Shown: positions 1 to 64,000 of the stretch, one piece after another
How positions within the stretch are numbered: the first letter of the stretch is position 1
Layout: every line of letters begins with the position of its first letter
Source of the DNA: Bacillota bacterium
GTDB taxonomy: Bacteria > Bacillota > SHA-98 > UBA4971
Direction of reading: 5' to 3'
DNA length: 64,000 bases
NCBI GenBank assembly: GCA_014360195.1
Contig: JACIXY010000003.1
Coordinates: 83,692-147,691, forward strand
Program-made: the position numbers and the translations under genes
The notes under the pieces: model-generated
Seen by the model: only the letters and a program-made list of their open reading frames with translations
The model's database searches: none
Told to the model about the DNA's origin: nothing

Positions 1-1234
1 TGTTCTTGCGAGCCTTCTTGATGATCCCGTCCATCCACGCCGCGACGTCCTGCCCCTCCACGCCCTCCGGATGAAGGAAGAGGAGTATCCCGCTGGCGTG
101 GCTGGTGAGTATGTGCTTTAGCCTGTTCCTGCGGCAAAAGTCGGCCAGGATGGTGGTGGCCTGAGCCTTGGCGAGCTGGCAGGCCCGTTCGTTTTCTGCT
201 ATGTTCTCGATCCTGCTGCTGGGCCGGACATCGAAAATGGCCGCAACATACTCAAGGCTAAGATCCCAGCCGAAGGTCCTGCCCCTCGCTATAAACCTCT
301 CCTGGTCCGGCCGGTCCGTGGAGAACAGCTGGTCCAGGAACTCGGTGCGATACTTCTGCTCCACCTGGACGAGGCCGTGGTGCCGAATAATGTCGAACGA
401 GATGAGCGGACACAGGCGCTCGAGGTTGAGAAGGTCGAGCACGGTGAAGCTGCTCTCGAACTTCACCGCCTTGATGGACCCGAACTGCTCATTTGCGCTC
501 GTCACAGGCACCCGTATGACCTCAGCCCTGTAGCTGTCTCCCTCGACCTGCTCGCGCTGGAACGACAGCACCGTACCCTCTATGCTGTCGGTGAATGTCT
601 CGGTCGCAAGAAGCTCACTGGGTCGGTCCAGAAGGGCGCGGGCGAGGCCGGCCGTCCCCTTGCCCCAGCACTCTCCAGCGAGCGCCCGGCGGAGATTGAG
701 GGAGTCCTCCACAAGCACGACGGCCTTGAGCAGGTCCGCGAGGGCGCTCGCGATCTCCTCAAGGCCGCCGCCTTCCACGATGAGGTCCATGAACTTCCGG
801 TGCACAGCCATGCCCAGTTGCACAAACCTGGCTTGGCGGTTCACGATCTGCGCCAGCACCGCCGAAATAAGTTCCGAGAAGCTCACCTCGAGCGGTAACT
901 CGAGAAGCGGCAACCCGTGCTCGTCCGCGGCGTCCACCATGTGAGCGGGCACGGTGTCTATGTAGCGCTTGGGCTTGAACGCCACTGCCGCGAGGCCCTT
1001 GGCTGCAAGCCTGGGAAGGAGCGTCTTCTGGGCTTCCACATCGTCCTTGATGGGGTAACCTGTAGTAAGGAGAAGGTCCCCTTCCCTGATCCATTCCAGG
1101 ATGTCCGGCACCTCCATAACATTGACGTTGGTTACGACGCGGCCGAGCCCCTGGCGCCCTCCTATCACCTTCGCGCTGGCAAACGCCGGGAGCGTGAGGA
1201 CCTCCTCCACGGTTATGCCAACCTCGTGCAACAT
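1..1234 (-). CDS. PucR-family transcriptional regulator, N-terminal part only; the C-terminal HTH lies beyond the window start
   Basis: Manual minus-strand translation from ATG at 1234 with RBS GCGAGGTG 8 nt upstream gives MLHEVGITVEEVLTLPAFASAKVIGG...LLLTTGYPIKDDVEAQKTLLPRLAAKGLAAVAFKPKRYI..., typical of PucR N-terminal domains. The ORF track misses it because the stop is outside the window. The plus-strand ORFs at 168-1375 are its R/H-rich antisense frames. Confidence 0.5.
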   Translation of the reverse strand, partial: MLHEVGITVEEVLTLPAFASAKVIGGRQGLGRVVTNVNVMEVPDILEWIREGDLLLTTGYPIKDDVEAQKTLLPRLAAKGLAAVAFKPKRYIDTVPAHMVDAADEHGLPLLELPLEVSFSELISAVLAQIVNRQARFVQLGMAVHRKFMDLIVEGGGLEEIASALADLLKAVVLVEDSLNLRRALAGECWGKGTAGLARALLDRPSELLATETFTDSIEGTVLSFQREQVEGDSYRAEVIRVPVTSANEQFGSIKAVKFESSFTVLDLLNLERLCPLISFDIIRHHGLVQVEQKYRTEFLDQLFSTDRPDQERFIARGRTFGWDLSLEYVAAIFDVRPSSRIENIAENERACQLAKAQATTILADFCRRNRLKHILTSHASGILLFLHPEGVEGQDVAAWMDGIIKKARKN

Positions 1235-1368
1235 GGCGCAAACACCTCGCAGAGCCTGTTTGTGTTCGGGTGGAGAGAATCCTGCGACGTCGTTCCTTCT
1301 GTGCTTGAGTATTTTAAGAACTTCGACACAGAGCGCTGCCTTTCCTCCGACGCGTCCCCAGTATCAGG

Positions 1369-1493
1369 TAAGTAAGGGTGCGTTAGTCTTTGTCCATCTT
1401 CCAGCCGTTGCCAGGTTGCCGGTGTTGCACTTTCTCTTTGGGTCACCGGCAACCCCTCCCAAGAGCCGGGAGCATTTCCGCACCCTCACTTAC
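1369..1493. repeat. MITE-like repeat copy A, short form
   Basis: TAAGTAAGGGTGCGTTAG...GGTTGCCGGTG-N18-CACCGGCAACCCCTCCCAAGAGCCGGGAGCATTTCCGCACCCTCACTTAC. It has terminal inverted repeats and an internal palindrome. Confidence 0.6.
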
Positions 1494-1629
1494 CAGGCCA
1501 TGCTCGACCGCAAGGAGGTACGGCCAAACCCACGAGGCTCGTCGCAAGTTGCCATAAAGCACGAGTCGAAACTTTATGAACTATATCCAAAGGACACACC
1601 AGGGACGCGAGTAATTAGTGTAATGAGAG

Positions 1630-1645
1630 TGTCGAAGTGTCGAAT
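1630..1645 (+). promoter_or_regulatory. Two tandem Spo0A-box-like heptamers (TGTCGAA GTGTCGAAT) just upstream of a TTGACA hexamer at about 1660
   Basis: Exact match to the 0A-box consensus TGTCGAA, twice, in the divergent PucR / 1727-operon intergenic region. spo0A is encoded in this window. Confidence 0.3.
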
Positions 1646-1726
1646 CAGGCCACCTCTGGTTGACATTGTTGGAGTCGAGTCGCGTTGCCGTAAGAAGCCA
1701 ATGACACGAGAAGGAGGATTCCAGGG

Positions 1727-2401
1727 ATGATCGTTGACAAGCTGGAGCAGTCCCTTCGCCCGCCCGAGACAAATATGCCCCCGTATCCGCCCAAGTACAT
1801 CACGCTTGCGTCCGGCGAGAAGATGGTGGTCCACCAGGCCAGCCGAGAAGATGTCCCGCGACTTCTCGAGGCCGTAAGGCCTCTCGTGACGGTTGAGAAG
1901 GACTTCTACGACATCGTGGCCGCCCGCCTTTACGCCGAACTCCTGGCCTATCAGCGCTATCGCGTTAAGGACGAGTACGTTCTGGTAGGCACCATCGACG
2001 GCGTCATCGTCGGCATCGTCAATGGTCGGATGGTCGACGACAAGGTCGGGATGTCCTATCATACCGTGGCCATCAAGCGGGGTCTTCGAATCGGAGCCCA
2101 GCTCTTCGCTGCCAAAATGGAATACCACATGGACTACCTGGGCCAGCAGGAAGTGCTCATCGTCGCGGAAAGCCCCATCGGGTATCGGCGGTGGATGATC
2201 GAGTATGAGCTCGAGAGCAGGCCCAGCACCTGGCACGAGCTTGGCGGCGTTCCAACGCACGTTCTCACGAAGGCCCTCTGGGAAAAGCACAAGCCCATGA
2301 AGTGCACGGGCCGTCGCCCTGTGCCTCCCGAGATGCTTGAGGTCGCGAAGAAGCTGATTCTGCCCTCCGAGTATCCTCAGATTCCAGGCTTCAAGCGCTA
2401 A
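1727..2401 (+). CDS. Hypothetical protein with a possible GNAT-like fold (RGLRIGAQL motif-A-like segment)
   Basis: ATG with RBS GAAGGAGGA 8 nt upstream. Sits upstream of the thiolase/DUF35 pair. The function call is weak. Confidence 0.4.
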   Translation: MIVDKLEQSLRPPETNMPPYPPKYITLASGEKMVVHQASREDVPRLLEAVRPLVTVEKDFYDIVAARLYAELLAYQRYRVKDEYVLVGTIDGVIVGIVNGRMVDDKVGMSYHTVAIKRGLRIGAQLFAAKMEYHMDYLGQQEVLIVAESPIGYRRWMIEYELESRPSTWHELGGVPTHVLTKALWEKHKPMKCTGRRPVPPEMLEVAKKLILPSEYPQIPGFKR

Positions 2402-2414
2402 GAAAGGTGGGATC

Positions 2415-3608
2415 GTGGTGAGGAAGGTTGGAATCGCCGGGGTAGGCCACACGAAGTTCGGGCGCTCCGAGGTCTCCCTCGTCGACATGCTTGCCCTCGC
2501 CGCCCTGGAGGCGCTCGACGACGCGGGGATCAGGACAGGAAGGAGACACGGCGTGGACCAGGTGTTCGTGGCGTCGATGGGTGCCGGGATCCTTAACCGC
2601 CAGAGCAGCGTCGCGTCGGCCCTCGTGGACACCCTCAACCTACAGCCTGCAATGGCCGAGACCGTCGAGAACGGCCCTGCTTCCGGCGCGTCCGCCGTGA
2701 AGCTGGGGTACATGGCCATCGCAAGCGGCATGTGTGACGTAGCTCTGGTGGTCGGCGGCGAGCTCATGCGAGTTGTGACCGGCTGGGAGGCCACCGACTT
2801 CGTCGCCACAATGCTTCACCCTGACGCAGAGTACGCGTATGGCCTTACGCTCCCTGCTTTCGCGGGCATGTTCACCAGGCTCTACATGGACAAGTACGGC
2901 GTGACGGAGAAGGACCTCGCCATGGTCGCGGTGAAAAACCACGAGCACGCCATGCACAACCCGGTGGCCCATATACAGCTCGTTCCAAGCTTCCATGCGA
3001 TCATCGAGGACGAGGACGCCCCCGTCATCAACCCGTATGTCGCGGAGCCCCTCCGTGTGTATGACGTGTGCCCGGTCTCCGACGGCGCAGCCGCCGTGGT
3101 GCTATGCGCCATGGACCTTGCAGACCGGTTCCGGAAGAAGCCCGTCAGGATCGCCGGGATCGGCCAAGCTACCGACACTCACGTGGTGGCGGAGCGCGAG
3201 GTTCCTACGGACCTGCTTGCGGTGCGCCTCGCTGCCCAACGCGCATACGCCATGGCTGGCCTCAAGCCCGAAGATATCGACGTGGCAGAGCTGCATGACG
3301 CCTTTACAATACTCGAAATAGCCATATCAGAAGAGGCCGGCCTCTTCCCGAAAGGCGAAGGTCATCTCGCGGTTCGGCGCGGCGAGACCCGTGTGGGCGG
3401 GAGGATCCCCATCAACACCTCGGGTGGGCTCAAGGCCAAAGGGCATCCGCTGGGAGCAACAGGTGTCTCGCAGATCGTAGAACTCGTGCGCCAGCTCCGT
3501 GGGGAAGCAGGCGGCCGGCAGGTCGAGGGCGCAAGGCACGGCCTCGCCGTCAACTTCGGCGGCTTCGGGAACAACGTGGTCGCCACGATTCTGTCGAAGG
3601 AGGAGTGA
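2415..3608 (+). CDS. Thiolase-like protein (SCP-x/nonspecific thiolase type, partner of a DUF35 protein)
   Basis: N-terminus VRKVGIAGVGHTKFGR plus thiolase-fold motifs. The stop is 8 nt before the DUF35 gene. Confidence 0.75.
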   Translation: MVRKVGIAGVGHTKFGRSEVSLVDMLALAALEALDDAGIRTGRRHGVDQVFVASMGAGILNRQSSVASALVDTLNLQPAMAETVENGPASGASAVKLGYMAIASGMCDVALVVGGELMRVVTGWEATDFVATMLHPDAEYAYGLTLPAFAGMFTRLYMDKYGVTEKDLAMVAVKNHEHAMHNPVAHIQLVPSFHAIIEDEDAPVINPYVAEPLRVYDVCPVSDGAAAVVLCAMDLADRFRKKPVRIAGIGQATDTHVVAEREVPTDLLAVRLAAQRAYAMAGLKPEDIDVAELHDAFTILEIAISEEAGLFPKGEGHLAVRRGETRVGGRIPINTSGGLKAKGHPLGATGVSQIVELVRQLRGEAGGRQVEGARHGLAVNFGGFGNNVVATILSKEE

Positions 3609-3615
3609 GCAAGCC

Positions 3616-3963
3616 ATGGAGCCAGGCATGTACGCGTACAGGTGCACGGCGTGCGGGAAGCTGTTCCACCCCGCGCGGGCAGTCTGCCGAGAATGTGGCG
3701 GTCGCGAGTTCGAGGCCGTTCCCCTTGAGGGCGAGGGCACGCTCCTCACATACACAAGGGTGTACGCCCTGCCCGAGGGCTACATGAAGCCGTGGCTTGG
3801 ATTCGGCATCGTGGAGTTCCCGAACGGCGTCCGCGTCTCCGGCCAGATGAACACAGAGGACCTCGCTGTTGGGATGAAGGTCAGGGCAACGGTGGGCACG
3901 GTCAAAGAGGGCGTTGGCAGAGACTACTACGGTTTCATCTTCGAGAAAGCGGCCCAAGCGTAA
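3616..3963 (+). CDS. DUF35 Zn-ribbon/OB-fold protein (thiolase-associated)
   Basis: CTACGKLFHPARAVCRECGG zinc ribbon followed by an OB-fold segment. Classic pairing with a thiolase. Confidence 0.7.
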   Translation: MEPGMYAYRCTACGKLFHPARAVCRECGGREFEAVPLEGEGTLLTYTRVYALPEGYMKPWLGFGIVEFPNGVRVSGQMNTEDLAVGMKVRATVGTVKEGVGRDYYGFIFEKAAQA

Positions 3964-3989
3964 ACAGGATACCCGCCACCTTGGTGAGC

Positions 3990-4102
3990 GTTCATAAGTT
4001 CGTCCACTTCCACTGCGTCTAGTGGGTTGCCGGTGTCGGACTCTCTCTTTGAGTCACCGGCAACCCGTCCCAAAGTTGGGAGGATCTTTGCACCATCACA
4101 TA
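3990..4102. repeat. MITE-like repeat copy B (degenerate left end)
   Basis: GGGTTGCCGGTG...CACCGGCAACCCGTCCCAAAGTTGGGAGGATCTTTGCACCATCACATAG. Confidence 0.5.
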
Positions 4103-4247
4103 GAGGTACGGCGCCTGGAGGAGAATGTCTTGACGAAACTCGCCCGCAGGTAAGCAGCGGAGTTCCAACGGCCCAATGTACGAACGCCGACACCCCGCCA
4201 AGAAATCCCGCGCGCCGAAAACACTTCTCACGCGCGCCACACCATAG

Positions 4248-4703
<456 letters not shown>

Positions 4704-4732
4704 CTTTCTCCGGTCGACCTTGGGGGGTTCTC

Positions 4733-5248
4733 ATGCGCCTCGACTACACGTACATCTTCCAGATACTCAACTTCATCGTCTTGTTTCTCCTCCTTCGCCG
4801 TTACCTCTTCGGTCCCGTGAAAGCGTACCTGGAACGGCGGGAACAGTATATCCGCGAGCGGATTTCAGCAGCGGAGAACGACAGAGAGCACGCCGCAAGG
4901 CTCAAGGAAGAGCTCGAATCCGAGATTTCCCAGGCCCGGGCGAAGGCGAGCGAAATCACGGAGGAAGCCAGGCGCGCGTCCGACCAGATCCGGGCCGATG
5001 CCCGCAAGCTGGCCGCCGAGGAAGCCTCGCGCATCGTGGCCCGTGCCCGTGAAGAGCTTGCCCGCGAGAAGGAGCGGGCTTTCCAGGAGATCCGCAAGCA
5101 GGTGGTGGACCTCTCGGTCGCCGTCGCATCGCAAGCGATCCGGGACGCACTCGACCCAGAGACGCTGCGTCAGGTTGCGTCCATGGCCGCGCGCGACATC
5201 GTCGAGGCGAAACTCGGAGGCAAGGTTTACGGAGGCAAGGTCTCATGA
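4733..5248 (+). CDS. atpF: F0 ATP synthase subunit b
   Basis: N-terminal TM helix followed by a long charged coiled coil, in operon position. ATG at 4733. Confidence 0.8.
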   Translation: MRLDYTYIFQILNFIVLFLLLRRYLFGPVKAYLERREQYIRERISAAENDREHAARLKEELESEISQARAKASEITEEARRASDQIRADARKLAAEEASRIVARAREELAREKERAFQEIRKQVVDLSVAVASQAIRDALDPETLRQVASMAARDIVEAKLGGKVYGGKVS

Positions 5249-5904
5249 CCGCTCTCGATCCTGGCACGCTCGCGAAAGCCCTGCTCTCTATAGCGAGGGA
5301 ACGCCTTGATCCCCAGACTGTCGCAGACGAGCTGGCAGAGGTCACGAGAATCCTCGCGTCAGTGCCGCTTCTCAAGCGAACTCTAGCTGACCCCGGTATT
5401 CGTGCCGAGGAGAGGCGATCCGTTGTCTCGGATGCCCTGGGCAACTTCCTCTCACCCGTCACCCTCGGCCTCCTTGACCTGCTCATAGACGAAAACCAGG
5501 TAGACACGGTCAGCGCGGTGGCCGACGTGTACCGGAGGCTCCTCGACGAAGACAGGGGAATAGTGCGCGCACGTGTGACGAGCGCGGTCAAGCTTTCGCC
5601 GGTCGACGTAGAAGCGCTCCGGGCGGGCCTTGCCAAGAAGCTCGGCGGCCACGTCGTCATCGAGCAGGAGGTGGATCCAGGGATCCTGGGCGGCCTTATA
5701 GTGCAGGTGGGAGATACCGTGTTCGACGGTAGCATCGCCGGCCGCATCCGCAAGCTGCGTGAGGAGCTCGAGACCCCTCCCCCCGCAAGTGGTGAACCAT
5801 CGCCAGCCCCCGGAACCGGAACAGCCCCCGGAACCGGAACAGCCCCCGGAACCGGAACACCGCCGACGCCGGCAGGGCCATCTGCAGTACCACCGGGAGA
5901 GTGA
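5245..5904 (+). CDS. atpH: F1 ATP synthase delta subunit with a C-terminal Pro/Gly/Thr-rich extension
   Basis: OSCP-like sequence in operon position. The tail is [18 protein letters not shown], encoded by 3 x 18-bp tandem repeats at about 5806-5860. Confidence 0.8.
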
Positions 5905-7496
5905 CGTGCTTGGAACTTTCGCCTGAGGCTGTGGCATCAGCGATACGGGCCCGCCTCGCCGAGATACGCCCCGGGATCGACGTGTACACCCAGGGAACGG
6001 TGATCGAGGTAGGCGACGGGATCGCACGTCTTTCCGGGCTCCGGGGCGCCATGATGGGCGAGCTTGTGGACTTTCCGCACGGGGCGGTGGGGATAATCCT
6101 CAACCTCGAGGAAGACACGGTTGGAGTTGCCCTCCTGGGTTCCGACGTGGACGTCAAAGAGGGCGACACGGTGCGCGGCACCGGCCGGGTCATCGAGGTA
6201 CCCGTCGGGACCGCCGTGGTGGGCAGAGTGGTGAACGCCCTCGGATTGCCTATCGATGGAAAGGGCCCGATCAACGCCCCGACTCGCCGACCCATAGAGC
6301 ACCCGGCCCCCGGCATCGCCGTGCGCACGCCCGTGTCAGAGCCCCTCCAGACAGGGATCCTCGCCATTGATTCCATGATCCCCATCGGGCGCGGTCAGAG
6401 GGAGCTCATCATAGGCGACAGGCAGACCGGGAAGACGGCCATCGCCGTCGATACCATCCTGAACCAGCGGGGCAAGGACATCATCTGCATATACGTGGCG
6501 ATCGGACAAAAACGCTCCACCATCGCAAAGCTGGTCAAACTCTTCGAGGAGGAGGGGGCTATGGACTACACGACCGTGGTGGCGGCTTCCGCGAGCGAGC
6601 TTGCGCCGCTGCAGTACATCGCACCGTACGCCGGCTGCGCCATGGCCGAAGAGTTCATGTACACCGGTCGCCACGCGCTTATTGTATACGACGACCTCTC
6701 TAAACACGCCATAGCGTACAGGGCCACGTCCCTTCTTCTCAGGCGACCGCCAGGGCGGGAAGCCTTCCCCGGTGACGTCTTCTATCTCCACTCGCGGCTC
6801 CTCGAGCGTTCAGCAAAGCTGGCGCCCGCGCTTGGCGGCGGCTCCATGACAGCCCTCCCAATAGTCGAGACGCTCGCGGGCGACGTGTCGGCCTACATAC
6901 CAACCAACGTCATCTCCATCACCGACGGCCAGATATACCTCGAAAGCGAGCTTTTCTTCTCAGGGGTGAGGCCCGCGGTCAACGTGGGGCTCTCCGTGTC
7001 GCGCGTCGGAGGCGAAGCCCAGTTACCCGCGATGAAGAAGGTCGCCGGAAGGTTGCGCCTCGACCTCGCCCAGTACCGGGAGCTTGCCGAGTTCGCGCAG
7101 TTCGGCACGGAGCTTGACCCTGAGACCAGAGCCAGGCTGGAGAAGGGAAAGCGCATCGTGGAGGTACTGAAGCAGCCGCAGTACCAGCCAATGCCCGTGG
7201 AGGACCAGGTGATGCTCATATTCGCCGTGGTACGCCGCCACCTCGATGACGTGCCAGTGGAAGCCATTGCGTCTTTCAAGACCGAATTCATCGAGCACAT
7301 GCACCGGGCGCACCCGGAGATAGCCCAGGCTATCGCCTCAGGGAAGGACTTCGATGACGATCTCGAGGCGCGTCTTACGTCGGCAATAAGGGAGTTCAAG
7401 GAAGTATTCACGCCGAAAGGCGTGGAGGGGCCCGTCGAAACCTCCCCCAGGAAAGCTCAAGGCGCCATAGAAAGCCAGGTCATCGAGGGAGCGTGA
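5901..7496 (+). CDS. atpA: F1 ATP synthase alpha subunit
   Basis: [18 protein letters not shown] Walker A. GTG start overlaps the atpH stop. Confidence 0.9.
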
Positions 7497-7505
7497 CCAG
7501 GCCGC

Positions 7506-8462
7506 ATGGAGGAGCTTCGCGACCTTCGCCGCAGGATACGCAGCGTCCGGAGCACACAGCAGATCACCCGCGCCATGTCTCTCGTGGCTTCCACGCGGCT
7601 GCGCCGGATCGAGAGGTTTGTCGAACCCGCTCGCACTTATGCCGAGACCCTCCGGCGCATCGTCCTTGACATCGCCGCGAGAACCCCGCCGTGGGCTCAT
7701 CCGCTCCTCAAGCCGAAGGAGGCGGTGACCCGGGCATATCTCGTCATAACTTCCGATAGGGGTCTTGCGGGCGGCTACAACGCGGAGATCCTGCGGCGAG
7801 CAACTGACCTCCTCGGAGCAGCGAACCTCATACCAGGCCACGTGGTGGTGGTAGCCGGCAGGAAGGGCCGGGACTTCTTCCGGAGGCGGGGCCCACGACC
7901 GGTCAGGGAGTACGTCCACCTCCCCGACACTCCTGACGAAGCGCTCGCCCGGCACATCTCCGAGGGCCTGCTCGCGGATTATTTCGAAGGCCGGATAGAC
8001 TCAGTGCACATGGTATTCGCGAGGTTCGTGTCCCGGGGTTCGTACCAGCCCGACGTCGTGCAATTGCTGCCTGTAGAGGGGGCACAACACGCCGGCTACC
8101 AGGACCAGACCCGGATCCCCGTCACCCACAACGAAGGCGACCGGAATGAGGTGATTGGCCGGAACAACGGCACCCGTGACAGGGAAAGGCCGAACGGCCC
8201 GCACCTGCCTTTTACGTATGAGCCTTCGCCCGAGTCCGTCCTCGACAGGCTCTTCCCCCACTATCTAGTGTCCGCGGTGTACGCAGCGCTCGTGGAGGCC
8301 AAGGCCAGCGAGCTTGCGGCGAGGACCATCGCTATGGACTCGGCCACCGACAACGCGGGGGAGCTTATAGAGAGGCTCACGCTCACCTATAACCGGGCGA
8401 GGCAGGCCGAGATCACGCAGGAGATCTCGGAGATCGCCACCGGCGCGGAGAGCCTCCGCTGA
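7506..8462 (+). CDS. atpG: F1 ATP synthase gamma subunit (with about 40-aa insertion)
   Basis: RIRSVRSTQQITRAMSLVASTRL N-terminus and the canonical C-terminus. Confidence 0.9.
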   Translation: MEELRDLRRRIRSVRSTQQITRAMSLVASTRLRRIERFVEPARTYAETLRRIVLDIAARTPPWAHPLLKPKEAVTRAYLVITSDRGLAGGYNAEILRRATDLLGAANLIPGHVVVVAGRKGRDFFRRRGPRPVREYVHLPDTPDEALARHISEGLLADYFEGRIDSVHMVFARFVSRGSYQPDVVQLLPVEGAQHAGYQDQTRIPVTHNEGDRNEVIGRNNGTRDRERPNGPHLPFTYEPSPESVLDRLFPHYLVSAVYAALVEAKASELAARTIAMDSATDNAGELIERLTLTYNRARQAEITQEISEIATGAESLR

Positions 8463-8506
8463 GCGCCGCCTCTGAGGCCGCACTGGTTTCCCCGTGCAGT
8501 CCGTGA

Positions 8507-10264
<1,758 letters not shown>

Positions 10265-10297
10265 AAGCGCGATCATGCACGCGATCATGGAGGTGAG

Positions 10298-10564
10298 ATG
10301 GTGAGCGACTTCGCATTGCGCATTCTCACGCGACAAGAGACGGTCCTGGCAACCCGGGTGACCTCAGTCTTGATTCCAGGCTCCGAAGGGGACTTCCAGG
10401 TCCTCGGCAACCACGCACCAATCGTGTCGGCCCTCCGCCCAGGGAGAATCGTCGCGGCCTGCAACGGGGAGCAGAAAGATGTCGAGGTGACCGGGGGCTT
10501 CGTCGTCGTCACGCCCGACCACGTCGATGTGCTCGTGGACCTCGCCGACCTCACGCCTGGATGA
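10298..10564 (+). CDS. atpC: F1 ATP synthase epsilon subunit, short form lacking the C-terminal helical domain
   Basis: 88-aa beta-sandwich-only epsilon. The stop overlaps the convergent GGDEF gene by 14 bp. Confidence 0.8.
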   Translation: MVSDFALRILTRQETVLATRVTSVLIPGSEGDFQVLGNHAPIVSALRPGRIVAACNGEQKDVEVTGGFVVVTPDHVDVLVDLADLTPG

Positions 10565-12320
10565 CGCGGTTCCGCCCCTCCCTCTTTCCACGGTAACATG
10601 CCATGTCCGCAAGGTATATGAGGTCCTTCTGGGTTCTGGCGTCCGTGGGATACGTGGCAACCCCCACCGTGACGGTGACGCGCCCGCTTGGTATCTGGTC
10701 CTCGTTAGGGAACGGGTATGCCTCTATTCTCGCCCTGATCTTCTCAGCCACCTTGAGCGCGTGCGCCTTCTGCGCCTCCAGGAGTATGACCACGAACTCT
10801 TCCCCGCCATACCTTGCCACAATGTCGGTCGAACGAACGGACCTCGTGAGGAGCCTCGCCACAGCTTTCAGCGCGGCATCGCCTGCCGGATGCCCCAGCA
10901 CGTCGTTATACTGCTTGAAATCGTCGATGTCGATCATCAGCAGAGATAGATAGCGTCCGTAGCGCTCGCACCTCGCCAGCTCCTCCGCAAGTCTCTCCTG
11001 GAAATGCCTGTGGTTGAAAAGCCCTGTGACCGAGTCTGTGATGGCCAGCCTCTCGGCTATCCGATGTAGCCGCGTCACTTCGGCAAGCTGCCTGTCGAGC
11101 TTGGCGTTGACCCGCCTGAGCTCCGCCTCGCTCTTTTCGAGCAACTCGTTCTTCACCTTAAGCTCGCGGTACAGCCTCGCGTTCTCTATGGCGATAGCCG
11201 CCTGCGTGCCGATGGTGCACATGATCCGCACGTGGTCTTCCTCGAAACGCTGGGTGTAGCTCTGTACCGACATCACTCCGATGACCCTGTTCTGCACCGA
11301 AAGCGGCACTGCGATCACCGATAGCGGCTTATCTCCCAGTGTGATGGCCTCAGCAGGCACGTGCTTCATGTCCCTGGCCGAATCCCTTATGAAGAGGGGC
11401 TTGCCCGACTTTATCACCCACTCGGTGAGACCCTTCCCGGTGGGATAGGGCCGTGTGAAACTGGCCACGCGCACGCCATGGTCCACGACCATCTCGAACC
11501 TGATCTCGGAAGCCTGTTCGTCAAAGAGGGCCACGAAGAACGATTCGTTGCCGATGATCGCCGCCACCTGCTCGTACATGACCTCGAGCAGCGCCGGAAA
11601 GTCAAGCACGGAGGTGGTCGCTACCGCCACTTTGTATATGCTCATCATCTCAGCAGCAAACCGGCGGGCCTCCTCGGTCTGGCGGCGCAGCTCCTCCTCA
11701 AGCTGCCTCCTCTGGGTCATGTCGCGCACTACGCCCTGAATCCCCACGGGGGCGCCTTCCTTCCGGATGACGCTCGTGTTGATCTGGCAGTATACGGACT
11801 TGCCACCGCATCCCGCTAGCTCCACGTCGAGCATCTGGCAATCACGGGACATGCTGCCCGGCGAGAGGGCCGCGGCGACCTCATCGTGGCTCGTGTCGGC
11901 CACCACCTCGAAGATCCTCCGGCCTACTAGCTCGTGAGCACCGCACCCGAGCATCGCCGCAAAGGGCTCGTTTACATACGTGATCGTGCCGTCGAGATCG
12001 GCGACGAACATCCCGTCGCTCGCGTTCTCAATGAGCTGCCGGTACTTGGCTTCCGATTCGGAGAGGTCCCTGATGGTGGCCCTCACCTTCCTGCTGAGGG
12101 CCCTGTTGGCCGCAACCGTGGCGACGATGACGAAAAGGAGCGCCCCGAGGACCGTCAGAGCCATGAAGTGAGCCATGGACATCTGCTGCTGACTCGCGAA
12201 AAGCGGGCCTTCGATCGGCAGAGCAAAAGCCATGCCGAAAGCGGAAGCGGAGCAGCCTGCGACCGCCCCCGGGCAGGGAAATGGACGCACCCATCCTGTG
12301 GCTGATCCCGGCATCATCCC
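10551..12320 (-). CDS. Membrane-anchored PAS-GAF-GGDEF diguanylate cyclase
   Basis: GGEEF active site, RYGGEEF, and PAS and GAF segments. ATG at 12320 with RBS GGAGGAGGTG 4 nt upstream. Confidence 0.8.
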   Translation of the reverse strand, partial: GMMPGSATGWVRPFPCPGAVAGCSASAFGMAFALPIEGPLFASQQQMSMAHFMALTVLGALLFVIVATVAANRALSRKVRATIRDLSESEAKYRQLIENASDGMFVADLDGTITYVNEPFAAMLGCGAHELVGRRIFEVVADTSHDEVAAALSPGSMSRDCQMLDVELAGCGGKSVYCQINTSVIRKEGAPVGIQGVVRDMTQRRQLEEELRRQTEEARRFAAEMMSIYKVAVATTSVLDFPALLEVMYEQVAAIIGNESFFVALFDEQASEIRFEMVVDHGVRVASFTRPYPTGKGLTEWVIKSGKPLFIRDSARDMKHVPAEAITLGDKPLSVIAVPLSVQNRVIGVMSVQSYTQRFEEDHVRIMCTIGTQAAIAIENARLYRELKVKNELLEKSEAELRRVNAKLDRQLAEVTRLHRIAERLAITDSVTGLFNHRHFQERLAEELARCERYGRYLSLLMIDIDDFKQYNDVLGHPAGDAALKAVARLLTRSVRSTDIVARYGGEEFVVILLEAQKAHALKVAEKIRARIEAYPFPNEDQIPSGRVTVTVGVATYPTDARTQKDLIYLADMACYRGKREGRNRVIQA

Positions 12321-12375
12321 CACCTCCTCCGTGGCCCTCGAGGCCCGCAAGATCCTTCGAAAGCCGTGCTACCCC

Positions 12376-13425
12376 TTACTTTGCGGGCATCTTGCCGGTC
12401 TGCCTCAGGTAGTCGAAGAAGGACTCCTGGTCAGCGAACACCTTTGTGCAGTGGAATTTCAGGAACGGGCTAACGCGCTCCTTGAAGATCGCGTAAACCT
12501 CCTTGTTGTTCGTAGAGCCGTAGATGATCTCACAGAGCACCCCCGGGGATGTCTTGTCCGTCGGATAGTACACGACCACCATGTCGCTCTGGTCGATCAG
12601 CATATAGTCGCGGATGACCGTCTGGTCGGCTATCTCGCCCCTATCTGACGGCGTGATGGCGAACTCCGGACCTATCTCGGAAAGGTTGTAACTCTTCGAC
12701 TCGTCCTTGCCCACGCCATACGAAAGCTCTGTGTCCTCAACAGCAAGCGGGTCGAAGACCTCAAAGTGCTCCCTCAGCCTGTCCCGAAACTCCCTCACTT
12801 CCTGCATCTTCACGGCGTCGTTGTGCATTAGAGTTATCGGGAAGCTCAAGTATATCTTGGGAACCTCAGGCCTGAACATCAGGTTGTAAACGGTGCTCGC
12901 AGGCTGACCCACCGCCACAACGTAGTGCGGCTTTCGCTGGTAGGATGCCATCATCTTCGTGACGAAGATCTCCTCGTCCCGCCAGATGAGGATGTCCTTT
13001 AGTGACAGCCGTCCCCTCCACACAGGCGATTCATCCAGCCTTTTCGATACGTTGAGGATGCTATCGATAATCGTCACGTAAAGGTCGGGCTTGAGTTCGT
13101 TCAGATAATGCACGTCAAACGCGGGCATGAGGTAATTCTTCCAGCGGAAGCAGCCGTGCGTGGAAATGATGCAGTTCTCGACTTTCTCGGCCTTCTTGAG
13201 AATCTCCTCAAATACCGCCGCCCGAAGCGACCTCAGCGTAGACGGTGAGAGATCCAGAATCTTCTCTGGACTCGTGGGGCTCTCCAACTCATCCGCTTTC
13301 TTGAACATAAGGTCGCCGACGTTGAACAGGTGGACCTTCTTGCCAAGCGCCTCTGAAGTGGCAAGCGCCCCCTTGAGGTACTCGAGCTTTCCTGAGCCGC
13401 TGGTGCCTGTGCATATGACCTTCAC
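12376..13425 (-). CDS. Two-domain protein: N-terminal P-loop kinase-like domain (Walker A GTSGSGK) fused to a C-terminal nucleoside 2-deoxyribosyltransferase/SLOG-like Rossmann domain. Lower GC than its neighbours.
   Basis: VKVICTGTSGSGKLEY at the N-terminus. The C-terminal segment SDMVVVYYPTDKTSPGVLCEIIYGSTNNKEVYAIF resembles the NDT/LOG/SLOG core with a conserved Glu. GTG start at 13425 with RBS AGGAGGGG. GC is about 50-53% against about 65% in the flanks, and the protein is K/I/N/Y/F-rich. Confidence 0.5.
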   Translation of the reverse strand: MKVICTGTSGSGKLEYLKGALATSEALGKKVHLFNVGDLMFKKADELESPTSPEKILDLSPSTLRSLRAAVFEEILKKAEKVENCIISTHGCFRWKNYLMPAFDVHYLNELKPDLYVTIIDSILNVSKRLDESPVWRGRLSLKDILIWRDEEIFVTKMMASYQRKPHYVVAVGQPASTVYNLMFRPEVPKIYLSFPITLMHNDAVKMQEVREFRDRLREHFEVFDPLAVEDTELSYGVGKDESKSYNLSEIGPEFAITPSDRGEIADQTVIRDYMLIDQSDMVVVYYPTDKTSPGVLCEIIYGSTNNKEVYAIFKERVSPFLKFHCTKVFADQESFFDYLRQTGKMPAK

Positions 13426-13481
13426 CCGAACCCCTCCTGACAAGAACGTTCGACACCCGTTGGTAGACTCCTCCTCCACTC

Positions 13482-14828
13482 CTACCCTGCGAACCGCTCC
13501 AGCACCAAAGCCATAAACTTGATGCCTTCCAGGAAATCCGATACGTTGACGTTCTCGTCCGGACCGTGCACACGCGATTCTGGGTTACCGATACCGACGC
13601 CCACGGCGGGCGTGCCGAACTGGGCTGCAACCTGGTACATCGGGCCCGTGCCTGCGGAGGTCGGGTACACCGACGGTTCTTTCCCGAACAGTTCCGCACT
13701 TGCCTCCCTGATCACCTTCACTATCCGCGAGTTTGGGTCTGTTCTTGCAGGATGTTCCGCGCCAAGCCACGTCACGCGGAAGTCGCCGTAACCCTTCACT
13801 TTGAGATAGTCCTCGAACTTCCTCGCTATGTCGTCGGGCCGCTGATCCGGCACCAGGCGCATGTCCAGCTTGGCCATGGCCTTGCTGGGTAAAACGGTCT
13901 TCGAGCCAGGCCCCTCATACCCAGCCGAGAGGCCGCATACGTTGCACGTGGGCTCGAAGTAAAGCCGCTTTAAGACGTCCTTGCCGGCGAGGTCCAGCAC
14001 GAACCGGTCGATGCCGAATAGCTTCGCCAGGCGCTCGGGGCTTGCGGGAAGCTTCTCGATGAGCTCGACGTCCTCCGGGCCAGGCTGGCAGACGTCATCG
14101 TAGAACCCCGGGATAAGGATCTCCTCCTTCTCGTTCTTGAGAGAGTTCAGTGCCCAGAGGAGCCTCCACACGGGGCTAGGCACGACGGCGGCAAGGGAAG
14201 AATGCAGATCGTAGCTGCCTCCTTCCACCTCTATGTGGGCGTAGCAAAGCCCCTTGCAGCCCAGCGTGAGCTCGAGCCTGCCGTCCTCCTCACGACCTCC
14301 CGTCTCCCATATGCACGCGTCGGCACGGAAGGCCTCCGGGTGCTCCTTCGCGTAACGATCAAGGTTGGGACTGCCGATCTCCTCCTCGCCCTCGGCGACG
14401 AACTTCACCGTCACAGGAAGCTTTCCTCTAACCTTGAGAAGCGCCTCGGCTGCCTTCACACGCGCCATGAGATCCCCCTTGTTGTCAGCGGCGCCCCGCG
14501 CGTACAGCTTCCCACCGTCGATCTCAGCGCCAAACGGGTCGTGCCGCCACCTGTCGAGAGGCTCCGGCGGCTGGACGTCGTAATGGTTGTAGAAGAGGAC
14601 AGTCTTCTCCTGGTCGCCCGGTATCTCCGCCGTGACAAGCGGCGCGGCCCCCTCTATGCGGAAGACCTGCACTTTCGCCCCCAGGGACGAAAACATTCGC
14701 TCGACGATATTGGCGGCATCCTCCACCCCCTTGCCCTGGGCGGAGATGCTGGGCTGCCGCAAGAAGGCTTGCAGCTCCTTGACGAACCTAGGTGCGTGCC
14801 GATCCACATAATCGAAGACATCTTTCAT
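13482..14828 (-). CDS. M20 family metallopeptidase (dipeptidase / ArgE-DapE-like)
   Basis: HYDVQPP, GAADNKG and EGEEEIGS motifs. The preferred start MKDVFDYV at 14828 overlaps the upstream gene end by 4 nt. Confidence 0.75.
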   Translation of the reverse strand: MKDVFDYVDRHAPRFVKELQAFLRQPSISAQGKGVEDAANIVERMFSSLGAKVQVFRIEGAAPLVTAEIPGDQEKTVLFYNHYDVQPPEPLDRWRHDPFGAEIDGGKLYARGAADNKGDLMARVKAAEALLKVRGKLPVTVKFVAEGEEEIGSPNLDRYAKEHPEAFRADACIWETGGREEDGRLELTLGCKGLCYAHIEVEGGSYDLHSSLAAVVPSPVWRLLWALNSLKNEKEEILIPGFYDDVCQPGPEDVELIEKLPASPERLAKLFGIDRFVLDLAGKDVLKRLYFEPTCNVCGLSAGYEGPGSKTVLPSKAMAKLDMRLVPDQRPDDIARKFEDYLKVKGYGDFRVTWLGAEHPARTDPNSRIVKVIREASAELFGKEPSVYPTSAGTGPMYQVAAQFGTPAVGVGIGNPESRVHGPDENVNVSDFLEGIKFMALVLERFAG

Positions 14829-16666
14829 CCGAACCTTGAACCCCCTGACATCGAGTGATGCCTGCGCCTCCGCACGCCCCTCGGGGAAACTTCGGCACGG
14901 CGGCGAAGCCACCACGCGCCGACCGAAAGCCCCGTGAGAACCGGCGATGACGCACCGATCACCGTCGTCTGAAGCAAGTCAACGTAATACTTGAACGCCC
15001 TGTGAAAGTCGGGCAGATGCCGGGTGAACCTTGCGCCGTCACCTGCCACAAACATGGCAACCTGGAGGACAAGGGCGAACACGATCAGGTAAACGCAGGT
15101 CAAGCCCGTAAGAAGCGCGTCAAGGGGCCGCCTGCGCGTCTCCCACGCGAGCCACCCCGAGACCGCTACGGCAAGCACCCCGCACAGGGCCGAGTCCGCC
15201 ATCCTCCAGGTGAAGAACGGCGCAACCTCGCTTTCGCTATTGAACATGCTCATGGAGAACGCGATGCCGCGCACGAGCACGAGGCCATAAAACGCGGCAA
15301 AGTAGATGGCCGCTCCAATGACAGGGATTCTCATGTTTCGAGCGCTCCAACCCGCGAGGATCGCAAGCCCCCACGCAAGCCCGCCGAGCACGACAACGGT
15401 GGCAGGTATGCTCACGAGCCTCCGCGCGCCGAGAAACCGCTGGCGCGCGCTGGATATCGCCTTCACCATCCGGCTGTCGATCTCCAGGGCAAGCTCGGTT
15501 GCCTCGGTATACTTGCCGTCATTGTGAAGGAGGGCAGCGCTGGAGACAGGCTCGACGGTCGGAAGCCTCCTTCCGAGCACGCGGAGGTACCCTTCGGCGA
15601 AAGCTCGCCTCGCCGCGGCCTGCCTTATCGCTCTCTCAGAGACCACGTGCGGGGCCGCGTCAATCCCCTCGAAGAGGACCCTGCCCTGCGAGTGCGTGGG
15701 AACAGAGGTGCCGAGGAGCGCCGCGCAGGTGGGGGCCACGTCCACATGGCGGGCGGGCATCCATGAAATCTCCGCCCCAGGGTGCTCAGGCGTGACTATC
15801 CCCGCCCCGGCCGCCACCAGCGGGACCTGGACGACATCCTCCTCCCAGCCTCCGTGCCCGCCTCGTAGCGTGTGCCCGTGATCAGATGTCACGACTATGG
15901 TGTCGCTGGTGAGATCAAGGTTAGCCAGGATCTTCCCAACCCTCGCGTCCACCTCGGCCGATGCGGTCTCATAGGCGGCGCTCGCAGCGCCCGAGGTGTG
16001 CCCGGCAGCGTCCACTGACGAGAAGTGCACAACGAGGAACCGGGCGTCGCCCCGCTCGATCTCCCCGAGAGCGGCACGAAGGACCTCATCGTCGGCCTTC
16101 TTGCTCGCAGCGACATCCTCCGCCGCAACCGCATCGACGTATGTCGCCCGCGCAACGGATGCGCCGAAAAGAACCTTCCAATCCTCGCTCGCGGCGAGGG
16201 CGGTCTTAACCCCGGCGCGTCGCGCCGCATCGAAGAGGCTGTCCACGGGGACCGTGCCCTTGTATCCATTAGTGGTCACCCCCGATATCTCCGGAGGCGC
16301 GCCGGTGAGGAGCGTGGTCCATCCGGGATAGGAGAGTGACGGCTGGTTTACTAGAAGCGAAAACGCAGCGCCACGACTTCCGATGTCTTTCAGCACGGGC
16401 ATCTCATCCACTCCGGTAAATCCGAGCCCGTCAATTATCACGAGAACCAGTCTCCGCGTGACTCGTGCCGTGGCCTCGCCAGGCTCAATCGGGAAAGAAT
16501 ATGGGCTCCGGTAGCTTACCACGTCTTCCAGCCCCGATATGGCAAGGTGCCACGAGATGGCTCCCAGGCTTATCATGACGGCGAAGGCAAGGAGAATCAC
16601 TGTTTCCCTGCTTCCAAGCCCGCGGCCTCGAAGTCGCCTCGCCGTTCTCCCAACCGCACCCGACAT
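14825..16666 (-). CDS. Membrane alkaline-phosphatase-superfamily type I phosphodiesterase / nucleotide pyrophosphatase, with one N-terminal TM helix and a C-terminal polytopic membrane domain
   Basis: VLVIIDGLGFTG...SYPGWTTLLTGA...VVTSDHGH are PF01663-like motifs. About 5 predicted TM helices follow the catalytic core. Confidence 0.65.
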   Translation of the reverse strand: MSGAVGRTARRLRGRGLGSRETVILLAFAVMISLGAISWHLAISGLEDVVSYRSPYSFPIEPGEATARVTRRLVLVIIDGLGFTGVDEMPVLKDIGSRGAAFSLLVNQPSLSYPGWTTLLTGAPPEISGVTTNGYKGTVPVDSLFDAARRAGVKTALAASEDWKVLFGASVARATYVDAVAAEDVAASKKADDEVLRAALGEIERGDARFLVVHFSSVDAAGHTSGAASAAYETASAEVDARVGKILANLDLTSDTIVVTSDHGHTLRGGHGGWEEDVVQVPLVAAGAGIVTPEHPGAEISWMPARHVDVAPTCAALLGTSVPTHSQGRVLFEGIDAAPHVVSERAIRQAAARRAFAEGYLRVLGRRLPTVEPVSSAALLHNDGKYTEATELALEIDSRMVKAISSARQRFLGARRLVSIPATVVVLGGLAWGLAILAGWSARNMRIPVIGAAIYFAAFYGLVLVRGIAFSMSMFNSESEVAPFFTWRMADSALCGVLAVAVSGWLAWETRRRPLDALLTGLTCVYLIVFALVLQVAMFVAGDGARFTRHLPDFHRAFKYYVDLLQTTVIGASSPVLTGLSVGAWWLRRRAEVSPRGVRRRRHHSMSGGSRFG

Positions 16667-16708
16667 ACGATCCCTCTCCTCACAAGAGCGCCAGGCCCCA
16701 TCGTTTCT

Positions 16709-17584
16709 TTATTGGGTTTTCGACACACCTGACCTGTTCCCTCCACCCACGTCCGCGGCAAGCTCGCGCCACCTCCTGTCGAGGTCGTCCACGACGCTAT
16801 CAGGCACAGACACACCTCCAAGCACGGCAGGCTCATCGGGCGCGACGCCGTGGAAGTCACTTCCACCTGTAACGATGAGGCCGTGCCGCCTGGCGACCTC
16901 GACCCACCGCCTGGTGAGTTCAGAATCATGAGCCGGGTAGTATGCCTCGATCCCCTCAAGCCCCGCCTCGATGAGACCCTCGAGGAGAGCCTCTCCCGCC
17001 GTCCTCCCGGGGTGGGCCAGCACGGGCACACCCCTCGCCGCCCGCACCAGGCGGACAGCTTCCGTCGGGGTCAGCCCGTAATGCTCCACGTACGCGAGAC
17101 CCTCTTTCCCCAGGTATTTCTCGAAGTCGCCGTAGCGGCGCTCAGGCCTCGCATACCCCAGGTTCACCATGGCGCGAAAGATCTGGCTTCTTCCCACGAA
17201 ACCCTCCTTCCCAAGGCTTAAAACGTAAGGTAGGGAGATTTTTATTCCAAGCTTACCCAGTTTCTCCAGTATCCTCTTGGCCCTGGCGATCCTTCCCTGC
17301 CGCAGCATGTGAAGAGTCCCCAGGAACGTTGGCGACGACGTGTCAATATGGTAGCCGAGGATATGAACCTCGGCTTCCTCCACGTCGGTCGATAGTTCAA
17401 CGCCGGGTATAACGCGCACCCCCAACTTCACCCCAGCGGGCACCGCCTCCTGCACACCGTCAACGGTATCGTGATCGGTGAGCGCGATGGTCTTGACGTT
17501 CCTGTTGAATGCCAGTCGTACAAGCTCCTTTGGACAATAACGTCCGTCTGACGCCGTCGAGTGAACGTGCAGGTCAACCGCCAC
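16709..17584 (-). CDS. PHP-domain metal-dependent phosphoesterase (TrpH/YciV-like)
   Basis: VAVDLHVHSTASDG...ALTDHDT...GGSDFHG. GTG start at 17584 with RBS GAGGGGGA. The ORF-track start is a TTG further upstream. Confidence 0.7.
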   Translation of the reverse strand: MAVDLHVHSTASDGRYCPKELVRLAFNRNVKTIALTDHDTVDGVQEAVPAGVKLGVRVIPGVELSTDVEEAEVHILGYHIDTSSPTFLGTLHMLRQGRIARAKRILEKLGKLGIKISLPYVLSLGKEGFVGRSQIFRAMVNLGYARPERRYGDFEKYLGKEGLAYVEHYGLTPTEAVRLVRAARGVPVLAHPGRTAGEALLEGLIEAGLEGIEAYYPAHDSELTRRWVEVARRHGLIVTGGSDFHGVAPDEPAVLGGVSVPDSVVDDLDRRWRELAADVGGGNRSGVSKTQ

Positions 17585-17699
17585 CTGGAAATCCCCCTCG
17601 TATCCTCTGCAGGAACACAGGAGCCGCCCTCCTTGCGATCCCCGTACATGCAATTATTGCCCGCAAGTGTCGGTTTATTTCCCATGCCTGTGGACATAC

Positions 17700-18200
17700 T
17701 AGTAGTGCAAAGGTCCTCGTCGGGCCGAGCTAAGACCGCCGTGCGCCTTTTCCTGGGCGCTGCAGGCCCGGAAAGCCTCACGGCGATCGAGCGAAAGGTG
17801 GCACTTTGCCTTGCATCTGCAACGCTTGTGCCGCCCGAGCGAAGGTCAGCGTGCGGCCTCCCAAGGATCCGTCCGGGCCGGAAGGCCTTGCCGGGTTCGA
17901 AAGAAGTCGCCCCTGGCCGAGCCAAGACTCGCACTGGTCCGAAGGTAGTCTGTGTACGGTTGAAAGATCGTGTATGGTCTGCCCAGGATCTCTGCCGGTC
18001 GGTCAAAGGTTGCCTCCGGTTCTGTAATGTACTGCAGCTAGAGGTTGCCCCGGCCGGAAGGTCGTTGCAGCCTCGTTAGGGACTGGACGCAGCCGGCGAG
18101 AAGGTCCGTGAGGACCTTTGCCTTTCTCTTGTCCCTTGTGACTTTGAGATGTGCCGCCCCCAGCCCCTGAGAAGGAAATGGGTTGCCGGAAGGCAACCCG
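17700..18200. repeat. Non-coding array of 10 or more degenerate units of about 40-65 bp centred on CCG(A/G)AAGGT. Candidate structured or protein-titrating RNA, or a DNA-binding-site array.
   Basis: GCGAAAGGTGGC, GCGAAGGTCAGC, CCGGAAGGCCTT, CCGAAGGTAGTC, TCAAAGGTTGCC, CCGGAAGGTCGTT, CGAGAAGGTCCGT, TGAGAAGGAAATG, CCGGAAGGCAACC and others. No credible ORF on either strand. Confidence 0.3.
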
Positions 18201-18236
18201 TGACTCGTCTTGAAAACCCCGATTCTATGATATGGA

Positions 18237-18515
18237 CTATCTCGCGGCAACCTTGTCCTTGAGAGCCTTGCCGGCCCTGAACACCGGCACCCTGGATGCG
18301 GCGATCTTGATGGACGCGCCGGTCCTCGGGTTCCTCCCCGTGCGCGCAGCGCGCTCCCTTACTTCGAAAGTGCCGAATCCGACAAGCTGCACCTTGTCTC
18401 CGGAGGCAAGAGCGCTCTCCACAGCCTCGAGCGTCGCGCCGATGACCTTCTCGACATCTTTGCGCCTGGCGCCCGTCTGCTCGGCAACTTTCGCCACGAG
18501 CTCCGTCTTATTCAA
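18237..18515 (-). CDS. hup: DNA-binding protein HU
   Basis: [32 protein letters not shown]...[24 protein letters not shown] start with RBS GGAAGGAGGG. Confidence 0.9.
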
Positions 18516-18666
18516 CTCCGTCCCTCCTTCCGCCCTGCGAATGCTCAGGTCATGCGGTTTTGCCTGACCTCCGCCATTTGCTATTCGATTCGATTCGGCA
18601 TTCTCCTTCTCACTGTGGCGAAAAATGTTGATATGACGCCATGTGCGTCGATGGAAAACCACGCCT

Positions 18667-19536
18667 TCAATTCTCTGGAAACGATCTTTCCACGACCTGA
18701 CCCGGCTTGCCCAGCACACCGATGTGGACCCCGTTGTAGGTCACATCTATTCCGCTGGCGTTGCCGACCTTGATCCGGATAGACTCCCTCGCTCGCCAGG
18801 TGGCTTGCTCCCCCGCGAGCATCGAGCGCTCGAAGATCACCTTCCCGTCGGCCACCACCCTCACCCAGCAGCGCTCGGTTATGGATACAGAAAGCTCGTG
18901 ACCTTCGCCGACCGGGGAACCTTCCTGCGTTGCAGGCCCCGCTGGTGATGGAGATGATGTCGTCGGCGCAGGTTGTGAAGTTGTCTTTCTTGCCGCCTGC
19001 AGGCCTGCCTCCGGCGGCACCTCTTCTGGACGCGCCTCCGGGAGGGCCTGGCCCTCCGACAAAACCAGGGCATCACCTGTCGCAACGTCCGTAGCACGTT
19101 CAACATGCTGAGCGTCCTGCGGACCGGACACCTCAGCCGGCCCTGCAGGCACGTGCCCATGGCGCCATACCGTGACGCCCACGACAACCGCCACCACAGC
19201 AACCGTTCCGAGGGCGATCAACAAGTGTCGCGGAATTCTGGCTTTTTTTGACACGTCTCGCCCTTTGTCGGGAGCTGCTTCCCGGGTCTTCTCCGCCTCG
19301 ATTCTGGCGCGCTCCGCTTTGTACCGCGCCACGACCTCATCCCCGCAAAGGCCCACCGCCTCTGCGTAGTTGCGAAGGAATCCCTTGACGTACACCTCCC
19401 CGGGGAGAGCCTCGAAGTCCCCTTGTTCTATCGCCTCCAGGTAGCGACTGCGTATCTTCGTGGCATCCTGCACGTCGGAAATGGTAAGCCCCCTGGCCTC
19501 CCGCGCTTTCCTCAGAAGCTCGCCGAGCTCTCGCAC
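18667..19536 (-). CDS. rodZ: RodZ-like cytoskeleton protein (XRE HTH + TM + DUF4115 C-terminal domain)
   Basis: [22 protein letters not shown], a central TM helix, and a C-terminal [15 protein letters not shown] domain. GTG 19536 with RBS GGGAGGGGG avoids overlap with ftsK. Confidence 0.65.
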
Positions 19537-19592
19537 GACGCATCCCCCTCCCGGCACGCTCTCGAACTTCTTCAACCTGCACGGTTCCTGCT

Positions 19593-21899
19593 TTATGAGT
19601 CGCGGCATGAATCGCGGGCTTTCGCCCGGATCGCGTCCCACCTTTCAAGGGTCATGAGGACCTTTCGCGGCTTGCTGCCCTCATACGGGCCCACAAGGCC
19701 TCTTGACTCCATGGCGTCGATAAGTCTCGCCGCACGCGTGTACCCTATCCTGAACCTCCGTTGAAGCTTCGAGATGGATGCTTCCTCCGTCTCCAGTATG
19801 AGCCTGACCGCCTCGTCGAAGAGCGGGTCCTCCTCGCCAAGGCTCTCACCGTCGGTAGCTTCCCTCGTCACGCTTTCGGCGACATACGTGGGCTTCGCCT
19901 GCGCTTTCACGAAGTCCACGACCGCCTCGATCTCCGAGTCCGAGACGTACGCACCCTGCACCCTGATGGGCTTGGGCGCTCCAACCGGGAAGAACAGCAT
20001 GTCTCCCTTCCCGAGAAGCCGCTCCGCGCCGCCCGTGTCCAGGATTACCCTGGAATCCACCTGGGACGGCACGGCGAAGGCGATCCGGGACGGTATATTC
20101 ATCTTTATGATCCCCGTGACAACATCAGCCGAAGGTCTCTGGGTGGCGAGCACCAGGTGAATCCCGGCCGCCCGGGCCATGAAGGCGAGCTGCGAGACAA
20201 CATCCTCCACGTCTTTCTGGGCCACCATCATGAGGTCGCCCAGCTCGTCTATGATGACGACTATGTAGGGAAGAGGCTTAGCGTCGGGATCATGCAGCTT
20301 GCCGGCCCTGCAAAGAGCGTTGTACCTCTCTATGTTCCTCACACCGTTTGCGCCGAGCAACCTGTAACGGTTGTCCATCTCCTGGGCGACCCACCTCAGA
20401 TATCCGCCGGCTTCTCTTGTACCGGTGACCACGGGCGCCAGGAGGTGGGGTATCCCGTCGTAAGTGGTGAGCTCCACGCGCTTCGGGTCTATCATGAGGA
20501 GCTTGACTTCTTCGGGCGTGGCCTTGAAAAGGATGCTTGCGATAAGGGCGTTGAGGCACACGCTTTTGCCTGAACCGGTGGCCCCCGCAACGAGCAGGTG
20601 AAGCATGTTCTCCAGGTCGCCGACCACGGGTTTACCCGCGATGTCCTTGCCCAGGGCTATGGCGAGCTTGCTCTTGTGCCTCTGGAACTCGCTCGATTGC
20701 AGCACCTCTCTCAGGTAGACGAAGGAGATCTCCGGGTTCGGGACCTCGATCCCAATGGCGGACTTGCCCGGTATCGGTGCCTCGAGCCGGACGCCTGACG
20801 AGGCCAGCGCCAGTGCGATGTCGTCGGTGAGGCTCATGATCTTGCTCACCTTGATGCCAGGAGCGGGCGTAAGCTCGTACCTGGTTACCACCGGACCCCG
20901 ATCGACCTGCGTGACCTTGCCCTTAACGCCGAAGCTGGCGAGCGTCTCCTCGAGCAACTTCGAGTGATCCGGCGTCTCCGCTTGCTTCCACCTAGCCGGT
21001 CGCGCAGGGTACCCGAGGAGGGTTATCGGCGGTAACACGTAGCCTCCGTCGCAGGGGGGTTCTAGCTTCTTACCAGGCACCACCGCGACGCCCCCGGCGG
21101 GGCCGCAAGTAGCGGGGGCCGCCTCTTCCTTCGCGCCGGCGCGCGGCCTCTTTGGGCGGGCCGTCCTCGCCTCGCCTGGCACCAGCGCTCCCTGCGCCTC
21201 GGCTGCGGACGCAGATGGCAAGCGGCGCTCACCCTCCTCCATGCCGGGCAACTCCGGCTCCTCGAAGAGGGGCAGGAGGATCCGCCGGGCGACGAACGAG
21301 GTCGCGCGCAAGAGCACGCGCACAAGCGCTATAAGGCCTCTTGCGCCCAGCTTCGACCCGCGCACCGCGGTCCTGGCGAGACCTGCGACAAGCCTCGGCA
21401 CGGGCACGTCGGCAGCTAGGCTGACGCCGGTAAGCAGTACGACGGTGCACGATGCCACAGCACCGACCTTCCCGACGGCCCACGAAAGCCATCTCGCGGT
21501 CTGCGAGCCTACCATCCCCGCACCAGCGAGACCCAGAAGCGCGGCGGCGATGCACAAAAGCCCGCTCGCACGCGCCGCAATCGCAGCCATCTCCCGTTCG
21601 ACCGCGATGTTGACTCCGACTGCCACGAGGAGCAGCGGTATGATCGCAGCCCAGTCACCTGCGATCGCCCGCAGTGCGAACGCCACTCTCTCACCTGCAG
21701 CCCCCGCGTCGTATCGGGCGCCTGGCAGCTCAGAAAGGAGGCATACGAGGCCAAACACACCGAGACCGGCGAAGAGCGTGCCCAGCACCGCCAGGAGGTG
21801 AGCGCGATACCTCCGTGCAGGATGCTTCGAGGAGAGCCCCTTCCTGCCTCTGCTTTCTTTTACATTTTCTTTAAACAGGCGTCTGGAAACTCCAGGCAT
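19593..21899 (-). CDS. ftsK: DNA translocase FtsK/SpoIIIE
   Basis: N-terminal TM helices, [17 protein letters not shown] Walker A, and a C-terminal gamma winged helix. Confidence 0.9.
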
Positions 21900-21995
21900 A
21901 GCAGGACCTCCGTGCCGCCTTGGAGACTTCTACGCAGCCGCGCGAATTCCTCCACGGGGTTCGGCTGGCACGCCCGGCGCCCTGCTCCAACGATC

Positions 21996-23627
21996 CTACT
22001 CGTGCGGGGGAACAGCGTTTTGAACGACGGCATCGGCGAGGTTGACCGCGTGGTCCGCCATGCGCTCGAGGTTGTCCACAACCTCGACGTAGATAACCCC
22101 GGACGCCGGGGAGCACGTCCCCTGGTTGAGCCGCCTGAGGTGGCTCGTTCGAAGAACGTCCTCGAGCTCGTCGATGTACTTCTCCTTCTCCCACACGTCC
22201 TGTGCGAGCGCAGGGTCGTTCTTCTCGAGGGCCTGGACGGCGTCGGAGATGACCTCGTCCACCCGTCTGAAGAGGTCACCAAGCTCGGATTTGGCCTCGT
22301 CGGAGAACTCGAGCCCCTGCTCAACCCTGTCGATGGCAAACTCGGATATGTTCACGGCATGGTCGCCGATGCGCTCTATGTCGTTCACCACGTGCAGCAT
22401 GCCGGCGAGCCTGGTTGACTGGGGTTGGGTGAGCACGCCCTGGGCCATGAGGGTCGAGAGGTACAGGATTATCTCGGATTGGAGGTTGTCCACCACCTCC
22501 TCGCGAGCGTTTATGCTCTTGGAGACCGCGCTCGGCTTGCCTGCAAGGAGTGCCTGCCCGGCATCTTTCACCATCTCACGCGCGATGCCGGCCATCCTGA
22601 CAAGCTCTTTCACCGCAAGCTGCAAGGCGACGGACGGGGTGGACAGCATGCGCCTGTCCAGGTACTTCGGGCCGTGCTCCATAACGATTTCCTGTCCGGG
22701 GTACACCGTCGTCGCGATGCGGGCGAGGACGCCCGCCATGGGCAACCATACGAGGGTATTGAGAACGTTGAACGACGTGTGGGCGTTCGCTATGAGACGC
22801 TCGATATTGCCCGAAGGCGTGACCACATGGACGAACGTCTTGAAGAATGGAAGCAGCGCAAGAAACAGGATGGTCCCGAACACATTGAAGAGCACGTGAG
22901 CGAGGGCCGTCCTGCGTGCGGACAGGCTTGCGCCGATGCTTGCGAGCACAGCTGTGACACACGTCCCAATGTTGTCGCCGAAAAGCACGGGTATCGCAGT
23001 GTCGAACCCGACAAGCCCCTGAGACGCAGCGGCCATGAGTAGGCCGATGGTCGCGCTTGAGCTCTGAATGATCACGGTCATGGCAAGCCCAACAAGCACC
23101 CCGAGGAGGGGATACTTTCCGAAGTTCGCTATCCATTGCACGAAAGCGGGGTTGTTGCGCAGCGGCTTCATGGTGTCGGCCATGACTGTCATGCCCAGGA
23201 ACAGGAGGCCGAACCCGAGGATGACCTGGCCCAGGTACTTGTGGATCTTCTTCCGCGAGAAGAAAGCGATGATGAAGCCCAGGCCCACCGCGGGAAGAGC
23301 CAGGTCCGAAAGGTCGAACGCGATGAGCTGCGCCGTTATGGTGGTGCCGATGTTGGCCCCCATGATCACTCCAACTGCCTGCTTCAGCGTCATGAGGCCT
23401 GCGTTCACGAAGCTGACGAGCATGACCGTGGTCGCACTGGAACTCTGGATAACGGCTGTAACAACAGCCCCCACGATCACTCCCATCCACGTCCTCGCAG
23501 TGAGGGCCTCGAGTATTCTTCGCATCCTGTCGCCGGCCGCCTTCTGCAGGCCGTCGCCCATCTGCATCATCCCATAGATAAAGAGCCCAAGACCACCAAG
23601 AAGCCCGGATATGAGGGAAATCGTCAC
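21996..23627 (-). CDS. Na+/phosphate cotransporter NptA family with C-terminal PhoU-like domains
   Basis: MTISLISGLLGGLGLFIYGM...QSSSATT repeats plus PhoU-like helices. Confidence 0.8.
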   Translation of the reverse strand: MTISLISGLLGGLGLFIYGMMQMGDGLQKAAGDRMRRILEALTARTWMGVIVGAVVTAVIQSSSATTVMLVSFVNAGLMTLKQAVGVIMGANIGTTITAQLIAFDLSDLALPAVGLGFIIAFFSRKKIHKYLGQVILGFGLLFLGMTVMADTMKPLRNNPAFVQWIANFGKYPLLGVLVGLAMTVIIQSSSATIGLLMAAASQGLVGFDTAIPVLFGDNIGTCVTAVLASIGASLSARRTALAHVLFNVFGTILFLALLPFFKTFVHVVTPSGNIERLIANAHTSFNVLNTLVWLPMAGVLARIATTVYPGQEIVMEHGPKYLDRRMLSTPSVALQLAVKELVRMAGIAREMVKDAGQALLAGKPSAVSKSINAREEVVDNLQSEIILYLSTLMAQGVLTQPQSTRLAGMLHVVNDIERIGDHAVNISEFAIDRVEQGLEFSDEAKSELGDLFRRVDEVISDAVQALEKNDPALAQDVWEKEKYIDELEDVLRTSHLRRLNQGTCSPASGVIYVEVVDNLERMADHAVNLADAVVQNAVPPHE

Positions 23628-23760
23628 TGCTCCACCCCCAGATGGCTTTTACCCGTTCTCTACGCTGTGTCTTGTCTCTGCACCGGCGACCGAGCCCGGG
23701 CGGCTCCCTCTCTCAACCACGTCTTGACCATGGCCGCCGGTCCCCCGGAGCGGCCCTGCT

Positions 23761-24600
23761 TCAGGCCCCGAGGAACGCCCAGGCTATGACCGCTGCGCCG
23801 ACGATCCACGTGTAAAGCGCGAACACCATGAACCTGCGCCGTCTCAAAGCTGAGAACACGAGGTGGATCGCCACGTACCCCGAAACGATGCTGGCGACTG
23901 CACCCGCGAGAAAGGGCGCCGCGAGGTCCTTCGCAAGGCCCGCTCTCACAAGGTCCGGAAGCTCGAGCGCGCTTGCCCCGAGGATCACCGGTATGGATAG
24001 AAGAAAAGAGAACCTCGCTGCGTCGTCACGTCGTAGGCCGAACAGGAGACCCGTGCTGATCGTCGCGCCGGAGCGGGAAAACCCCGGGACCACCGCCAGC
24101 CCCTGTGCCACGCCGATGCAGAACGCACCAAGAGGTCCCAGGCGGCCCAGGGGGATACGCCCTGTGCTTACCCTGTCGGCAAGCCATAACACGAGGCCGG
24201 TCGCGACGAGGAAGATCCCCACAGCGAGCCTCGACGTAAAAAGCCGCTGAACGACCGGTTCGAGCGCAAGCCCCATGATCGCAGTTGGGATGCTTGCGAC
24301 GATAATGAGGAAAACCATCTTTCGCCAGTCGTCGCGCGAGATGGCCTTACCGAAGCTTGTCCCCCTGGCAACATCCGCTGCAACGCCCACCGCCGCCGAG
24401 GCGAGACGCGCCACGTCGCGCCTGAACACCAGGACAACCGCGGCGAGGGTTCCAAGGTGCACCAGGACGTCGAACGATAGCAACGCTTCCTGGGCCTTGA
24501 GGATCTCCCGCATGATGACGAGGTGGCCCGAGCTTGACACCGGCAGGAACTCGGTGAGCCCCTGCGCCATCCCCAGGACCACGGCTTTTACGACGTCCAT
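23761..24600 (-). CDS. uppP: Undecaprenyl-diphosphatase
   Basis: MDVVKAVVLGMAQGLTEFLPVSSSGHL signature. RBS GAGAGGGGGG. Confidence 0.85.
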   Translation of the reverse strand: MDVVKAVVLGMAQGLTEFLPVSSSGHLVIMREILKAQEALLSFDVLVHLGTLAAVVLVFRRDVARLASAAVGVAADVARGTSFGKAISRDDWRKMVFLIIVASIPTAIMGLALEPVVQRLFTSRLAVGIFLVATGLVLWLADRVSTGRIPLGRLGPLGAFCIGVAQGLAVVPGFSRSGATISTGLLFGLRRDDAARFSFLLSIPVILGASALELPDLVRAGLAKDLAAPFLAGAVASIVSGYVAIHLVFSALRRRRFMVFALYTWIVGAAVIAWAFLGA

Positions 24601-25577
24601 GTGCGCCCCCCTCTCACGATGTCCACGAACCTGCGGGACCACGGCAGCACAACAACGATGGACAGCAGGTTGAAGAGCGTGTGGGCGTTGGCTATACCGT
24701 GCCCCGGGTCCTGTGGGGAGATAGCCTCCACGAGCCGAACGAACGCCCTGAACACCGGGAGAACACAGGCCACCCCTACAACGTTGAAGGCGAGGTGCAA
24801 AACCGCCGTTTTCCTCGCAGCGCGCGACGCCCCGACACTAGCGATGAGTGGTGTCACGCACGTGCCGATGTTGCCGCCGAGAGCAACGGCCAAAGCGGAC
24901 CGAAGGTCCATGATCCCCTGTCTTGCAAGGCTGATGAGCACGACCGTCGCCACGCTGGAACTCTGAATGACTCCGGTGAAGGCCGCGCCCGCCATAACCC
25001 CCAGCGTCGGCACCTGCCCGAGGACCACCAGGGATTCAACCAGCCACGGCGCGCCTGCAAGCCACGCCGTGGCGGAGGAGGTCACGCCCACGCCCCACAG
25101 GATGCACCCGAGGCCAGCCAACGCTACCCCTATGTCGCGATGGAGACGCCGCTTCGCCGCCAGGTACAGCGCAAGCCCGGCACAGACGGCCGGGGCGCCC
25201 AGCGACTCCGCTCGAAACGAGACTATCTGCGCCGTCACGCATGTCCCGAGGTTTGCCCCCATTATCACGCCGAAAGCCTGGTAGAGGTCGAGAACCCCGG
25301 CGTCTACGAGCCCCACCACCGTTATCGTGACCGCGCTAGAGCTCTGCAGGACCGCGGTTACCACCGTGCCCGTCACGGTCGCCGCCAGGGGTGTGCGGGT
25401 GAACCCTCTCAGGGCGCTCTCCGCGCGCCTGCCTGCGGTGCTGCCGAGCCCCGCGCGCAGCAACCGAATGCCCGCAAAAAAAAGGCCTATCCCACCAAGC
25501 AGCCGACAGACCGAGGCGACCACGGCGCACATCTCCTCCACGCGCGAAGATCCGCCGCCACAGCGCATCGGTCTCAA
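24588..25577 (-). CDS. Short Na+/phosphate cotransporter family paralogue (no PhoU domain); start uncertain
   Basis: LQSSSAVTITVVGLV and VIQSSSVATVVLISL repeats. Confidence 0.6.
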   Translation of the reverse strand: MRPMRCGGGSSRVEEMCAVVASVCRLLGGIGLFFAGIRLLRAGLGSTAGRRAESALRGFTRTPLAATVTGTVVTAVLQSSSAVTITVVGLVDAGVLDLYQAFGVIMGANLGTCVTAQIVSFRAESLGAPAVCAGLALYLAAKRRLHRDIGVALAGLGCILWGVGVTSSATAWLAGAPWLVESLVVLGQVPTLGVMAGAAFTGVIQSSSVATVVLISLARQGIMDLRSALAVALGGNIGTCVTPLIASVGASRAARKTAVLHLAFNVVGVACVLPVFRAFVRLVEAISPQDPGHGIANAHTLFNLLSIVVVLPWSRRFVDIVRGGRTWTS

Positions 25578-25713
25578 TATATGCCCTGTCAGCCCGACTT
25601 ATTATAGCACAGGGCAAACGCGGACGAAAAGCCCCGGCACTGCCCTGGAGTCGCACTGAACGCGCCGGCCTGGAGCCGGATTGTGGGGTACTCTGGAAAA
25701 GCAGTGGGGCTTG

Positions 25714-25962
25714 CTAACCTCGTGGCAAAACGCGGCCGCGGCCAACGAGAGACGGGGTGAGCCGAACGCGGCTCCCGGGCTGCAGGGCGGGATCTAGAAA
25801 GTGCTGCGGGTCGGTGCTGATGATCCGCACGATCACGGCCTCGTTCGCGGACACCTGCTCAACGGTCATGGTGATACCATTGATTTCCACATCGGTGAAG
25901 GTTCTTTCTCTGTCGATGCCCTCCAGGACCAGCTCGAGCGGAAGGACGGTGTACAGGATCAT
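25714..25962 (-). CDS. ylzJ: YlzJ-like small sporulation protein (TepA partner)
   Basis: 82 aa, 4-nt overlap with the upstream tepA, same gene order as B. subtilis tepA-ylzJ. Confidence 0.5.
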
Positions 25963-26792
25963 TGCAGCCGCGCAGCCTCCCTGCCGGCGACCTCGGCGCG
26001 GCCGGCTCGCCTTTCCTCAATCATTCTGTTGAGCGCGGCAAGCGCGTCCGAGAGGCCCCCAACCGCGTCCATGAGGCCGAGGTTGACGGCGTCGCTGCCC
26101 ACGAGGACTGTGCCGACGTCTCGAACGAGCTCTCCTGTTCGGAACATGAGCTCCCGGAACTTCTCCGGGCTGATCCTGGTGTGCTCGGCCACGAATTTGA
26201 TGACCCGGTCCTGCATTTTCTCCAGGTACTCGTAAGTCTGGGGGACGCCTATGACAAGCCCGGAGAGCCGCAGCGGATGCACCGTCACTGTGGCCGTCGA
26301 CGCGATGAGGCGGTACTTGCAGCTCACGGCGACCGGCAGGGCAATCGAATGACCACCGCCGAGCACGAGGGACACTGAAGGCTTCGACATGCTCTCGATC
26401 ATCTCGGCGATGGCGAGCCCTGCTTCCACGTCGCCACCCACGGTGTTCAGGACGACGAGAAGGCCCTCGATAGCTGGGTTCTGCTCAACTGCCACAAGCT
26501 GCGGGATAACGTGCTCGTACTTGGTGCTTTTGTTCTGGGGAGGCAGAACGATGTGGCCCTCGATCTGGCCGATTATCGTCATCACGTGAATGTTGCTCTG
26601 CGGCGCCGGAGGAGTGCGCATCTCGCCGAGTTGTTTCAGCGATGTCGCAGCGGACTCAGGAGTCTCCGGCGCCCCGCCCGGCGTCCCGGGCGACGGCGTT
26701 CTCTCAGGAACCGGGCTGACCTCGCCGCCGAGCTTTGCCAGCGCAGAGCTGGAAATCGAAGGCACGCCGCCGGTGCCGCACCGGTCGCTCAT
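25959..26792 (-). CDS. tepA: ClpP-family protease TepA-like
   Basis: ClpP-fold sequence ([11 protein letters not shown]...TVHPL...AVNLGLMD). ATG 26792 with RBS AGGAGGT. Confidence 0.7.
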
Positions 26793-26879
26793 CCCGTTCA
26801 ACCTCCTGGTACTGGTCACCTGTAGCAGGATCGGCTCGAGCTGCGCCGGTAAGTATTATGCGGCTACCACCCGCAAATC

Positions 26880-27290
26880 ATGCGCCCGAGGGCGGCCACA
26901 TTCGGTGCGAGAAGGCGAAGGCTAAGTAGATCGCCACAAGTAATCGCCGGTTTCAGAGAGCACACGTGCCGTGCAGGGTTGCCGGTGTTGCACTCGGGGA
27001 CGGCGCCCCAAGCGGGGCGCGCTTCGCCAAAATCCGGCCCGTCGGGCCAGTGGCCGGATTTTGACACCCCTCGTGCAATCACCGGCAACCCAAGACCTCG
27101 GAAAACGGAGAAAACTAATGACCTCATACTTAGAAGCCGCAAGCGGCGTCGAAGCCGGGGGGCTCTGGCGCCGCCGCGAGAGTCGCACAAGGCGCGGAAG
27201 GCCGCGCTCAAGCCCTCAGGGGCCTTTTCGCGGCCTTACATGCCGACCGAACGGTTGACCCGCCGCCGCGGTGCGACCAGCGGTACGAGC
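26880..27290. repeat. Composite MITE island I: long-form copy D at about 26924-27095 plus related flanking segments
   Basis: GGCTAAGTAGATCGCCACAAGT...GGGTTGCCGGTGTTGCACTCGGGGACGGCGCCCCAAGCGGGGCGCGCTTCGCCAAAATCCGGCC...GGCCGGATTTTGACACCCCTCGTGCAATCACCGGCAACCC...CATACTTAGAAGCC. Nearly the same composite recurs at 36990-37290 in the same orientation. Confidence 0.6.
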
Positions 27291-27297
27291 CGGATGC

Positions 27298-28998
27298 CTA
27301 GATCTCGAGCGCGCTCCACAGCTTGTCCGCAATGGTCCCGAGGAGCTTCATCAGGGCCGCAAGGAGAATCGCAAGGACTCCTGCGACCCCTGCGACGATT
27401 CCCCACGCAGGAAACCCGAGCTTGATGAAGAAGCTCACGGCCACGCCTAAGAGACCTACGACGCCCACACCTACCAGCATCCCCGCCACCACGTTGAGGT
27501 TGGACTTCACAGCCTTCTGCTGATCCGTCCAGTTCAGCATGGGGCGCCACATGTCGAACAGCACTCCGCACACGCACAGCACAAACGACGACATGATCCC
27601 GAGGATGATCCCCGCCACCACACTCAGGACGGGTAACCTGACCAAGTACTCGAGCACAGCAACCCCGGGAATCGCTCCCAGGGCAATCATGATCTCCGCC
27701 CCCACCGCTTTACCAAGGGCGACGGTCTTCCCGGTTGCCGGGAAGCTCCTCGGAATCCAGATGTTCCTCCTTCCCTCGCGGGAGAACGCCGTGAAGGGAA
27801 TGGATGACATCGCCGTCAGGATAAAAAAGTACCCGGCAATGACGAGAGTTCCGATCGCCGCAAGCCCGGGTATCGCGAACAGGGCGTCCCACAGGCGTGC
27901 CATTTCAGGAGTGCTCCTCACGAAGAACATCGCCACGAGCATAACCGGGAATATCACAAACCCCGTGAACCCGTTCAGTACGAACACAGGGGTCCGCGTG
28001 AAGAGCTTCATCTCCGCAACGGCCAGCGAAACGACGGGCGAGCGTGAGACGTACGTTGCCGCCCGCACCTTTCCCACGCGGCGCGCGCCTCTCGTCGCCC
28101 CCGCCTCGAATCCGCTGAGCACGCCCTGGTAAAAGACCCTATCACCGATGGCGAGGAGAGCCACGAACCCGAGCGCGCCAACCGCGAGGAAGATCCCCAG
28201 ATTCAAGAGGCCCTGCCAGGTGCCGGACAGCGCAAGCGCCTTCGTCGCCCAGATGCTCGGCGGGAACCGCGCCCCAACGATGTCCACGAGGCTGTCGGCG
28301 GTCGCAAGCATCTTCGCCAGGAACTCAGCCTCCTCACCGACACCGGGAGCTTTCGTCTGCACGAGGAACTGAAAGACCACGACCACAGCTATGAAAAGGA
28401 AGCCTCCTATCATGGCCAGGGTGTCCTTCCGTCTCGACAACCCCACGACCCTCATGAGGAGAATCGCGGGAATGGCGGCGAGCACGAGCGGCACCACCGG
28501 CAGCGCCAGGAAGACCAGGACGCTCGAGACAACGTACGGGACGGCGCTTACGCCGGCGCGGACCCCATAGGCCACGAGCACGGGGACGATGAACACCGCG
28601 AGGCCCACGTACTCGTTGGCGAGGATCACAGCGAACTTGCTCACGAGCACCTCAGCCGGCCGGAGGGGAAACGGGATCAGGATGCCGAGGTCGTTCGAGA
28701 AGTAGAACACCGCTATGACCAGCACGAACCCGAGAATGAGCACGAGGACTTGTGAGAGGAGAATGCCAAGGGTCAGCGTGACAGCTCCCTGCCCTACGGC
28801 GGCAGCCGCAGAGTAGTAGTACGACGCCGCTGTGTAAATGCCGATAGCAAGCATGGCTGCGGCACCGCCGATGCCCAGAACTATCAGGACAGGCTCCCAC
28901 AGGCGCTGGCGCTTCTTGAGATAATAGTACCGCGAGTGCGATATGGCAAAGTTCATGTTGAGCTGGGCGAGGACGAGCGAAAGGACTCGCCTTGTCAT
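27298..28998 (-). CDS. ABC-2-type transporter permease (polytopic, 12 or more TM helices)
   Basis: Hydrophobic multi-TM protein. Its ATG directly follows the stop of the upstream ABC ATPase (TGACATGACAAGG). Confidence 0.6.
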   Translation of the reverse strand: MTRRVLSLVLAQLNMNFAISHSRYYYLKKRQRLWEPVLIVLGIGGAAAMLAIGIYTAASYYYSAAAAVGQGAVTLTLGILLSQVLVLILGFVLVIAVFYFSNDLGILIPFPLRPAEVLVSKFAVILANEYVGLAVFIVPVLVAYGVRAGVSAVPYVVSSVLVFLALPVVPLVLAAIPAILLMRVVGLSRRKDTLAMIGGFLFIAVVVVFQFLVQTKAPGVGEEAEFLAKMLATADSLVDIVGARFPPSIWATKALALSGTWQGLLNLGIFLAVGALGFVALLAIGDRVFYQGVLSGFEAGATRGARRVGKVRAATYVSRSPVVSLAVAEMKLFTRTPVFVLNGFTGFVIFPVMLVAMFFVRSTPEMARLWDALFAIPGLAAIGTLVIAGYFFILTAMSSIPFTAFSREGRRNIWIPRSFPATGKTVALGKAVGAEIMIALGAIPGVAVLEYLVRLPVLSVVAGIILGIMSSFVLCVCGVLFDMWRPMLNWTDQQKAVKSNLNVVAGMLVGVGVVGLLGVAVSFFIKLGFPAWGIVAGVAGVLAILLAALMKLLGTIADKLWSALEI

Positions 28999-28999
28999 G

Positions 29000-29755
29000 T
29001 CAGCTCGCCTCCCCCGCCTCTGTAAGCTCAAGGAATATGTCCTCAAGCGTTTCGTCTGCTTGCTTGCGACGGTTGCGAAGCTCCTCAACAGTGCCGCACG
29101 CGACAAGACGCCCTCTGTTGATGATGCCCACCCGGTCGCAGAGCCTCTCCGCCACCTCAAGGATGTGCGTGGAGAAAAACACCGTATGCCCTTTGTCGCA
29201 GTGGCTCCTCATCATATCCTTGAAAAGGCGCGACGCCCTGGGGTCCAGGCCCACCATGGGCTCGTCCAGGATGAACACCCGGGGCTCGTGGAGAAGCGCA
29301 CCGGTGAGAGCCAGCTTCTGCTTCATCCCGTGCGAGTAGCTCTGGATGATATCGCGAGCGGCCGACTCAAGCTCGAACATCTCCAAGAGCTCGGCGACGC
29401 GTCGCCTCCTCTCGTCCCGCGGAACGCCGAAGATGTCGGCCACGAGGTTGAGGTACTCGATCCCTGTAAGCCTGTCGTAGAGGTCGGGGTTATCCGGGAC
29501 ATACCCGATGTCGGCCTTGGCGGCCACGGAGTCTCGCGCCACGTCATGGCCGTTCACCAGGATGGTGCCTCTGTCGGCCTTGAGAAGCCCCACCACCATC
29601 TTGATGGTGGTGGTCTTTCCCGCCCCGTTCGGGCCGAGAAAGCCGAATATCTCCCCGGCGCGAACTTCGAGGGAAAGATTGTCCACCGCGGGCCTCGTTC
29701 CGCCGCGGTAAGTCTTGGACACTCCCTCTAACCTCAGCAAAGCTACCTCGCTCAT
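29000..29755 (-). CDS. ABC transporter ATP-binding protein
   Basis: GPNGAGKTT Walker A, LSGGMKQK-like signature (YSHGMKQKLAL), ILDEP Walker B. ATG 29755 with RBS AAGGAGGG. Confidence 0.8.
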   Translation of the reverse strand: MSEVALLRLEGVSKTYRGGTRPAVDNLSLEVRAGEIFGFLGPNGAGKTTTIKMVVGLLKADRGTILVNGHDVARDSVAAKADIGYVPDNPDLYDRLTGIEYLNLVADIFGVPRDERRRRVAELLEMFELESAARDIIQSYSHGMKQKLALTGALLHEPRVFILDEPMVGLDPRASRLFKDMMRSHCDKGHTVFFSTHILEVAERLCDRVGIINRGRLVACGTVEELRNRRKQADETLEDIFLELTEAGEAS

Positions 29756-29929
29756 AGCCGCGCCGACCCTCCTTGAGGAAAGCGGTGGCATTGTCGCGCC
29801 CCGGGCCTTCGCCCACCACGGAGCGGAAGGCTCGTCCAAAAGGCTTGTGATCCGAGCGTTCGCCTTCATGGGAGGCGTCGAGGCCTGGCAGGCCTTACAC
29901 ACTGATCGGCCGCTGTCAGCGAGCCGCGC

Positions 29930-31594
29930 CTATACCTCCATCACGATAGGCAGGACCATGGGCCGCCGACGGATCTTCTCGTAGACGAACTCCGCAAGGG
30001 CTTCGCGGACCCTATTCTTGATCGTCCCCCACTCGGTTATCCCCTGCCCCGAGCAGCGGGAGATAACCTCGCGTACCTCGCTCTCGGCCTCCTTCAGGAG
30101 CGCTTCGGACTCCTTCACGTACACGAAGCCTCTCGAGACTATGTCAGGCCCTGCTATGACCTCGGCCGTTTGCTTGTCCACCGTGACGACGACGACGAGT
30201 ATACCATCCTGGGCGAGCACCTTGCGGTCCCGCAGCACCACATTCCCGACGTCGCCGACCCCGAGTCCGTCCACCAGCACCTGCCCCGCATCGACCTTGG
30301 CGCCGAGGCGCGCGCCTTCCTTCGTGAACTCCAGGACGTCCCCGATGTCGAGGATGAAGATGTTCTCCGGTGGTATCCCCACCTGCTCAGCGAGGCGTGC
30401 GTGCTTTACGAGGTGGCGGTATTCCCCGTGAATGGGCACGAAGTACTTCGGGCGCGTGAGGTTCATCATGAGCTTGAGCTCTTCCTGACTCGCATGGCCC
30501 GACGCGTGAACCCCCGAGAACTTCTCGTAGATGACGTCGGCCCCCTGCCTGAAGAGATGGTTTATGGTCCGGCCGATGAGCTTCTCGTTTCCGGGGATCG
30601 GAGACGCCGAGATGATCACCGTGTCGCCAGGACGGATCCCCACCTTCTTGTGGGTCGCCATCGCCATGCGCGTGAGGGCGGACATCGGCTCCCCTTGAGT
30701 GCCTGTCGTGATGATCGTCAGCCTGTCCGCGGGAACCCTGTCCACCTCGTCCACGGAGACAAGCATCCCCGGAGGTATGACAAGGTACCCGAGGTTCGTG
30801 GCTATCTCCACCGTGTTCTCGAGGCTTCGGCCTATGACGGCGATCTTCCTCCCGAACTTCCACGAGGCGTCCACTATCTGCTGGACCCTGTGGATGTTCG
30901 ACGCAAACGTCGCGACGAGGATCCTTCCCTCGGCCTTGCTGAAAACGTCCTCGAAGGCGCGCCCTACGTCGCGCTCAGACATGGTGTACCCGGGGCGCTC
31001 TGCGTTCGTCGAATCTGAAAGAAGAGCCAGGACGCCGCGCGAGCCGAGCTCCGCGAACTTCCGAAAGTCCGGCGCCTCCTCGCCGATGGGCGTCTGGTCG
31101 AACTTGAAGTCGGCCGTGTGGACCAAAAGTCCGGCGGGCGTGGTGATGGCGAGCGCCACCACATCGGCGATGCTGTGGTTCACCCGGACGAACTCGACGG
31201 TAAACGGCCCCAGCGAGAGCGTTTCCCCGGCCTTTACGCATTGCAGAGGAAAGGCCGGGGAAACGCCGTGCTCCGCGAGCCGTCCCTCCACAAGGCCGAG
31301 CGTCAACCTGGTTCCGTATATCCTGGTGCTTACCTGCTTGAGGACGTATGGCAGGGCGCCGATGTGGTCTTCGTGCCCGTGGGTTAGGATGATTCCCCTT
31401 ATGCGATCCTGATTCGCCACGAGATAGGAGATATCGGGGATGACGAGGTCGATGCCGAGCATCTCCTCCTCCGGGAAGGCCACCCCCGCATCCACCACAA
31501 GTATGTCCCCGTTGTACTCGATAGCCGTCATGTTCTTGCCGATCTCGCCTACCCCGCCAAGGGGCACGATCGAAAGCCTGTCGTCTTTGGCCAC
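29930..31594 (-). CDS. rnj: Ribonuclease J
   Basis: LGGVGEIGKNMTAIEY...ILTHGHEDHIGALPY metallo-beta-lactamase / beta-CASP. Confidence 0.9.
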   Translation of the reverse strand: MAKDDRLSIVPLGGVGEIGKNMTAIEYNGDILVVDAGVAFPEEEMLGIDLVIPDISYLVANQDRIRGIILTHGHEDHIGALPYVLKQVSTRIYGTRLTLGLVEGRLAEHGVSPAFPLQCVKAGETLSLGPFTVEFVRVNHSIADVVALAITTPAGLLVHTADFKFDQTPIGEEAPDFRKFAELGSRGVLALLSDSTNAERPGYTMSERDVGRAFEDVFSKAEGRILVATFASNIHRVQQIVDASWKFGRKIAVIGRSLENTVEIATNLGYLVIPPGMLVSVDEVDRVPADRLTIITTGTQGEPMSALTRMAMATHKKVGIRPGDTVIISASPIPGNEKLIGRTINHLFRQGADVIYEKFSGVHASGHASQEELKLMMNLTRPKYFVPIHGEYRHLVKHARLAEQVGIPPENIFILDIGDVLEFTKEGARLGAKVDAGQVLVDGLGVGDVGNVVLRDRKVLAQDGILVVVVTVDKQTAEVIAGPDIVSRGFVYVKESEALLKEAESEVREVISRCSGQGITEWGTIKNRVREALAEFVYEKIRRRPMVLPIVMEV

Positions 31595-31809
31595 GCCTCT
31601 TGTGTCACCATCTTTACGAACCCGCTCGGGGCCCCCGCACTCGAAGGCAGGGAGCCTCGAGCGGCGTATTCATCCGGATGCAATTGTAACATAACCCCAC
31701 GGGCGTCTCAAGGTCGGCTCGCCGGCCCGCTGGCCTGCCTGCTGTCTGCCTGCCGGCTGTTGGCTCGCCGTCTGTTGGCTCGCCGGCCCGCCGCGGCCCA
31801 CCGACCGGG

Positions 31810-32694
31810 TCACGCCACGAGCCCCAGGCCTGAAAGCGCCTGACGGACGATCGCCGCTTCTCTCTCGCCGGCCTCCACGAGGGGCGGCCGCAGGCCTCCC
31901 ACGTCGAACCCAGTGAGCCTGAGCGCGAGCTTCACAGGGATCGGGTTTGTTGTCACGAACAGCGCTTTAAAAAGCGGGAAAAGCTCGGCGTTAATCTCCG
32001 CGGCCTTCGCCACCTGGCCGGCGACATACGCCTCCACCATATCTTTCAGCCGCCTGCCGACAACATGCGAGGCTACGCTGATGATGCCCTCGCCACCTAC
32101 CGCAAGGATCGGAAGCGTCAGGCTGTCATCGCCGCTGTAAATCTTAAATGACGGCGGCGTGCGCCGACGGATATCCGTGACCTGGTCAAGGCTGCCGCTG
32201 GCCTCCTTTATGGCCACGATGTTCTCCACGCCTGCGAGCTTCTCGACGGTCTCAGGCGTCATGTTTATGCCGGTCCTGCCAGGTATGTTGTAGAGGATGA
32301 CCGGCAGGCTCGTGGCCGCCGCGATGGCCTTGAAGTGGGTGATGAGCCCGTCCTGGGGCGGCTTGTTGTAATACGGCACGACGGCCATGACCCCGTGAAC
32401 TCCGACCTTCTCGGCCTCGCGCGTAAGCTCGACGCTGGCCTGCGTTGCATTCCCGCCCGTGCCGGCGACGACCGCAGCCTCCTTGCCAACAGCCTCCACG
32501 ACCACCCTGAAGAGGTTCACTTTCTCCTCTTTCGTCAGCGTCGGCGACTCGCCGGTCGTTCCTGCCACCACGATCCCGTCGGAGCCCGAGTCAACCAGCT
32601 TCCTTGCAAGCTCCGCAGCCTTGTCATAGTCCACCTTGAGGTCGGGCGTAAATGGCGTGACCATCGCGGTAAGCACTCGTCCGAAGCTCCTCAT
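31810..32694 (-). CDS. dapA: 4-hydroxy-tetrahydrodipicolinate synthase
   Basis: MRSFGRVLTAMVTPF...GTTGESPTLT. Confidence 0.85.
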   Translation of the reverse strand: MRSFGRVLTAMVTPFTPDLKVDYDKAAELARKLVDSGSDGIVVAGTTGESPTLTKEEKVNLFRVVVEAVGKEAAVVAGTGGNATQASVELTREAEKVGVHGVMAVVPYYNKPPQDGLITHFKAIAAATSLPVILYNIPGRTGINMTPETVEKLAGVENIVAIKEASGSLDQVTDIRRRTPPSFKIYSGDDSLTLPILAVGGEGIISVASHVVGRRLKDMVEAYVAGQVAKAAEINAELFPLFKALFVTTNPIPVKLALRLTGFDVGGLRPPLVEAGEREAAIVRQALSGLGLVA

Positions 32695-32765
32695 ACGAGC
32701 ATCCCCCCAGTAAAACTGTTGTCCCCGCCGTTCCTGGCGGATGTTACGGGTCTCGCACTCGAGGC

Positions 32766-34049
32766 TTACACCTCGAGGCCGAACTTCGCGTGCAGCCCTC
32801 TCATGGCTTTCTGCATGTCTTCCTTCTTCACCAGGCACGATATGCTGGCGTGGGAGTCTGACGTCTGGTATATCGGCACTTTCGCCTCGGCGAGTGCCTC
32901 AACCACCCGGGCCATGACCCCCGGCACACCCCTCATGCCCGCTCCAACTACGGACACCTTGGCACAACCCCGCACCATTCTTATGGTAAGCCCATCGAGG
33001 CCAAGCCTTTCCAGGACGGCAACTGCGGTCTCGACCACGTCTTCGCTCACCGTAAAGCAGATAAGCTCCGGAAATACGTTGATGAGGTCCACGCTTATAC
33101 CCGCGTCGGCGAGCGCCCGGAACACGCTCTTCGCGATGCCCGACTCGTTGACGTCCCTCGACGAGTCAATGCGGATCTGTGCGACGTTTGTGAGATGGGT
33201 TACGCCCGTGGCCACCTTGTCGGACCGTATCACCGCCCCGTCAGGGGACGTTCCGGTCCTCGTCACGAGAGTGCCTGGCTCGTCAGAGAAAGTGTTCTTG
33301 ATCCGTATCGGGATGCCGCCCTCCATTGCTATCTCCACAGCCCTCGGATGGACGACCTTCGCTCCGAGGTGCGCCATCTCAACAACTTCCCTGTAGGTCA
33401 TAACCCGAAGGGATCTCGCATCAGGGACGATCCTGGGATCCGCGGTCATTATCCCTTCCACGTCGGTGTATATCTCGATGACCTCGGCCCCCAGCGCCAC
33501 CGCGAGAGCCGCGGCGGTGGTGTCGCTGCCGCCCCTGCCAAGGGTGGTGACGTCTCCCGACCGCGTCACGCCCTGGAATCCTGCGACCACCACCACCCTG
33601 TCGTCTTCCAGGTGCTCCAGCACCCGCTCCGGACGAACTTCCAGAATGCTAGTGTTGCCGAAGTTGTCATCGGTGATGATACCAGCCTGGGCGCCTGTGA
33701 GCCCCACCGCGGGGCACCCCATTGCCCGGAGCGTCTGAGCCATCACGACGGTCGAGATCACTTCGCCGCACGATAGAACGAGGTCCAGCTCGCGCCGGTC
33801 AACCTCGCTGTGCGCTTTCCGGACGAGATCTATAAGCGTATCTGTGGCGTACGGCTCCCCCATCCTTCCCATGGCCGATACGACCACGACAGGCGAATAG
33901 CCGCGCGACTTCGCCTCCAGCACCCTGGTCGCCGCACGGGCCCTCTGGGCGGGCGTGGCGACTGAGGTGCCGCCAAACTTCTGCACCAGGATCTTCACGG
34001 CCTTCACCTCGCCCGAGTCCTCAAGTTCCGCCTCCGGTCGACGAGCCAT
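32766..34049 (-). CDS. dapG: Aspartate kinase (DapG/LysC-like, with ACT domains); the start may be GTG at 33998
   Basis: KILVQKFGGTSVA...VVVVSAMG... Confidence 0.85.
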   Translation of the reverse strand: MARRPEAELEDSGEVKAVKILVQKFGGTSVATPAQRARAATRVLEAKSRGYSPVVVVSAMGRMGEPYATDTLIDLVRKAHSEVDRRELDLVLSCGEVISTVVMAQTLRAMGCPAVGLTGAQAGIITDDNFGNTSILEVRPERVLEHLEDDRVVVVAGFQGVTRSGDVTTLGRGGSDTTAAALAVALGAEVIEIYTDVEGIMTADPRIVPDARSLRVMTYREVVEMAHLGAKVVHPRAVEIAMEGGIPIRIKNTFSDEPGTLVTRTGTSPDGAVIRSDKVATGVTHLTNVAQIRIDSSRDVNESGIAKSVFRALADAGISVDLINVFPELICFTVSEDVVETAVAVLERLGLDGLTIRMVRGCAKVSVVGAGMRGVPGVMARVVEALAEAKVPIYQTSDSHASISCLVKKEDMQKAMRGLHAKFGLEV

Positions 34050-34098
34050 ACATCCTGGATGCGCTCCATGCTACGTTTCGCGCTGCGTTGTACGGATT

Positions 34099-35130
34099 CT
34101 AGATGAGGCCCTGTCGAAGAGCCTCCTCGGCTATCTCCACGGCGTTCAGCGCCGCTCCTTTTCGAAGCTGGTCACCGACAACCCAGAGGTTCAGGCCGCG
34201 CTCGATGGAGTTATCCTCGCGTATGCGCCCGACCTGCACCTCATCCCGCCCCGCCGCGAACAGGGGCATGGGATATAGCATGTTCTCCGGGTCGTCCACG
34301 ACGCTCACTCCCGGAGCCCGCGCCAGGATCTCGCGGGCCTCCTCTTGGGAAAGCTTTCTTTGCGTTTCGATGTTGAGCGACTCGGAATGGCATCTTTCCA
34401 CCGGCACGCGCACGGTCGTCGCGGTCACGGCGATGCCCGGCCCCATTATCTTCTCGGTCTCACGTACCATCTTCCACTCTTCTTTCGTATAGCCCATATC
34501 CTGAAACACGTCTATCTGCGGGATCAGGTTGAACGCGATCTGGTAGTGCTTCGGGGCTGACGCAAAAGGCAGGGCACCCGGGGTTACAGTCCCGCCCGCA
34601 AGATACGCCTGGGTCTCCTCGAAGAGCGCGCTCATCGCCCGCGCGCCCGCGCCTGAAACCGCCTGGTATGTGGACACCACAACTCGCTTCACTGTGGCTG
34701 CATCATGGATCGGCTTCAGGACGACAACCATTATGATCGTGGAGCAGTTTGGGTTCGCTATGATACCAGAGTGCTTCGCGATATCGCCCGGGTTCACCTC
34801 CGGCACTACCAGAGGCACCTCCGGGTCCATGCGGAATGCGCTGGAATTGTCTATCACGAGGACGCCCGCCCGCGCCGCAGGAGGCGCGTATTCCCTCGAC
34901 ACTGAAGCCCCTGCGGAAAAGAATGCAAGGTCGTGCCCGGCGAGCCTCGCCTCCGAGAGCGCGCGCACCGGGAGGCTCTCGCCCCGGAAGCGCATGGTCT
35001 TCCCCTCCGACCTTGCCGAAGCGAACAGGGACAGCGTAGCGCAAGGAAACTCCCTCTCCTCAAGCACCCGCAGGAACTCCTGGCCGACCGCTCCCGTTGC
35101 CCCGACTATCGCCACTTTCAGTTTGCGCAC
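34099..35130 (-). CDS. asd: Aspartate-semialdehyde dehydrogenase
   Basis: KVAIVGATGAVGQEF... Confidence 0.9.
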   Translation of the reverse strand: MRKLKVAIVGATGAVGQEFLRVLEEREFPCATLSLFASARSEGKTMRFRGESLPVRALSEARLAGHDLAFFSAGASVSREYAPPAARAGVLVIDNSSAFRMDPEVPLVVPEVNPGDIAKHSGIIANPNCSTIIMVVVLKPIHDAATVKRVVVSTYQAVSGAGARAMSALFEETQAYLAGGTVTPGALPFASAPKHYQIAFNLIPQIDVFQDMGYTKEEWKMVRETEKIMGPGIAVTATTVRVPVERCHSESLNIETQRKLSQEEAREILARAPGVSVVDDPENMLYPMPLFAAGRDEVQVGRIREDNSIERGLNLWVVGDQLRKGAALNAVEIAEEALRQGLI

Positions 35131-35241
35131 CGTTCTCCCCTCTCAACGCACTCCGGTTGCTCGGCGCGCACCGGCGCGCCGCGTGCTCCACCGTGCACGC
35201 GGCGTCGTGCGTGCTGCTCCCCTCGGAGTGCTGCACGAGCG

Positions 35242-35856
35242 TTATCTTAGGTTAGCATATCCCGCGTGCCTCTTCCTGTCAACAAGTAGGGGCTGAATCT
35301 GCCTTCCCTCCAGGGCTCCCACGACTGTGTCCACCATGAGGCCCATGTCGCTCACGAGAGAGTTGGGCTTGCTTTCGGGCGCATCCTGGCCGAAAGGGAT
35401 CATGTAGACGTTCCGGGTATTGAGCAGGATGCCGAGGTTCTTGGCATTTGCGCCGAGAGCGTCGTTTGTGGAGATCCCGAGGATCAGCGGCCGTCCGTTG
35501 CGCAGAGTTGACTTCGCTGCCATGAGCACGGGCCCGTCGGTGATGCCCAGCGCGAGCTTGGCGAGGGTGTTCCCCGTGCACGGGGCGATGACCAGGGCAT
35601 CGAGGACCTTCCCCGGCCCCAGGGGCTCCACCTCCTGGATGGTGCATGCCGGCTCCTTTCCGGTGATCTGCTCGAGCCTGCGCGCGATGTCGGCGGCCCT
35701 CCCGAACCGGGTGTTCTGTGTCGCGACCTTCTCCGACAGGATGGGATACACGTCGGCTCCGTCAGCAACGAGCTTCTCGATCTCCGGCAGGACTTCAGGG
35801 ATTGTACAGAAGGACCCGGTCAACGCGACGCCAACCTTCTTGCCAGCAAGCCGCAT
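35242..35856 (-). CDS. dpaB: Dipicolinate synthase subunit B (flavoprotein)
   Basis: KVGVALTGSFCTI...APCTGNTLAKLA; follows asd, as in B. subtilis spoVFB. Confidence 0.8.
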   Translation of the reverse strand: MRLAGKKVGVALTGSFCTIPEVLPEIEKLVADGADVYPILSEKVATQNTRFGRAADIARRLEQITGKEPACTIQEVEPLGPGKVLDALVIAPCTGNTLAKLALGITDGPVLMAAKSTLRNGRPLILGISTNDALGANAKNLGILLNTRNVYMIPFGQDAPESKPNSLVSDMGLMVDTVVGALEGRQIQPLLVDRKRHAGYANLR

Positions 35857-35893
35857 GGCTCACACCTCCAGCACGTGTTGCGCACCTTACGGG

Positions 35894-36790
35894 TCAGCGG
35901 AGACGGGCAAGTTCCCTGCGGATCATCTGAGGTAAAGCCTCGGCGAGGATCGCGCCGGCGGTTCTCGGCGCAACCTTTCCGGGTAGACCCAGAGCATGGA
36001 CGGTCCTTATGCCATAGCGGGCAGCGGCCTGGAAATCGGTGCCCCCGGGCTGGGACGCAAGGTCGATGATGAGCGACCCCGGCTTCATCCCCTTGAGCAC
36101 TTCCTCGGCGAGCACGATGGCGGGCACTGTATTGAAGACCACATCGGCGTCGGACGTCGCCTGGGCCAGGAATGAGAGGTGCACCGTGGAAGCGCCCATC
36201 TCCTCGGCCCTCGCGAGCTGCGCGAGGTTTCTCGCAGCGACGGTGGTCCGCGCGCCTAGGGCCAGCAGAACCCGCGCGAGCGTGATGCCGACCCGGCCGA
36301 ACCCTACGACGACCGCGCGGCACGAATGGATCGTCACAGGTAGCTCCTCCATGGCGATCTGGAGGGCGCCTTCTGCGGTGGGTATCGAGTTCCTTATGGC
36401 GACTTCGTCGTCCTCCGTCACCTCGACAAGGGTGACGCCGTGCCTGGCCGCGAACTCCTTGAGCCTGGGCCTGGCAGCTCCGACGAAAAGCGGAGCCCTG
36501 GGCGGGATGATTTCGAGCACTTCCTCGCTCAGGGCGATGGTGACATCCGGGTCAAGCGTCCTCACCTTGCCCCCGACATCGAGGCCCCCCATGCCCACCA
36601 CCACAGCATCTACGCCGCGAAGAGCCTCGAACACGGACGTCTCTCTCTCCGCGCCGGCAAGCTCGGGGAGGTCAGGATATCCGACCACCTTGACCCTGGC
36701 CCCCTCGGCCAGGAACCTCTTTATCACCTCTATCTCTCGCCAGTCTCCCCCGAGTACCGCGATGACAAGCCCACCAAGGCCCCCCTTCAT
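35894..36790 (-). CDS. dpaA: Dipicolinate synthase subunit A
   Basis: Rossmann dehydrogenase-like protein upstream of dpaB. ATG 36790 with RBS AGGAGGG. Confidence 0.7.
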   Translation of the reverse strand: MKGGLGGLVIAVLGGDWREIEVIKRFLAEGARVKVVGYPDLPELAGAERETSVFEALRGVDAVVVGMGGLDVGGKVRTLDPDVTIALSEEVLEIIPPRAPLFVGAARPRLKEFAARHGVTLVEVTEDDEVAIRNSIPTAEGALQIAMEELPVTIHSCRAVVVGFGRVGITLARVLLALGARTTVAARNLAQLARAEEMGASTVHLSFLAQATSDADVVFNTVPAIVLAEEVLKGMKPGSLIIDLASQPGGTDFQAAARYGIRTVHALGLPGKVAPRTAGAILAEALPQMIRRELARLR

Positions 36791-36908
36791 CCACGGTCCC
36801 TCCTCTGACCTCAAGTTGCTACGTGTAATATATGAACCTGCACGAGGGCCGGTGCCTGTTCCGCCTGCCAGGGGACCGGAGCACCTGCGGCGGGAAGGTG
36901 GCGTTCGG

Positions 36909-37432
36909 CTTAAGTGAGAATGCAGAGATCCTCTCGACTTTGAGAGGGGCTGCCGGTGGTTGCACGAGAGGTGCCAAAATCCGGCCACTGGCTAAGTAGA
37001 TCGTCACAAGTTTGCGCTGCTTTCCAGTGCGCAAGTCCTATCCAGGGTTGCCGGTGTTGCACTCCGGGGACGGCGCGCTTGCGGCGCGCCTCGTTCGAAT
37101 TTGGCGTACGGGCTGGCCAAATTCCAGGCGCCCCGCCCTAGCAAGCACCGGCAACCCCAACACCGCCAGAACAAGTGTCGCAAACTTATGGCGCCATACT
37201 TAGACGGGCCGGATTTCGGCGAAGTGTGCCCCGCTTGGGGCCCCGTCCCCGAGTGCAACACCGACAGCCCCCTGCCCACTGGAAAACTGGGAGGAATTAA
37301 CAACCCCCCGCTCAGGTTTGAATTCAGTAGCCTGCACTAAGTGAGGGTGACTAAGTGAGCGTGCGGGAATGCTCACGACTCCAGGAGGGGTTGCCGGTGA
37401 CCGAAGGAGAGAGCGCAACACCGGCAACCCAC
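36909..37432. repeat. Composite MITE island II: inverted copy E0 at about 36909-36989, long copy E1 at 36990-37159, inverted fragment E2 at 37195-37275, and copy E3 at 37338-37432 with a duplicated terminal repeat
   Basis: CTTAAGTGAGAATGCAGAGATCCTCTCGACTTTGAGAGGGGCTGCCGGTG (reverse orientation), then GGCTAAGTAGATCGTCACAAGT...GGGTTGCCGGTGTTGCACTCCGGGGACGGCGCG..., and CTAAGTGAGGGTGACTAAGTGAGCGTGCG...GGTTGCCGGTG...CACCGGCAACCC. Confidence 0.6.
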
Positions 37433-37479
37433 GGGAAGGCAACGATAGCTTGAGGCCAATGGCATGTGTGAACCCGTAC

Positions 37480-38292
37480 TTACAGGTCGAGGAGGTGCTC
37501 GAGGCCGAAGACCGCGTGATCCAGGTCCATGACTCTCCGGATGGCTAGCATGACGCCAGGCATGAACGACTCCCTCGATATCGAGTCATGGCGTATCGTG
37601 AGCACCTGGCCCGGTCCCCCGAAAAGGACCTCCTGGTGAGCGACCAGGCCCGGCAGCCTCACGCTGTGTATCCGCACGCCCCCAACGCTCTCGCCCCGGG
37701 CGAGGGGCTCCTCGCCCCCAGCTGCGGCCTCCGCCCGCGCCCGGTCCACCCTGGCCATGCCCTGCGCGGTCTTGATGGCCGTACCGGAGGGCGCGTCTAT
37801 CTTCCTGTCATGGTGTAGCTCGATTATCTCGGCGGCGTGGAAATACCTCGAGGCCATCTCGGCAAACTTCATCATGAGTACCGCCCCTATGGCGAAGTTG
37901 GGGGCGACCACCGCGCCGATCCCGTTCCTGTGGCACAGCCGGTCGATCTCATCGATGTCCTGCGCGCCGAGGCCGGTCGTGCCCACCACGCACCGAACGC
38001 CCATCCCCAGTGCCGTCCTGACGTTCTCCATGACGGCGGCCGGGTGCGTGAAGTCCACCATCACGTCCGGGCGTAGCCGGGTGAGGGACGAGACGAGATC
38101 GCGCGTCACCTCGAGAAAACCGTCCGTGCGCTCGGCATCAATGGGCACCCTCCCCTCCCTGACGTCCACCCCGCCGACAAGCTCCATGTCAGGCTCCCTT
38201 GACACTGCGGCCAGGACCTGCCTCCCCATCCGTCCCGCGGCACCAGCCACGACCACTCTTATCCGCGACGCCTTCTCCGTCTTCATCTCCAT
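37480..38292 (-). CDS. dapB: 4-hydroxy-tetrahydrodipicolinate reductase
   Basis: IRVVVAGAAGRMGRQV...ELHHDRKIDAPSGTA. ATG 38292 with RBS GGGGGAGGGG. Confidence 0.85.
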   Translation of the reverse strand: MEMKTEKASRIRVVVAGAAGRMGRQVLAAVSREPDMELVGGVDVREGRVPIDAERTDGFLEVTRDLVSSLTRLRPDVMVDFTHPAAVMENVRTALGMGVRCVVGTTGLGAQDIDEIDRLCHRNGIGAVVAPNFAIGAVLMMKFAEMASRYFHAAEIIELHHDRKIDAPSGTAIKTAQGMARVDRARAEAAAGGEEPLARGESVGGVRIHSVRLPGLVAHQEVLFGGPGQVLTIRHDSISRESFMPGVMLAIRRVMDLDHAVFGLEHLLDL

Positions 38293-38439
38293 GTCTTTCC
38301 CCTCCCCCATTCATGTCCGTTCGCCTCGGCTGGCCACGGCGAAAGGAAAATGAAGAGCCGCCCGGTGCCCGGCCTTGCACGGCTGGACCCGCGACGGCGT
38401 CTTCCCAGCGGATGCCGAAGGCCACCCGGGCCTTTACCT

Positions 38440-38565
38440 CTAAGTGAGGGTGCGTTAGTTCTCGCCGCTCTTCCAGTAGTCGTCGGGTTGCCGGTGTTGA
38501 GCTCTCTCCTTCGGTCACCGGCAACCCCTCCCAAAAGTCGGGAGCATTTCTGCACCCTCACTTAG
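38440..38565. repeat. MITE-like repeat copy F, complete short form (reference copy)
   Basis: CTAAGTGAGGGTGCGTTAG-N31-GGTTGCCGGTG-N19-CACCGGCAACCCCTCCCAAAAGTCGGGAGCATTTCTGCACCCTCACTTAG. Its right terminal repeat contains the TAA stop of the adjacent gene. Confidence 0.7.
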
Positions 38566-39053
38566 TGGATCTCGATATCAGATGCCCCGAACCTCGCAAG
38601 CACGTTCTTCGCGTCGTCCACGGTGTTGTCGTCGGCCTTCACAACCGCGAGGATCTTGCCTTCCTTCACCTTGTTCTCGTAGTACCTTCCCCGCTCCTCG
38701 GGAATGCCGAGGTCAACAAGGCCTCCCACGATCCCGCCGGTCACAGCCCCGGTGAGACCTGCAGCTATGGGGCCCGCAGCGACGATGGGGCCGATCCCGG
38801 GGATCGCAAGCGCGCCAAGCCCGGCGAGAAGGCCCGTCGCGCCCCCTATGGCGCCGCCGGTGAGGGTCCCACCGGTAATGTCATTTCCCCCTCCCCGCAT
38901 CGTAAGCCCGCCCTCGCCGCGGTCGCCTCCCTTCATGCGCTCCTCCTTCGCCACGATGGATACCTTGTCATCACCGAAGCCCTTTCGCTTCAGCTCCTCG
39001 ACCGCCCTTTCCGCCTGATCGCGCGAATCAAACGTGCCTATTACGCTTGCCAT
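38562..39053 (-). CDS. YflT / general-stress-protein-17M-like (DUF1269) protein with a glycine-zipper C-terminus
   Basis: MASVIGTFDSRDQAERAVEELKRKGF...GGAIGGATGLLAGLGALAIPGIGPIVAAG. Its own RBS GGAGGAGG lies 8 nt upstream of the ATG at 39053. Confidence 0.6.
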   Translation of the reverse strand: MASVIGTFDSRDQAERAVEELKRKGFGDDKVSIVAKEERMKGGDRGEGGLTMRGGGNDITGGTLTGGAIGGATGLLAGLGALAIPGIGPIVAAGPIAAGLTGAVTGGIVGGLVDLGIPEERGRYYENKVKEGKILAVVKADDNTVDDAKNVLARFGASDIEIH

Positions 39054-39368
39054 TTGCAAAGCCTCCTCCGAAAGACTGGATTTCGGCTTTAGTTTGACAT
39101 AATGGCAAGCCTTGTATTCACCGCAGTCCATGGCGGCCGCGACCTGCTGCTTGCACTGCTCACGGGAGTCTGATGCATCGTGGCCCTCGAGCTTCTCCTT
39201 GATGCGTAGGTACTGGGCGACAAGCCTGTCCAGGTTTTCGCTGATGCGGTATGTCTCCGCCCCGTCAAGCCTTCCGTCGTCCCGGGCTATGGCCGTGTGC
39301 AGCTCCGCGCGCAACTCCTCGATGGCACCCCGGAGCGACTGCAGCCTCTCGTGTATCCTGCCGACCAT
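39054..39368 (-). CDS. Spo0E-like aspartyl-phosphate phosphatase domain ORF with no in-frame stop; it reads through into the downstream yflT-like gene (possible fusion or pseudogene)
   Basis: MVGRIHERLQSLRGAIEELRAELHTAIARDDGRL...ISENLDRLVAQY matches the Spo0E family. RBS GGAGGGAG. An AT-rich intergenic-looking stretch is translated in frame, and the 5-prime 104 nt overlap the M16 peptidase 3-prime end. Confidence 0.4.
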
Positions 39369-40587
39369 GGTACTCCCTCCGAACGAATGACGATTTCGCC
39401 TTCCGCGGGCCGACCGCGGCCGCAACGGGCACCGCCCCGCCGAGCAGCTCCGCTGCCACCTCGCGCACGTCATCTCCGGTCACGCCATCGATCCTTCTGA
39501 AAACCTCATCTGGTGTCTCCAGAGGTTCGTGGAAGAGCTCGAGTCGTCCGAGCCTGCTCATGCGGCTATTAGTTGTCTCGAGATTCAACACGAGACTGCT
39601 TTTCAGCTGTTCCTTGCCCCTGCTTAGTTCCTCGGCGCTGATTCCACAAGACGCTACCTCGTTAAGCTCCTCACGAATGAGGTCCTCGACGACCTGGACA
39701 CGGTCCGGGCTTGTAGCCGCATAGAGGATGAAAGCTCCTGCATCGTCGAACGACGCCACGTACGAGTACGTCGAGTACACGAGGCCCCGATCTTCCCTGA
39801 GCTTCTGAAACAGCCTGGAGCTCATGCCACCGCCGATGGCGATGTCAAGCAGGTAAAGCGCAAATCTCTTCGGGTGCTTTCTGTTGTACGCTTCGACCCC
39901 GAGGCAGAGGTGCACCTGCTCGGTGTTCTTCGGTCGAAACACGCGCGCGCCCGGGGTCCACGACGGCCGCACCTCAGCAACCTGGGCGGAGGATGGCAGG
40001 CTAAGGTGCCTCTCCACCGCCTCCACGATGCTTTCGTGGGTCACATGCCCGGCCGCCGCGACAACTACATTGTCGCACGTGTAGTGATTGCCCATGTACC
40101 TGACTATGACATCCCTCGTGAGATTGCCGAGTGTCCCCTGCGTTCCGAGCACGGGCAGACCCACCGACCGGCTTCCCCAGGCCGCGCGAGCGATCTCGTC
40201 GTGGACCACGTCTTCCGGCGAGTCCTCGTACATCCCGATCTCCTCTGCCACCACGCCCCTCTCCTTCTCCACATCCTCCGGAGCCAGGAGCGGGTGGCAC
40301 ACGAGGTCGCACAGGATGTCCACCGCAAGGTCAACCTGCTTATCCAGCACCTTCGCGTAGAAACAGGTGTGGTCCTTGCCTGTGAAGGCATTCAACTGAC
40401 CGCCGACGCCGTCCATCTCTTCGGCGATCTGCCTCGCCGTCCGCCGTGTCGTGCCCTTGAAGACCAGGTGCTCGATGAAGTGGGAGACGCCGTTCTCCGC
40501 TGGGGCTTCCCATCTCGAGCCCGCGTTCACCCAGATGCCGACGGAGCAGGATCTCACGTGAGGGATCTCTTCGGTGACCACTCTCAC
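39265..40587 (-). CDS. mlpA: M16 family zinc peptidase (MlpA/YmxG-like)
   Basis: HFIEHLVFKGT HxxEH motif. Position equivalent to B. subtilis mlpA next to the spoVF/dap block. Confidence 0.8.
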   Translation of the reverse strand: MRVVTEEIPHVRSCSVGIWVNAGSRWEAPAENGVSHFIEHLVFKGTTRRTARQIAEEMDGVGGQLNAFTGKDHTCFYAKVLDKQVDLAVDILCDLVCHPLLAPEDVEKERGVVAEEIGMYEDSPEDVVHDEIARAAWGSRSVGLPVLGTQGTLGNLTRDVIVRYMGNHYTCDNVVVAAAGHVTHESIVEAVERHLSLPSSAQVAEVRPSWTPGARVFRPKNTEQVHLCLGVEAYNRKHPKRFALYLLDIAIGGGMSSRLFQKLREDRGLVYSTYSYVASFDDAGAFILYAATSPDRVQVVEDLIREELNEVASCGISAEELSRGKEQLKSSLVLNLETTNSRMSRLGRLELFHEPLETPDEVFRRIDGVTGDDVREVAAELLGGAVPVAAAVGPRKAKSSFVRREYHGRQDTREAAVAPGCHRGVARGAAHGHSPGRRKA

Positions 40588-40744
40588 GCCACACGGGAGA
40601 ACCGTTCGCTTGTAAGAGGCTGTGCCACCCGACTTTGACAGATCTCTCCACCTCTCGTCATGAAACGACAGACACTGATAGATTCGCCCACGTCAATATG
40701 ATTCCTCTTTCATCCTGAGAGAATCTCACCGCGATCTTTCGCGC

Positions 40745-40937
40745 GCGTGAGGGCTCGTTAGTCCCTCCCGGTGTGCCAACATCTGGTGGGCTGCCGGTGT
40801 TGCACTCGGGGACGGCGCCCCAAGTGGGGCGCGCTTCGCCAAAATCCGGCCCGTTAGGCAAGCGGCCATCTTGACACCCCTGGTGCAACCACCGGCAACC
40901 CATCCCAAAAGTCGGGAGCGTTTCTGCGCCCCTGCAC
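40745..40937. repeat. MITE-like repeat copy G, long form
   Basis: GCGTGAGGGCTCGTTAG...GCCAACATCTGGTGGGCTGCCGGTGTTGCACTCGGGGACGGCGCCCCAAGTGGGGCGCGCTTCGCCAAAATCCGGCC...CACCGGCAACCCATCCCAAAAGTCGGGAGCGTTTCTGCGCCCCTGCAC. Confidence 0.6.
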
Positions 40938-41093
40938 AGCCGGACGGCGGTCACTGCATGGCAGCTCATGCAGAAACAGGCTCCGCTAGAGGAAGTTACA
41001 TAAAGGATCGTGGGCTTCGCAGTAGAATTGGGCATTACACACCGTGTGCGTCCGCGTCGGCCGGACGCTTCCGCCAAGGAGGAGAAGCCCGAC

Positions 41094-42566
41094 TTGGACC
41101 CAAAGATCGCAGCAGCTGTCTTGACCCTCCTTCTACTCGTCTTCTCAGCACAAAACCAGACCCCCTCCCCAGGTTCCGTCGAGCCGCCTGCGAACGCGCA
41201 CGGTGCGTCGCTGCCGAACGGGGCCGTAGCCGAGCCTGCACCCGGGAAGGACGCCGCAAGCCAGGGCACCCAGGCCACAACCAGGCGCGCACAGCCTGAA
41301 CTCGGGGCCGGGGCGAAGGCGAGGCCGGTGCCCGAACTCGAACCGGGCACCAGCACGACGGTCACGGAGCGCGCGAGAGTGCGCAAGGGGCCTGGCACAT
41401 CGTATGCAACCCTCACAAAGGTGAGCCCTCCCACAAAGTTTGTTACCCTCACCCGTCACAACGACTGGTACCAGGTCCGACTGCAGGACGGACGGGTTGG
41501 CTGGATTGCGGGGTTTCTCATCCTGGACCCGGCCGAAGAACGCGGACGCAGCGTGGATCCCGCGCCAGTTCTGACGGCGCCTGGGGGGTCGGAGCACAGG
41601 CCGCGCGGCACTCGCTGGGTGTTGGGGTACTACACCGAGGACTACCCGGGCGACCCGACATCATATGGCTCTCTCTTGAGGAGCAAAGGAGTCCTCGACT
41701 CCATGGCTGCTTTCCTGCACCCTGTAGACGCCAGTGGCCGCGTCTCAGGAACAGCGAGCAAGCGCGCAGTTGAGGCCGCAAAGTCCGCAGGAATTCAGGC
41801 ACTGGCGCTCGTGCATAACCTGACCACTTCAGGGTTCGACGCGAAGCGGGCCCACGCCCTGCTCCAGAACACCAACTCCCGGACGAGGGCCATAGCGGAC
41901 ATCCTGGACATCCTGGAGCGAGGCGGGTACGATGGCGTGAACATCGATCTCGAGAACGTGTACCCGTCGGACCGCGACAGACTCACGGCGCTCATGGAGG
42001 AGCTTGCCACAAAGCTCAGGCCCCGGGGATACCTTGTAACCATATCGGTGCCCGCGAAAACTGCGGATCACGCCGGGGCCGAGTGGGTCGGAGCGTTCGA
42101 CTACTACGCGCTTGGCCGAGTGTGCGACCACGTAATGCTAATGACCTATGACGAGCACGCATGGACCAGCGGCCCCGGGCCGATCGCGTCTTACAATTGG
42201 GTGGAAAGGGTCGTACGATACGCCATAACTCAGATGCCACGGAGCAAGATCCTGCTGGGCATCCCGGCCTACGGCTACGATTGGAACCTTCACACGGGCC
42301 GCGTCACGGCTCTTTCGTACACGCAGGTCATGAACCGCGCAAAAAGCCTCGGCATCGACCCATCGTGGGACCCGACGGCGAGATCGCCTTACTTCAAATA
42401 TGTGGACGCACGCGGCGCGCGGCATGAGGTATGGTTCGAGTCTTCCCACAGCATAAAGCCCAAGCTTGATCTCGTCACCAGGTACGACCTGGGAGGGGTG
42501 GCCATATGGAGGCTGGGATACGAGGATGACGCCTATTGGCAGGTCATCCGCGAAAAGCTGAGGTGA
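41094..42566 (+). CDS. SH3b + glycoside hydrolase family 18 protein (YaaH/YdhD/SleL-like spore peptidoglycan hydrolase)
   Basis: N-terminal TM helix, SH3b segment (RVRKGPGTSYATL...WYQVRLQDGRVGWI), and GH18 DGVNIDLE catalytic motif. TTG 41094 with RBS AAGGAGGAG. The ORF-track start 41010 is also possible. Confidence 0.7.
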   Translation: MDPKIAAAVLTLLLLVFSAQNQTPSPGSVEPPANAHGASLPNGAVAEPAPGKDAASQGTQATTRRAQPELGAGAKARPVPELEPGTSTTVTERARVRKGPGTSYATLTKVSPPTKFVTLTRHNDWYQVRLQDGRVGWIAGFLILDPAEERGRSVDPAPVLTAPGGSEHRPRGTRWVLGYYTEDYPGDPTSYGSLLRSKGVLDSMAAFLHPVDASGRVSGTASKRAVEAAKSAGIQALALVHNLTTSGFDAKRAHALLQNTNSRTRAIADILDILERGGYDGVNIDLENVYPSDRDRLTALMEELATKLRPRGYLVTISVPAKTADHAGAEWVGAFDYYALGRVCDHVMLMTYDEHAWTSGPGPIASYNWVERVVRYAITQMPRSKILLGIPAYGYDWNLHTGRVTALSYTQVMNRAKSLGIDPSWDPTARSPYFKYVDARGARHEVWFESSHSIKPKLDLVTRYDLGGVAIWRLGYEDDAYWQVIREKLR

Positions 42567-42696
42567 GGGGATGAAGCAGCTTGGGCTCGTGCAAGCGTTG
42601 AAGCAAACCCAGATCCCGGCGTGGCCCAAAACACGGGACGACGCTGGATGCTGGACGTGGACCTTGGCGTGACCACACGGCTTTTGATACGGCTGC

Positions 42697-43716
42697 TTAC
42701 TGCATGCCTAGAAGCTCGGATATGGTGGCAAACTGGTAACCGTTCTTGCGTGCTGCCTCAACGATGGCCGGAAGCGCTTTGTTCGTGACCTCCGCGGGGT
42801 GCATCAGGATGATCGCTCCGGGGGTCATCTTGCGTACTACCCGGTCGATCACCTTCTGCGGGTCGCTGGCCTTCCAATCTATCGTGTCGACGGTCCACAT
42901 GACCGTGGTGTAGCCAAGGGACGCAGCAGCCGACGTCACCGTCTGGTTGCACTCGCCGTACGGTGGAGCAAAGAGCTTGCTGGGCTTTGCTCCGAGCCTT
43001 CCAAGCAGGTCCTCGTTCCGCATGATGAGGTCGCGGATCTCGGCCTCGGGCATCCTGGCCACGTGGACGTGCTTCGCCCCGTGGTTTCCGATGTCGTGCC
43101 CTTCGTCCGCGAGAAGCTTCACGAACTCCGGACGCTTTTCCGCCCACTCGCCGTCAAGGAAGAACGTGGCCTTCACATTGTGAGCGCGGAGGGTCTCGAG
43201 CATGGCAGGGAGATGCTCCTCACCCCACGCCACGTTCACCGCAAGGGCCATGACCTTCTGGTCGGTCTCTACCCTGTAGACCGGGTTGAACAGCCTCCGC
43301 GTTATGGTCGGCATTACGGTCACCCTGGCAAGCTCGACCGCCTCGCCCGGCTTCGCCTGCATCACCCGGGCTATGGTGAGGTCCACGTCAACATCGATCC
43401 CCGGCTCCTCCGCTATGATCTCTCCGGTCTCCTTGAAGAACATGGCGTCTTTCGGGGAGACCCGTTCCCGCTCTGCCATGGCCTCGACGATACGTCGTAC
43501 CTCCTGAGACAACAGCCCTGCCACCTGCCTGCCTTCGAGAGTCACGCCGGGACGGACCCCATGGAAGACGCGTCTTACCTCGTCGAGGGACGAGACAAAG
43601 ACCGCAGTGAACACCATTACAAGAAGGGCGAACGCCGCAAGCAGTATGCCCTCCCTGCTTATCACGATGGCGGTCAAGCGCGCCTCGCGCTTTGGCATCA
43701 ACCTGTCCTTACGCAT
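42697..43716 (-). CDS. Polysaccharide deacetylase (NodB domain, YlxY-like)
   Basis: TFFLDGEW...GHDIGNHG...NodB motifs. ATG 43716 with RBS GAGAGGAGG. Confidence 0.75.
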   Translation of the reverse strand: MRKDRLMPKREARLTAIVISREGILLAAFALLVMVFTAVFVSSLDEVRRVFHGVRPGVTLEGRQVAGLLSQEVRRIVEAMAERERVSPKDAMFFKETGEIIAEEPGIDVDVDLTIARVMQAKPGEAVELARVTVMPTITRRLFNPVYRVETDQKVMALAVNVAWGEEHLPAMLETLRAHNVKATFFLDGEWAEKRPEFVKLLADEGHDIGNHGAKHVHVARMPEAEIRDLIMRNEDLLGRLGAKPSKLFAPPYGECNQTVTSAAASLGYTTVMWTVDTIDWKASDPQKVIDRVVRKMTPGAIILMHPAEVTNKALPAIVEAARKNGYQFATISELLGMQ

Positions 43717-44530
43717 CGATCGGAGACCTCCTCTCATGCCGCCCCGCATCTCCCGGTGGCTCTATCGGGCGCTGCTCCCCTGTGTGAGGGTGTATGTAGT
43801 ACCTTCCCTCCAGCAGGAGGCTGGAAAGAGGAACGATGGCGTAGCCCTGCTTCTTCAGCTCAGCTATGATGAGGGGCAGGGCTTCCACCGTGTGGGCGCC
43901 CGTCACGTGGAACCTCACGATGGCCCCTTTGTGAATCTTTCCAAGAATCCTGGCCTTCATGTCAGCCGCAGGCGCGCCCCGCCAGTCAAGCGAGTCTATG
44001 CTCCACACCACCGTCTCATAGCCGAGGTCCCTGGCGGTCTCGATGACCTTGTTGCTATACTCGCCGTACGGAGGACGGAACACCTTCGGCGCCCGTCCCG
44101 TCACCTCTTCGATAGTCTTGTGAGCCTTCTCCAGCTCCCGCTTGAGCTCGGATGCGAGAAGCGAGTTCGGGTGCGGTACAGAATAAGTGTAGTTCCCGAG
44201 GTCATGGCCACAAGAAACGATGTGCCGCGCCGCCAGCGGGTGGTCCGTGACCCACTTCCCCGAGAGAAAGAACGCCGCCCTGACATCGTGCTCCTTCAGT
44301 ACTCCGAGGATCTCCGTGGTCCGATCCCTGCCGAACCCGCCCTCGAACGTGAAGGCAACCTTATTGTCCGCCGTTGCAACGAAGTACACGGGCACGAGCC
44401 TGCCCGATACCGTGGCTATGACCGCCCTTGCCGCGCCGACGAGAGCAAGCTCGGCGGTGTGCACGAGGGCGAGCAGCACGACGGCTGCAATGACCAGGCG
44501 GTGCCAGTTTCGCCCTATGATAACGAGCAT
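43709..44530 (-). CDS. Polysaccharide deacetylase (NodB domain), second copy
   Basis: FTFEGGFG...AAFFLSGKW...GHDLGNYTY. 8-nt overlap with the downstream paralogue. Confidence 0.75.
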   Translation of the reverse strand: MLVIIGRNWHRLVIAAVVLLALVHTAELALVGAARAVIATVSGRLVPVYFVATADNKVAFTFEGGFGRDRTTEILGVLKEHDVRAAFFLSGKWVTDHPLAARHIVSCGHDLGNYTYSVPHPNSLLASELKRELEKAHKTIEEVTGRAPKVFRPPYGEYSNKVIETARDLGYETVVWSIDSLDWRGAPAADMKARILGKIHKGAIVRFHVTGAHTVEALPLIIAELKKQGYAIVPLSSLLLEGRYYIHPHTGEQRPIEPPGDAGRHERRSPIDA

Positions 44531-44777
44531 GGACCGCCCTCCCCGTGGACCGCATTCCGGTTATATGTATGCGGGCCCGGCACTCGGCATGCCTCGGGTT
44601 ACCGGGGCGGGTTTGGTCGATCCTCCACCCCGGCGCAGGGTGACGACGGGGCGCCGCAGGACAGGACGTGCACAAGTTCATCGCCGCTCCCGGCAAGAAG
44701 CGACGACGGGGGCGGGTCTGCCGCCCCCGCACGTGCTGTTGCGGCCATCAGTTGTGGTTACGTCGGCAGGCGACCGC

Positions 44778-45233
44778 TTACCTCGCGAAGTAGTGGTTGC
44801 CGATGACGGTGGTGATAGGGCGAGAGTAGATCCATGGGGACGTGACTCGGGCGGGATTATAGAAGTAGAGGGCGCCGTATGTGGGATCCCATCCGGACAG
44901 TGCGTCCTGGGCCGCCCGATAGGACTCCGGGTCCGGCGGCAGGTTGATCTGCCCGTCCATGACCGACGTGAACGCCCACGGCTCGTAGATCACCCCTGCT
45001 ATCGTCTTGGGGAACAGCGGGCTTTTCACCCTGTTCATGACGACCGCACCCACGGCAACCTTGCCCAGGTACGGCTCGCCTCTTGCCTCACCCGCTATGA
45101 GGTGGGCAAGAAGCTGGTAGTCGGATGACGCTGCGCTCGCGACATCGCCCGACGGCACGGGAAGATGCGCCGACGAGACGAGGAGCACGGCCAGAAGTCC
45201 AAGTGCCACAAGTCTGGTCTTGCCGTGTCTCAT
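44778..45233 (-). CDS. SleB/CwlJ-family cell wall hydrolase (Hydrolase_2 domain) with signal peptide
   Basis: GEARGEPYLGKVAVGAVVMNRVKSP...AFTSV...GALYFYNP. Confidence 0.7.
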   Translation of the reverse strand: MRHGKTRLVALGLLAVLLVSSAHLPVPSGDVASAASSDYQLLAHLIAGEARGEPYLGKVAVGAVVMNRVKSPLFPKTIAGVIYEPWAFTSVMDGQINLPPDPESYRAAQDALSGWDPTYGALYFYNPARVTSPWIYSRPITTVIGNHYFAR

Positions 45234-45384
45234 GGCGTTACCTCCTTACCTGGTACTTTGTCGTAGCGCGCGAAGGCGCGCCGAGCGGGGCCGAACGACC
45301 CCGTTTATACGAACTCGTGAGCGGATCATAGCATACACGTGCAGGAAAGGACAACCGGAAGATCATGTTAAAGCAGATCCTGGG

Positions 45385-47613
45385 CTAACCGAGCCAGGCG
45401 CGCACGGTCGAGGCGACCTCCGCGGTGGTGCCTGTGAAGCACGTGACGCCGGCCGGGAGCGACGAGAGGAAGACCCTGCCGTACGGCTTCTCCACAAGCC
45501 TTCTATCGAGGACGACCACGACGCCCCTGTCTTCGCGGGACCTTATGAGCCTTCCGAATCCCTGGCGGAACCTCACCACCGCGCTGGGGAGGGCATACGA
45601 GTAGAACCCGCTGGCACCAGCCTTTTCCGCAGCCTCCACCTTCGCTTCGACCAGCGGGCTCGTGGGCACATGGAACGGCAGCTTGACCAGGATCACGCAT
45701 GAGAGCGCTTCGCCCGGCACGTCAACGCCTTGCCAGAAGCTGTCGGCCCCAAGGAGGACGCCAGGCTTCTCACGAAAGCGCGCTAGCATGAGATGGCGGG
45801 GCATGTCGCCCTGCCTGAGCACAGGAATCCCTGCCGCCTCAAGGCCGTCGCGAAGCGCCTCGTGGGTGCGATGGAGCATGTCCATGGACGTGAAGAGAAC
45901 GAACGCGCGTCCCTTCGATGCCAGCACGACGTCCATGATGGCCCGCGCGGCCGTGTCTACGAACCCCGGGTCCTGAGGCTGTGGAAGGTCGCAAGGCACA
46001 GCAAGCAGCGCCTGCCTTGAGAAATCGAAAGGCGAGTCAAAAATGAGCTCTATGGGTGGCTCGTCGAGGCCCGTAAGGCCGACCTCTTTTCTAAAGAACC
46101 CGAACTCGCCGCGCACGGTCATAGTGGCCGACGTGAACACGGCCGACTCCACCTGCGAGAACAAGCGCTCGGCAAGAATCGGCCCGACATCAAGGGGTGT
46201 CGCCACAAGCCCGACGTCATGTGGGGCTACCTCCGCCCAGTACACATACGCCTCGTCCGCCCGGCACATCACGAAATCAAGGGCCGTCGCCTCCGATGAG
46301 ATCCTTGCCGCCACGCCCTGGAGATCGGCCATCGCGCCCTGGAGGTCCTCATCGGCGTCGTCGCCGAGGTCCGCAAAGCTGTCGAGGATGGAGCCAAGGT
46401 CGCGGGCAACCTCACCCGCCCTGATGATCACCCGCTCCGCGCCTGGTGTGACCTCCTCCTGCCACACCGGGCTTGTGGTAAGCTGCCCCTTCAGCCTCAC
46501 GGCCCGCTGTCCGCTGCGCTCACGTTCGCCTTGGCGTTCGCGCTCCCGTTCACGTTCGCGTTGGCATTCGCGTTCATGCTGCTCGCCGTTGGAGCTCCCC
46601 TGCCCCATCGCCCGCACGAGCGAGTCGAAGAACCACTCGACGCTGTCTCGCAAACGTTTCACGCCTTCGGCAGCCGTATCCACCAGCCGCGCAATAGCGG
46701 CAACATCGCCTTCGGGCGCTCCTCCCGCACCCCGAAAGAGCCTCAGCCGGAGCGACGGAAGCAGCCCGCCCTCGCCACGCCGCTCCCGCTCGGTCCGGAC
46801 GAGGTCCTGGCAGGCCCTGCGCATCTGGCCAAGGCTCGCGCGGCGGCCGAGTCTCTCCGCCGCGACCTCCGGGGCGTTGTGCGCCTCATCAAAGATGACA
46901 TAACGGTAGTCCGGAAGCACCCGGGCGCCGGGCGCCCCGGGGAACGCCGTCCTGAGTGCGAGGTCGGAGAAGAGCAGGTGATGGTTGGTGACCAAGATGT
47001 CCGCCTCCTCCATCTCCGCCCTTGCCTTGGCAAAGTAGCAGAGCGACAGGTACGGACACTTGGCGCGCAGGCACGACATGGAGTCTGAGGCGATCCGATC
47101 CCAGAGCGCAGCGGGCACTACAGTTCGGAAGTCAGACCTCGAGCCCGTGGCGACCTTCGGTAGCTCTGCGAGGAGGGCTGCCAGTACCTCCCGCAGGGAC
47201 GGATCGGCCGACGTATCATCCGCCTCGTTCGCGACATATGCTAGCTTGCGTCGGCATATATAGTTCGCCCGTCCTTTGACAAGCGTGAAGCTAAATCGCA
47301 CACCGAGAGCCCGCGAGAGGTCGGGGAGATCCTTGTGGATGAGCTGCTCCTGGAGGTTTATCGTGTTTGTGGATACCACCACCTTCTCATTCCTTTCGCG
47401 TGCCCATAGCACGGCCGGAACCAGGTATGCCATGGACTTGCCGGTGCCCGTACCGCTTTCGATGACCGCGTGGCGGGACGTGGAAAAAGCCCTCCACACC
47501 GCAAGGGCCATTTCAACCTGGGACTGCCTGACCTCGTAGCCGTCGAACGCCCGCGCAAGCGGCCCGTCGGGCGCGAAGACGGCCGCGACGTCGTCCCTGC
47601 CAGATCGCGCCAT
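45385..47613 (-). CDS. dinG: DinG-family ATP-dependent DNA helicase (Rad3-like, Fe-S)
   Basis: ESGTGTGKSMAYLVP, FDEAHNA DEAH box. Contains an ERERERER low-complexity insert. Confidence 0.8.
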   Translation of the reverse strand: MARSGRDDVAAVFAPDGPLARAFDGYEVRQSQVEMALAVWRAFSTSRHAVIESGTGTGKSMAYLVPAVLWARERNEKVVVSTNTINLQEQLIHKDLPDLSRALGVRFSFTLVKGRANYICRRKLAYVANEADDTSADPSLREVLAALLAELPKVATGSRSDFRTVVPAALWDRIASDSMSCLRAKCPYLSLCYFAKARAEMEEADILVTNHHLLFSDLALRTAFPGAPGARVLPDYRYVIFDEAHNAPEVAAERLGRRASLGQMRRACQDLVRTERERRGEGGLLPSLRLRLFRGAGGAPEGDVAAIARLVDTAAEGVKRLRDSVEWFFDSLVRAMGQGSSNGEQHERECQRERERERERQGERERSGQRAVRLKGQLTTSPVWQEEVTPGAERVIIRAGEVARDLGSILDSFADLGDDADEDLQGAMADLQGVAARISSEATALDFVMCRADEAYVYWAEVAPHDVGLVATPLDVGPILAERLFSQVESAVFTSATMTVRGEFGFFRKEVGLTGLDEPPIELIFDSPFDFSRQALLAVPCDLPQPQDPGFVDTAARAIMDVVLASKGRAFVLFTSMDMLHRTHEALRDGLEAAGIPVLRQGDMPRHLMLARFREKPGVLLGADSFWQGVDVPGEALSCVILVKLPFHVPTSPLVEAKVEAAEKAGASGFYSYALPSAVVRFRQGFGRLIRSREDRGVVVVLDRRLVEKPYGRVFLSSLPAGVTCFTGTTAEVASTVRAWLG

Positions 47614-48495
47614 TTACCAGGTCACCGCCTCAGCTGAGATACGACGGAGTGCGGCGAGGTTGCGCGCGTCGTCGTCAAGAGTCCTATGGGGCGTCTCGAG
47701 GATGAACGGAAGATGCGCAAGCCTGCTGCAGCCGAGGATGGCACGAAAGCCGGCCTCGCCGATGCGGCCCTCGCCGATGTTAGCGTGGCGGTCAAGGTGC
47801 GACCCCAGGTCTCCCACCGAATCGTTCGCATGTACGAGCGCGAGGCTGTCCGCGCCCACGGTGGCCTCAACCTCATCAAGGACCCGTGATATGCCCTCCA
47901 TGGTCCGGACCTCGTAGCCCGCGGCAAAGACGTGGCAAGTGTCAAGGCATATGCCGAGCGGCACCCCGCGCGCCCGGTCCATTATATCCCTCTGTTCCTC
48001 GAAGGTTTTCCCGATCTCCGTGCCTGCTCCCGACACCATCTCCAGGAGAAGGCGCGGCCCGTCTCCTGCCTCGTTCGCGGCCGGGGGTCTGTGGCACGCT
48101 ATCTCGCACGCATCTACGATTGCCGCAGCGATCCTCGCTATGCCGGCCTCTTCCCCCGAGCCAAGGTGGCTGCCGGGGTGGAAAACGAGCATCTCGGCGC
48201 CGACCGCCTTCGCGAGCATGATGTCGTGGGCAAGCGCATCGCGTGACGCCTCATACGTTTCCTTCCTGGGAGACGCGAGGTTGAGGAGGTACGGCGCGTG
48301 GATGACCAGGGGACCGATGCCCGCAGCCGCAAGGCCCTCTCTGAAAAGCCGGGCTTCCTCCTCATTGACCGACCCTGCACGAAGGCTCCGCGGGCTTCGC
48401 GAGAACATCTGGATCGTGTCGCACCCGAGGGCGCGCGCGGCATCGAGAGCACTCATAAGCCCCCCGGCCCTGTTCACGTGGGCGCCGAACTTCAT
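47614..48495 (-). CDS. nfo: Endonuclease IV (AP endonuclease family 2)
   Basis: MKFGAHV...IHAPYLLNLAS...HPGSHLG...LDTCHVFAAGY. Confidence 0.85.
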   Translation of the reverse strand: MKFGAHVNRAGGLMSALDAARALGCDTIQMFSRSPRSLRAGSVNEEEARLFREGLAAAGIGPLVIHAPYLLNLASPRKETYEASRDALAHDIMLAKAVGAEMLVFHPGSHLGSGEEAGIARIAAAIVDACEIACHRPPAANEAGDGPRLLLEMVSGAGTEIGKTFEEQRDIMDRARGVPLGICLDTCHVFAAGYEVRTMEGISRVLDEVEATVGADSLALVHANDSVGDLGSHLDRHANIGEGRIGEAGFRAILGCSRLAHLPFILETPHRTLDDDARNLAALRRISAEAVTW

Positions 48496-48603
48496 AGCAC
48501 ACCACCCCAGTGGCAGGTATTCGCTGCTCGGAAGGGATTTCCTGCAACCGGGCAACTTGCACGGTTTCGGGCGGAACGAACCTGCCGTGCCCCGGGTCTC
48601 GGG

Positions 48604-49422
48604 CTACCTGCGTCCGAGGGCGTCGAGGAAACGAAGGAGCGGGTTTCGCTCGATGGCGGCCGTGATGGAATGGTGCTCAGCGTAGACGTGGACAAGACCC
48701 AGGACGAGGAGCGCCACCACCCTGACGGCAAGCGGGGTGGCGAGCACCAGCCAGTAGCCGAGGGCCGCTCCCAGGGGATTGCTCCCGGCGTCCCCGAGCA
48801 TGCTGCGCTCCGCGAGGTCGTCCCGTATCCCCGCGAGCGTGGCCCCGGCAAGGCCCACCGGGACGAGCGCGGGAGCGGGTAGACCGGTCGTTAGCACGAG
48901 CGCTGCGACGCCCGCCATGTATGCCTTGGCCGCACGGCCGGGCCGGAGGTCGAGGAGGTTCGAGAAATTCGCAGCGAGCGCCACGACCGCGGAATTCATG
49001 GCAAGGACGGGTACGGACAAAGCCGGCGCGGCCATGCGAACGGCGAGCGCCGCAAAGGTCAGGACGACGACGGCCTTGAGGATGCCCGTCGTGAGGATCC
49101 CTTTTTTGAAAAGCGCCGCCGCGTGACCGGCTATGCCCCGAGAATCGCCAGACCCAAAGAGATCATCCACGGCGCCAGCGAACATGGCGGCGTTCACGAC
49201 GAGAAGACATGGGGCGGAGAGGGCCGCGCCGCTGGCGCCGCCGAACCTCATAACGGCGCTGGATGCAAGCGTCGCTGAGATAACGAGGGGGATCCCCATT
49301 GACGCCGGAACGAGCCGCCCTGCGTAGTTGGGCCGGAGGTGGCCCGAGCGCTTCATCATGTCACGCGCGAGCGGGATGATGGCAAGGCCGAGCACACACG
49401 CGAGGACGAAACAGGCCACCAA
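48604..49422 (-). CDS. Glycos_transf_4 (MraY/WecA-family) membrane protein; short and divergent, since the first Asp-rich motif is atypical
   Basis: MLGDAGSNPLGAALG signature. 272 aa, polytopic. Confidence 0.5.
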   Translation of the reverse strand: MVACFVLACVLGLAIIPLARDMMKRSGHLRPNYAGRLVPASMGIPLVISATLASSAVMRFGGASGAALSAPCLLVVNAAMFAGAVDDLFGSGDSRGIAGHAAALFKKGILTTGILKAVVVLTFAALAVRMAAPALSVPVLAMNSAVVALAANFSNLLDLRPGRAAKAYMAGVAALVLTTGLPAPALVPVGLAGATLAGIRDDLAERSMLGDAGSNPLGAALGYWLVLATPLAVRVVALLVLGLVHVYAEHHSITAAIERNPLLRFLDALGRR

Positions 49423-49431
49423 TGCCTCGCC

Positions 49432-50148
49432 TCACCTCCCTGCCCCGGTCCTCGGGAATTGTATGACGCGGCAGGCGAGAGCCCGTGCCACCCAGTACAG
49501 TTGCCGCCCTCTGTGAACGAACCCGGCGAAATCCCGGGCCGTCGCCCTGTGCGACATCTCGCAGTCAACCTCGACGATACGGTATCCGCGCCTTGCCGCG
49601 TCGATGGTGAGCGCGACCTCGACGCCGAACCCGCCCGCAAACGGCACAAGTCCGAGAACAACCTCGCGCCTCGCCGCCCGTTGCCCTGAAAGTGGGGCAG
49701 ACAGCCAGAGCCCACACAGGCACCTTATGCCGAGCCTGGCCACGGCTTTAACGATGCCAAATCCACCCACACCGGTTCCCCGGGGCCCCCGCGGGAACCT
49801 GGCGATGGCCACGTCCGCCTCGCCCCGCACGACCGGCGCGATAAGCCTCCCGACCTCGGATGCGGTCTCCGCCAGGTCGGCATCGAGGAAGACCACGACA
49901 TCCCCCGTAGCCCGCATCACGCCCTCGGTAAGCGCAGCGCCCTTGCCGGATCTGCGCCCCATGCGCACCACGCGCGCTCCCGCGGCCGCGGCCGCGGGAG
50001 CGGTCCCGTCGGTGGACCCATCGTCAACCACCAGCACCTCGCAGGGAAAACCGCTAGCCACGGCACCCGCCCTGGCGGCCCTCACCGTGGAGGCCACGGT
50101 GTGGCTCTCATTGTGTGCGGGAATGATCACGGAGACAGGGTAGCTCAT
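49432..50148 (-). CDS. GT2 family glycosyltransferase (dolichyl/polyprenyl-phosphate glycosyltransferase-like)
   Basis: VSVIIPAHNE...VVDDGSTDGT...FLDADL. Confidence 0.7.
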   Translation of the reverse strand: MSYPVSVIIPAHNESHTVASTVRAARAGAVASGFPCEVLVVDDGSTDGTAPAAAAAGARVVRMGRRSGKGAALTEGVMRATGDVVVFLDADLAETASEVGRLIAPVVRGEADVAIARFPRGPRGTGVGGFGIVKAVARLGIRCLCGLWLSAPLSGQRAARREVVLGLVPFAGGFGVEVALTIDAARRGYRIVEVDCEMSHRATARDFAGFVHRGRQLYWVARALACRVIQFPRTGAGR

Positions 50149-51092
50149 CCAGGAGGCCCCCAGACGTCCGGCACCCGGGTTCCCGAGGTGTCCTTGATCC
50201 CGAAGTGGCCCTGTTGCCCGGCGAGGGCGTAAACCAGGGAGAGGCGACCAAGCGGGAGGTCGGCGCAATCAACAGTGGGAATCCCTTCCCGCTTGTAGTC
50301 CACAATGTGCGAGACCTTCACGTCCCACCTCTCCGCCCCGACGACGTCCACCCCGAGGCCCTTCAGGGCCCGCACGATCAGGATCCCTGCGCTGGCCGGG
50401 CTGAACGCCGGGTCGGGGCTGCCCACCACCACCACGACCGCATCCGCGCGCTCAATATCTCCGGCCTGCCCGGCATCTTCCGCCCCTTTAGGACCACTCG
50501 CACCATGCGCGGCCTTGCCGCCTGAGGCTGCATACCCCAGCGCGAAGAGGGTGTCAAGCAGGGGGTCAACGTCGCCGAGCACAACGTACAAGGCAAGCGC
50601 ACGGGCGGCCTCGCGCCCCACGGCCTCGGCCCCGGACACCGCCAGCCCCAGTGATGATGCGACCTCCCTTGCCTCTCGACCCGGCGCCGGGACAAGGCTC
50701 TTGTTGACGTAAACCACCCGCACCAGCCTCCCTCCTGCATCCTCGATGCTGCGCCCGATCCTCTCTACCCCTTCTGGGGACATCGCCTCCCGACACACGA
50801 CGATGGCCACGCGCCTCCCCGAAAGCTTGCCCCGGGTGAGCGACGCGACCACCATGTCTTCGAAGTCGAGCGACGCAGCAAGGGCCCGCTCCGAGGCGGC
50901 AAGCCTCGCGCCGAGGTCCTCCCTTTCGGCCTTGAGGCGGGCGAAGTCTTCCTCAAGCCGGTCGATCATCCGCTCCTGCCGCTCAACAAGGGCGCTGTCG
51001 GTCACCATCGCGCTACCGACCAGAATGCCCACGCCGAGCGCAAGGAACACGGCCACAAGGGAGGCCACGTGGTATTTCATATCGATCATCAC
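50145..51092 (-). CDS. steB: SteB-like (MctB/DUF3186-type) membrane protein: N-terminal TM helix plus coiled coil
   Basis: YHVASLVAVFLALGVGILVG then LVERQERMIDRLEEDFARLKAERE. Immediately downstream of steA-like, with a 4-nt overlap with the next gene. Confidence 0.5.
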   Translation of the reverse strand: MMIDMKYHVASLVAVFLALGVGILVGSAMVTDSALVERQERMIDRLEEDFARLKAEREDLGARLAASERALAASLDFEDMVVASLTRGKLSGRRVAIVVCREAMSPEGVERIGRSIEDAGGRLVRVVYVNKSLVPAPGREAREVASSLGLAVSGAEAVGREAARALALYVVLGDVDPLLDTLFALGYAASGGKAAHGASGPKGAEDAGQAGDIERADAVVVVVGSPDPAFSPASAGILIVRALKGLGVDVVGAERWDVKVSHIVDYKREGIPTVDCADLPLGRLSLVYALAGQQGHFGIKDTSGTRVPDVWGPPG

Positions 51093-51120
51093 AGCCGGGG
51101 CACCCCTTCCGGCTTAGCTG

Positions 51121-52245
51121 TCACAGCAGGCCTATATCCAGCTTGAGCCTGATAACCACAAGCCTCAGGATCTGCTTTGCGATGTCTGACTCGGCAGCTG
51201 CAAGGGCCAGGGGAACCAGCGCTGCGATGATGAGCAGGACAAGGTAGCCCGTCCTCATGCGCCCCCTGTAAAGCTTGCTCACGCCTTTCGCGTCCACGAG
51301 CAACGACCCTACCTTGAGGCGAGTCAGGAACGTGGACGCCATTCCGGGGCGACCCTTGTCGAGGAATTCCTCCACGCTGGTGTGCGCGCCGACGGCCACG
51401 ATGAGCTCGGCGCCGTTTTCGTAGGCGAGGAGCATCGCCAGGTCCTCGCTGGTGCCGGGAGCAGGACAGACAATGGCATCGAGGCCGAGGCGCCTGACCC
51501 GCTCGAGGCCAGGGGCTCTGCCGTCTGGGTAGGCATGGACCACAAGCTCGTTCCCGCGCCGCAACGCTTCATCGGAGACGCTGTCCATGTCGCCCACGAT
51601 GATGTCGGGGGAAAACCCGATCTCAAGGAGGGCGTCCGCGGCGCCGTCCACCGCAACGAGCGCGGGACGCACTTCCTCAATGTAAGACCTTATGGCGCGG
51701 AGGTCTTCCCTGTAATCCCTGCCCCGCACCACTACAAGCGCATGCCTCCCGGAAATCCTGGTGCGGAGCGGCGGAAAGGGGAGATTGCCGAGGATCGCCG
51801 ACTTTTCCCGCCGCGCATACTCGATGGTGTTCGAAACGAATGCGTCAAGCTCGCGCGCAAGACCCTGTCGCGCCCGCCCGAGTTCACGCTCGAGCGACGC
51901 CAGCGTCTGGACCCGCCCTGTGCTAACCACCTTTCCGCACTTTATTATGGCGTTCCCCTCTAGCTCGATGACGTCACCGTCTCGCACAAGGTCCATAACC
52001 TGGGGACCAACCTCGTCAAGGACGTAGATCCCGGCGCGGCACAGCGTGAGGGGGCCGGGGTTGGGGTACCTGCCGCTTATGGACTTGCGCGCGTTTACGA
52101 CAGCCCGCACCCCTGCTCCAACAAGGGACTCGCAAGCCACAAGGTCGATGTCTTCGTGGTCGACGACGGCGATCTCCCCCGGGCGCAGGCGCGGCAGAAG
52201 GTTTTTCGTCTTTCGGTCCACCCTGGCGACGCCCCTGTACCTCAC
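51121..52245 (-). CDS. steA: SteA-like putative cytokinetic ring protein (thiamine-pyrophosphokinase-like fold, C-terminal TM)
   Basis: About 374 aa; IAVVDHEDIDLVACESLVGAGVRAVVN...VGDMDSVSDEAL; C-terminal TM helix. Paired with the SteB-like gene. Confidence 0.5.
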   Translation of the reverse strand: MRYRGVARVDRKTKNLLPRLRPGEIAVVDHEDIDLVACESLVGAGVRAVVNARKSISGRYPNPGPLTLCRAGIYVLDEVGPQVMDLVRDGDVIELEGNAIIKCGKVVSTGRVQTLASLERELGRARQGLARELDAFVSNTIEYARREKSAILGNLPFPPLRTRISGRHALVVVRGRDYREDLRAIRSYIEEVRPALVAVDGAADALLEIGFSPDIIVGDMDSVSDEALRRGNELVVHAYPDGRAPGLERVRRLGLDAIVCPAPGTSEDLAMLLAYENGAELIVAVGAHTSVEEFLDKGRPGMASTFLTRLKVGSLLVDAKGVSKLYRGRMRTGYLVLLIIAALVPLALAAAESDIAKQILRLVVIRLKLDIGLL

Positions 52246-52399
52246 GTGGACACCCTCCGCAAGGTCCCTGCTACCTCCTCCTCTCGTGCAATAGTATACT
52301 GAGCCCCGGAAAATATCATTCTATTCGAGGTGTCCACTGTCGCCCACCACGTATGTTTAGCTCCTTCGGTTTGTCATGTAGGCCACCAGATGCCTGCCA

Positions 52400-52509
52400 A
52401 CATTTCAGCCGCCTTGCCAACATCTGGTGGGTTGACGGTGTTGCACTCTCTCCTTGAGTCACCGGCAACCCCTCCCAAAAGTCGGAAGCATTTCTGCACT
52501 CTCACTTAG
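52400..52509. repeat. MITE-like repeat copy H; shares the GCCAACATCTGGTGGG left module with copy G
   Basis: GCCAACATCTGGTGGGTTGACGGTGTTGCACTCTCTCCTTGAGTCACCGGCAACCCCTCCCAAAAGTCGGAAGCATTTCTGCACTCTCACTTAG. Confidence 0.6.
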
Positions 52510-52580
52510 TCGCCAACGAGGTGTCGAACCACGGCCCACTGCTCCCGGTACTGGTGCGGGCGTACTTGCCGGAAGAAAAG

Positions 52581-53795
52581 TTAGCCAAATACGCTCCTCT
52601 CGGAACGAGTTCGACCTTGTTGCTGTTTTTCGTGCGGAGCCAGCCCCAGGCGAGCCATCAGATGGGCCAGGGTTGATTCCGCCCCCATGTTCGGGTTGGG
52701 CCCGGTAGGTGTCAGGCCATCATAACAGCCACCCATTATCGGATCGGCGAGGGCAACCCTCCCCAGGTTACGGCCGTAAAACCACTCCAGGGCGAACCCG
52801 GCGTGACGTAACCAGGTCTGCTCTCCTGTGGCACCGTAGGCGGCAAGGCACGCATCCACGAGCGCCGCTGCATCGAGAGGCTGCTGATCGTAATGCTCGG
52901 GGATCAGTTCGCCCGGGCGCCTCGCCTTTTCTCGCCTGATGAACCCGTGATTGCCGGGCAGGATCAGACAGTCATGTTCGGGCGACCACATTTCTTCCCA
53001 TATGAAGGTCAGTCCTTCGATCCCCGTTTTCATCCAGCTCGTGCTCTCGGCACCTTTGATGAGCGCGGAAGCCCGGATGAGGGCCTCAACGAGGCGGGCA
53101 TCATCGTACGTAAAACGCGGGGTGATCCACTTCTTTTCGTACCGGTCAGCACCGCTTAAGCGGTCTGCGAGCCGGGGCGCAAGCCGTAGGGTGAGACGCC
53201 GCCACTCGTCACCGGCCGGAACGTTCTCGGGTCCTCGTCGGAAGTTACCGACGACGGATGGATCAATGTCGGCCGTCGGCACCAGGCCGCAAGCTGCCGC
53301 TGCGCCCAGCAGTGTGTAGGCTACGGCCCGCGGCGACTCAAGCCTTTCCAGGTGAGGCCACAGACCTGCGCGCAGGTACTCCACGGCCGGATAGATGCCA
53401 GGGCGCCAGGGAAAGCGCGAGGCGTAACCCAGTGCCCAGGCGGCACGCCCGTGGGCATCCTCCGACCCGACCTCATCCTCGAACACGCGGTCATAGCGGA
53501 CGGCGTTGTGGATGCGTCCATCGGTCCGGCGGCAGTAAAGCAGAAACTGCAGGTAGCGGTCGGCCAAGCCATCCGCGTCTCTTTGCCCGGTGACCAGGCG
53601 GTAGAGACAGCAGGCGATGATCCCGCGCGCATTGTCGTCAGCGGTGTAGCCTTCGGCGGGATTGGGGATGCTGCCGCAGGCGTGTTCGAGGAGCCCGGTG
53701 TCATCTGTGAGGCGCGAGAGGTGTCTCAGGATTTTGGGACTGATGGGAGCAGTCTCCAGAATGTAATCTAACCCTGTGCCAATCCCTATCCTCAT
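52581..53795 (-). CDS. Putative (alpha/alpha)6-barrel glycoside hydrolase or sugar epimerase-like protein; family not resolved
   Basis: 404 aa, no TM. The context (GT4, PMM, ManC downstream in the same orientation) suggests carbohydrate metabolism. The fold call is inference only. Confidence 0.3.
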   Translation of the reverse strand: MRIGIGTGLDYILETAPISPKILRHLSRLTDDTGLLEHACGSIPNPAEGYTADDNARGIIACCLYRLVTGQRDADGLADRYLQFLLYCRRTDGRIHNAVRYDRVFEDEVGSEDAHGRAAWALGYASRFPWRPGIYPAVEYLRAGLWPHLERLESPRAVAYTLLGAAAACGLVPTADIDPSVVGNFRRGPENVPAGDEWRRLTLRLAPRLADRLSGADRYEKKWITPRFTYDDARLVEALIRASALIKGAESTSWMKTGIEGLTFIWEEMWSPEHDCLILPGNHGFIRREKARRPGELIPEHYDQQPLDAAALVDACLAAYGATGEQTWLRHAGFALEWFYGRNLGRVALADPIMGGCYDGLTPTGPNPNMGAESTLAHLMARLGLAPHEKQQQGRTRSERSVFG

Positions 53796-54003
53796 GAGCT
53801 CATCCTCGCCTCCTTGGACTATCTACAGAGTCATCCCGCCAAAAAAGAGTACAAGCGCGGCGATCAGGCATGATCTGAGAGCGTCAGAAAGCCTTTCAAG
53901 CCTTTCCAGGTAGGTCTTCGGGATGAGGACGCTACCGAACCCAAGCCACCCGTCGTCCGGCCCGCGCCGGGCGGCGGGTTCGGGATACCCTACGGCGCGA
54001 CGC

Positions 54004-55197
54004 TCACGCGCCCGCCTCCAGGGTAGCGAGCTTCCGGGTGGCAAGTGCGACCTGCTCCTGATGCTCACTTAGGACCGAGCGGTAAAGCCGCATGTGATGT
54101 CGGCCGATCTCCGGCCAGCGGAGGCTGCGCCCGAAGGCAAGTGCCCTCTGCTCGTATGTATACCGCCGCAGGGGGTTTCTAATCAGCCCAGCGATCGCGC
54201 CAGCCAGCCGCCCGCTCAACTCACTGAGATGCTCGAACTCTACGATCACGCCCCGCCCGCCACCGAGCAGGTCCTGGGCATACAGGTACGGGGTGGACAC
54301 GATCGCCCGGCCCGCGGCGACGGCATAGGTAAGCGTGCCGCTCGTTATCTGATCGCGCCCGGGATAAGGAGTCACGTAGATATCCGTGGCCGCCAGCCAC
54401 TGGATCAGCTCCTGCAGGTCAAGGTAGCGGTCGACGAAGTGAACGTTTGCTCCGATGGCAAGGTCCCCGACCAGTTTCAGGAGCGTGTCCCTGTAGGTAT
54501 CGGGTCCTCTGCGCAACAGCTTCGGGTGAGTACGCCCGAGGATGTAGTAATGCGCTTCAGGGTGATGTTTGATAACCTCTGCCATGGCCTCTATCGCGTA
54601 TTCGAGACCTTTTCCTGGCCCGATGAGCCCGAAGGTGCTGATGACGACCTGCTCAGAAGGAATCTCCAGCATCTGGCGGGCCTTCTTCCGGTCCACCGGG
54701 GCGGGCGCGCCGTGACGGATAAGCGCTACCTTCTCCCGTGGTATCCCGTACACCTCCTCCAGGATGTCTTCGGCGCAGGTACTCATCACTATGACTTTTC
54801 GCACACGCCTGCCGATCTCACTAAGGACACGGCGCTGACCTCTGGTAGGGCGCGGCAGAACGGTATGAAACGTGGCCACACACGGCTTGCGCAGCCGTTC
54901 CAGGAAATGCAGGACCCAACACCCGTCTTCACCTCCGAATATCCCGTATTCGTGCTGGAGGTGAACCAGGTCAATGTCCTGGTGATTAACCCAGTCGGCC
55001 GCCTGCCGGTAGGAGTCCACCTCATTCTCGCGCAGCCGGTAGAACACCTCTGGCCCGAACTGTCCCCCGCCATCATCGAGGGCGATGACACCGGCACGTC
55101 GGCAGGACGACCGCACGGAGGTCAGAACGTCCTGGGTGTAAGTCGCCATGCCGCACTGCCGGGGCGGATAAGTGCTGACGAAAGCGATGGAATTCAT
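54004..55197 (-). CDS. GT4 family glycosyltransferase (retaining; likely GDP-mannose dependent)
   Basis: GT-B GT4 C-terminal motif region (ATDIYVTPY...EGFGL-like). ATG 55197 with RBS GGAGGTG. Confidence 0.7.
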   Translation of the reverse strand: MNSIAFVSTYPPRQCGMATYTQDVLTSVRSSCRRAGVIALDDGGGQFGPEVFYRLRENEVDSYRQAADWVNHQDIDLVHLQHEYGIFGGEDGCWVLHFLERLRKPCVATFHTVLPRPTRGQRRVLSEIGRRVRKVIVMSTCAEDILEEVYGIPREKVALIRHGAPAPVDRKKARQMLEIPSEQVVISTFGLIGPGKGLEYAIEAMAEVIKHHPEAHYYILGRTHPKLLRRGPDTYRDTLLKLVGDLAIGANVHFVDRYLDLQELIQWLAATDIYVTPYPGRDQITSGTLTYAVAAGRAIVSTPYLYAQDLLGGGRGVIVEFEHLSELSGRLAGAIAGLIRNPLRRYTYEQRALAFGRSLRWPEIGRHHMRLYRSVLSEHQEQVALATRKLATLEAGA

Positions 55198-55311
55198 GCA
55201 CATCACCTCCGTAGTCGGAATCCGCAAATGAGACTTATGGAGACCTCAGGCACGTGGCGCCCTTTATACCGCTTTATATGCCGCCTTATGGTGGGCGACT
55301 TTCATAGCCTT

Positions 55312-56760
55312 TCATGCCAGGGCCTTCGCCGGGGCGGTATACGCGAGCATCTGCTGCAGCAGTTTCTCACCTTCGTTCAGCAGTTGTTTGACCTCGCCGG
55401 GCGAGGAGGCCTCTGCGTAAATGCGAACGACCGGCTCCGTCCCCGAAGCCCGCAGCATCAACCAGCTATCATCCTCAAGGAGGAACTTAACACCGTCCCG
55501 TCGATTCACCTCGCGGACACGGCGCCCGCAGACTGTTTCTGGCAACTGCCTGCTGAGCTCGCCCACGGCTTGTCCGCCCACAGGGCCGTCGAAGCGCAGG
55601 TCCGTACGGCCGTAGTGGTGCTCTCCGACCGACCGGAACAAATCATCACGCAGTTCCAGGATACCTTTGCCGGTTGTTGCCATCATCTCCAGAAGCAGGA
55701 GTCCCGAGAAGATGCCGTCGCGCTCGGGCAGATGTCCGCGTACGCCGATACCGCCGCTTTCCTCGCCGCCGATGAGGATGTCCCGCTCGAGCATCAAGGC
55801 CGCTATATGCTTGAAACCTATCGGAACCTCGTGCAGCCGCAGCTTATAGTGCCGGCAGAGGCGGTCGATCATCTGAGTCGTGGAAACGGTGCGGACCACT
55901 TCTCCTCTCTCTCCTCGATTCTCAACGAGGTGCCGGAGGAGCAGAGAGAAGATCTGATGCGGGTTTATAAAGTCCCCTCCTGGTCCCACGGCACCGATCC
56001 GGTCGCCATCCCCATCGAGCGCGATGCCGATATGGGCGATTCCCGTTCCCAATCGCTCTCGCAGGGCCCCGAGATTGGCCTCGATGGGTTCTGGGCTCAC
56101 GCCGCCGAAGTCGGGGTTGACCTCTGCGCGTACAGGAACCACATCCACCCCAGCCCGCTCTAATATGCTTACAAGATATTCGGCGGACGAACCGTGCATA
56201 GCGTCGGCGAAGACCCTCAGCTTCGCTCTGCGGATGGCGTCCGAGTCTACAAGGCTCAACAGGTGATCGCCATACGGCTGCCTGGGATTGAACCAGTGTA
56301 ACAACCCGTCGCGTTCGGCCTCGGCCACTGAGCGCCGGCGAACCTGGGTGCTGGACCGGTTTACCCATCGCTCAATGGCAGCGGTCAGCTCAGGGGGCGC
56401 GGAACAACCGGCCTCACTCTTGATCTTGATCCCGTTGAACTGCGGCGGGTTGTGGCTCGCAGTGACCATCACCCCCATAGGAGCCCGCCTGTGCCGGACC
56501 CAAAATGCGAGCGCCGGGGTGGGCAACGGGGCATCTGAGAGTTCAACCTCGATCTCATGAGAGGTGAGAACTTCAGCAATCCTCTCAGCGAAGGCACTTG
56601 ACAAGAAACGCCGATCATATCCAACCACAACTGGCCCCCTTACAGGCGCCTCTTCGGTCAGATAGCGGCCGAGCCCTGCGGCGACCTGTTCCACATTCTC
56701 GAATGTAAAGTCATCCGCGATGACGCCTCGCCAGCCATCGGTTCCGAAGCGGATATACAT
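55312..56760 (-). CDS. Phosphomannomutase / phosphoglucomutase
   Basis: FGTDGWRG...TASHNPPQFNGIK. Confidence 0.85.
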   Translation of the reverse strand: MYIRFGTDGWRGVIADDFTFENVEQVAAGLGRYLTEEAPVRGPVVVGYDRRFLSSAFAERIAEVLTSHEIEVELSDAPLPTPALAFWVRHRRAPMGVMVTASHNPPQFNGIKIKSEAGCSAPPELTAAIERWVNRSSTQVRRRSVAEAERDGLLHWFNPRQPYGDHLLSLVDSDAIRRAKLRVFADAMHGSSAEYLVSILERAGVDVVPVRAEVNPDFGGVSPEPIEANLGALRERLGTGIAHIGIALDGDGDRIGAVGPGGDFINPHQIFSLLLRHLVENRGERGEVVRTVSTTQMIDRLCRHYKLRLHEVPIGFKHIAALMLERDILIGGEESGGIGVRGHLPERDGIFSGLLLLEMMATTGKGILELRDDLFRSVGEHHYGRTDLRFDGPVGGQAVGELSRQLPETVCGRRVREVNRRDGVKFLLEDDSWLMLRASGTEPVVRIYAEASSPGEVKQLLNEGEKLLQQMLAYTAPAKALA

Positions 56761-56915
56761 GCGGTTCCCTCCTTCGCTGTGTCCATTCTGATTTAGACGA
56801 AGCAGCTTGAGATAGCCAGGTGTTGACGGCTATCAGCCATCAACCAGGGTGAGTGCCAGTCATGGCGATCAAAAATGGGGCGATGAAGCACGAAGCGAGT
56901 TCAGCTACGCGCCAG

Positions 56916-58064
56916 CTACGCACCTCTCGCGCCTGCAGTCGCAGTAACCTCATAGACCTGCCCGCTGCGGTCATGGAGGAGATGACGGTACCGCTCATCG
57001 TCACGCAAGCGTGCTACCACCTCCCGGACTCGCTGCACCGAATCTTTGTGACACACGAGTAACGCATCGCCCGTATCGACAATGACCAAATCACGGAGAC
57101 CTACCGTCGCTACAAGGCGGCCCGTGTCGCTGTAGACTATACAGTTGCTGGTATCTACTCCAACGTATTCGCTCTGAATAACGTTGCCCGCCCTATCTGC
57201 TGGAAGCAAGCGTCCCAGAGCCGACCAGCTGCCAACATCATCCCATCCGAAGGAAGCGGGCACGCATATTATCCGTTCCTCCTTTTCCATGATCCCGTAG
57301 TCAACGGATATCGATGGTATCCTGAAATACTCCTGTCTGAGAACGCGCCAGTAGTGCGGTGTGCCTACCGCTTCGCGGATACGGCTCATCGCTTCAGCCA
57401 CCTCGGGAAGGTGCTTTTCGAAGGCGCGTTCGATTGTCTTCAGGCGCCAGATGAACATGCCGCTGTTCCACAGGTAATCTCCTGAACGCAGATAGGCCTC
57501 GGCGCGCCGGCGGTCGGGCTTTTCCACAAATCGATGCACCCGGTAGAATCGCAAACCATCGAGCTCTCGAAGATCTACAATGTGGATATAGCCATAACCG
57601 GTCTCAGGCCGGGTCGGCCGGACCCCTATAGTCACAAGGCAGTCCCGGTAATCGGGCTCCCGCACCAACCGGGAGGCGCGTTCCAGGGTGCGCCGGAACT
57701 CTTCGTCGTCGAGGACTGCATGGTCTGCCGGTAGAACCGCCATTACAAGATCATCGTCGGCGCCGGCGGCGCGGAGATGGGCCACGGCCAGAGCAATACA
57801 AGGGGCCGTGTTCTTTCCTTCCGGTTCGGTCATGATGTGGTTTTGGGGTACGCGCGGGACCTGTTTTCGGACCTCATCATGCAGGTGTGAAGCGGTAACT
57901 ATGTAGATCCCGCCCGCTCCGCAAAGAGGCAAAAGGCGGTCGACAGTCTGCTGGACCAGGGACTTCTTCCCACCAATGGACAGCAACTGCTTGGGTCGTT
58001 CCCTGCGACTCACCGGCCAAAAGCGTTCGCCACCTCCTCCGGCCATGATCACAGCTGTCAGCAT
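56916..58064 (-). CDS. manC: Mannose-1-phosphate guanylyltransferase
   Basis: MLTAVIMAGGGGERFWP...KQLL. ATG 58064 with RBS GAGGAGGGG. Confidence 0.8.
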   Translation of the reverse strand: MLTAVIMAGGGGERFWPVSRRERPKQLLSIGGKKSLVQQTVDRLLPLCGAGGIYIVTASHLHDEVRKQVPRVPQNHIMTEPEGKNTAPCIALAVAHLRAAGADDDLVMAVLPADHAVLDDEEFRRTLERASRLVREPDYRDCLVTIGVRPTRPETGYGYIHIVDLRELDGLRFYRVHRFVEKPDRRRAEAYLRSGDYLWNSGMFIWRLKTIERAFEKHLPEVAEAMSRIREAVGTPHYWRVLRQEYFRIPSISVDYGIMEKEERIICVPASFGWDDVGSWSALGRLLPADRAGNVIQSEYVGVDTSNCIVYSDTGRLVATVGLRDLVIVDTGDALLVCHKDSVQRVREVVARLRDDERYRHLLHDRSGQVYEVTATAGARGA

Positions 58065-58664
58065 ACGATCCCCTCCTCGTCGCAAAATCACACTTCCCAA
58101 GAGCTTTTCAAATTTTCTCCCTTGCTTCATACCTCTTGAGTTAGACTGAAAAGCCAAACCGAAGAGCACGCCTGTCTTTTGATTGTTCCTGGCAATCCTT
58201 GGATAATGATCCGTATCGGATTTAGATGGTTTGCAGGGAGAGAAGCGCAAGAGAAGCGCAAGATTGGACTAGAGGAGATGGCCCCTCTGCCACAAACTAC
58301 TCACTTAATATTTATACCTGGTCTGAGCGCGGATTTCAAGGAAGATCAGGGCCCGTGCAGGCAGCAAAACCAGCAGCAGGACAGAGTTCCTGCCACGACG
58401 GCGGTTATCTCACGGCCTTTCATCCGCATGCTTCATCTTGGACGGCCCCAACAGGCTCAGCACAAGGGATACGCACCGACACTTGTTGAGACAGAGTCCG
58501 CGGCCAAACGTTCGTCTATGAGAGGTCTTGAGTCCCTCTAGGTGTCAATGTCGCCGGCCGCATAGCACACCAGGCCCCGGAACATATCATCCCGGAACTG
58601 TCCCTGCCAGAGAAAGTATGCGCCAACTCATGCTCCACCGTAGCCTCACGTCGGTGCCGGCAGG

Positions 58665-59444
58665 TCAACTCGCCCGCATTTCGAGGCGCAGCTTATCTGC
58701 GACCCGGGCGATGAAGGCGGAGTTGGTGGGCTTTCCTTTTTCGCTGCTCACCGTATGTCCGAAAACGCTGTTCAGAAACTCGATGTTCCCTCGTGTCCAT
58801 GCGATTTCGATGGCGTGGCGAATGGCACGCTCGACCCGGGGCGCCGTGGTATCGAACTTCTGTGCTACCCTCGGGTACAGCTCTTTCGTGACCCCGTTCA
58901 GAAGGCCAACCTCATTGACCACCATGATGATGGCCTCCCTGAGGTACATGTAGCCTCTGATGTTCGCTGGGATCCCCATCTCGTGGATGATCCGGGTCAC
59001 TTCGGTATTCAGGTCACGCGGGACCTCAGCTGGACCCGCCTTCCTCTTCCTCACAACTCCGCCGCTCTGAGCCACCTGCCGGATCCTCTGGGCCAGCGTC
59101 TCCATGTCGAACGGCTTAAGTATGTAGTAGTCGGCGCCAAGCTCGATGATGCTCTGAGTCATGTGCTCTTGCCCAATGGCGGTAAGCATTACGAACCTCG
59201 GCCGCCTGGAGATATCTTGCTTTGCAAGGCGCTCGAGCACCCCGATACCGTCGAGGTACGGCATGATGATATCAAGGATCACCACGTCGGGGCTGGTGGT
59301 AGATATGCCTTCGAGAGCTTCCAGGCCGTCATAGGCAACCCCGACTACTTCCATGTCAGGCTGGGCGTCGATGAATTCCTTCAGGACCTCGCACAGTTCG
59401 TGGTTGTCGTCGACTATAAGAACGCGTGTCCGACCAGAAGCCAT
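58665..59444 (-). CDS. spo0A: Stage 0 sporulation protein A
   Basis: Receiver domain (VLIVDDN...D...) plus a Spo0A_C domain ([20 protein letters not shown]...[22 protein letters not shown]). Confidence 0.92.
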
Positions 59445-59564
59445 AGCACCACCTCATCCGCGCGCTGACAAATGATAGCATTGTAACCTCACCCGCTGAC
59501 GTTTTAGGATTCTACGCCTCCGGATGAAGTCCTGCCCCCCTCATGCGGAAAATCCCACCCGCTC

Positions 59565-61208
59565 CTATGCAGCACGGGGGGCAGGAATGCGCTCCGGAGC
59601 AGGTACGCGCTGTGACGAGGGCCCAGGCCCGGCTACCGCCGCCTCCGACCTTGACTCCTGCATAAAGAGGCCCGCTTCCCTCGCAAGCCACTCCGCCAGT
59701 ACACCGTAGCCCCGGGTCTGGTCCGATACGAACACGTGCGTCAGCACGCCCACGAGCTTGTTGTCCTTGACGATGGGGCTACCAGACATGCCCTGGACGA
59801 TCCCACCTGTTAGCGAGAGAAGCCTGGGATCCACGACCCGTATCACCAGGCCTTTGATTTGCGGGGTCGCCTGCCTCGCCACGCGCTGAATCTCCACGCG
59901 GAACCTCTCGACCCGGCTATCCTCAACCACCGTGTAGAGGTCGGCGTAGCCCGGAGTCACCTCCTCAGCCATGGCGATGGGGATGGCCTCGCTGAAGTAA
60001 GGGTTCCTCGGGACCTTCGAAAGCGTGCCGAATATGCCGAATTTCGTGTTTCGTTCTATGGTGCCGATGACGTCCTGCTCGCCGCTGAAACTCCCCACCT
60101 TCTCGCCGGGCTGGCCGCGGCTGCCGTGGTGGATGCCGAGGATGTGCGCCTGCACGATCCTGCCTCTTGCGACATCCACCTCTCTATTGGTGGCGGCGTC
60201 AGTTATCACGTGCCCGAGCGCGCAATATACCCGGGACTCTGGCTCATAGAACGACAGCGTCCCCACGCCGGCCGCGTTCTCGCGAACCCAGATGCCAATC
60301 TTATACTGTACCTGCCCTCCCTGGCGCGAGAGGCCGAAGGTGTCTTCCGCCTGTACTTCCACGGGCCTTACGCGGACGGTGAACGCCCTCGAGTCGCGCA
60401 GAATCTTGATTTCGACGGGCTTTCCGCTTCTTCCGGCAAGATCGATAGCCCGCTCCACCTCAGACTTGTTGTCGACGCCCTGGCCGTTGATGCTAACGAT
60501 GACGTCGCCTACCTCAATCCCGGCTTCCCGAGCGGGATAGCGGCGCCTGCCGTCGGTCCCGACCACCGGGTAATGCCCCACGACCACGACGCCCCTCGCC
60601 GACAGCAGCACTCCGATGGCGTGCCCACCCGGGATGACCTTCACCTCCGGGACCACGCTCACCAGGAGGCGCTTCACCGGGATCATATCAAGAAGCCGCA
60701 CCTCAAGGCTTGTGTCACCCTGAGCGAGCGGCACAAGCCTCACTCCCGCCCCGCGCCTGCCCGAGACGCCCGCGGCGCCCGAGGACACCGTGTCCATGCG
60801 CACAAGCTCCGCCCCTGTCAGCCGGAACCTCACGTCCAGCGGCACCCGGACCCAGAGATCCTTCGTGGAGCCTTCGAGGATGGTGATCCTGTCGGGCAGA
60901 CTCCCGAAGGTGAGGCAGTACGCGATGGCACACGCCAGAACCGCCAGCAAGATGACGGAACGAACCTTCAACCCCGATGGCCTGCCTCGCCGTCCCCCCG
61001 GCCCTCTGCGGGCGTGGCTACCGCCACTGGTTCCGGTACTGCGAGCGTCGGGCGCGCCGTTGCCTTCGACGCTACTGCCTATACTGATCGCGGCGTTGTT
61101 GTCGCAGCTTGCGTGCCTGTCCTTATCTCGTGCGCTGGCGCCCGGAAAGTCCAACTCGTGGCTACCCCCGGCATGACACATGTCGCAGGCGCCCAAAGTC
61201 GCAATCAA
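59565..61208 (-). CDS. spoIVB: SpoIVB peptidase (S55, PDZ); start uncertain (low-complexity N-terminus)
   Basis: PDZ and S55 protease segments. The upstream neighbour of spo0A, as in B. subtilis. Confidence 0.8.
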   Translation of the reverse strand: MIATLGACDMCHAGGSHELDFPGASARDKDRHASCDNNAAISIGSSVEGNGAPDARSTGTSGGSHARRGPGGRRGRPSGLKVRSVILLAVLACAIAYCLTFGSLPDRITILEGSTKDLWVRVPLDVRFRLTGAELVRMDTVSSGAAGVSGRRGAGVRLVPLAQGDTSLEVRLLDMIPVKRLLVSVVPEVKVIPGGHAIGVLLSARGVVVVGHYPVVGTDGRRRYPAREAGIEVGDVIVSINGQGVDNKSEVERAIDLAGRSGKPVEIKILRDSRAFTVRVRPVEVQAEDTFGLSRQGGQVQYKIGIWVRENAAGVGTLSFYEPESRVYCALGHVITDAATNREVDVARGRIVQAHILGIHHGSRGQPGEKVGSFSGEQDVIGTIERNTKFGIFGTLSKVPRNPYFSEAIPIAMAEEVTPGYADLYTVVEDSRVERFRVEIQRVARQATPQIKGLVIRVVDPRLLSLTGGIVQGMSGSPIVKDNKLVGVLTHVFVSDQTRGYGVLAEWLAREAGLFMQESRSEAAVAGPGPSSQRVPAPERIPAPRAA

Positions 61209-61404
61209 GGAGGCACGTTTCGCGCGCCTCCTTGACCTGCGATTACGCCTGCAAGATTACCCTGCCCGGGAGCCTGTTTTTTATGCCCTTAAAACTTTGC
61301 ATGTCATGTTTGCGCCTGTCAGGTGGAGAGTAGCGATCACCTCTCAGGCAGCGATGTCCATGAGAAGCAATGGCATCGTGACCGTCGGTCTCGGTGACCA
61401 GCGG

Positions 61405-62796
61405 TTACACATTGGCATGTCGCACGAGGCGGGCGATGAAGAAGCCATCCATCGCATGGATGTGAGGAAACGTTTCAACGTAGGGCAGGCCCTGCTCAGG
61501 GAAAGCCTGCGAAAACTCGCGGGGCAGATAGGGCTTTACGGAGTCGAGGGAGAAATCGGGGTGTTCTTCGAGGAACCTCTCAACGATCTGGGCGTTTTCC
61601 TCAGGTTCAATGCTGCACGTGCTGTAGACGATGACACCTCCGGATTTCACTTGCGCTCCGGCAACAGCGAGGAGGTTGGCCTGGGTCCTGGTAAGGTCTG
61701 CGATATCCTGGGGCTTTCTGCGCCACCTGAGGTCAGGCCGGCGCCTCAGCACACCCGTGCCGGTGCATGGCGGGTCCACGAGGGCTCTATCGAAGGGGCG
61801 GGATATGATGTCACCGGCTCCGGAAAGGAGACGCGTAGCGTCTCGAACGACGGTCGTGATGGAGTGAATGCCAAGCCTTTTCGCGTTTTGCTCAAGCAGC
61901 TTTATCCTGTGCTCATGCACATCGACGGCCACGATCTCGCCCCGGTCACCCATTCGTTCGGCCATGTGCGTAGTCTTGCCCCCCGGCGCGGCGGCAAGAT
62001 CGAGCAGCCGCTCACCCGGGACAGGACCGAGCACGTAAGATACGAGCATGGAGCTTGGGTCCTGCACGAAAAACTCCCCGTCGTGGTAAGAGCGGTGGTC
62101 AAACAGGCCGCCGCCGTCGCGGACCTCGATGGCCTCGGGAACGTGCGGCGATGGGCGCGCCTCGACGCCTGCGGCGGAAAGCTCCTCGAGGAGCCTGTCG
62201 CGGGAGGTCTTGAGCGTGTTCACCCGGACTGTTACAGGTGGATTCTCGTTATTTGCCGCGCACAGGCGCGCTGTTTCATCAAAACCGAACCGCGCGAGCC
62301 ACCGCGAGACCATCCACTCCGGGTGTGAGTACTTCAGCGCGATGTGGTCCACGGGCCGCGTAGCCGCATCGGGGAAAACAGCCTTACCAGGCTCCCGAAC
62401 CAGCGCCCGCAGAACGGCGTTCACAAAGGCAGCGGCGCCCGCGTGCCCGAATGCGCGAGCGATTTCCACCGACTCGCTCACGGCGACGGGCACCGGGACC
62501 TGCGCAAGGCAGAGGACCTGGTATGCCCCGAGCCGCAGAGCATTGCGCACGACCGGGTCCATCCTTTCGATGGGGCGCGCGGCGAAGACCCCGATCACAT
62601 GGTCGAGCGCCTTGCGCATCTTCGTCACGCCATATACGAGCTCGGTCGCAAGAGCACGATCGCGCGCCGAGAGGCGCGCGAGCCTCAGAGCGCGATCTCT
62701 TGCGATTGCAGCGTACGCTCCTTTTTCGTCGATCTCAATCAGTGCCCGCAGGGCGGCCCCGCGAGCGTTCTCTGGCACGTTCACGGGGAAAACCAT
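61405..62796 (-). CDS. rsmB: 16S rRNA (cytosine967-C5)-methyltransferase RsmB/Sun
   Basis: NusB-like N-terminus and the Sun methyltransferase core (TCSIEPEENAQIV). Confidence 0.8.
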   Translation of the reverse strand: MVFPVNVPENARGAALRALIEIDEKGAYAAIARDRALRLARLSARDRALATELVYGVTKMRKALDHVIGVFAARPIERMDPVVRNALRLGAYQVLCLAQVPVPVAVSESVEIARAFGHAGAAAFVNAVLRALVREPGKAVFPDAATRPVDHIALKYSHPEWMVSRWLARFGFDETARLCAANNENPPVTVRVNTLKTSRDRLLEELSAAGVEARPSPHVPEAIEVRDGGGLFDHRSYHDGEFFVQDPSSMLVSYVLGPVPGERLLDLAAAPGGKTTHMAERMGDRGEIVAVDVHEHRIKLLEQNAKRLGIHSITTVVRDATRLLSGAGDIISRPFDRALVDPPCTGTGVLRRRPDLRWRRKPQDIADLTRTQANLLAVAGAQVKSGGVIVYSTCSIEPEENAQIVERFLEEHPDFSLDSVKPYLPREFSQAFPEQGLPYVETFPHIHAMDGFFIARLVRHANV

Positions 62797-62797
62797 C

Positions 62798-62923
62798 CTA
62801 AGTGAGGGTGCGTTAATCCTGTTGCGTCTTCCAGTAGTTGCTGGGTTGCCGGTGACTCAAAGAAAGAGTGCAACACCGGCAACCCCTCCCAAAAGTCGGG
62901 AGCATTTCCGCATCCTCACTTAG
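62798..62923. repeat. MITE-like repeat copy I, complete short form, wedged between rsmB start and the upstream gene stop
   Basis: CTAAGTGAGGGTGCGTTAATC...GGTTGCCGGTG...CACCGGCAACCCCTCCCAAAAGTCGGGAGCATTTCCGCATCCTCACTTAG. The right terminal repeat supplies the TAA stop at 62920-62922. Confidence 0.7.
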
Positions 62924-63615
62924 TCCCGGCGGCTGCCCCGGAGGATGAGGAGCCGAAGAAGTTGCGTCACCGCGACCGCGGTGGCCGCAAGGTAGGTCAT
63001 TCCGGCAGCGCTCAGCACCTGGCTGGCGTGGCGGAGCTCATCGGTCGTCATGTACCCGCCGTGCCTCAGGAGCGTCAGCGCCCTCCTGCTCGCGTCGTAC
63101 TCAACCGGAAGCGTCACGATGGAGAACGCAACGGCGCCGACGAAGAGCCAGATCCCCAGGGTCATCAGCCACTCGAGTCCGGTCCCCGCGAAGATGAAGC
63201 CTATGAGGAACAGCGGGAACGCGAGGTTCGAGCCAAACGTCGCCACCGGCACGAGGCTCGAGCGGATGGCGAGCGGCACATAGCCGGTCGCGTGTTGTAT
63301 GGCGTGACCGGCTTCGTGCGCTGCGACGCCGAGCGCAGCAAGTGAACTGCCGCTGTACACCTCGGGCGACAGGCGAAGGACCTTTGCCCGTGGGTCATAA
63401 TGGTCCTGCAACCTCCCTGGGATCTGTTCGATTCGCACAGAGCTGAGCCCGCTGCCATCGAGGATGTGCCGGGCCACCTCGGCTCCACTCACACCGCTAC
63501 GTGCCCTTACCCTGGAGTAGGTGTTGAACACGCTCTGCACCGTGCTCTGCGCCCACAAGGCGAACAGCATCGCAGGGAATATCAGAATGTAAGTGGGGTC
63601 CCAGAAAAACATCAT
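62920..63615 (-). CDS. Membrane zinc metallopeptidase (YpfJ / PF04228-like, HEAGH motif)
   Basis: AAHEAGHAIQH. ATG 63615 with RBS GAGGAGGG. Confidence 0.7.
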   Translation of the reverse strand: MMFFWDPTYILIFPAMLFALWAQSTVQSVFNTYSRVRARSGVSGAEVARHILDGSGLSSVRIEQIPGRLQDHYDPRAKVLRLSPEVYSGSSLAALGVAAHEAGHAIQHATGYVPLAIRSSLVPVATFGSNLAFPLFLIGFIFAGTGLEWLMTLGIWLFVGAVAFSIVTLPVEYDASRRALTLLRHGGYMTTDELRHASQVLSAAGMTYLAATAVAVTQLLRLLILRGSRRD

Positions 63616-64000
63616 CCAACCCTCCTCGGACATCGGTCCTTAGTTTGACCGCGTGAAACCGGTGCCGCTTCTTCAGGCGCGCGACACCTGTTACGGAATT
63701 GTCGTTCTTACCTAATTATAATCGACCAGGCGCCCGGATTAAACCCACTCCCCTCTCCGTGTCGAGTTCGGAGCTTGCTGCCGCCTTCCCAGGGACTTCC
63801 GGTGTTGCAGCCCGGGTTCCCACTCCCAGAGCCAAAACGGGTCTCGCGGAGCTTCCTAACAAAACTCAAGCACAGGCGGCCCGACACCCAATGCCAGTCC
63901 CAAAAGCGCTGCGGATTCCGGGCAACGAACTCAGTTCCCCACAACCGTACCCGGCTTCGCAGGGTGGCCACGGAGGTAGTCGGCAGCCGACATGCGCCTG

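Follow-up and report, generated by a model that had tools for sequence, protein, structure and literature searches.

A probably co-transcribed string of five genes and an adjacent candidate structured RNA in one lineage of Bacillota

The window analysed here, a 64,000-nucleotide stretch of a Bacillota genome assembly (GenBank GCA_014360195.1, contig JACIXY010000003.1) from a lineage of uncultured, anaerobic-digester bacteria, carries five closely packed genes on its minus strand. In order of transcription, they encode a PHP phosphoesterase of the TrpH/YciV (COG0613) family (16709–17584), an AlkP-superfamily membrane protein (14825–16666), an M20 metallo-carboxypeptidase/dipeptidase (13482–14828), a protein that fuses an archaeal-adenylate-kinase-like domain to an NDT-like domain (AKNDT; 12376–13425) and a membrane-anchored PAS-GAF-GGDEF diguanylate cyclase (10551–12317). 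We found all five open reading frames where a sequence-only reading of this DNA had placed them, except that the cyclase start given there, 12320, was 3 nt off: translation likely begins at the ATG at 12317, which has GGAGGAGG six nucleotides upstream, or alternatively at a GTG at 12323. That reading had put the gaps at 60 nt or less, and the measured distances from PHP to cyclase are 42, −4, 56 and 58 nt; the negative value is the 4-nt overlap it had also described, formed by the M20 ATG at 14828 and the AlkP stop codon (ATGA). A Shine-Dalgarno site lies ahead of each start. The PHP gene starts at the GTG at 17584, preceded by GAGGGGG and aligned with GTG, TTG or ATG codons in seven relatives. 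A longer frame from the TTG at 17653 is unlikely because positions 17585–17653 are poorly conserved among aligned relatives and contain indels that would shift the reading frame. The AlkP gene starts at the ATG at 16666 with GAGGAGAGGG, and AKNDT starts at the GTG at 13425 with AGGAGGGG; its homologues begin at the same MKVxCTG.

Upstream, the string is bounded by a terminator-like hairpin that follows the HU gene hup on the minus strand (18180–18199; GGGTTGCC-TTCC-GGCAACCC, then ATTTCCTTCT), the stem of which is kept in seven of seven aligned relatives while its loop varies. At the other end, the cyclase stop (10551) overlaps the stop of the convergent atpC gene (10564). One possible explanation of this arrangement is that the packing is incidental and that internal promoters drive AKNDT and/or the cyclase separately. 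The 56–58-nt spacers ahead of these two genes could fit a promoter, and the cyclase and M20 genes come and go independently in relatives. A consensus scan also found no sigma-70-like promoter upstream of PHP, which makes promoter prediction uninformative here. However, the AlkP and M20 genes overlap by 4 nt, none of the three spacers showed a terminator-like fold (z = +0.78, −0.72 and −0.80), and the scan returned neither a terminator nor a promoter-like site on the minus strand between the five genes. We consider separate transcription unlikely. The shared strand, the short junctions, the ribosome-binding sites and the absence of terminators within the string suggest that the five genes probably form one transcription unit, and the co-transcription that had been proposed is plausible on the same grounds.

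The domain calls were checked with Pfam, NCBIfam and PDB sequence searches and with AlphaFold models and fold searches, and all five were borne out. The PHP protein matches Pfam PHP (PF02811) above its cut-off (42.8 bits), carries an HVHS metal motif and has no transmembrane segment by hydropathy; by sequence, it is a cytoplasmic member of the TrpH/YciV family. Its PDB matches, with alignments spanning about 250 amino acids, are 2yb1 (E = 7e-33), 9etk (RNase AM; 1e-30) and 7ug9 (a 5′–3′ exoribonuclease; 3.5e-29). Similar to TrpH/YciV (RNase AM) and Cv1693 (2yb1), it has an N-terminal HxH motif. By contrast with the equivalogs of these enzymes, it scored 190.8 bits against a cut-off of 400 for its best NCBIfam model, 3′,5′-nucleoside bisphosphate phosphatase, and 154.5 against 375 for RNase RNM, and it reached no equivalog cut-off for pAp phosphatase or RNase RNM/AM. 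Among characterized enzymes it is related to a pAp phosphatase and to the 5′–3′ nano-/diribonuclease RNase AM (YciV), whose substrates include pGpG among other diribonucleotides (PMC11528712). The proposal that this protein takes part in nucleotide turnover thus has precedent in the activity of RNase AM, whose structures it matches; candidate activities are pAp phosphatase, 5′–3′ nanoRNase or cyclic phosphodiesterase.

The AlkP protein scored 76.7 bits for Phosphodiest (PF01663; gathering cut-off 23 bits), 47.6 for Sulfatase and 43.2 for Metalloenzyme. It contains the motifs DGLG, PSLSYPG, VDAAGH and SDHGH, which, read by inspection, would supply a putative serine nucleophile and Asp/His metal ligands. 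Together, score and motifs indicate a PF01663-type protein. Its AlphaFold2 model (pLDDT 91) returned generic superfamily matches only in Foldseek (Xac NPP, the periplasmic domain of PbgA/YejM and choline sulfatase); the fold is equally close to NPP, PbgA/YejM and sulfatases, and the fold search gave no family-level match better than E of about 1e-9 at a TM score of 0.58. Hydropathy and charge place a transmembrane helix at residues 23–41 behind a K/R-rich N terminus and at least four transmembrane segments ahead of a K/R-rich C-terminal tail, in a layout of signal-anchor helix, AlkP domain (about residues 70–330), helical linker and a C-terminal bundle of about five segments. The catalytic domain is accordingly predicted to be extracytoplasmic, and on that prediction second messengers in the cytoplasm would be out of its reach.

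The protein shares its AlkP core fold with NPP-type phosphodiesterases and with PbgA/YejM, EptA and LtaS-type enzymes, and the predicted position of its catalytic domain outside the membrane is likewise that of the envelope enzymes PbgA/YejM, EptA and LtaS. In PbgA, EptA and LtaS, however, the transmembrane bundle comes first, whereas in the window protein the order is reversed, with an anchor, the catalytic domain and then the bundle. PbgA/YejM lacks the catalytic residues; the same loss is seen in the sister lineage of the window protein, but not in the window protein itself. The nucleophile and metal ligands are lost among loci L008–L015, in seven of the 15 AlkP sequences compared, and identity falls to 33–38% across the Bacillota loci. 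This family is small, with 69 proteins among 5.8 billion, and near its distant homologues we found unrelated genes and no partner gene, PHP included.

The M20 protein matches Peptidase_M20 (127.8 bits), M20_dimer (47.2 bits) and NCBIfam PRK06446 (427.6 bits, above the cut-off of 369), and in the PDB it matches 4mmo, the Sulfolobus carboxypeptidase Sso-CP2 (E = 4e-94). The match to Sso-CP2/PRK06446 is full length, with no notable difference. In relatives, the protein is a 288-amino-acid form without the dimerization domain (L008–L013) or is absent (L014 and L015). The cyclase is equally typical: it scored 164.6 bits for GGDEF (cut-off 23.8), 65 for PAS and 59 for GAF_2 in Pfam, and 183.1 bits for TIGR00254 against a cut-off of 37.4. 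Its sequence RSTD-IVARY-GGEEF places an RxxD inhibitory site five residues upstream of the active site, as in PleD/WspR-type cyclases, of which it is an ordinary member with PAS-GAF sensors and an N-terminal transmembrane anchor (one segment, residues 52–70). The sister lineage has much shorter orthologues (373–419 amino acids versus 588, in L008, L010, L011 and L013), apparently without a GAF domain by inspection, and three loci (L012, L014 and L015) lack the gene.

AKNDT is the least ordinary of the five products. On its structural model, its N-terminal domain has the fold of archaeal-type adenylate kinase (AdkA) and its C-terminal domain that of nucleoside 2-deoxyribosyltransferase/DNPH1. 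At the sequence level both domains fall below the family cut-offs: the protein scored 42.2 bits for PRK04040 (AdkA; cut-off 155) and 17.1 for PF05014 (cut-off 28.8), and the profile of its C-terminal domain found no sequence-level relative in the PDB; the link to solved NDT structures is structural only. The P-loop, GTSGSGKL, does not fit the canonical Walker A pattern GxxxxGK[ST] because no Ser/Thr follows the Lys. Across 120 homologues the motif reads G-x-S-G-S-G-[R/K]-x, with Arg in place of the expected Lys in most, and the Mg-binding Ser/Thr is absent in all. The Glu of an SPGVxxE motif is kept in 110 of the 120 and is, by position only, a candidate catalytic nucleophile. The closest known proteins are AdkA for one half and NDT, DNPH1 (Rcl) and MilB-type N-glycosidases for the other; no characterized protein is known to join the two domains in this way, and literature searches returned no relevant description of such a fusion. 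At 50% identity and E ≤ 1e-30, the family comprises 347 clusters. Most are archaeal, and the members are spread over Thermoproteota, Anaerolineae and the Bacillota lineage of the window; in some the kinase-like domain is fused to NUDIX instead, and others have a helix-hairpin-helix or a second kinase-like domain. A recent horizontal island was ruled out as the source of the gene: its third-position GC content (GC3, 0.774) equals that of its neighbours, and its lower overall GC reflects its amino-acid composition.

To see which of these genes travel together, we searched the window proteins by tblastn against 80 genome loci that hold an AKNDT gene (15 loci of Bacillota metagenome-assembled genomes and 65 archaeal or Chloroflexota loci). 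The order ftsK-rodZ-hup-PHP-AlkP-(M20)-AKNDT-(cyclase) occurs in 15 of the 80, all of them the Bacillota loci, and in two metagenome loci. The gene-neighbourhood evidence that would mark a functional module is thus confined to one lineage, in which the flanking ftsK, rodZ and hup genes are equally syntenic; these genes lie on one side of the string, and the closest relatives have the ATP synthase operon on the other. None of the 65 archaeal and Chloroflexota loci has a window partner gene near AKNDT. A search for conserved archaeal and Chloroflexota partners by clustering about 1,075 neighbouring open reading frames from 76 loci returned lineage-specific neighbours only: Anaerolineae have tmk and a DarA-like gene, Thermofilaceae a glutaredoxin-like gene and Brockarchaeota nagB. 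A MiaB/RimO-like radical-SAM cluster lies within 1–6 kb of AKNDT in 13 loci from three phyla; we take this proximity as chance because distance and strand vary and the cluster merges paralogous families.

The sequence-only reading had suggested that these genes form a module for synthesis or turnover of a nucleotide signal. In its most explicit form, the cyclase would make c-di-GMP, PHP would clear pGpG-type dinucleotides, AKNDT would sense or convert a nucleotide and AlkP would hydrolyse phosphodiesters. Consistent with this idea, the GGEEF and inhibitory sites of the cyclase are intact, PHP is homologous to the pGpG degrader RNase AM, and both AKNDT domains are nucleotide-binding folds, with the NUDIX fusions of other members pointing the same way. 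PHP, AlkP and AKNDT are also adjacent in every informative Bacillota locus despite rearrangement of the downstream flank, and the cyclase comes next in most. Against it, the cluster encodes no EAL or HD-GYP enzyme to make pGpG, the predicted location of the AlkP domain is outside the cytoplasm and the domain is catalytically dead in seven of the 15 sequences compared, the lineage can do without the cyclase and M20, the latter has no nucleotide role, and neither AKNDT nor AlkP has a partner outside the lineage. With co-conservation confined to one lineage and components eroding within it, the module does not hold up, and we regard a dedicated second-messenger unit as quite unlikely.

A role in anti-phage defence, which had been thought conceivable, fares worse. 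NDT/SLOG-like and cyclase domains occur in some conflict systems, so the genes could in principle act by nucleotide depletion or signalling, with an SLOG/NDT-like effector, phosphoesterases and a cyclase. PADLOC returned weak matches of the PHP N terminus to PDC-M49A (E = 0.002–0.009), but these reflect the generic HxH motif only and are not meaningful; the other four proteins have no match in PADLOC-DB 2.0. The locus is surrounded by housekeeping genes (ftsK, rodZ, hup and the atp operon), its GC3 is host-like and it has no mobility genes; defence islands are variable, whereas the string keeps one chromosomal position in every relative. AKNDT homologues are absent from the phage and plasmid collections searched, and in archaea the gene stands alone among housekeeping neighbours. 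A defence function is very improbable.

We instead favour, with reasonable though not high confidence, a mixed string: five genes of differing function, probably transcribed together, that one Bacillota lineage has inherited as a block and that shared ancestry and operon packing, not a dedicated pathway, keep side by side. Erosion within the lineage is consistent with this explanation: some loci have a shortened M20 gene or none, three have no cyclase, and AlkP has lost its catalytic residues in seven of the 15 sequences compared. Each role is drawn from family membership. The cytoplasmic PHP enzyme would remove 3′-phosphoadenosine-5′-phosphate and/or trim very short 5′-phosphorylated RNAs, dinucleotides included; the substrates of the AlkP membrane enzyme would be phosphoesters in the envelope or medium and not cytoplasmic signals; and M20 would serve as a carboxypeptidase/dipeptidase. 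AKNDT may carry out housekeeping-type nucleotide processing, in which the nucleotide-binding kinase-like domain supplies or controls an N-glycosidase domain of NDT/DNPH1 type, and the cyclase would produce c-di-GMP on cues sensed by its PAS and GAF domains. Some observations run against a mixed string. The PHP–AlkP–AKNDT adjacency, kept despite AlkP divergence, could reflect selection for co-expression; the cyclase follows AKNDT in 11 of 14 informative genome loci and in L087; and relatives of PHP cleave pGpG (PMC11528712).

Next to the operon, on the opposite strand and outside it, lies a second feature. The sequence-only reading had called the upstream spacer a GAAGG-repeat non-coding region; it is non-coding, but it is not a tandem repeat, as Tandem Repeats Finder found nothing there. 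A coding function was also rejected, since the spacer shows no codon periodicity and has stops in all frames. Positions 17707–18121 have the highest nucleotide identity of the region (0.80–0.905, versus 0.60–0.76 in flanking spacer), and folding is much more favourable on the plus strand than on the minus strand. The candidate RNA element, about 415 nt long, is closed by a long-range helix (17707–17726 with 18103–18121) and has several GNRA-capped hairpins; its consensus contains 158 pairs with 97.6% of cells paired. Compensatory changes occur in 19 pairs, compared with 6.3 ± 1.8 in shuffled alignments (none of 500 reached that number) and at most 5 in slid controls. Hairpins on the operon strand of the spacer, inspected by eye on the alignment, lacked covariation support, whereas the opposite strand had it. 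Rfam 15 gave no gathering-score match in the whole window and only noise (E = 0.47–8.8) at 17500–18300, and a metagenome pattern scan added just two loci of the same lineage and context; the candidate RNA is so far confined to nine sequences of one lineage. These results suggest that the spacer probably encodes a large structured RNA without an Rfam family.

It is possible, though distinctly improbable in our view, that the block is a genuine lineage-specific unit with two undescribed components at its core, a new type of nucleotide-processing enzyme and a new structured RNA. If so, AKNDT would couple an adenylate-kinase-like domain with a non-canonical Arg/Lys P-loop to an NDT/DNPH1-like N-glycosidase and would share a nucleotide pool with the PHP dinucleotidase and the cyclase, and the GNRA-rich RNA of about 415 nt, transcribed divergently from the operon, would be functionally tied to it. 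Under the mixed-string explanation that we prefer, the cluster fails as a nucleotide-signal or defence module and does not merit further pursuit as a candidate system. Two features of the region deserve attention in their own right. Large bacterial non-coding RNAs are rare, and nothing else in the region is as well conserved as the spacer, whose RNA structure is supported by covariation. The AKNDT family, conserved and uncharacterized, offers enzymologists a tractable way into archaeal nucleotide metabolism.

Five consecutive minus-strand open reading frames occupy 10551–17584. They encode a PHP protein (GTG start at 17584, stop side at 16709), an AlkP-type membrane protein (ATG at 16666, stop side at 14825), an M20 peptidase (ATG at 14828, stop side at 13482), a fusion of an archaeal-adenylate-kinase-like domain to an NDT/DNPH1-like domain (AKNDT; GTG at 13425, stop side at 12376) and a cyclase (ATG at 12317, stop side at 10551), and an SD sequence precedes each start. 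GTG, TTG or ATG codons align at the position of the PHP start in seven relatives, and the 70 nt 5' of it are weakly conserved, with indels whose lengths are not multiples of three. PHP and AlkP are 42 nt apart, AlkP and M20 overlap by 4 nt, and gaps of 56 and 58 nt precede AKNDT and the cyclase. No spacer has a stronger fold than its shuffled versions, and a consensus scan found no minus-strand terminator between the five genes. Given the short junctions and the lack of internal terminators, the five-gene arrangement described in the sequence-only reading is correct, apart from a cyclase start (12320) that is off by 3 nt, 12317 being likelier, and co-transcription is plausible. At its upstream end the cluster is bounded by the terminator hairpin of hup, which encodes HU (18199–18180). 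At the other end, the stop-proximal ends of the cyclase (minus) and atpC (plus) overlap by 14 nt (10551–10564), with no terminator-like site detected between these convergent units.

Pfam, NCBIfam and structure matches bear out all five of the original domain calls. Gene 1 encodes a soluble TrpH/YciV-family PHP phosphoesterase. It matches Pfam PHP; its scores against its top NCBIfam models, 3',5'-nucleoside bisphosphate phosphatase and RNase RNM, stay under the equivalog cut-offs; and structures similar to it in sequence include Cv1693 (2yb1), RNase AM (9etk) and the 5'-3' exoribonuclease 7ug9, with E values of 7e-33 to 3.5e-29. The product of gene 3 is an M20 carboxypeptidase that scores above the PRK06446 cut-off and matches Sulfolobus Sso-CP2 at E 4e-94, and gene 5 encodes a TM-anchored PAS–GAF–GGDEF cyclase with GGEEF and an RxxD I-site. 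In gene 2, an AlkP-superfamily domain (Pfam Phosphodiest, 76.7 bits, plus Sulfatase and Metalloenzyme) is preceded by a TM helix that follows a K/R-rich N terminus, and is followed by a multi-helix membrane domain with a K/R-rich tail at its end; an AF2 model (pLDDT 91) has the same layout. The positive-inside rule predicts that the catalytic domain lies outside the cell. Foldseek returned only generic AlkP relatives for this protein; NPP, choline sulfatase and the periplasmic domain of PbgA/YejM are similarly close.

The sequence-only reading had suggested that these genes form a nucleotide-signal module, a proposal that would require them to be co-conserved in other genomes. We compared the window proteins by tblastn with 80 genome loci carrying an AKNDT gene. 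The window itself is nearly identical (99%) to a contig of a Bacillota MAG (L002, JAAYXB010000075.1); the related MAGs were recovered from anaerobic digesters, among them the samples behind JAAYXB01 and SRR12572866. The order ftsK–rodZ–hup–PHP–AlkP–(M20)–AKNDT–(cyclase) was found in only 15 of the 80, all Bacillota MAG loci whose AKNDT proteins are 74–99% identical to that of the window, and in two metagenome loci. The remaining 65 loci, from Thermoproteota, Nitrososphaeria, Brockarchaeota, Anaerolineae and others, hold no copy of any of the four partner genes within 10 kb of AKNDT, so co-conservation does not extend beyond a single Bacillota lineage. Which genes neighbour AKNDT there depends on the lineage: one Anaerolineae group has tmk and a DarA-like gene, Thermofilaceae have a divergent glutaredoxin-like gene, and Brockarchaeota have nagB. 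The genes that adjoin distant AlkP homologues (Armatimonadota and others) encode UPF0182, an FeS-assembly protein, an epimerase or ribosomal products. Within the Bacillota loci, the upstream housekeeping genes equal the five cluster genes in synteny, and conservation of the cluster is thus what common descent predicts. A MiaB/RimO-like radical-SAM methylthiotransferase gene lies approximately 1–6 kb from AKNDT, at varying distance and on either strand, in 13 loci from three phyla (these include L008, L010, L012–L014, L031, L036, L040, L041, L047, L048, L061 and L074). This proximity is probably a coincidence, because the cluster of MiaB/RimO-like proteins merges paralogous families and rimO usually lies near ftsK in Bacillota.

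The components also erode within the lineage, which further weakens the module proposal. M20 is full-length in close relatives only; in the sister Bacillota lineage (L008–L015) it is either a 288-aa form that has lost its dimerisation (lid) domain through an internal deletion (L008–L013; for example, L013:5627-6493) or missing (L014 and L015). The cyclase is missing in L012, L014 and L015, and in L008, L010, L011 and L013 it measures 373–419 aa versus 588; judged by eye, these shorter forms appear to have no GAF domain. The AlkP protein of L008–L015 no longer carries the motifs interpreted as the Ser nucleophile and as the metal ligands (VDAAGH and SDHGH); judged by these losses, it is probably a catalytically dead pseudoenzyme, as the PbgA/YejM periplasmic domain also is. 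Its position and architecture are kept (for example, L012:7286-9064).

Adjacency of PHP, AlkP and AKNDT is retained despite a drop in AlkP identity to 33–38% and a rearranged downstream flank. Because of this persistence, we leave a small probability to a functional link among the cluster genes that is specific to the lineage. RNase AM/YciV, a member of the PHP family, cleaves pGpG and other diribonucleotides (PMC11528712), so the proximity of a PHP gene to a cyclase is not far-fetched. Against this, none of the five genes encodes an EAL or HD-GYP enzyme, relatives can do without the cyclase, and the AlkP domain is predicted to face outward. The proposed module is not supported; the best reading of the five genes is an ordinary run of unrelated enzymes, operon-like and specific to this lineage. 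A role in defence, which had also been raised, is unlikely: a PADLOC scan of the cluster gave nothing except a marginal match of a generic PHP motif, AKNDT homologues were absent from 50,697 phage and 72,556 plasmid records, GC3 is uniform across the cluster region, and the chromosomal position of the locus is fixed, with ftsK, rodZ, hup and the ATP synthase operon as its flanks.

The AKNDT family is conserved over its full length (206 matches in a homology search), and an AF2 model of the window protein resolves two domains (pLDDT 87.6, pTM 0.87). A representative library of 1.84 billion proteins contained 347 clusters at E≤1e-30 and 969 at E≤1e-10; named matches are mostly archaeal, with one Anaerolineae clade, and the Bacillota clade has approximately 50% identity to the rest of the family. 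The Walker A motif is non-canonical, reading GTSGSGKL in the Bacillota clade and carrying Arg at the expected Lys in most members elsewhere; its Mg-binding Ser/Thr is found in no member. Invariant or nearly so are THxCFRWK, PD.Y.T..D and WRDEE in the kinase-like core, and YLSxPxT, xQSD and SPGVxxE towards the C terminus. An additional kinase-like (AAA_17) domain stands at the N terminus of some members, NUDIX follows the kinase-like domain in one, and helix-hairpin-helix domains occur in one (variant proteins P0191, P0192, P0195, P0201, P0243 (approximately 600 aa), P0263 (491 aa) and P0301 (453 aa)). Several Thermofilaceae MAGs carry two paralogous copies on separate contigs (locus pairs L036/L060, L031/L072 and L061/L076). 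In one Anaerolineae lineage (L018–L035, around position 10001 of each locus), the AKNDT gene lies between a thymidylate kinase gene, with a stop–start overlap of 3–4 nt, and a DarA/PstA-like PII-type gene, and so sits inside the tmk–darA arrangement of Firmicutes. This linkage hints at a role in nucleotide metabolism and, together with the domain variants, points to ordinary nucleotide metabolism for AKNDT. The protein would couple a nucleotide-binding kinase-like domain to an N-glycosidase or transferase domain. We found no literature on an adenylate-kinase-like/NDT-like fusion.

Upstream of the cluster, the core of the hup–PHP spacer (17640–18125) has the highest nucleotide identity of the region (0.905, 0.897, 0.879 and 0.800 versus four relatives), compared with 0.60–0.76 for the flanking spacer pieces. 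It is non-coding: variable columns number 60, 49 and 48 in the three codon phases, every one of the six frames contains stops, and 1-nt indels occur. Folding favours the plus strand, opposite to the operon, both in alifold energy (−211 versus −145 kcal/mol for the minus strand) and in single-sequence z-score (−4.5 versus −1.6). The plus-strand consensus, built from only nine closely related sequences, comprises 158 pairs in 14 helices, with 97.6% of cells paired, and a long-range helix closes it (17707–17726 with 18103–18121). Compensatory changes occur in 19 of its pairs, counted on the alignment from which the structure was derived, versus 6.3±1.8 in shuffles (0 of 500 had as many) and at most 5 with slid partners. 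Several hairpins have GNRA caps that vary between GGAA and GAAA or between GAAA and GAGA; the region reported as a non-coding GAAGG repeat is indeed non-coding and upstream of the cluster, and its "repeats" are these hairpin loops. No Rfam 15 family matched the spacer RNA, even at E≤10. The element at 17707–18121 is therefore a candidate new structured RNA of approximately 415 nt. No promoter was identified for it. The element occurs only in close relatives of the window, always between hup and PHP, and is missing in the sister lineage, where the hup–PHP gap is approximately 130–210 nt. As the proposed module the cluster is of low interest; what merits further attention is the AKNDT family and the candidate RNA.

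Follow-up and report, generated by a model that had tools for sequence, protein, structure and literature searches.

A gene of a Bacillota genome joins an archaeal-type adenylate-kinase-like domain to a DNPH1/deoxyribosyltransferase-like domain

Two sets of described enzymes lie closest to the protein reported here. The first is the nucleoside 2-deoxyribosyltransferase (NDT) superfamily. The NDTs themselves (PF05014; for example the Desulfotalea psychrophila enzyme, 7o62, and the Lactobacillus PDT, 1s2d) have a Glu nucleophile and an Asp, act on nucleosides, and carry Asp rather than Ser six residues before the Glu; Asp92 of the L. leichmannii NDT contacts the free 5'-OH of the nucleoside. The wider NDT/TIR/CD38 fold class includes enzymes that cleave NAD(P) and NMN, and we know of no NDT with an attached kinase-like domain. 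DNPH1 (Rcl) is a 2'-deoxynucleoside 5'-phosphate N-hydrolase, a stand-alone dimer of about 170 aa, while MilB and BcmB are CMP (hmCMP) N-glycosidases. In DNPH1 and MilB an Asp is the acid/base, a Glu the nucleophile, and a Ser (DNPH1 S98, MilB S97) binds the phosphate (PMC10603095). The second set is formed by the archaeal trimeric adenylate kinases (AdkA; 1kht, 6pjw, 6ln3, 1nks and OdinAK, 7owe), in which the role of an active-site His has been described (PMC9635829).

The gene that we describe was found in a stretch of 64,000 nucleotides, hereafter the window, from contig JACIXY010000003.1 (positions 83,692 to 147,691) of the Bacillota bacterium assembly GCA_014360195.1. Its reading frame, 12376-13425 on the reverse strand, is intact and encodes a product of 349 aa (Table 1). 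The longest possible ORF extends to 13479; we chose the GTG at 13425 as the start, which is also the start of the homologues, all of which begin in alignment at the position equivalent to MKVICTG. An AF2 model of the whole protein has a pLDDT of 88.4 and a pTM of 0.88. The gene is real, and its product consists of an archaeal-type adenylate-kinase-like domain followed by a DNPH1/deoxyribosyltransferase-like one. An initial annotation made from the sequence had pointed to a Walker A motif (GTSGSGK) at the extreme N-terminus of a P-loop kinase and to a C-terminal segment, SDMVVVYYPTDKTSPGVLCEIIYGSTNNKEVYAIF (residues 280-314), resembling an NDT/LOG/SLOG/TIR-like core. Both stretches are indeed there, and Pfam, sequence profiles and Foldseek agree that the motif belongs to a kinase-like fold of the archaeal adenylate kinase type; the C-terminal assignment needed narrowing, as described below.

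Table 1. Features of the gene and its conserved neighbours, in window coordinates.
Feature	Coordinates	Strand	Evidence
Complete gene, 349 codons plus TAA stop (12376-12378)	12376..13425	-	ORF list, sequence, 206 full-length homologues, AF2 model
Shine-Dalgarno AGGAGG, 7 nt 5' of the GTG at 13425	13433..13438	-	Sequence reading
Archaeal-type adenylate-kinase-like domain, residues 1-185	12871..13425	-	Pfam, NCBIfam, PDB profile, Foldseek
P-loop TGTSGSGK, residues 6-13	13387..13410	-	Alignment column counts
STHGCFRW, residues 88-95	13141..13164	-	Alignment to archaeal adenylate kinases, conservation in 156 sequences
Arg-rich lid-like loop (R129, W136, R137, R139), then invariant WRDEE helix start, residues 129-152	12970..13041	-	Conservation, model secondary structure
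Nucleoside 2-deoxyribosyltransferase/DNPH1-like domain, residues 186-349	12379..12870	-	Pfam, domain model, Foldseek
KIYLSFPIT, first strand and loop of the C-domain, residues 190-198	12832..12858	-	Conservation, strand assignment
Variable low-confidence insert, residues 227-258	12652..12747	-	pLDDT, gapped alignment columns
Putative catalytic core RDYMLIDQSD-MVVVYYPTDKT-SPGVLCE-IIYGSTNNK, residues 272-308	12502..12612	-	hhalign, conservation
SPF, residues 319-321, just past strand 5	12463..12471	-	Conservation 98, 100, 100%
Membrane-anchored type I phosphodiesterase/nucleotide-pyrophosphatase-like protein, conserved upstream neighbour in the Bacillota clade	14825..16666	-	Pfam PF01663, E 3e-21; same position in L001-L006
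PHP-domain phosphoesterase, conserved first gene of the co-directional cluster in the Bacillota clade	16709..17653	-	Pfam PF02811; same position in L001-L006

The N-terminal domain matches the Pfam family AAA_17 (E 4e-10) and the archaeal adenylate kinase model PRK04040/NF003122 of NCBIfam over residues 1-122 only (E 5e-11), the latter with a score of 42.5 bits that lies under the curated equivalog cut-off of 155 bits. Profile matches in the PDB are 6ln3, 6pjw and 1ki9 (E 7e-12 to 3e-9). Using Foldseek, we find that the modelled domain has the fold of the archaeal adenylate kinases (1kht, 6pjw and 3h86; E 6e-11, target TM 0.84-0.86), with which it has in common, besides the fold and a sequence homology detectable by profile, the active-site His and a 'PD' motif. 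By alignment the active-site His is His90, which is invariant among 156 sequences of the family, as are Phe93, Arg94 and Trp95; R68, W136 and W148 are likewise 100% conserved. However, neither the P-loop GxPGxGK[S/T]T nor the Asp-Thr-His motif of the archaeal enzymes is matched by the family in alignment. Its P-loop has the non-canonical form TGxSGSG[R/K], without Ser or Thr after the basic residue, and column counts give Arg at position 13 in 41 of 51 members, Lys in 8 and Ala or Val in 2, with position 14 variable. At position 88, where the archaeal enzymes carry the Asp of 'DTH', the window protein has Ser and the family Ser, Ala or Asn, and the AMP-site segment 'DRD..R' aligns to 'xExKILDL' and is not kept. 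The invariant FRW, W136 and WRDEE motifs, and the fusion to a second domain, are the family's own with respect to the archaeal adenylate kinases. Residues in the region of the Arg-rich loop are 81-100% conserved (156 sequences), and the loop may serve as a lid.

These departures bear on whether the domain is still a kinase. It could instead be a catalytically dead sensor, in which ATP, ADP, AMP or another phosphorylated ligand allosterically switches the activity of an N-glycosidase in the C-domain. Control of this kind has precedents, since ATP and phosphate regulate AMP nucleosidase, and (p)ppGpp regulates PpnN, a LOG-like nucleotide nucleosidase. The replacement of the Walker-A Lys by Arg in most members with no Ser or Thr following, the loss of the Asp at the Walker-B position and the altered AMP-site segment all fit such a sensor, as do the tandem double kinase-like domains of some relatives, duplicated copies being frequent in regulatory modules. 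We nevertheless regard it as possible but somewhat unlikely: His90, Arg68, Arg94, Arg129, Arg137/139 and Arg149 are as conserved as the catalytic residues of the C-domain, functional Methanococcus adenylate kinases ('GVPGVGGTT') also lack the P-loop Lys, and the window protein keeps Lys13 at the Walker-A Lys position.

For the C-terminal domain, the comparison with known structures that had been proposed as a check on the annotation yields an NDT/DNPH1 fold (Foldseek on the model, E 2e-7). The sequence match of the window protein to PF05014 is weak (E 0.0057; 17.2 bits against a gathering threshold of 28.8), and across the family the same model reaches E<0.01 in 50 of 51 members (best 8.6e-7), AAA_17 being found in all 51. 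With the domain model (pLDDT 87.4) as query, the closest solved structures are the NDT 7o62 (E 2.4e-7, TM 0.75), YtoQ 8of6 (E 4e-6) and DNPH1 8rpt (E 6e-5, TM about 0.7), and the top 50 PDB matches all belong to the NDT superfamily. The NDT-like Rossmann domain with its conserved Glu therefore stands. Its LOG, SLOG and TIR alternatives do not, as none of these is present among the top 50 PDB matches. Among viral models, those of SLOG type reach no better than E 0.03-0.04 and a single TIR model, at E 6e-4, falls far behind the NDTs, and the domain reads SPGVLCE instead of the LOG/SLOG motif PGGxGTxxE.

Two hallmarks of the NDT fold, a Glu at the nucleophile position where helix 4 begins and a conserved Asp within helix 3, are present as E299 and D273, and both align to the corresponding residues of 4hx9, 4jen and DNPH1. 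To human DNPH1, hhalign (E 2.5e-4, probability 43%) pairs D273/D80, S293/S98 and E299/E104, so that the acid/base Asp, the phosphate-binding Ser and the nucleophile Glu of that enzyme have residue-by-residue counterparts here. Among 156 sequences D273, E299 and Y192 are 100% conserved and S293 99%. Judging from these alignments, we predict that Asp273 is the acid/base, that Ser293 occupies the position of the 5'-phosphate ligand and that Glu299 is the nucleophile. In the first strand and loop Tyr192, Ser194 and Pro196 are invariant (156 sequences), and Tyr192 lies, by motif position, where NDT Tyr7 and DNPH1 Tyr24 would be expected; it is a candidate for the strand-1 Tyr or Phe on which the sugar preference of the nucleotide N-glycosidases depends. 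Further DNPH1 residues, those for base recognition (His56/Glu55) and the second phosphate ligand (Ser128', in trans), are outside the matched triad; the hhalign alignment ends at residue 318, and Ser319 is a candidate for a second phosphate ligand comparable to Ser128'. The domain also differs from the stand-alone DNPH1 in its place behind a kinase-like domain, in a 30-residue variable insert and in an identity of only about 15%. The insert, modelled with pLDDT <50 at residues 238-255, differs in length between lineages, and in one relative (P0224) it carries an HhH module.

With MilB and BcmB the C-domain has in common the motif 'D..(I/L)...D....P....SPG...E'. BcmB (4jen) is its top PDB sequence-profile match, although at E 0.085 this match is weak and below significance alone. 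MilB relies on Arg23 to hold the phosphate and on Phe17 for its ribose preference, and at the positions that probably correspond the family has Thr198 and Tyr192. The position six residues before the Glu separates these enzymes from the NDTs: BcmB reads 'SPGTHIE' and the window protein 'SPGVLCE', whereas the Desulfotalea NDT reads 'DDGVAFE'. In place of the NDT-type Asp, 99% of the family have Ser at this position (Ser293). A Ser here is what the nucleotide N-glycosidases have, and it suggests that the substrate is a (deoxy)nucleoside 5'-monophosphate.

This residue also weighs against a role in nucleoside salvage, in which the C-domain, as a true (deoxy)ribosyltransferase, would exchange the bases of nucleosides, and the nucleoside or nucleotide so produced would be phosphorylated by the kinase-like domain. 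Such a pairing of transferase and kinase makes metabolic sense, the Pfam match is to PF05014, and bona fide NDTs (7o62, 1s2d and the Chroococcidiopsis NDT) head the structural matches. We consider it distinctly unlikely, however, as the Ser is that of nucleotide-specific enzymes where NDTs have Asp, the N-terminal domain belongs with the NMP kinases (adenylate kinase) rather than with the nucleoside kinases, and one related protein is fused to a C-terminal NUDIX domain, a producer of monophosphates. The same NUDIX fusion could be read in another way, because ADP-ribose and NADH are often acted on by NUDIX partners. Together with the NAD(P)- and NMN-cleaving members of the fold class and the weak match to a viral TIR model, it might indicate that the substrate of the C-domain is a pyridine nucleotide (NMN, NaMN, NAD or ADP-ribose derivatives) in place of a canonical NMP. 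The domain could then be, for instance, an NMN nucleosidase, and the kinase-like domain would be linked with NAD salvage. That reading is very unlikely in our view: the closest structures and motifs are those of NDT, DNPH1, MilB and BcmB and not those of TIR or CD38, and NAD-salvage genes were absent from every neighbourhood examined.

Based on these data, we propose that the protein is a resident, vertically inherited two-domain nucleotide-metabolising enzyme of a widespread, uncharacterised family, a reading to which we give a probability of about one half. Most likely, the protein breaks down or controls nucleotides. The C-domain would act on a (deoxy)nucleoside 5'-monophosphate and break its N-glycosidic bond in the way of DNPH1 and MilB, by a retaining double displacement. 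An attack of Glu299 on C1' would give a covalent intermediate, the (deoxy)ribosyl-5-phosphate-enzyme, with Asp273 as acid/base and with Ser293, perhaps together with Ser319, holding the 5'-phosphate; the products would be the free base and (deoxy)ribose 5-phosphate. The kinase-like domain might either make the monophosphate substrate from di- or triphosphates in the manner of an adenylate kinase, or bind adenylates and gate the glycosidase. If the residue-level prediction holds, the family would fill a step of nucleotide catabolism or pool control where degradation routes are poorly mapped, and would provide a new architecture for the DNPH1/NDT enzyme family, which is of medical and biocatalytic interest.

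A more specific version of this proposal, which we offer as tentative and fairly unlikely, is that the two domains form a coupled adenylate kinase and NMP N-glycosidase, in which ADP (or another NDP) is converted to NTP and NMP, and the NMP is split immediately to base and ribose 5-phosphate. A single polypeptide would then carry out what other organisms achieve with an adenylate kinase together with AMP nucleosidase, AMP deaminase or AMP phosphorylase, and would represent a previously unrecognised archaeal-type device that buffers adenylate energy charge and passes the ribose of nucleotides on to central carbon metabolism. Under the control of adenylate or alarmone levels, AMP nucleosidase (Amn) and PpnN split nucleoside 5'-monophosphates into base and ribose 5-phosphate, and we suggest that the protein may follow the same logic. 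The likeness would be one of analogy, as the PNP/UDP-type fold of Amn and the LOG-type fold of PpnN are both unlike that of the C-domain and we detected no sequence relationship to either.

The gene neighbourhood varies with lineage. In Anaerolineae it shares a 4-nt overlap with tmk, which encodes thymidylate kinase, and a guanylate kinase gene is near the family gene, while other lineages have a glutaredoxin-like gene (Thermofilaceae), an HAD hydrolase (Asgard archaea) or a PF01182 gene (Brockarchaeota and Nitrososphaerota) as neighbour. Clustering of neighbours at 76 loci revealed no partner conserved across phyla, synteny being lineage-specific only. The antibiotic biosynthesis clusters to which MilB and BcmB belong are unlike the context of the window gene. 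In weighing the proposed reading of the protein we counted the nucleotide-metabolism context in favour (the tmk overlap, the guanylate kinase, the NUDIX fusion and the nucleotide-pyrophosphatase-like and PHP neighbours). Against the reading we counted the sub-cut-off PF05014 and NF003122 scores, the non-canonical kinase-like motifs, with Arg at the Walker-A Lys position in some 80%, and the missing cross-phylum partner.

The gene had been annotated as compositionally foreign, with a GC of about 50-53% in a genome of about 65% and codons rich in K, I, N, Y and F, and as a candidate horizontally acquired single-gene insertion in a native operon. The GC dip exists but is smaller than stated: the gene has 54.8% against a window mean of 62.5%, and among the 46 window ORFs of at least 150 aa (mean 0.628, sd 0.027) its long ORF is the lowest, at 0.550. 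The residue bias was correctly seen, with K (8.0 vs 3.0%), Y (4.6 vs 2.0%), F (5.2 vs 3.2%) and N (2.9 vs 1.9%) enriched and I slightly so. The dip, however, is confined to codon positions 1 and 2 (0.523 and 0.346 vs 0.667 and 0.473). GC3, at 0.774, is at or above the window mean of 0.746, and the CAI of 0.704 (reference, 28 window genes) compares with 0.697±0.025 for the others. Given these native values, and given that the GC expected from the protein under native synonymous usage (0.553) is close to that observed (0.548), the gene is not compositionally foreign at synonymous sites; its GC is low because the protein is rich in Lys, Tyr and Phe and poor in Ala and Gly, and the dip is no indication of recent import. 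A GC dip may thus arise purely from amino-acid composition, as this gene illustrates. Across 28 loci, the GC3 of the gene tracks that of the host from 0.29 to 0.86.

The idea of an insertion fares no better, since every relative that we examined, including those with as little as 68% nucleotide identity, carries the gene at the corresponding locus; it is therefore not a single-gene insertion. Colinearity with relatives extends over more than 13 kb at 80-84% nucleotide identity. We found no meaningful direct or inverted repeats flanking the gene and no tRNA genes near it, and scans for promoters and terminators gave no signal above shuffled expectation. Between the window and the closest relative (L016) the protein is 97% identical, whereas the DNA of the surrounding region is 84% identical, a sign of strong purifying selection. 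The gene is long-resident, strongly conserved and not recently imported. An ancient transfer between archaea and bacteria is likely.

A defence or effector role, of the Thoeris ThsA SLOG or TIR type, had also been suggested, with defence islands as the expected neighbourhoods of homologues. We scanned the gene and four neighbours with PADLOC and found the gene itself unmatched; two marginal PDC-M49A matches (E 0.0022 and 0.0092) both fall on the neighbouring PHP protein. PHROGs returned a chance-level match only, and tblastn against phage and plasmid collections detected no homologue of the gene. Its neighbours are housekeeping genes in archaea and bacteria alike. The gene is not an anti-phage gene. 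That it is a recently acquired, foreign SLOG/TIR-type defence or effector gene inserted into a native operon is hardly credible: the lowest GC among the window's ORFs would fit, as would the archaeal origin of the nearest relatives outside the Bacillota clade, at 52% identity or less, but native synonymous usage fully accounts for the GC, the locus is kept in relatives, and the leading structural matches are of another kind.

The family occurs in at least 583 species, this number being a lower bound, from Thermoproteota, Asgard archaea, Chloroflexota and this Bacillota clade, and it includes relatives of ammonia oxidisers. Beyond the Bacillota clade the nearest relatives are archaeal, at no more than 52% identity. 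In a rough NJ tree, in which the wrong-frame sequences L037 and L040 are to be disregarded, the Bacillota clade is monophyletic and lies near Anaerolineae and one Korarchaeia-like sequence. Hundreds of species thus carry a protein with putative active-site residues invariant in both domains, yet databases label it only as 'AAA family ATPase', 'ATP-binding protein', 'hypothetical protein' or 'adenylate kinase', and a literature search found nothing on this domain architecture, on YtoQ or on the biochemistry of any member. Lastly, part of a predicted, much longer Tupanvirus protein of 602 aa (A0A6N1NX88) matches the C-domain model (E 1.8e-3); as this protein is annotated as an adenylate kinase, it may have a comparable combination of domains.

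The window's fusion gene encodes a 349-aa protein whose AlphaFold2 models combine two folds, one of the archaeal adenylate kinase type and one of the nucleoside 2'-deoxyribosyltransferase (NDT) type. Because an AGGAGG is placed 7 nt upstream of a GTG and all homologues in the alignment start at the equivalent of MKVICTG, we take 12376-13425 as the correct gene, as did the initial annotation, whose GTSGSGK motif (residues 7-13) and C-terminal segment SDMVVVYYPTDKTSPGVLCEIIYGSTNNKEVYAIF (residues 280-314) were also found. Pfam assigns AAA_17 to the window protein (E = 4e-10) and, below threshold, Nuc_deoxyrib_tr (E = 0.0057); when homologues were scanned singly, 51 of 51 matched the former and 50 of 51 the latter. 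Archaeal adenylate kinases are the specific NCBIfam and PDB match for residues 1-130. The full model, built from 51 homologues, has a pLDDT of 88.4 and a pTM of 0.88, with a variable insert (238-255) that is not confident. Using Foldseek against the PDB, we find that its N-terminal half matches archaeal adenylate kinases (E = 6e-11; target TM 0.84-0.86) and its C-terminal half a 2'-deoxyribosyltransferase. For residues 186-349 modelled separately (pLDDT 87.4), the top 50 PDB structures all belong to the NDT superfamily, including Desulfotalea NDT (2.4e-7), YtoQ (4e-6), human DNPH1 (6e-5), a purine deoxyribosyltransferase and a cyanobacterial NDT, and none is a TIR, LOG or SLOG protein. NDTs also lead in a viral structure library, with one TIR model at 6e-4 and SLOG models only at 0.03-0.04. 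The earlier proposal of a P-loop kinase joined to an NDT-like Rossmann domain is therefore upheld, and its SLOG/TIR-type C-domain is not. In the same viral searches, a Tupanvirus soda lake protein annotated as adenylate kinase (BFVD A0A6N1NX88, 602 aa) matches the C-domain model (E = 1.8e-3) and is possibly a giant-virus counterpart of this kinase/NDT-like fusion.

Residue conservation across 156 distinct family members points to a candidate type of substrate for the C-domain. No variation is seen at Y192, S194, P196, D273, Q279, G295, V296, E299, P320 or F321; conservation is 99% at R272 and S293 and 98% at S319 and K308. A profile alignment to human DNPH1, using a DNPH1 sequence that agrees with twelve residue numbers in PMC10603095, pairs D273 with D80, S293 with S98 and E299 with E104. 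DNPH1 uses D80 as acid/base, E104 as the nucleophile of a glycosyl-enzyme intermediate and S98, equivalent to S97 of MilB, as a 5'-phosphate ligand (PMC10603095). A putative DNPH1-type catalytic triad is conserved in the family. Among PDB sequences, the C-domain profile best matches BcmB, a CMP N-glycosidase (4jen), whose SPGTHIE aligns to SPGVLCE of the fusion protein; the nucleoside-specific Desulfotalea NDT has DDGVAFE there. The family thus carries the nucleotide-type Ser at the discriminating position, unlike the nucleoside-type Asp of NDT, and mainly for this reason we predict a 5'-monophosphate substrate. Judged by position only, Tyr192 plausibly corresponds to DNPH1 Tyr24, which governs deoxyribose preference, and Ser319 to Ser128', the second ligand of the phosphate. 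We propose that the C-domain would hydrolyse, or less likely transfer, the base of a (deoxy)nucleoside 5'-monophosphate through a covalent Glu299 intermediate. Salvage at the nucleoside level by an NDT plus a kinase is made unlikely by Ser293; a pyridine nucleotide as the C-domain substrate is more improbable still.

The N-domain, judged by its residues, is non-canonical as an adenylate kinase. L57, R68, H90, F93, W95, W136, W148 and E152 are invariant in the 156 members, and R94, E151, R129, R149 and R137/R139 are highly conserved. H90 aligns to the His of the DTH motif, which archaeal adenylate kinases conserve in their active site (PMC9635829). The Asp position of this motif, however, is Ser, Ala or Asn in the family, and the archaeal DRD..R segment aligns to xExKILDL. 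Of 51 members, 41 have Arg as the basic P-loop residue, the Bacillota clade of the host has Lys, and the next residue is not Ser/Thr; since Methanococcus adenylate kinases in the PDB also lack the P-loop Lys (GVPGVGGTT), the Arg should not be over-read. Given this mixed evidence, both phosphate transfer and mere binding of a phosphorylated ligand remain candidates. The kinase-like domain may either provide the monophosphate for the C-domain or sense adenylate status; the main rival, a domain that is a sensor only, is a real possibility, if the less probable one.

The family is widespread. At least 583 relatives were confirmed when GTDB, represented by one genome per species, was scanned with a pattern, and a profile searched exhaustively against 1.84 billion cluster representatives gave 387 clusters at E≤1e-30. 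The matches listed come from archaea that include Thermofilaceae, Bathyarchaeia, Nitrososphaeria, Brockarchaeota, a Korarchaeia-like MAG, Conexivisphaera, Micrarchaeota and, within Asgard, Heimdall-, Hod-, Hermod- and Promethearchaeota; the bacteria among them include the Bacillota clade, Chloroflexota/Anaerolineae, KSB1, Ignavibacteria and Caldisericales. No listed match from beyond the Bacillota clade exceeds 52% identity to the window protein, and the best of these is archaeal. This finding, the archaeal type of the kinase fold and a patchy occurrence among bacteria, taken together, suggest that the gene passed from archaea to bacteria long ago; a rough NJ tree leaves the direction unsettled. 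Architectural variants (P0122, P0123, P0127, P0135, P0143 and P0174, 566-614 aa; P0199, 491 aa; P0224, 453 aa) include some in which the NDT-like domain is preceded by two kinase-like domains in tandem, one with a C-terminal NUDIX domain and one with a helix-hairpin-helix module within the variable insert.

The initial annotation had described the gene as compositionally foreign. A GC dip is present, though smaller than had been stated (54.8% versus 62.5% for the window), and the gene ranks lowest in GC among the 46 window ORFs of 150 aa or more. The whole dip falls on the first and second codon positions (GC1 0.523 and GC2 0.346 versus ORF means of 0.667 and 0.473), while GC3 is 0.774 versus 0.746. 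The codon adaptation index, 0.704, lies within the leave-one-out range of 28 other window genes (0.697±0.025), and if the protein is re-encoded by the synonymous choices usual in the window, 55.3% GC is expected. The dip is due to amino-acid content: relative to the window, K (8.0 vs 3.0%), Y (4.6 vs 2.0%) and F (5.2 vs 3.2%) are raised, and A (5.2 vs 12.0%) and G (4.6 vs 9.1%) lowered. Across 28 bacterial and archaeal loci, family GC3 tracks the host (0.29 to 0.86 for flank GC of 0.35 to 0.66), with gene GC marginally under its flanks in 26. Low GC therefore reflects a conserved family sequence rather than foreignness.

The gene has also long resided in its locus. A clade of uncultured Bacillota that live in digesters and comparable habitats carries, among the matches listed, proteins of 74-99% identity. 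Five relatives (L016-L020) are colinear with the window over more than 13 kb at 80-84% nucleotide identity with the gene in place, and in distant relatives (68-74%) it still follows the PHP-phosphoesterase and 600-aa phosphodiesterase-like genes. The flanking M20 peptidase and PAS-GAF-GGDEF genes vary in presence, so the gene is a constant element of the locus and not, as had been suggested, a single-gene insertion in a native operon. No flanking repeats or tRNAs surround it, and searches of phage and plasmid collections found no homologues. More distant relatives lack both M20 and the downstream PAS-GAF-GGDEF gene at this locus. The longest M20 ORF reaches 91 nt into the end of the phosphodiesterase-like gene, and the true start of M20 is probably an internal MKDVFDYV near 14798. 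One relative, L019 (JBLNCC010000121.1), is labelled 'Betaproteobacteria bacterium MAG135' and carries a 92% identical fusion protein; it is colinear with the window for ~10 kb at 80% nucleotide identity, as are Bacillota MAGs of the same project, and the contig is probably mis-binned.

Neighbourhoods hint at nucleotide metabolism. In Anaerolineae the family gene overlaps the end of a thymidylate kinase gene by 4 nt, 1.5 kb from guanylate kinase, and in Anaerolineae/Chloroflexota loci (L014 4120-6204, L015 and L027 5336-6004) it lies between thymidylate kinase and a PF06153 c-di-AMP-receptor-like gene; in Bacillus the tmk-darA junction occupies the corresponding position. The NUDIX fusion, the tandem kinase-like domains and the conserved upstream genes of the Bacillota clade, for a nucleotide-pyrophosphatase-like membrane protein and the PHP phosphoesterase, hint the same way. 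In archaea the gene has housekeeping neighbours (triose-phosphate isomerase, FBPase and SerRS; pyruvate kinase and a PF01182 enzyme; ribonucleotide reductases), and no neighbour is common across phyla among the loci compared. The gene is without any defence or mobile context. A recently acquired defence gene, as first suspected, is contradicted by every test run (composition, synteny, repeats and tRNAs, phage and plasmid searches, folds, neighbours), and we reject this reading as having almost no chance of being right, given native codon usage, long residence and no mobile context.

Both domains come from known superfamilies. Homologues bear generic database names ('AAA family ATPase', 'ATP-binding protein', 'hypothetical protein', 'adenylate kinase'), and our literature search found no paper on the fusion architecture. 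What emerges is a widespread but uncharacterised fusion for which a specific biochemical prediction can be put to the test. It is of moderate relevance to those who study nucleotide metabolism or the physiology of archaea; its novelty is not the defence-related one suspected at first.

Coordinates of features in the window
Feature	Position	Strand	Remark
411-aa ORF	1574-2809	-	
Fusion gene, longest ORF	12376-13479	-	ORF list of window
Shine-Dalgarno AGGAGG	13438-13433	-	7 nt upstream of GTG at 13425, read from sequence
M20 peptidase, longest ORF	13482-14915	-	
Phosphodiesterase-like gene	14825-16666	-	
Mannose-1-phosphate guanylyltransferase-like gene	56916-58250	-	NTP_transferase plus ManC beta-helix
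Spo0A orthologue	58665-59444	-	Response_reg plus Spo0A_C, E 1e-40

Elsewhere in the window, the 411-aa ORF has a typical GC3 (0.68) and no Pfam match at E<0.001. The guanylyltransferase-like gene has the lowest GC3 of the window ORFs (0.609 versus a mean of 0.746) and lies in the lowest-GC stretch (56.5-59.5 kb, 0.52-0.58); unlike the fusion gene it deviates at synonymous sites, and it is therefore the better candidate for recent acquisition. The Spo0A orthologue assigns the host to the endospore-forming Bacillota lineages, in agreement with the closest MAGs, which are labelled 'Clostridia/Bacillota bacterium'.

Follow-up and report, generated by a model that had tools for sequence, protein, structure and literature searches.

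A family of small non-coding MITEs in CTAG sites of an uncultured, GC-rich Bacillota lineage

Copies of the repeat in the window

The stretch of DNA analysed here, termed the window, comprises 64 kb of a Bacillota genome with a G+C content of 62.5%. Its approximately 40 large ORFs are all housekeeping genes and include the atp operon, FtsK, dapB/dpaAB/asd, RNase J, RsmB, ABC transporters and glycosyltransferases. Dispersed among them are 11-12 copies or fragments of a palindromic repeat family, which together amount to 1723 bp or 2.7% of the window. The repeat is a previously unnamed family of tiny non-coding MITEs, an ordinary kind of element that is unusually dense here. The original prediction had proposed a family with 12 or more copies; the family was confirmed, and the count was settled at 11-12 copies or fragments.

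The positions given for these copies were approximately right, as indicated by motif counts far above chance and by a profile search. The 14-nt terminus CTAAGTGAGGGTGC matched the window 10 times at ≤2 mismatches (0.31 expected), a 30-nt module five times (0 expected) and the inner palindrome half GGTTGCCGGTG 24 times at ≤1 mismatch (1.8 expected). All 15 exact matches of GGTTGCCGGTG in the window lie inside copies, and the inner palindrome is never separate from a full element there. With a profile derived from five full copies, these were recovered at E-values of 1e-35 to 1e-42, together with degenerate copies, and a repeat search of the window grouped the same loci.

The element proper, from AGTGAGGGTGC to GCACCCTCACT, has a short form of 122 bp and a long form of ~195 bp. 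In 43 paired copies the terminal inverted repeat (TIR) was AGTGAGGGTGC / GCACCCTCACT. As written, the perfect inverted repeat is 14 nt long and includes C-TA and TA-G; these derive from the target, and the true TIR is therefore 11 bp instead of the 19 bp originally assumed. Inward of the TIR the arms pair only imperfectly. Among the paired termini of the window and the related MAG loci, 10 copies span 125-127 bp and ~28 copies 192-200 bp with the same TIRs, and sizes of 89, 96, 159, 231 and 310-312 bp are rarer. A long form of about 190 bp had been anticipated; the class exists, its size being 192-200 bp overall and 197-200 bp in related genomes. Three types of left arm were distinguished, A, B and C, the last denoting copies in which both arms differ. 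Common to all types are the TA ends and the inner palindrome GGTTGCCGGTG/CACCGGCAACC, whose halves enclose either a 19-nt loop or one of two ~95-nt cassettes. The copies are small (<300 bp) and non-coding, with stop codons in the termini and no Pfam-bearing ORF within them. As predicted, all copies of the window are intergenic, three of them overlapping stop codons. Most are located between co-directional genes, and both orientations relative to the neighbours occur.

The reference short-form copy (38440-38565, plus strand) is 126 bp long including both TA and reads CTAAGTGAGGGTGCGTTAG...GGTTGCCGGTG-(19 nt)-CACCGGCAACC-CCTCCCAAAAGTCGGGAGCATTTCTGCACCCTCACTTAG. Its element proper occupies 38442-38563, the TA target-site duplication (TSD) is at 38441-38442 and 38563-38564, and the TTA at 38562-38564 is, as TAA on the minus strand, the stop codon of a YflT/Spo0E-like gene. 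Another short-form copy (1368-1493, plus strand) ends in GTA...TAC, which implies the target GTAC. The intergenic region surrounding it (899-1726) is unusually long with ~830 nt, and the nearby ORFs 917-1375 (plus strand) and 759-1241 (minus strand) yielded no Pfam match. The short-form copy at 3980-4103 (plus strand) separates a ChsH2-like gene from the atp operon; its inner palindrome is intact, and its termini have decayed (4 and 2 mismatches). The atp operon itself contains a degenerate short-form copy with a B-type arm (8578-8709, minus strand) between atpG (7506-8462) and atpD. A type-C long copy of 212 bp (26922-27133, plus strand) is flanked by ABC_tran_2 and ClpP-like genes; its outer arms differ (CTAAGTAGATCGCC...CATACTTAG), and its TA ends, inner palindrome and central module agree with the long form. 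Related loci match this copy at 94-96% identity over 214 nt.

The densest cluster had been described as four nested copies at 36909-37432, which was right in substance. A long-form copy on the minus strand, delimited by aligning it with three intact paralogues (L068, L003 and L041), begins with 36910-36991 and is interrupted by a type-C copy of 212 bp on the plus strand (36992-37203). This nested copy carries the second kind of central module and is inserted at the CTAG within the loop of the long copy around it, which continues at 37204-37316 and has a decayed distal terminus. Next to it are a solo terminus CTAAGTGAGGGTGA (37337-37350, plus strand), the remnant of an older copy, and a short-form copy (37351-37483, minus strand), whose distal end at 37480-37482 (TTA) is the TAA stop codon of DapB. 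DapB orthologues without the element read CTC TGA GT or CTC TAG GT at this position.

Three copies complete the set. The long-form copy with a B-type arm at 40745-40937 (plus strand), which is absent in locus L084, is situated between the divergently oriented M16 peptidase and GH18 genes; both its termini have decayed and the inner palindrome is kept. The short-form copy with a B-type arm at 52385-52509 (plus strand) has an intact right terminus and a left terminus that was lost or rearranged. The short-form copy at 62798-62923 (plus strand), in which the central loop is inverted, is inserted in the TAG stop codon of a Zn-peptidase gene. The stop codon of this gene (62920-62922) is now TAA on the minus strand, and the ATG of rsmB (62794-62796) is 1 nt away from the copy.

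Target site and its duplication

The flanks of 43 copies are unrelated to each other and share no direct repeat beyond CTA...TAG. Two readings fit this: that insertion duplicates nothing, or that it duplicates a TA which the palindromic ends conceal. Filled and empty sites were compared in three independent cases, two at orthologous positions in ~97%-identical strains and a third between a nested insertion and a paralogous copy, and these comparisons revealed that the TA inside CTAG is duplicated on insertion.

The first empty site is found in L165 (Logan contig SRR25909835_32961) next to a YflT/Spo0E-like homologue with 97% identity. It reads ...GATATCGAGATCCAC TAG AGGTAAAGGCCCGGGTGGCC (shown also as ...ATCCAC TAG AGGTAAAGGCCCGGG), and the filled site on the reverse strand of the window reads ...GATATCGAGATCCAC TA-{AGTGAGGGTGC...GCACCCTCACT}-TA G AGGTAAAGGCCCGGGTGGCC; in short, CAC TAG AGGTAAAGG versus CAC TA-{AGTGAGG...CCTCACT}-TA G AGGTAAAGG. 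The second is the Zn-peptidase/rsmB junction. Five Logan contigs from five runs (L166-L170) read GGGAT TAG GG ATG GTTTCCC at this junction, L172 and L173 (UBA6811) are also empty with GCGAC TAG CGCC, and the filled site of the window reads GGGAC TA-{AGTGAGGATGC...CCCTCACT}-TA G G ATG GTTTTCCCC. In L171 (Yes71-24) a degenerate type-C element (4690-4940) occupies the same Zn-peptidase TAG stop codon, which looks like the independent reuse of one CTAG site. The nested insertion of the window, CACTGG C-TA-{AGTAGATCG...CATACT}-TA-G ACGGGCC, corresponds to CACTGG CTAG ACGGGCC in the paralogue L068. The empty sites in L165, L068, L172 and L173 all read CTAG. In the 43 copies, C precedes and G follows the TA in ~41, and the TA is intact at ~37-39 of the 43 ends on each side. 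The target is CTAG, its TA is duplicated, and the outer C and G come from the target.

Copies also differ in presence between strains. The first 3.1 kb of the window are 96-97% identical to JAAYXB010000075 (L006), a contig of the MAG 'Bacillota bacterium AS02xzSISU_21', and the copy 1368-1493 is absent from this ~96%-identical contig. As a clean empty site for that copy L006 was rejected, as ~15 nt of the flank have diverged. Both checks proposed in the original prediction, for target-site duplications and for insertion polymorphism between strains, were thereby answered positively, the former by the TA within CTAG in three filled-versus-empty comparisons, the latter by the absence of copies in L006, L165 and L166-L170. 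As a side observation, the YflT-like stop codon of L083 precedes a mere 10 nt of a terminus, CTAAGTGAGG (10732-10741), beyond which the normal flank resumes; the 10 nt may be a deletion remnant or an excision footprint.

The family is dispersed in many copies with TIRs and TA duplication in CTAG, varies in presence between strains, inserts into its own copies and has used the same site repeatedly. The proposed non-autonomous, MITE-like nature is supported by the TIRs, the TA duplication and the insertion polymorphism. IS630-family and Tc1/mariner elements insert at TA, duplicating it, by DDE cut-and-paste transposition, and IS630 prefers the TA in 5'-CTAG-3' (PMC2170065). Similar evidence led to the assignment of RUP, a 107-bp MITE of S. 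pneumoniae, to IS630-Spn1 (PMC2229807). Given the TA duplication in CTAG and the published preference of IS630, we read the family as MITEs of the IS630/Tc1-mariner type, an assignment based on target and duplication. We consider it likely, at a probability of roughly 0.8, that a DDE transposase acting by cut-and-paste moves the elements in trans, or did so until recently; it would most probably be of the IS630/Tc1-mariner type, its identity and the cut-and-paste chemistry being deduced from sequence. A 2-bp staggered cut at the TA of CTAG and subsequent repair would duplicate the TA, so that every copy would read C-TA-element-TA-G.

The search for a cognate transposase, which the original prediction had recommended, returned none in the ORFs of the window or in ~650 kb of related loci. 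Pfam detected no transposase domain in the ~40 large ORFs of the window, no autonomous element with these TIRs was found in the window or the ~650 kb of related loci, and the 1360 ORFs of these loci include no multi-copy ORF that would be a candidate for a partner IS. Stray termini, either unpaired or without the inner core, were considered as the ends of a partner IS and rejected: they are truncated or degenerate copies, chance matches, or copies that carry a nested second mini-element.

Some IS5-group elements also give duplications of 2-3 bp, and a 2-bp TSD is not strictly unique to IS630. The MITEs might be moved by a DDE transposase outside the IS630/Tc1-mariner group, for instance an IS5-group or PIF/Harbinger-like enzyme acting at T(N)A-type sites. 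The CTAAG...CTTAG termini superficially resemble the YTAR/TNA-type targets of IS5-group elements, and the failure to find a partner transposase in the window ORFs or the ~650 kb of related loci leaves room for such an enzyme. We consider it unlikely, as the duplication was exactly 2 bp (TA) at three independent sites; a 3-bp TNA or a 4-bp CTAG duplication would give TAG...TAG or CTAG...CTAG, neither of which was seen. In addition, TA within CTAG is the preference published for IS630 (PMC2170065).

CTAG rarity and stop codons

CTAG is scarce in the window, with 31 occurrences against 219 expected (O/E 0.14), and about 11 further former CTAG sites are now filled by copies. The counts of CTAA and TTAG are low as well. 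About one quarter of all present or former CTAG sites of the window carry the MITE.

A TAG stop codon preceded by C is one natural source of the rare CTAG. Since CTAG is very rare in this GC-rich genome and C-TAG stops supply it, many insertions fall exactly on stop codons. Three copies of the window are located exactly on stop codons of Pfam-supported genes, coding for the YflT-like protein, DapB and the Zn-peptidase, and convert TAG to TAA. Stop-codon insertions are tolerable because the change from TAG to TAA leaves the protein unchanged. Over all loci, 20 of 116 element ends terminate an ORF of ≥150 codons with their TAA, as compared to 7 and 7 in the control frames. Among the free CTAG sites, only ~2 of 31 are stop codons of real genes.

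The Zn-peptidase stop and the rsmB start were 1-2 nt apart before the insertion. Within 62794-62925, the ATG of rsmB is now 1 nt from one base of the hairpin and the stop codon of the upstream gene at the other. Any former translational coupling or ribosome-binding context between the two genes has been replaced by element sequence. One may speculate that the hairpin rejoins the upstream stop and the downstream start at its base and in this way preserves translational coupling, for example that of Zn-peptidase and rsmB. If true, coupling across the hairpin base would explain why insertions at operon junctions are tolerated.

Modular structure and predicted folding

Arms and centres are combined in various ways. 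With the right arm as reference, the central segment has the opposite orientation in 5 of 35 long and 2 of 15 short copies (7/50, ~14%), among them the copy 62798-62923, and a 192-bp copy in L068 (7102-7293) has the right arm at both ends (R'-core-R). This mosaic would be explained most simply if the inverted core repeats recombined with each other or served for template switching.

A modular, strongly palindromic and intergenic element with a conserved inner hairpin and a centre in both orientations also recalls REP/BIME/REPIN-like or IS200/IS605-type units, which would be moved by a Y1 HUH transposase (RAYT/TnpA) via single-stranded DNA hairpins. REP-type and IS200/IS605 families have no true TIRs and no target duplication. 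A REP unit is a hairpin of 20-40 nt with an associated RAYT gene, and IS200/IS605 elements insert 3' of a fixed tetra- or pentanucleotide. The present elements possess 11-bp TIRs and duplicate TA, the inner palindrome is never alone outside a full element in the window, and no Y1 transposase is encoded in the window. We therefore regard this origin as extremely unlikely, because TA duplication and true TIRs occur together. The same features contradict the REP/BIME-like unit considered in the original prediction; the IS200/IS605 TnpA/TnpB partner suggested there gives way to a DDE transposase of the IS630/Tc1-mariner type, to which the TIRs and the TA duplication point.

The predicted fold of the short form has a free energy of -61.7 kcal/mol (z = -8.5) on one strand and of -62.5 kcal/mol (z = -7.9) on the other; the value for a 212-bp copy is -104.6 kcal/mol (z = -7.4). 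It is plausible that copies between co-directional genes are transcribed into very stable hairpins. Within the inner palindrome the sequence is also more uniform than elsewhere. In nine copies of the window the core has 2 mismatches in 99 positions, compared to 35 in 225 in the adjacent arm and 13 in 126 in the right TIR. In 22 long copies the core is 97.5-99% identical and the remainder 89-95%, a difference possibly subject to ascertainment bias because the copies were partly found through the core.

Stable predicted folds (z = -8.5 and -7.4), the preference for positions between co-directional genes including one inside the atp operon, and an inner palindrome better conserved than arms and termini could indicate a structured RNA or regulatory hairpin, such as an mRNA stabiliser or processing site, that the host keeps for its function. 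A covariation test for a selected RNA structure gave a term of -0.15, with a single double change in 3 of 65 pairs; there is too little variation, and covariation is essentially absent. Rfam returned no match at the gathering score for the whole window and none at E≤1 in 36850-41000, and in a consensus scan the copies between 36800 and 41100 contained nothing resembling a promoter or a terminator. With respect to neighbouring genes the copies point either way, and close strains without individual copies show no other change. Selection among elements for mobility can account for the core conservation. Retention as a host RNA thus appears very improbable to us. From the modelled folds the hairpin potential is real, and nothing in these analyses points to selection on RNA structure. 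The conservation of the core fits selection among elements for a feature of their propagation and does not prove a host function. That the inner palindrome GGTTGCCGGTG/CACCGGCAACC is a functional module, either a hairpin or recombination site used in mobilization or an RNA stem exapted by the host, is a tentative idea which we consider rather doubtful. It would draw on the presence of this palindrome in three otherwise different arm types, on its conservation, and on the swapped and inverted cassettes between its halves.

Distribution among related genomes

When each species was represented by one genome, a scan with CACCGGCAACCCNTCCCAA located at least 80 loci in at least six MAGs. Most of the loci listed come from the six MAGs AS02xzSISU_21, Yes71-24, MAG107, MAG111, UBA6811 and AS06rmzACSIP_86, and among the names of related contigs are 'biogas fermenter metagenome' and 'bioreactor metagenome'. 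Biogas reactors are the source of the several uncultured Bacillota MAGs in which the family occurs. Across several species, 22 long copies have a mean column identity of ~93%, whereas the intergenic DNA of those species barely aligns. A metagenome scan with DapB retrieved a single close relative (L085), the remaining loci being 45-57% identical.

In many loci of AS02xzSISU_21 (L008, L037, L040, L055, L057, L063, L072 and others) the pattern is found ~90-130 nt from the start of the locus. This suggests that many contigs of this MAG terminate within a copy and that short-read assemblies of the lineage break at the repeat. Copies of the MITE were also present in L007, L065 and L073 (JBLNCC01), which belong to MAG135, a genome labelled Betaproteobacteria. 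A Zn-peptidase under the same label is 88% identical to that of the window (P0126). The MAG135 contigs with the MITE probably belong to the Bacillota lineage and were mis-binned.

In the right arm of some copies, we observed a second, unrelated mini-element of ~113 nt with the TIRs GAGACTGTTGA...TCAACAGTCTC and a flanking direct GTGCAG repeat. It was noted in L004 (6674-6985), L009 (4526-4835) and L018 (~1-208), and together with the MITE it forms a composite of 310-312 bp. As the same composite of 310-312 bp is found in two genomes, it seems to have been mobilized as a unit.

A BLAST search of a copy against plasmid records (PLSDB, distant mode) gave no match. A match to a viral contig of 46% GC (L175) was dismissed as due to chance, with only ~30 nt in common.

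Relation to known elements

Literature searches by lineage, by MITE/IS630 and by TIR and core retrieved no description of this family. The most similar element in a member of the Bacillota is RUP (IS630-Spn1), a MITE of ~100 bp with short TIRs and TA at both termini that inserts at TA, is intergenic, forms a stable hairpin and is present in ~100 copies of high mutual identity (PMC2229807). The two families are unrelated in sequence and belong to different lineages, the host of the present one being GC-rich. In contrast to RUP, the elements described here have a strong preference for CTAG, two size classes, three arm types and an inner palindrome with an invertible cassette. For RUP the matching IS is known, whereas none was found for the present family in the window and the ~650 kb of related loci. 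IS630 of Shigella sonnei and ISY100 share the duplication of TA, and the CTAG preference of IS630 is identical to the present target (PMC2170065). Both are autonomous elements of 1.1-1.2 kb with a transposase, unlike the non-coding elements of 122-196 bp found here.

Correia/NEMIS elements of Neisseria likewise have TA termini, a target duplication and two size classes determined by an internal segment (~107 and 155 bp); they occur in the hundreds, are transcribed along with the genes next to them and give rise to long hairpin transcripts (PMC2229807). The likeness is organisational only, since Correia/NEMIS elements have a Neisseria-specific TIR of 24-26 bp in place of AGTGAGGGTGC and reside in another taxon. 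Functions as IHF site, promoter and RNase III substrate are documented for Correia elements. The plant Stowaway elements are also non-autonomous, palindromic and TA-duplicating, and are moved in trans by mariner-like transposases (cited in PMC2170065). They are eukaryotic and unrelated in sequence. REP/BIME/REPIN units are similarly intergenic, palindromic and mosaic, and differ in that they form no TIR-bounded unit, lack a TSD and are linked to the Y1 transposase RAYT, whereas the present family has TIRs and a TA duplication. In its organisation the family is closest to RUP, Correia/NEMIS and Stowaway; it is set apart by its sequence, its host, the strict CTAG preference, the mosaicism of the arms and the inner palindrome.

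Implications

The family is a marker of an uncultured Bacillota lineage that is GC-rich and comes from biogas reactors. In practical terms, the repeat fragments MAG assemblies and can flag mis-binned contigs. It also affects gene prediction, as the element makes or overlaps stop codons and lengthens spurious ORFs; a 303-aa ORF of the window represents a real gene of 268 aa. The current understanding of transposition is unchanged by this family. It provides a clean natural example in Bacillota of CTAG-specific, TA-duplicating transposition, in which insertions, the target being rare, are concentrated on TAG stop codons and in other copies. With its many near-identical copies, it is a tractable case for studying the role of a conserved inner hairpin and an invertible cassette in a MITE.
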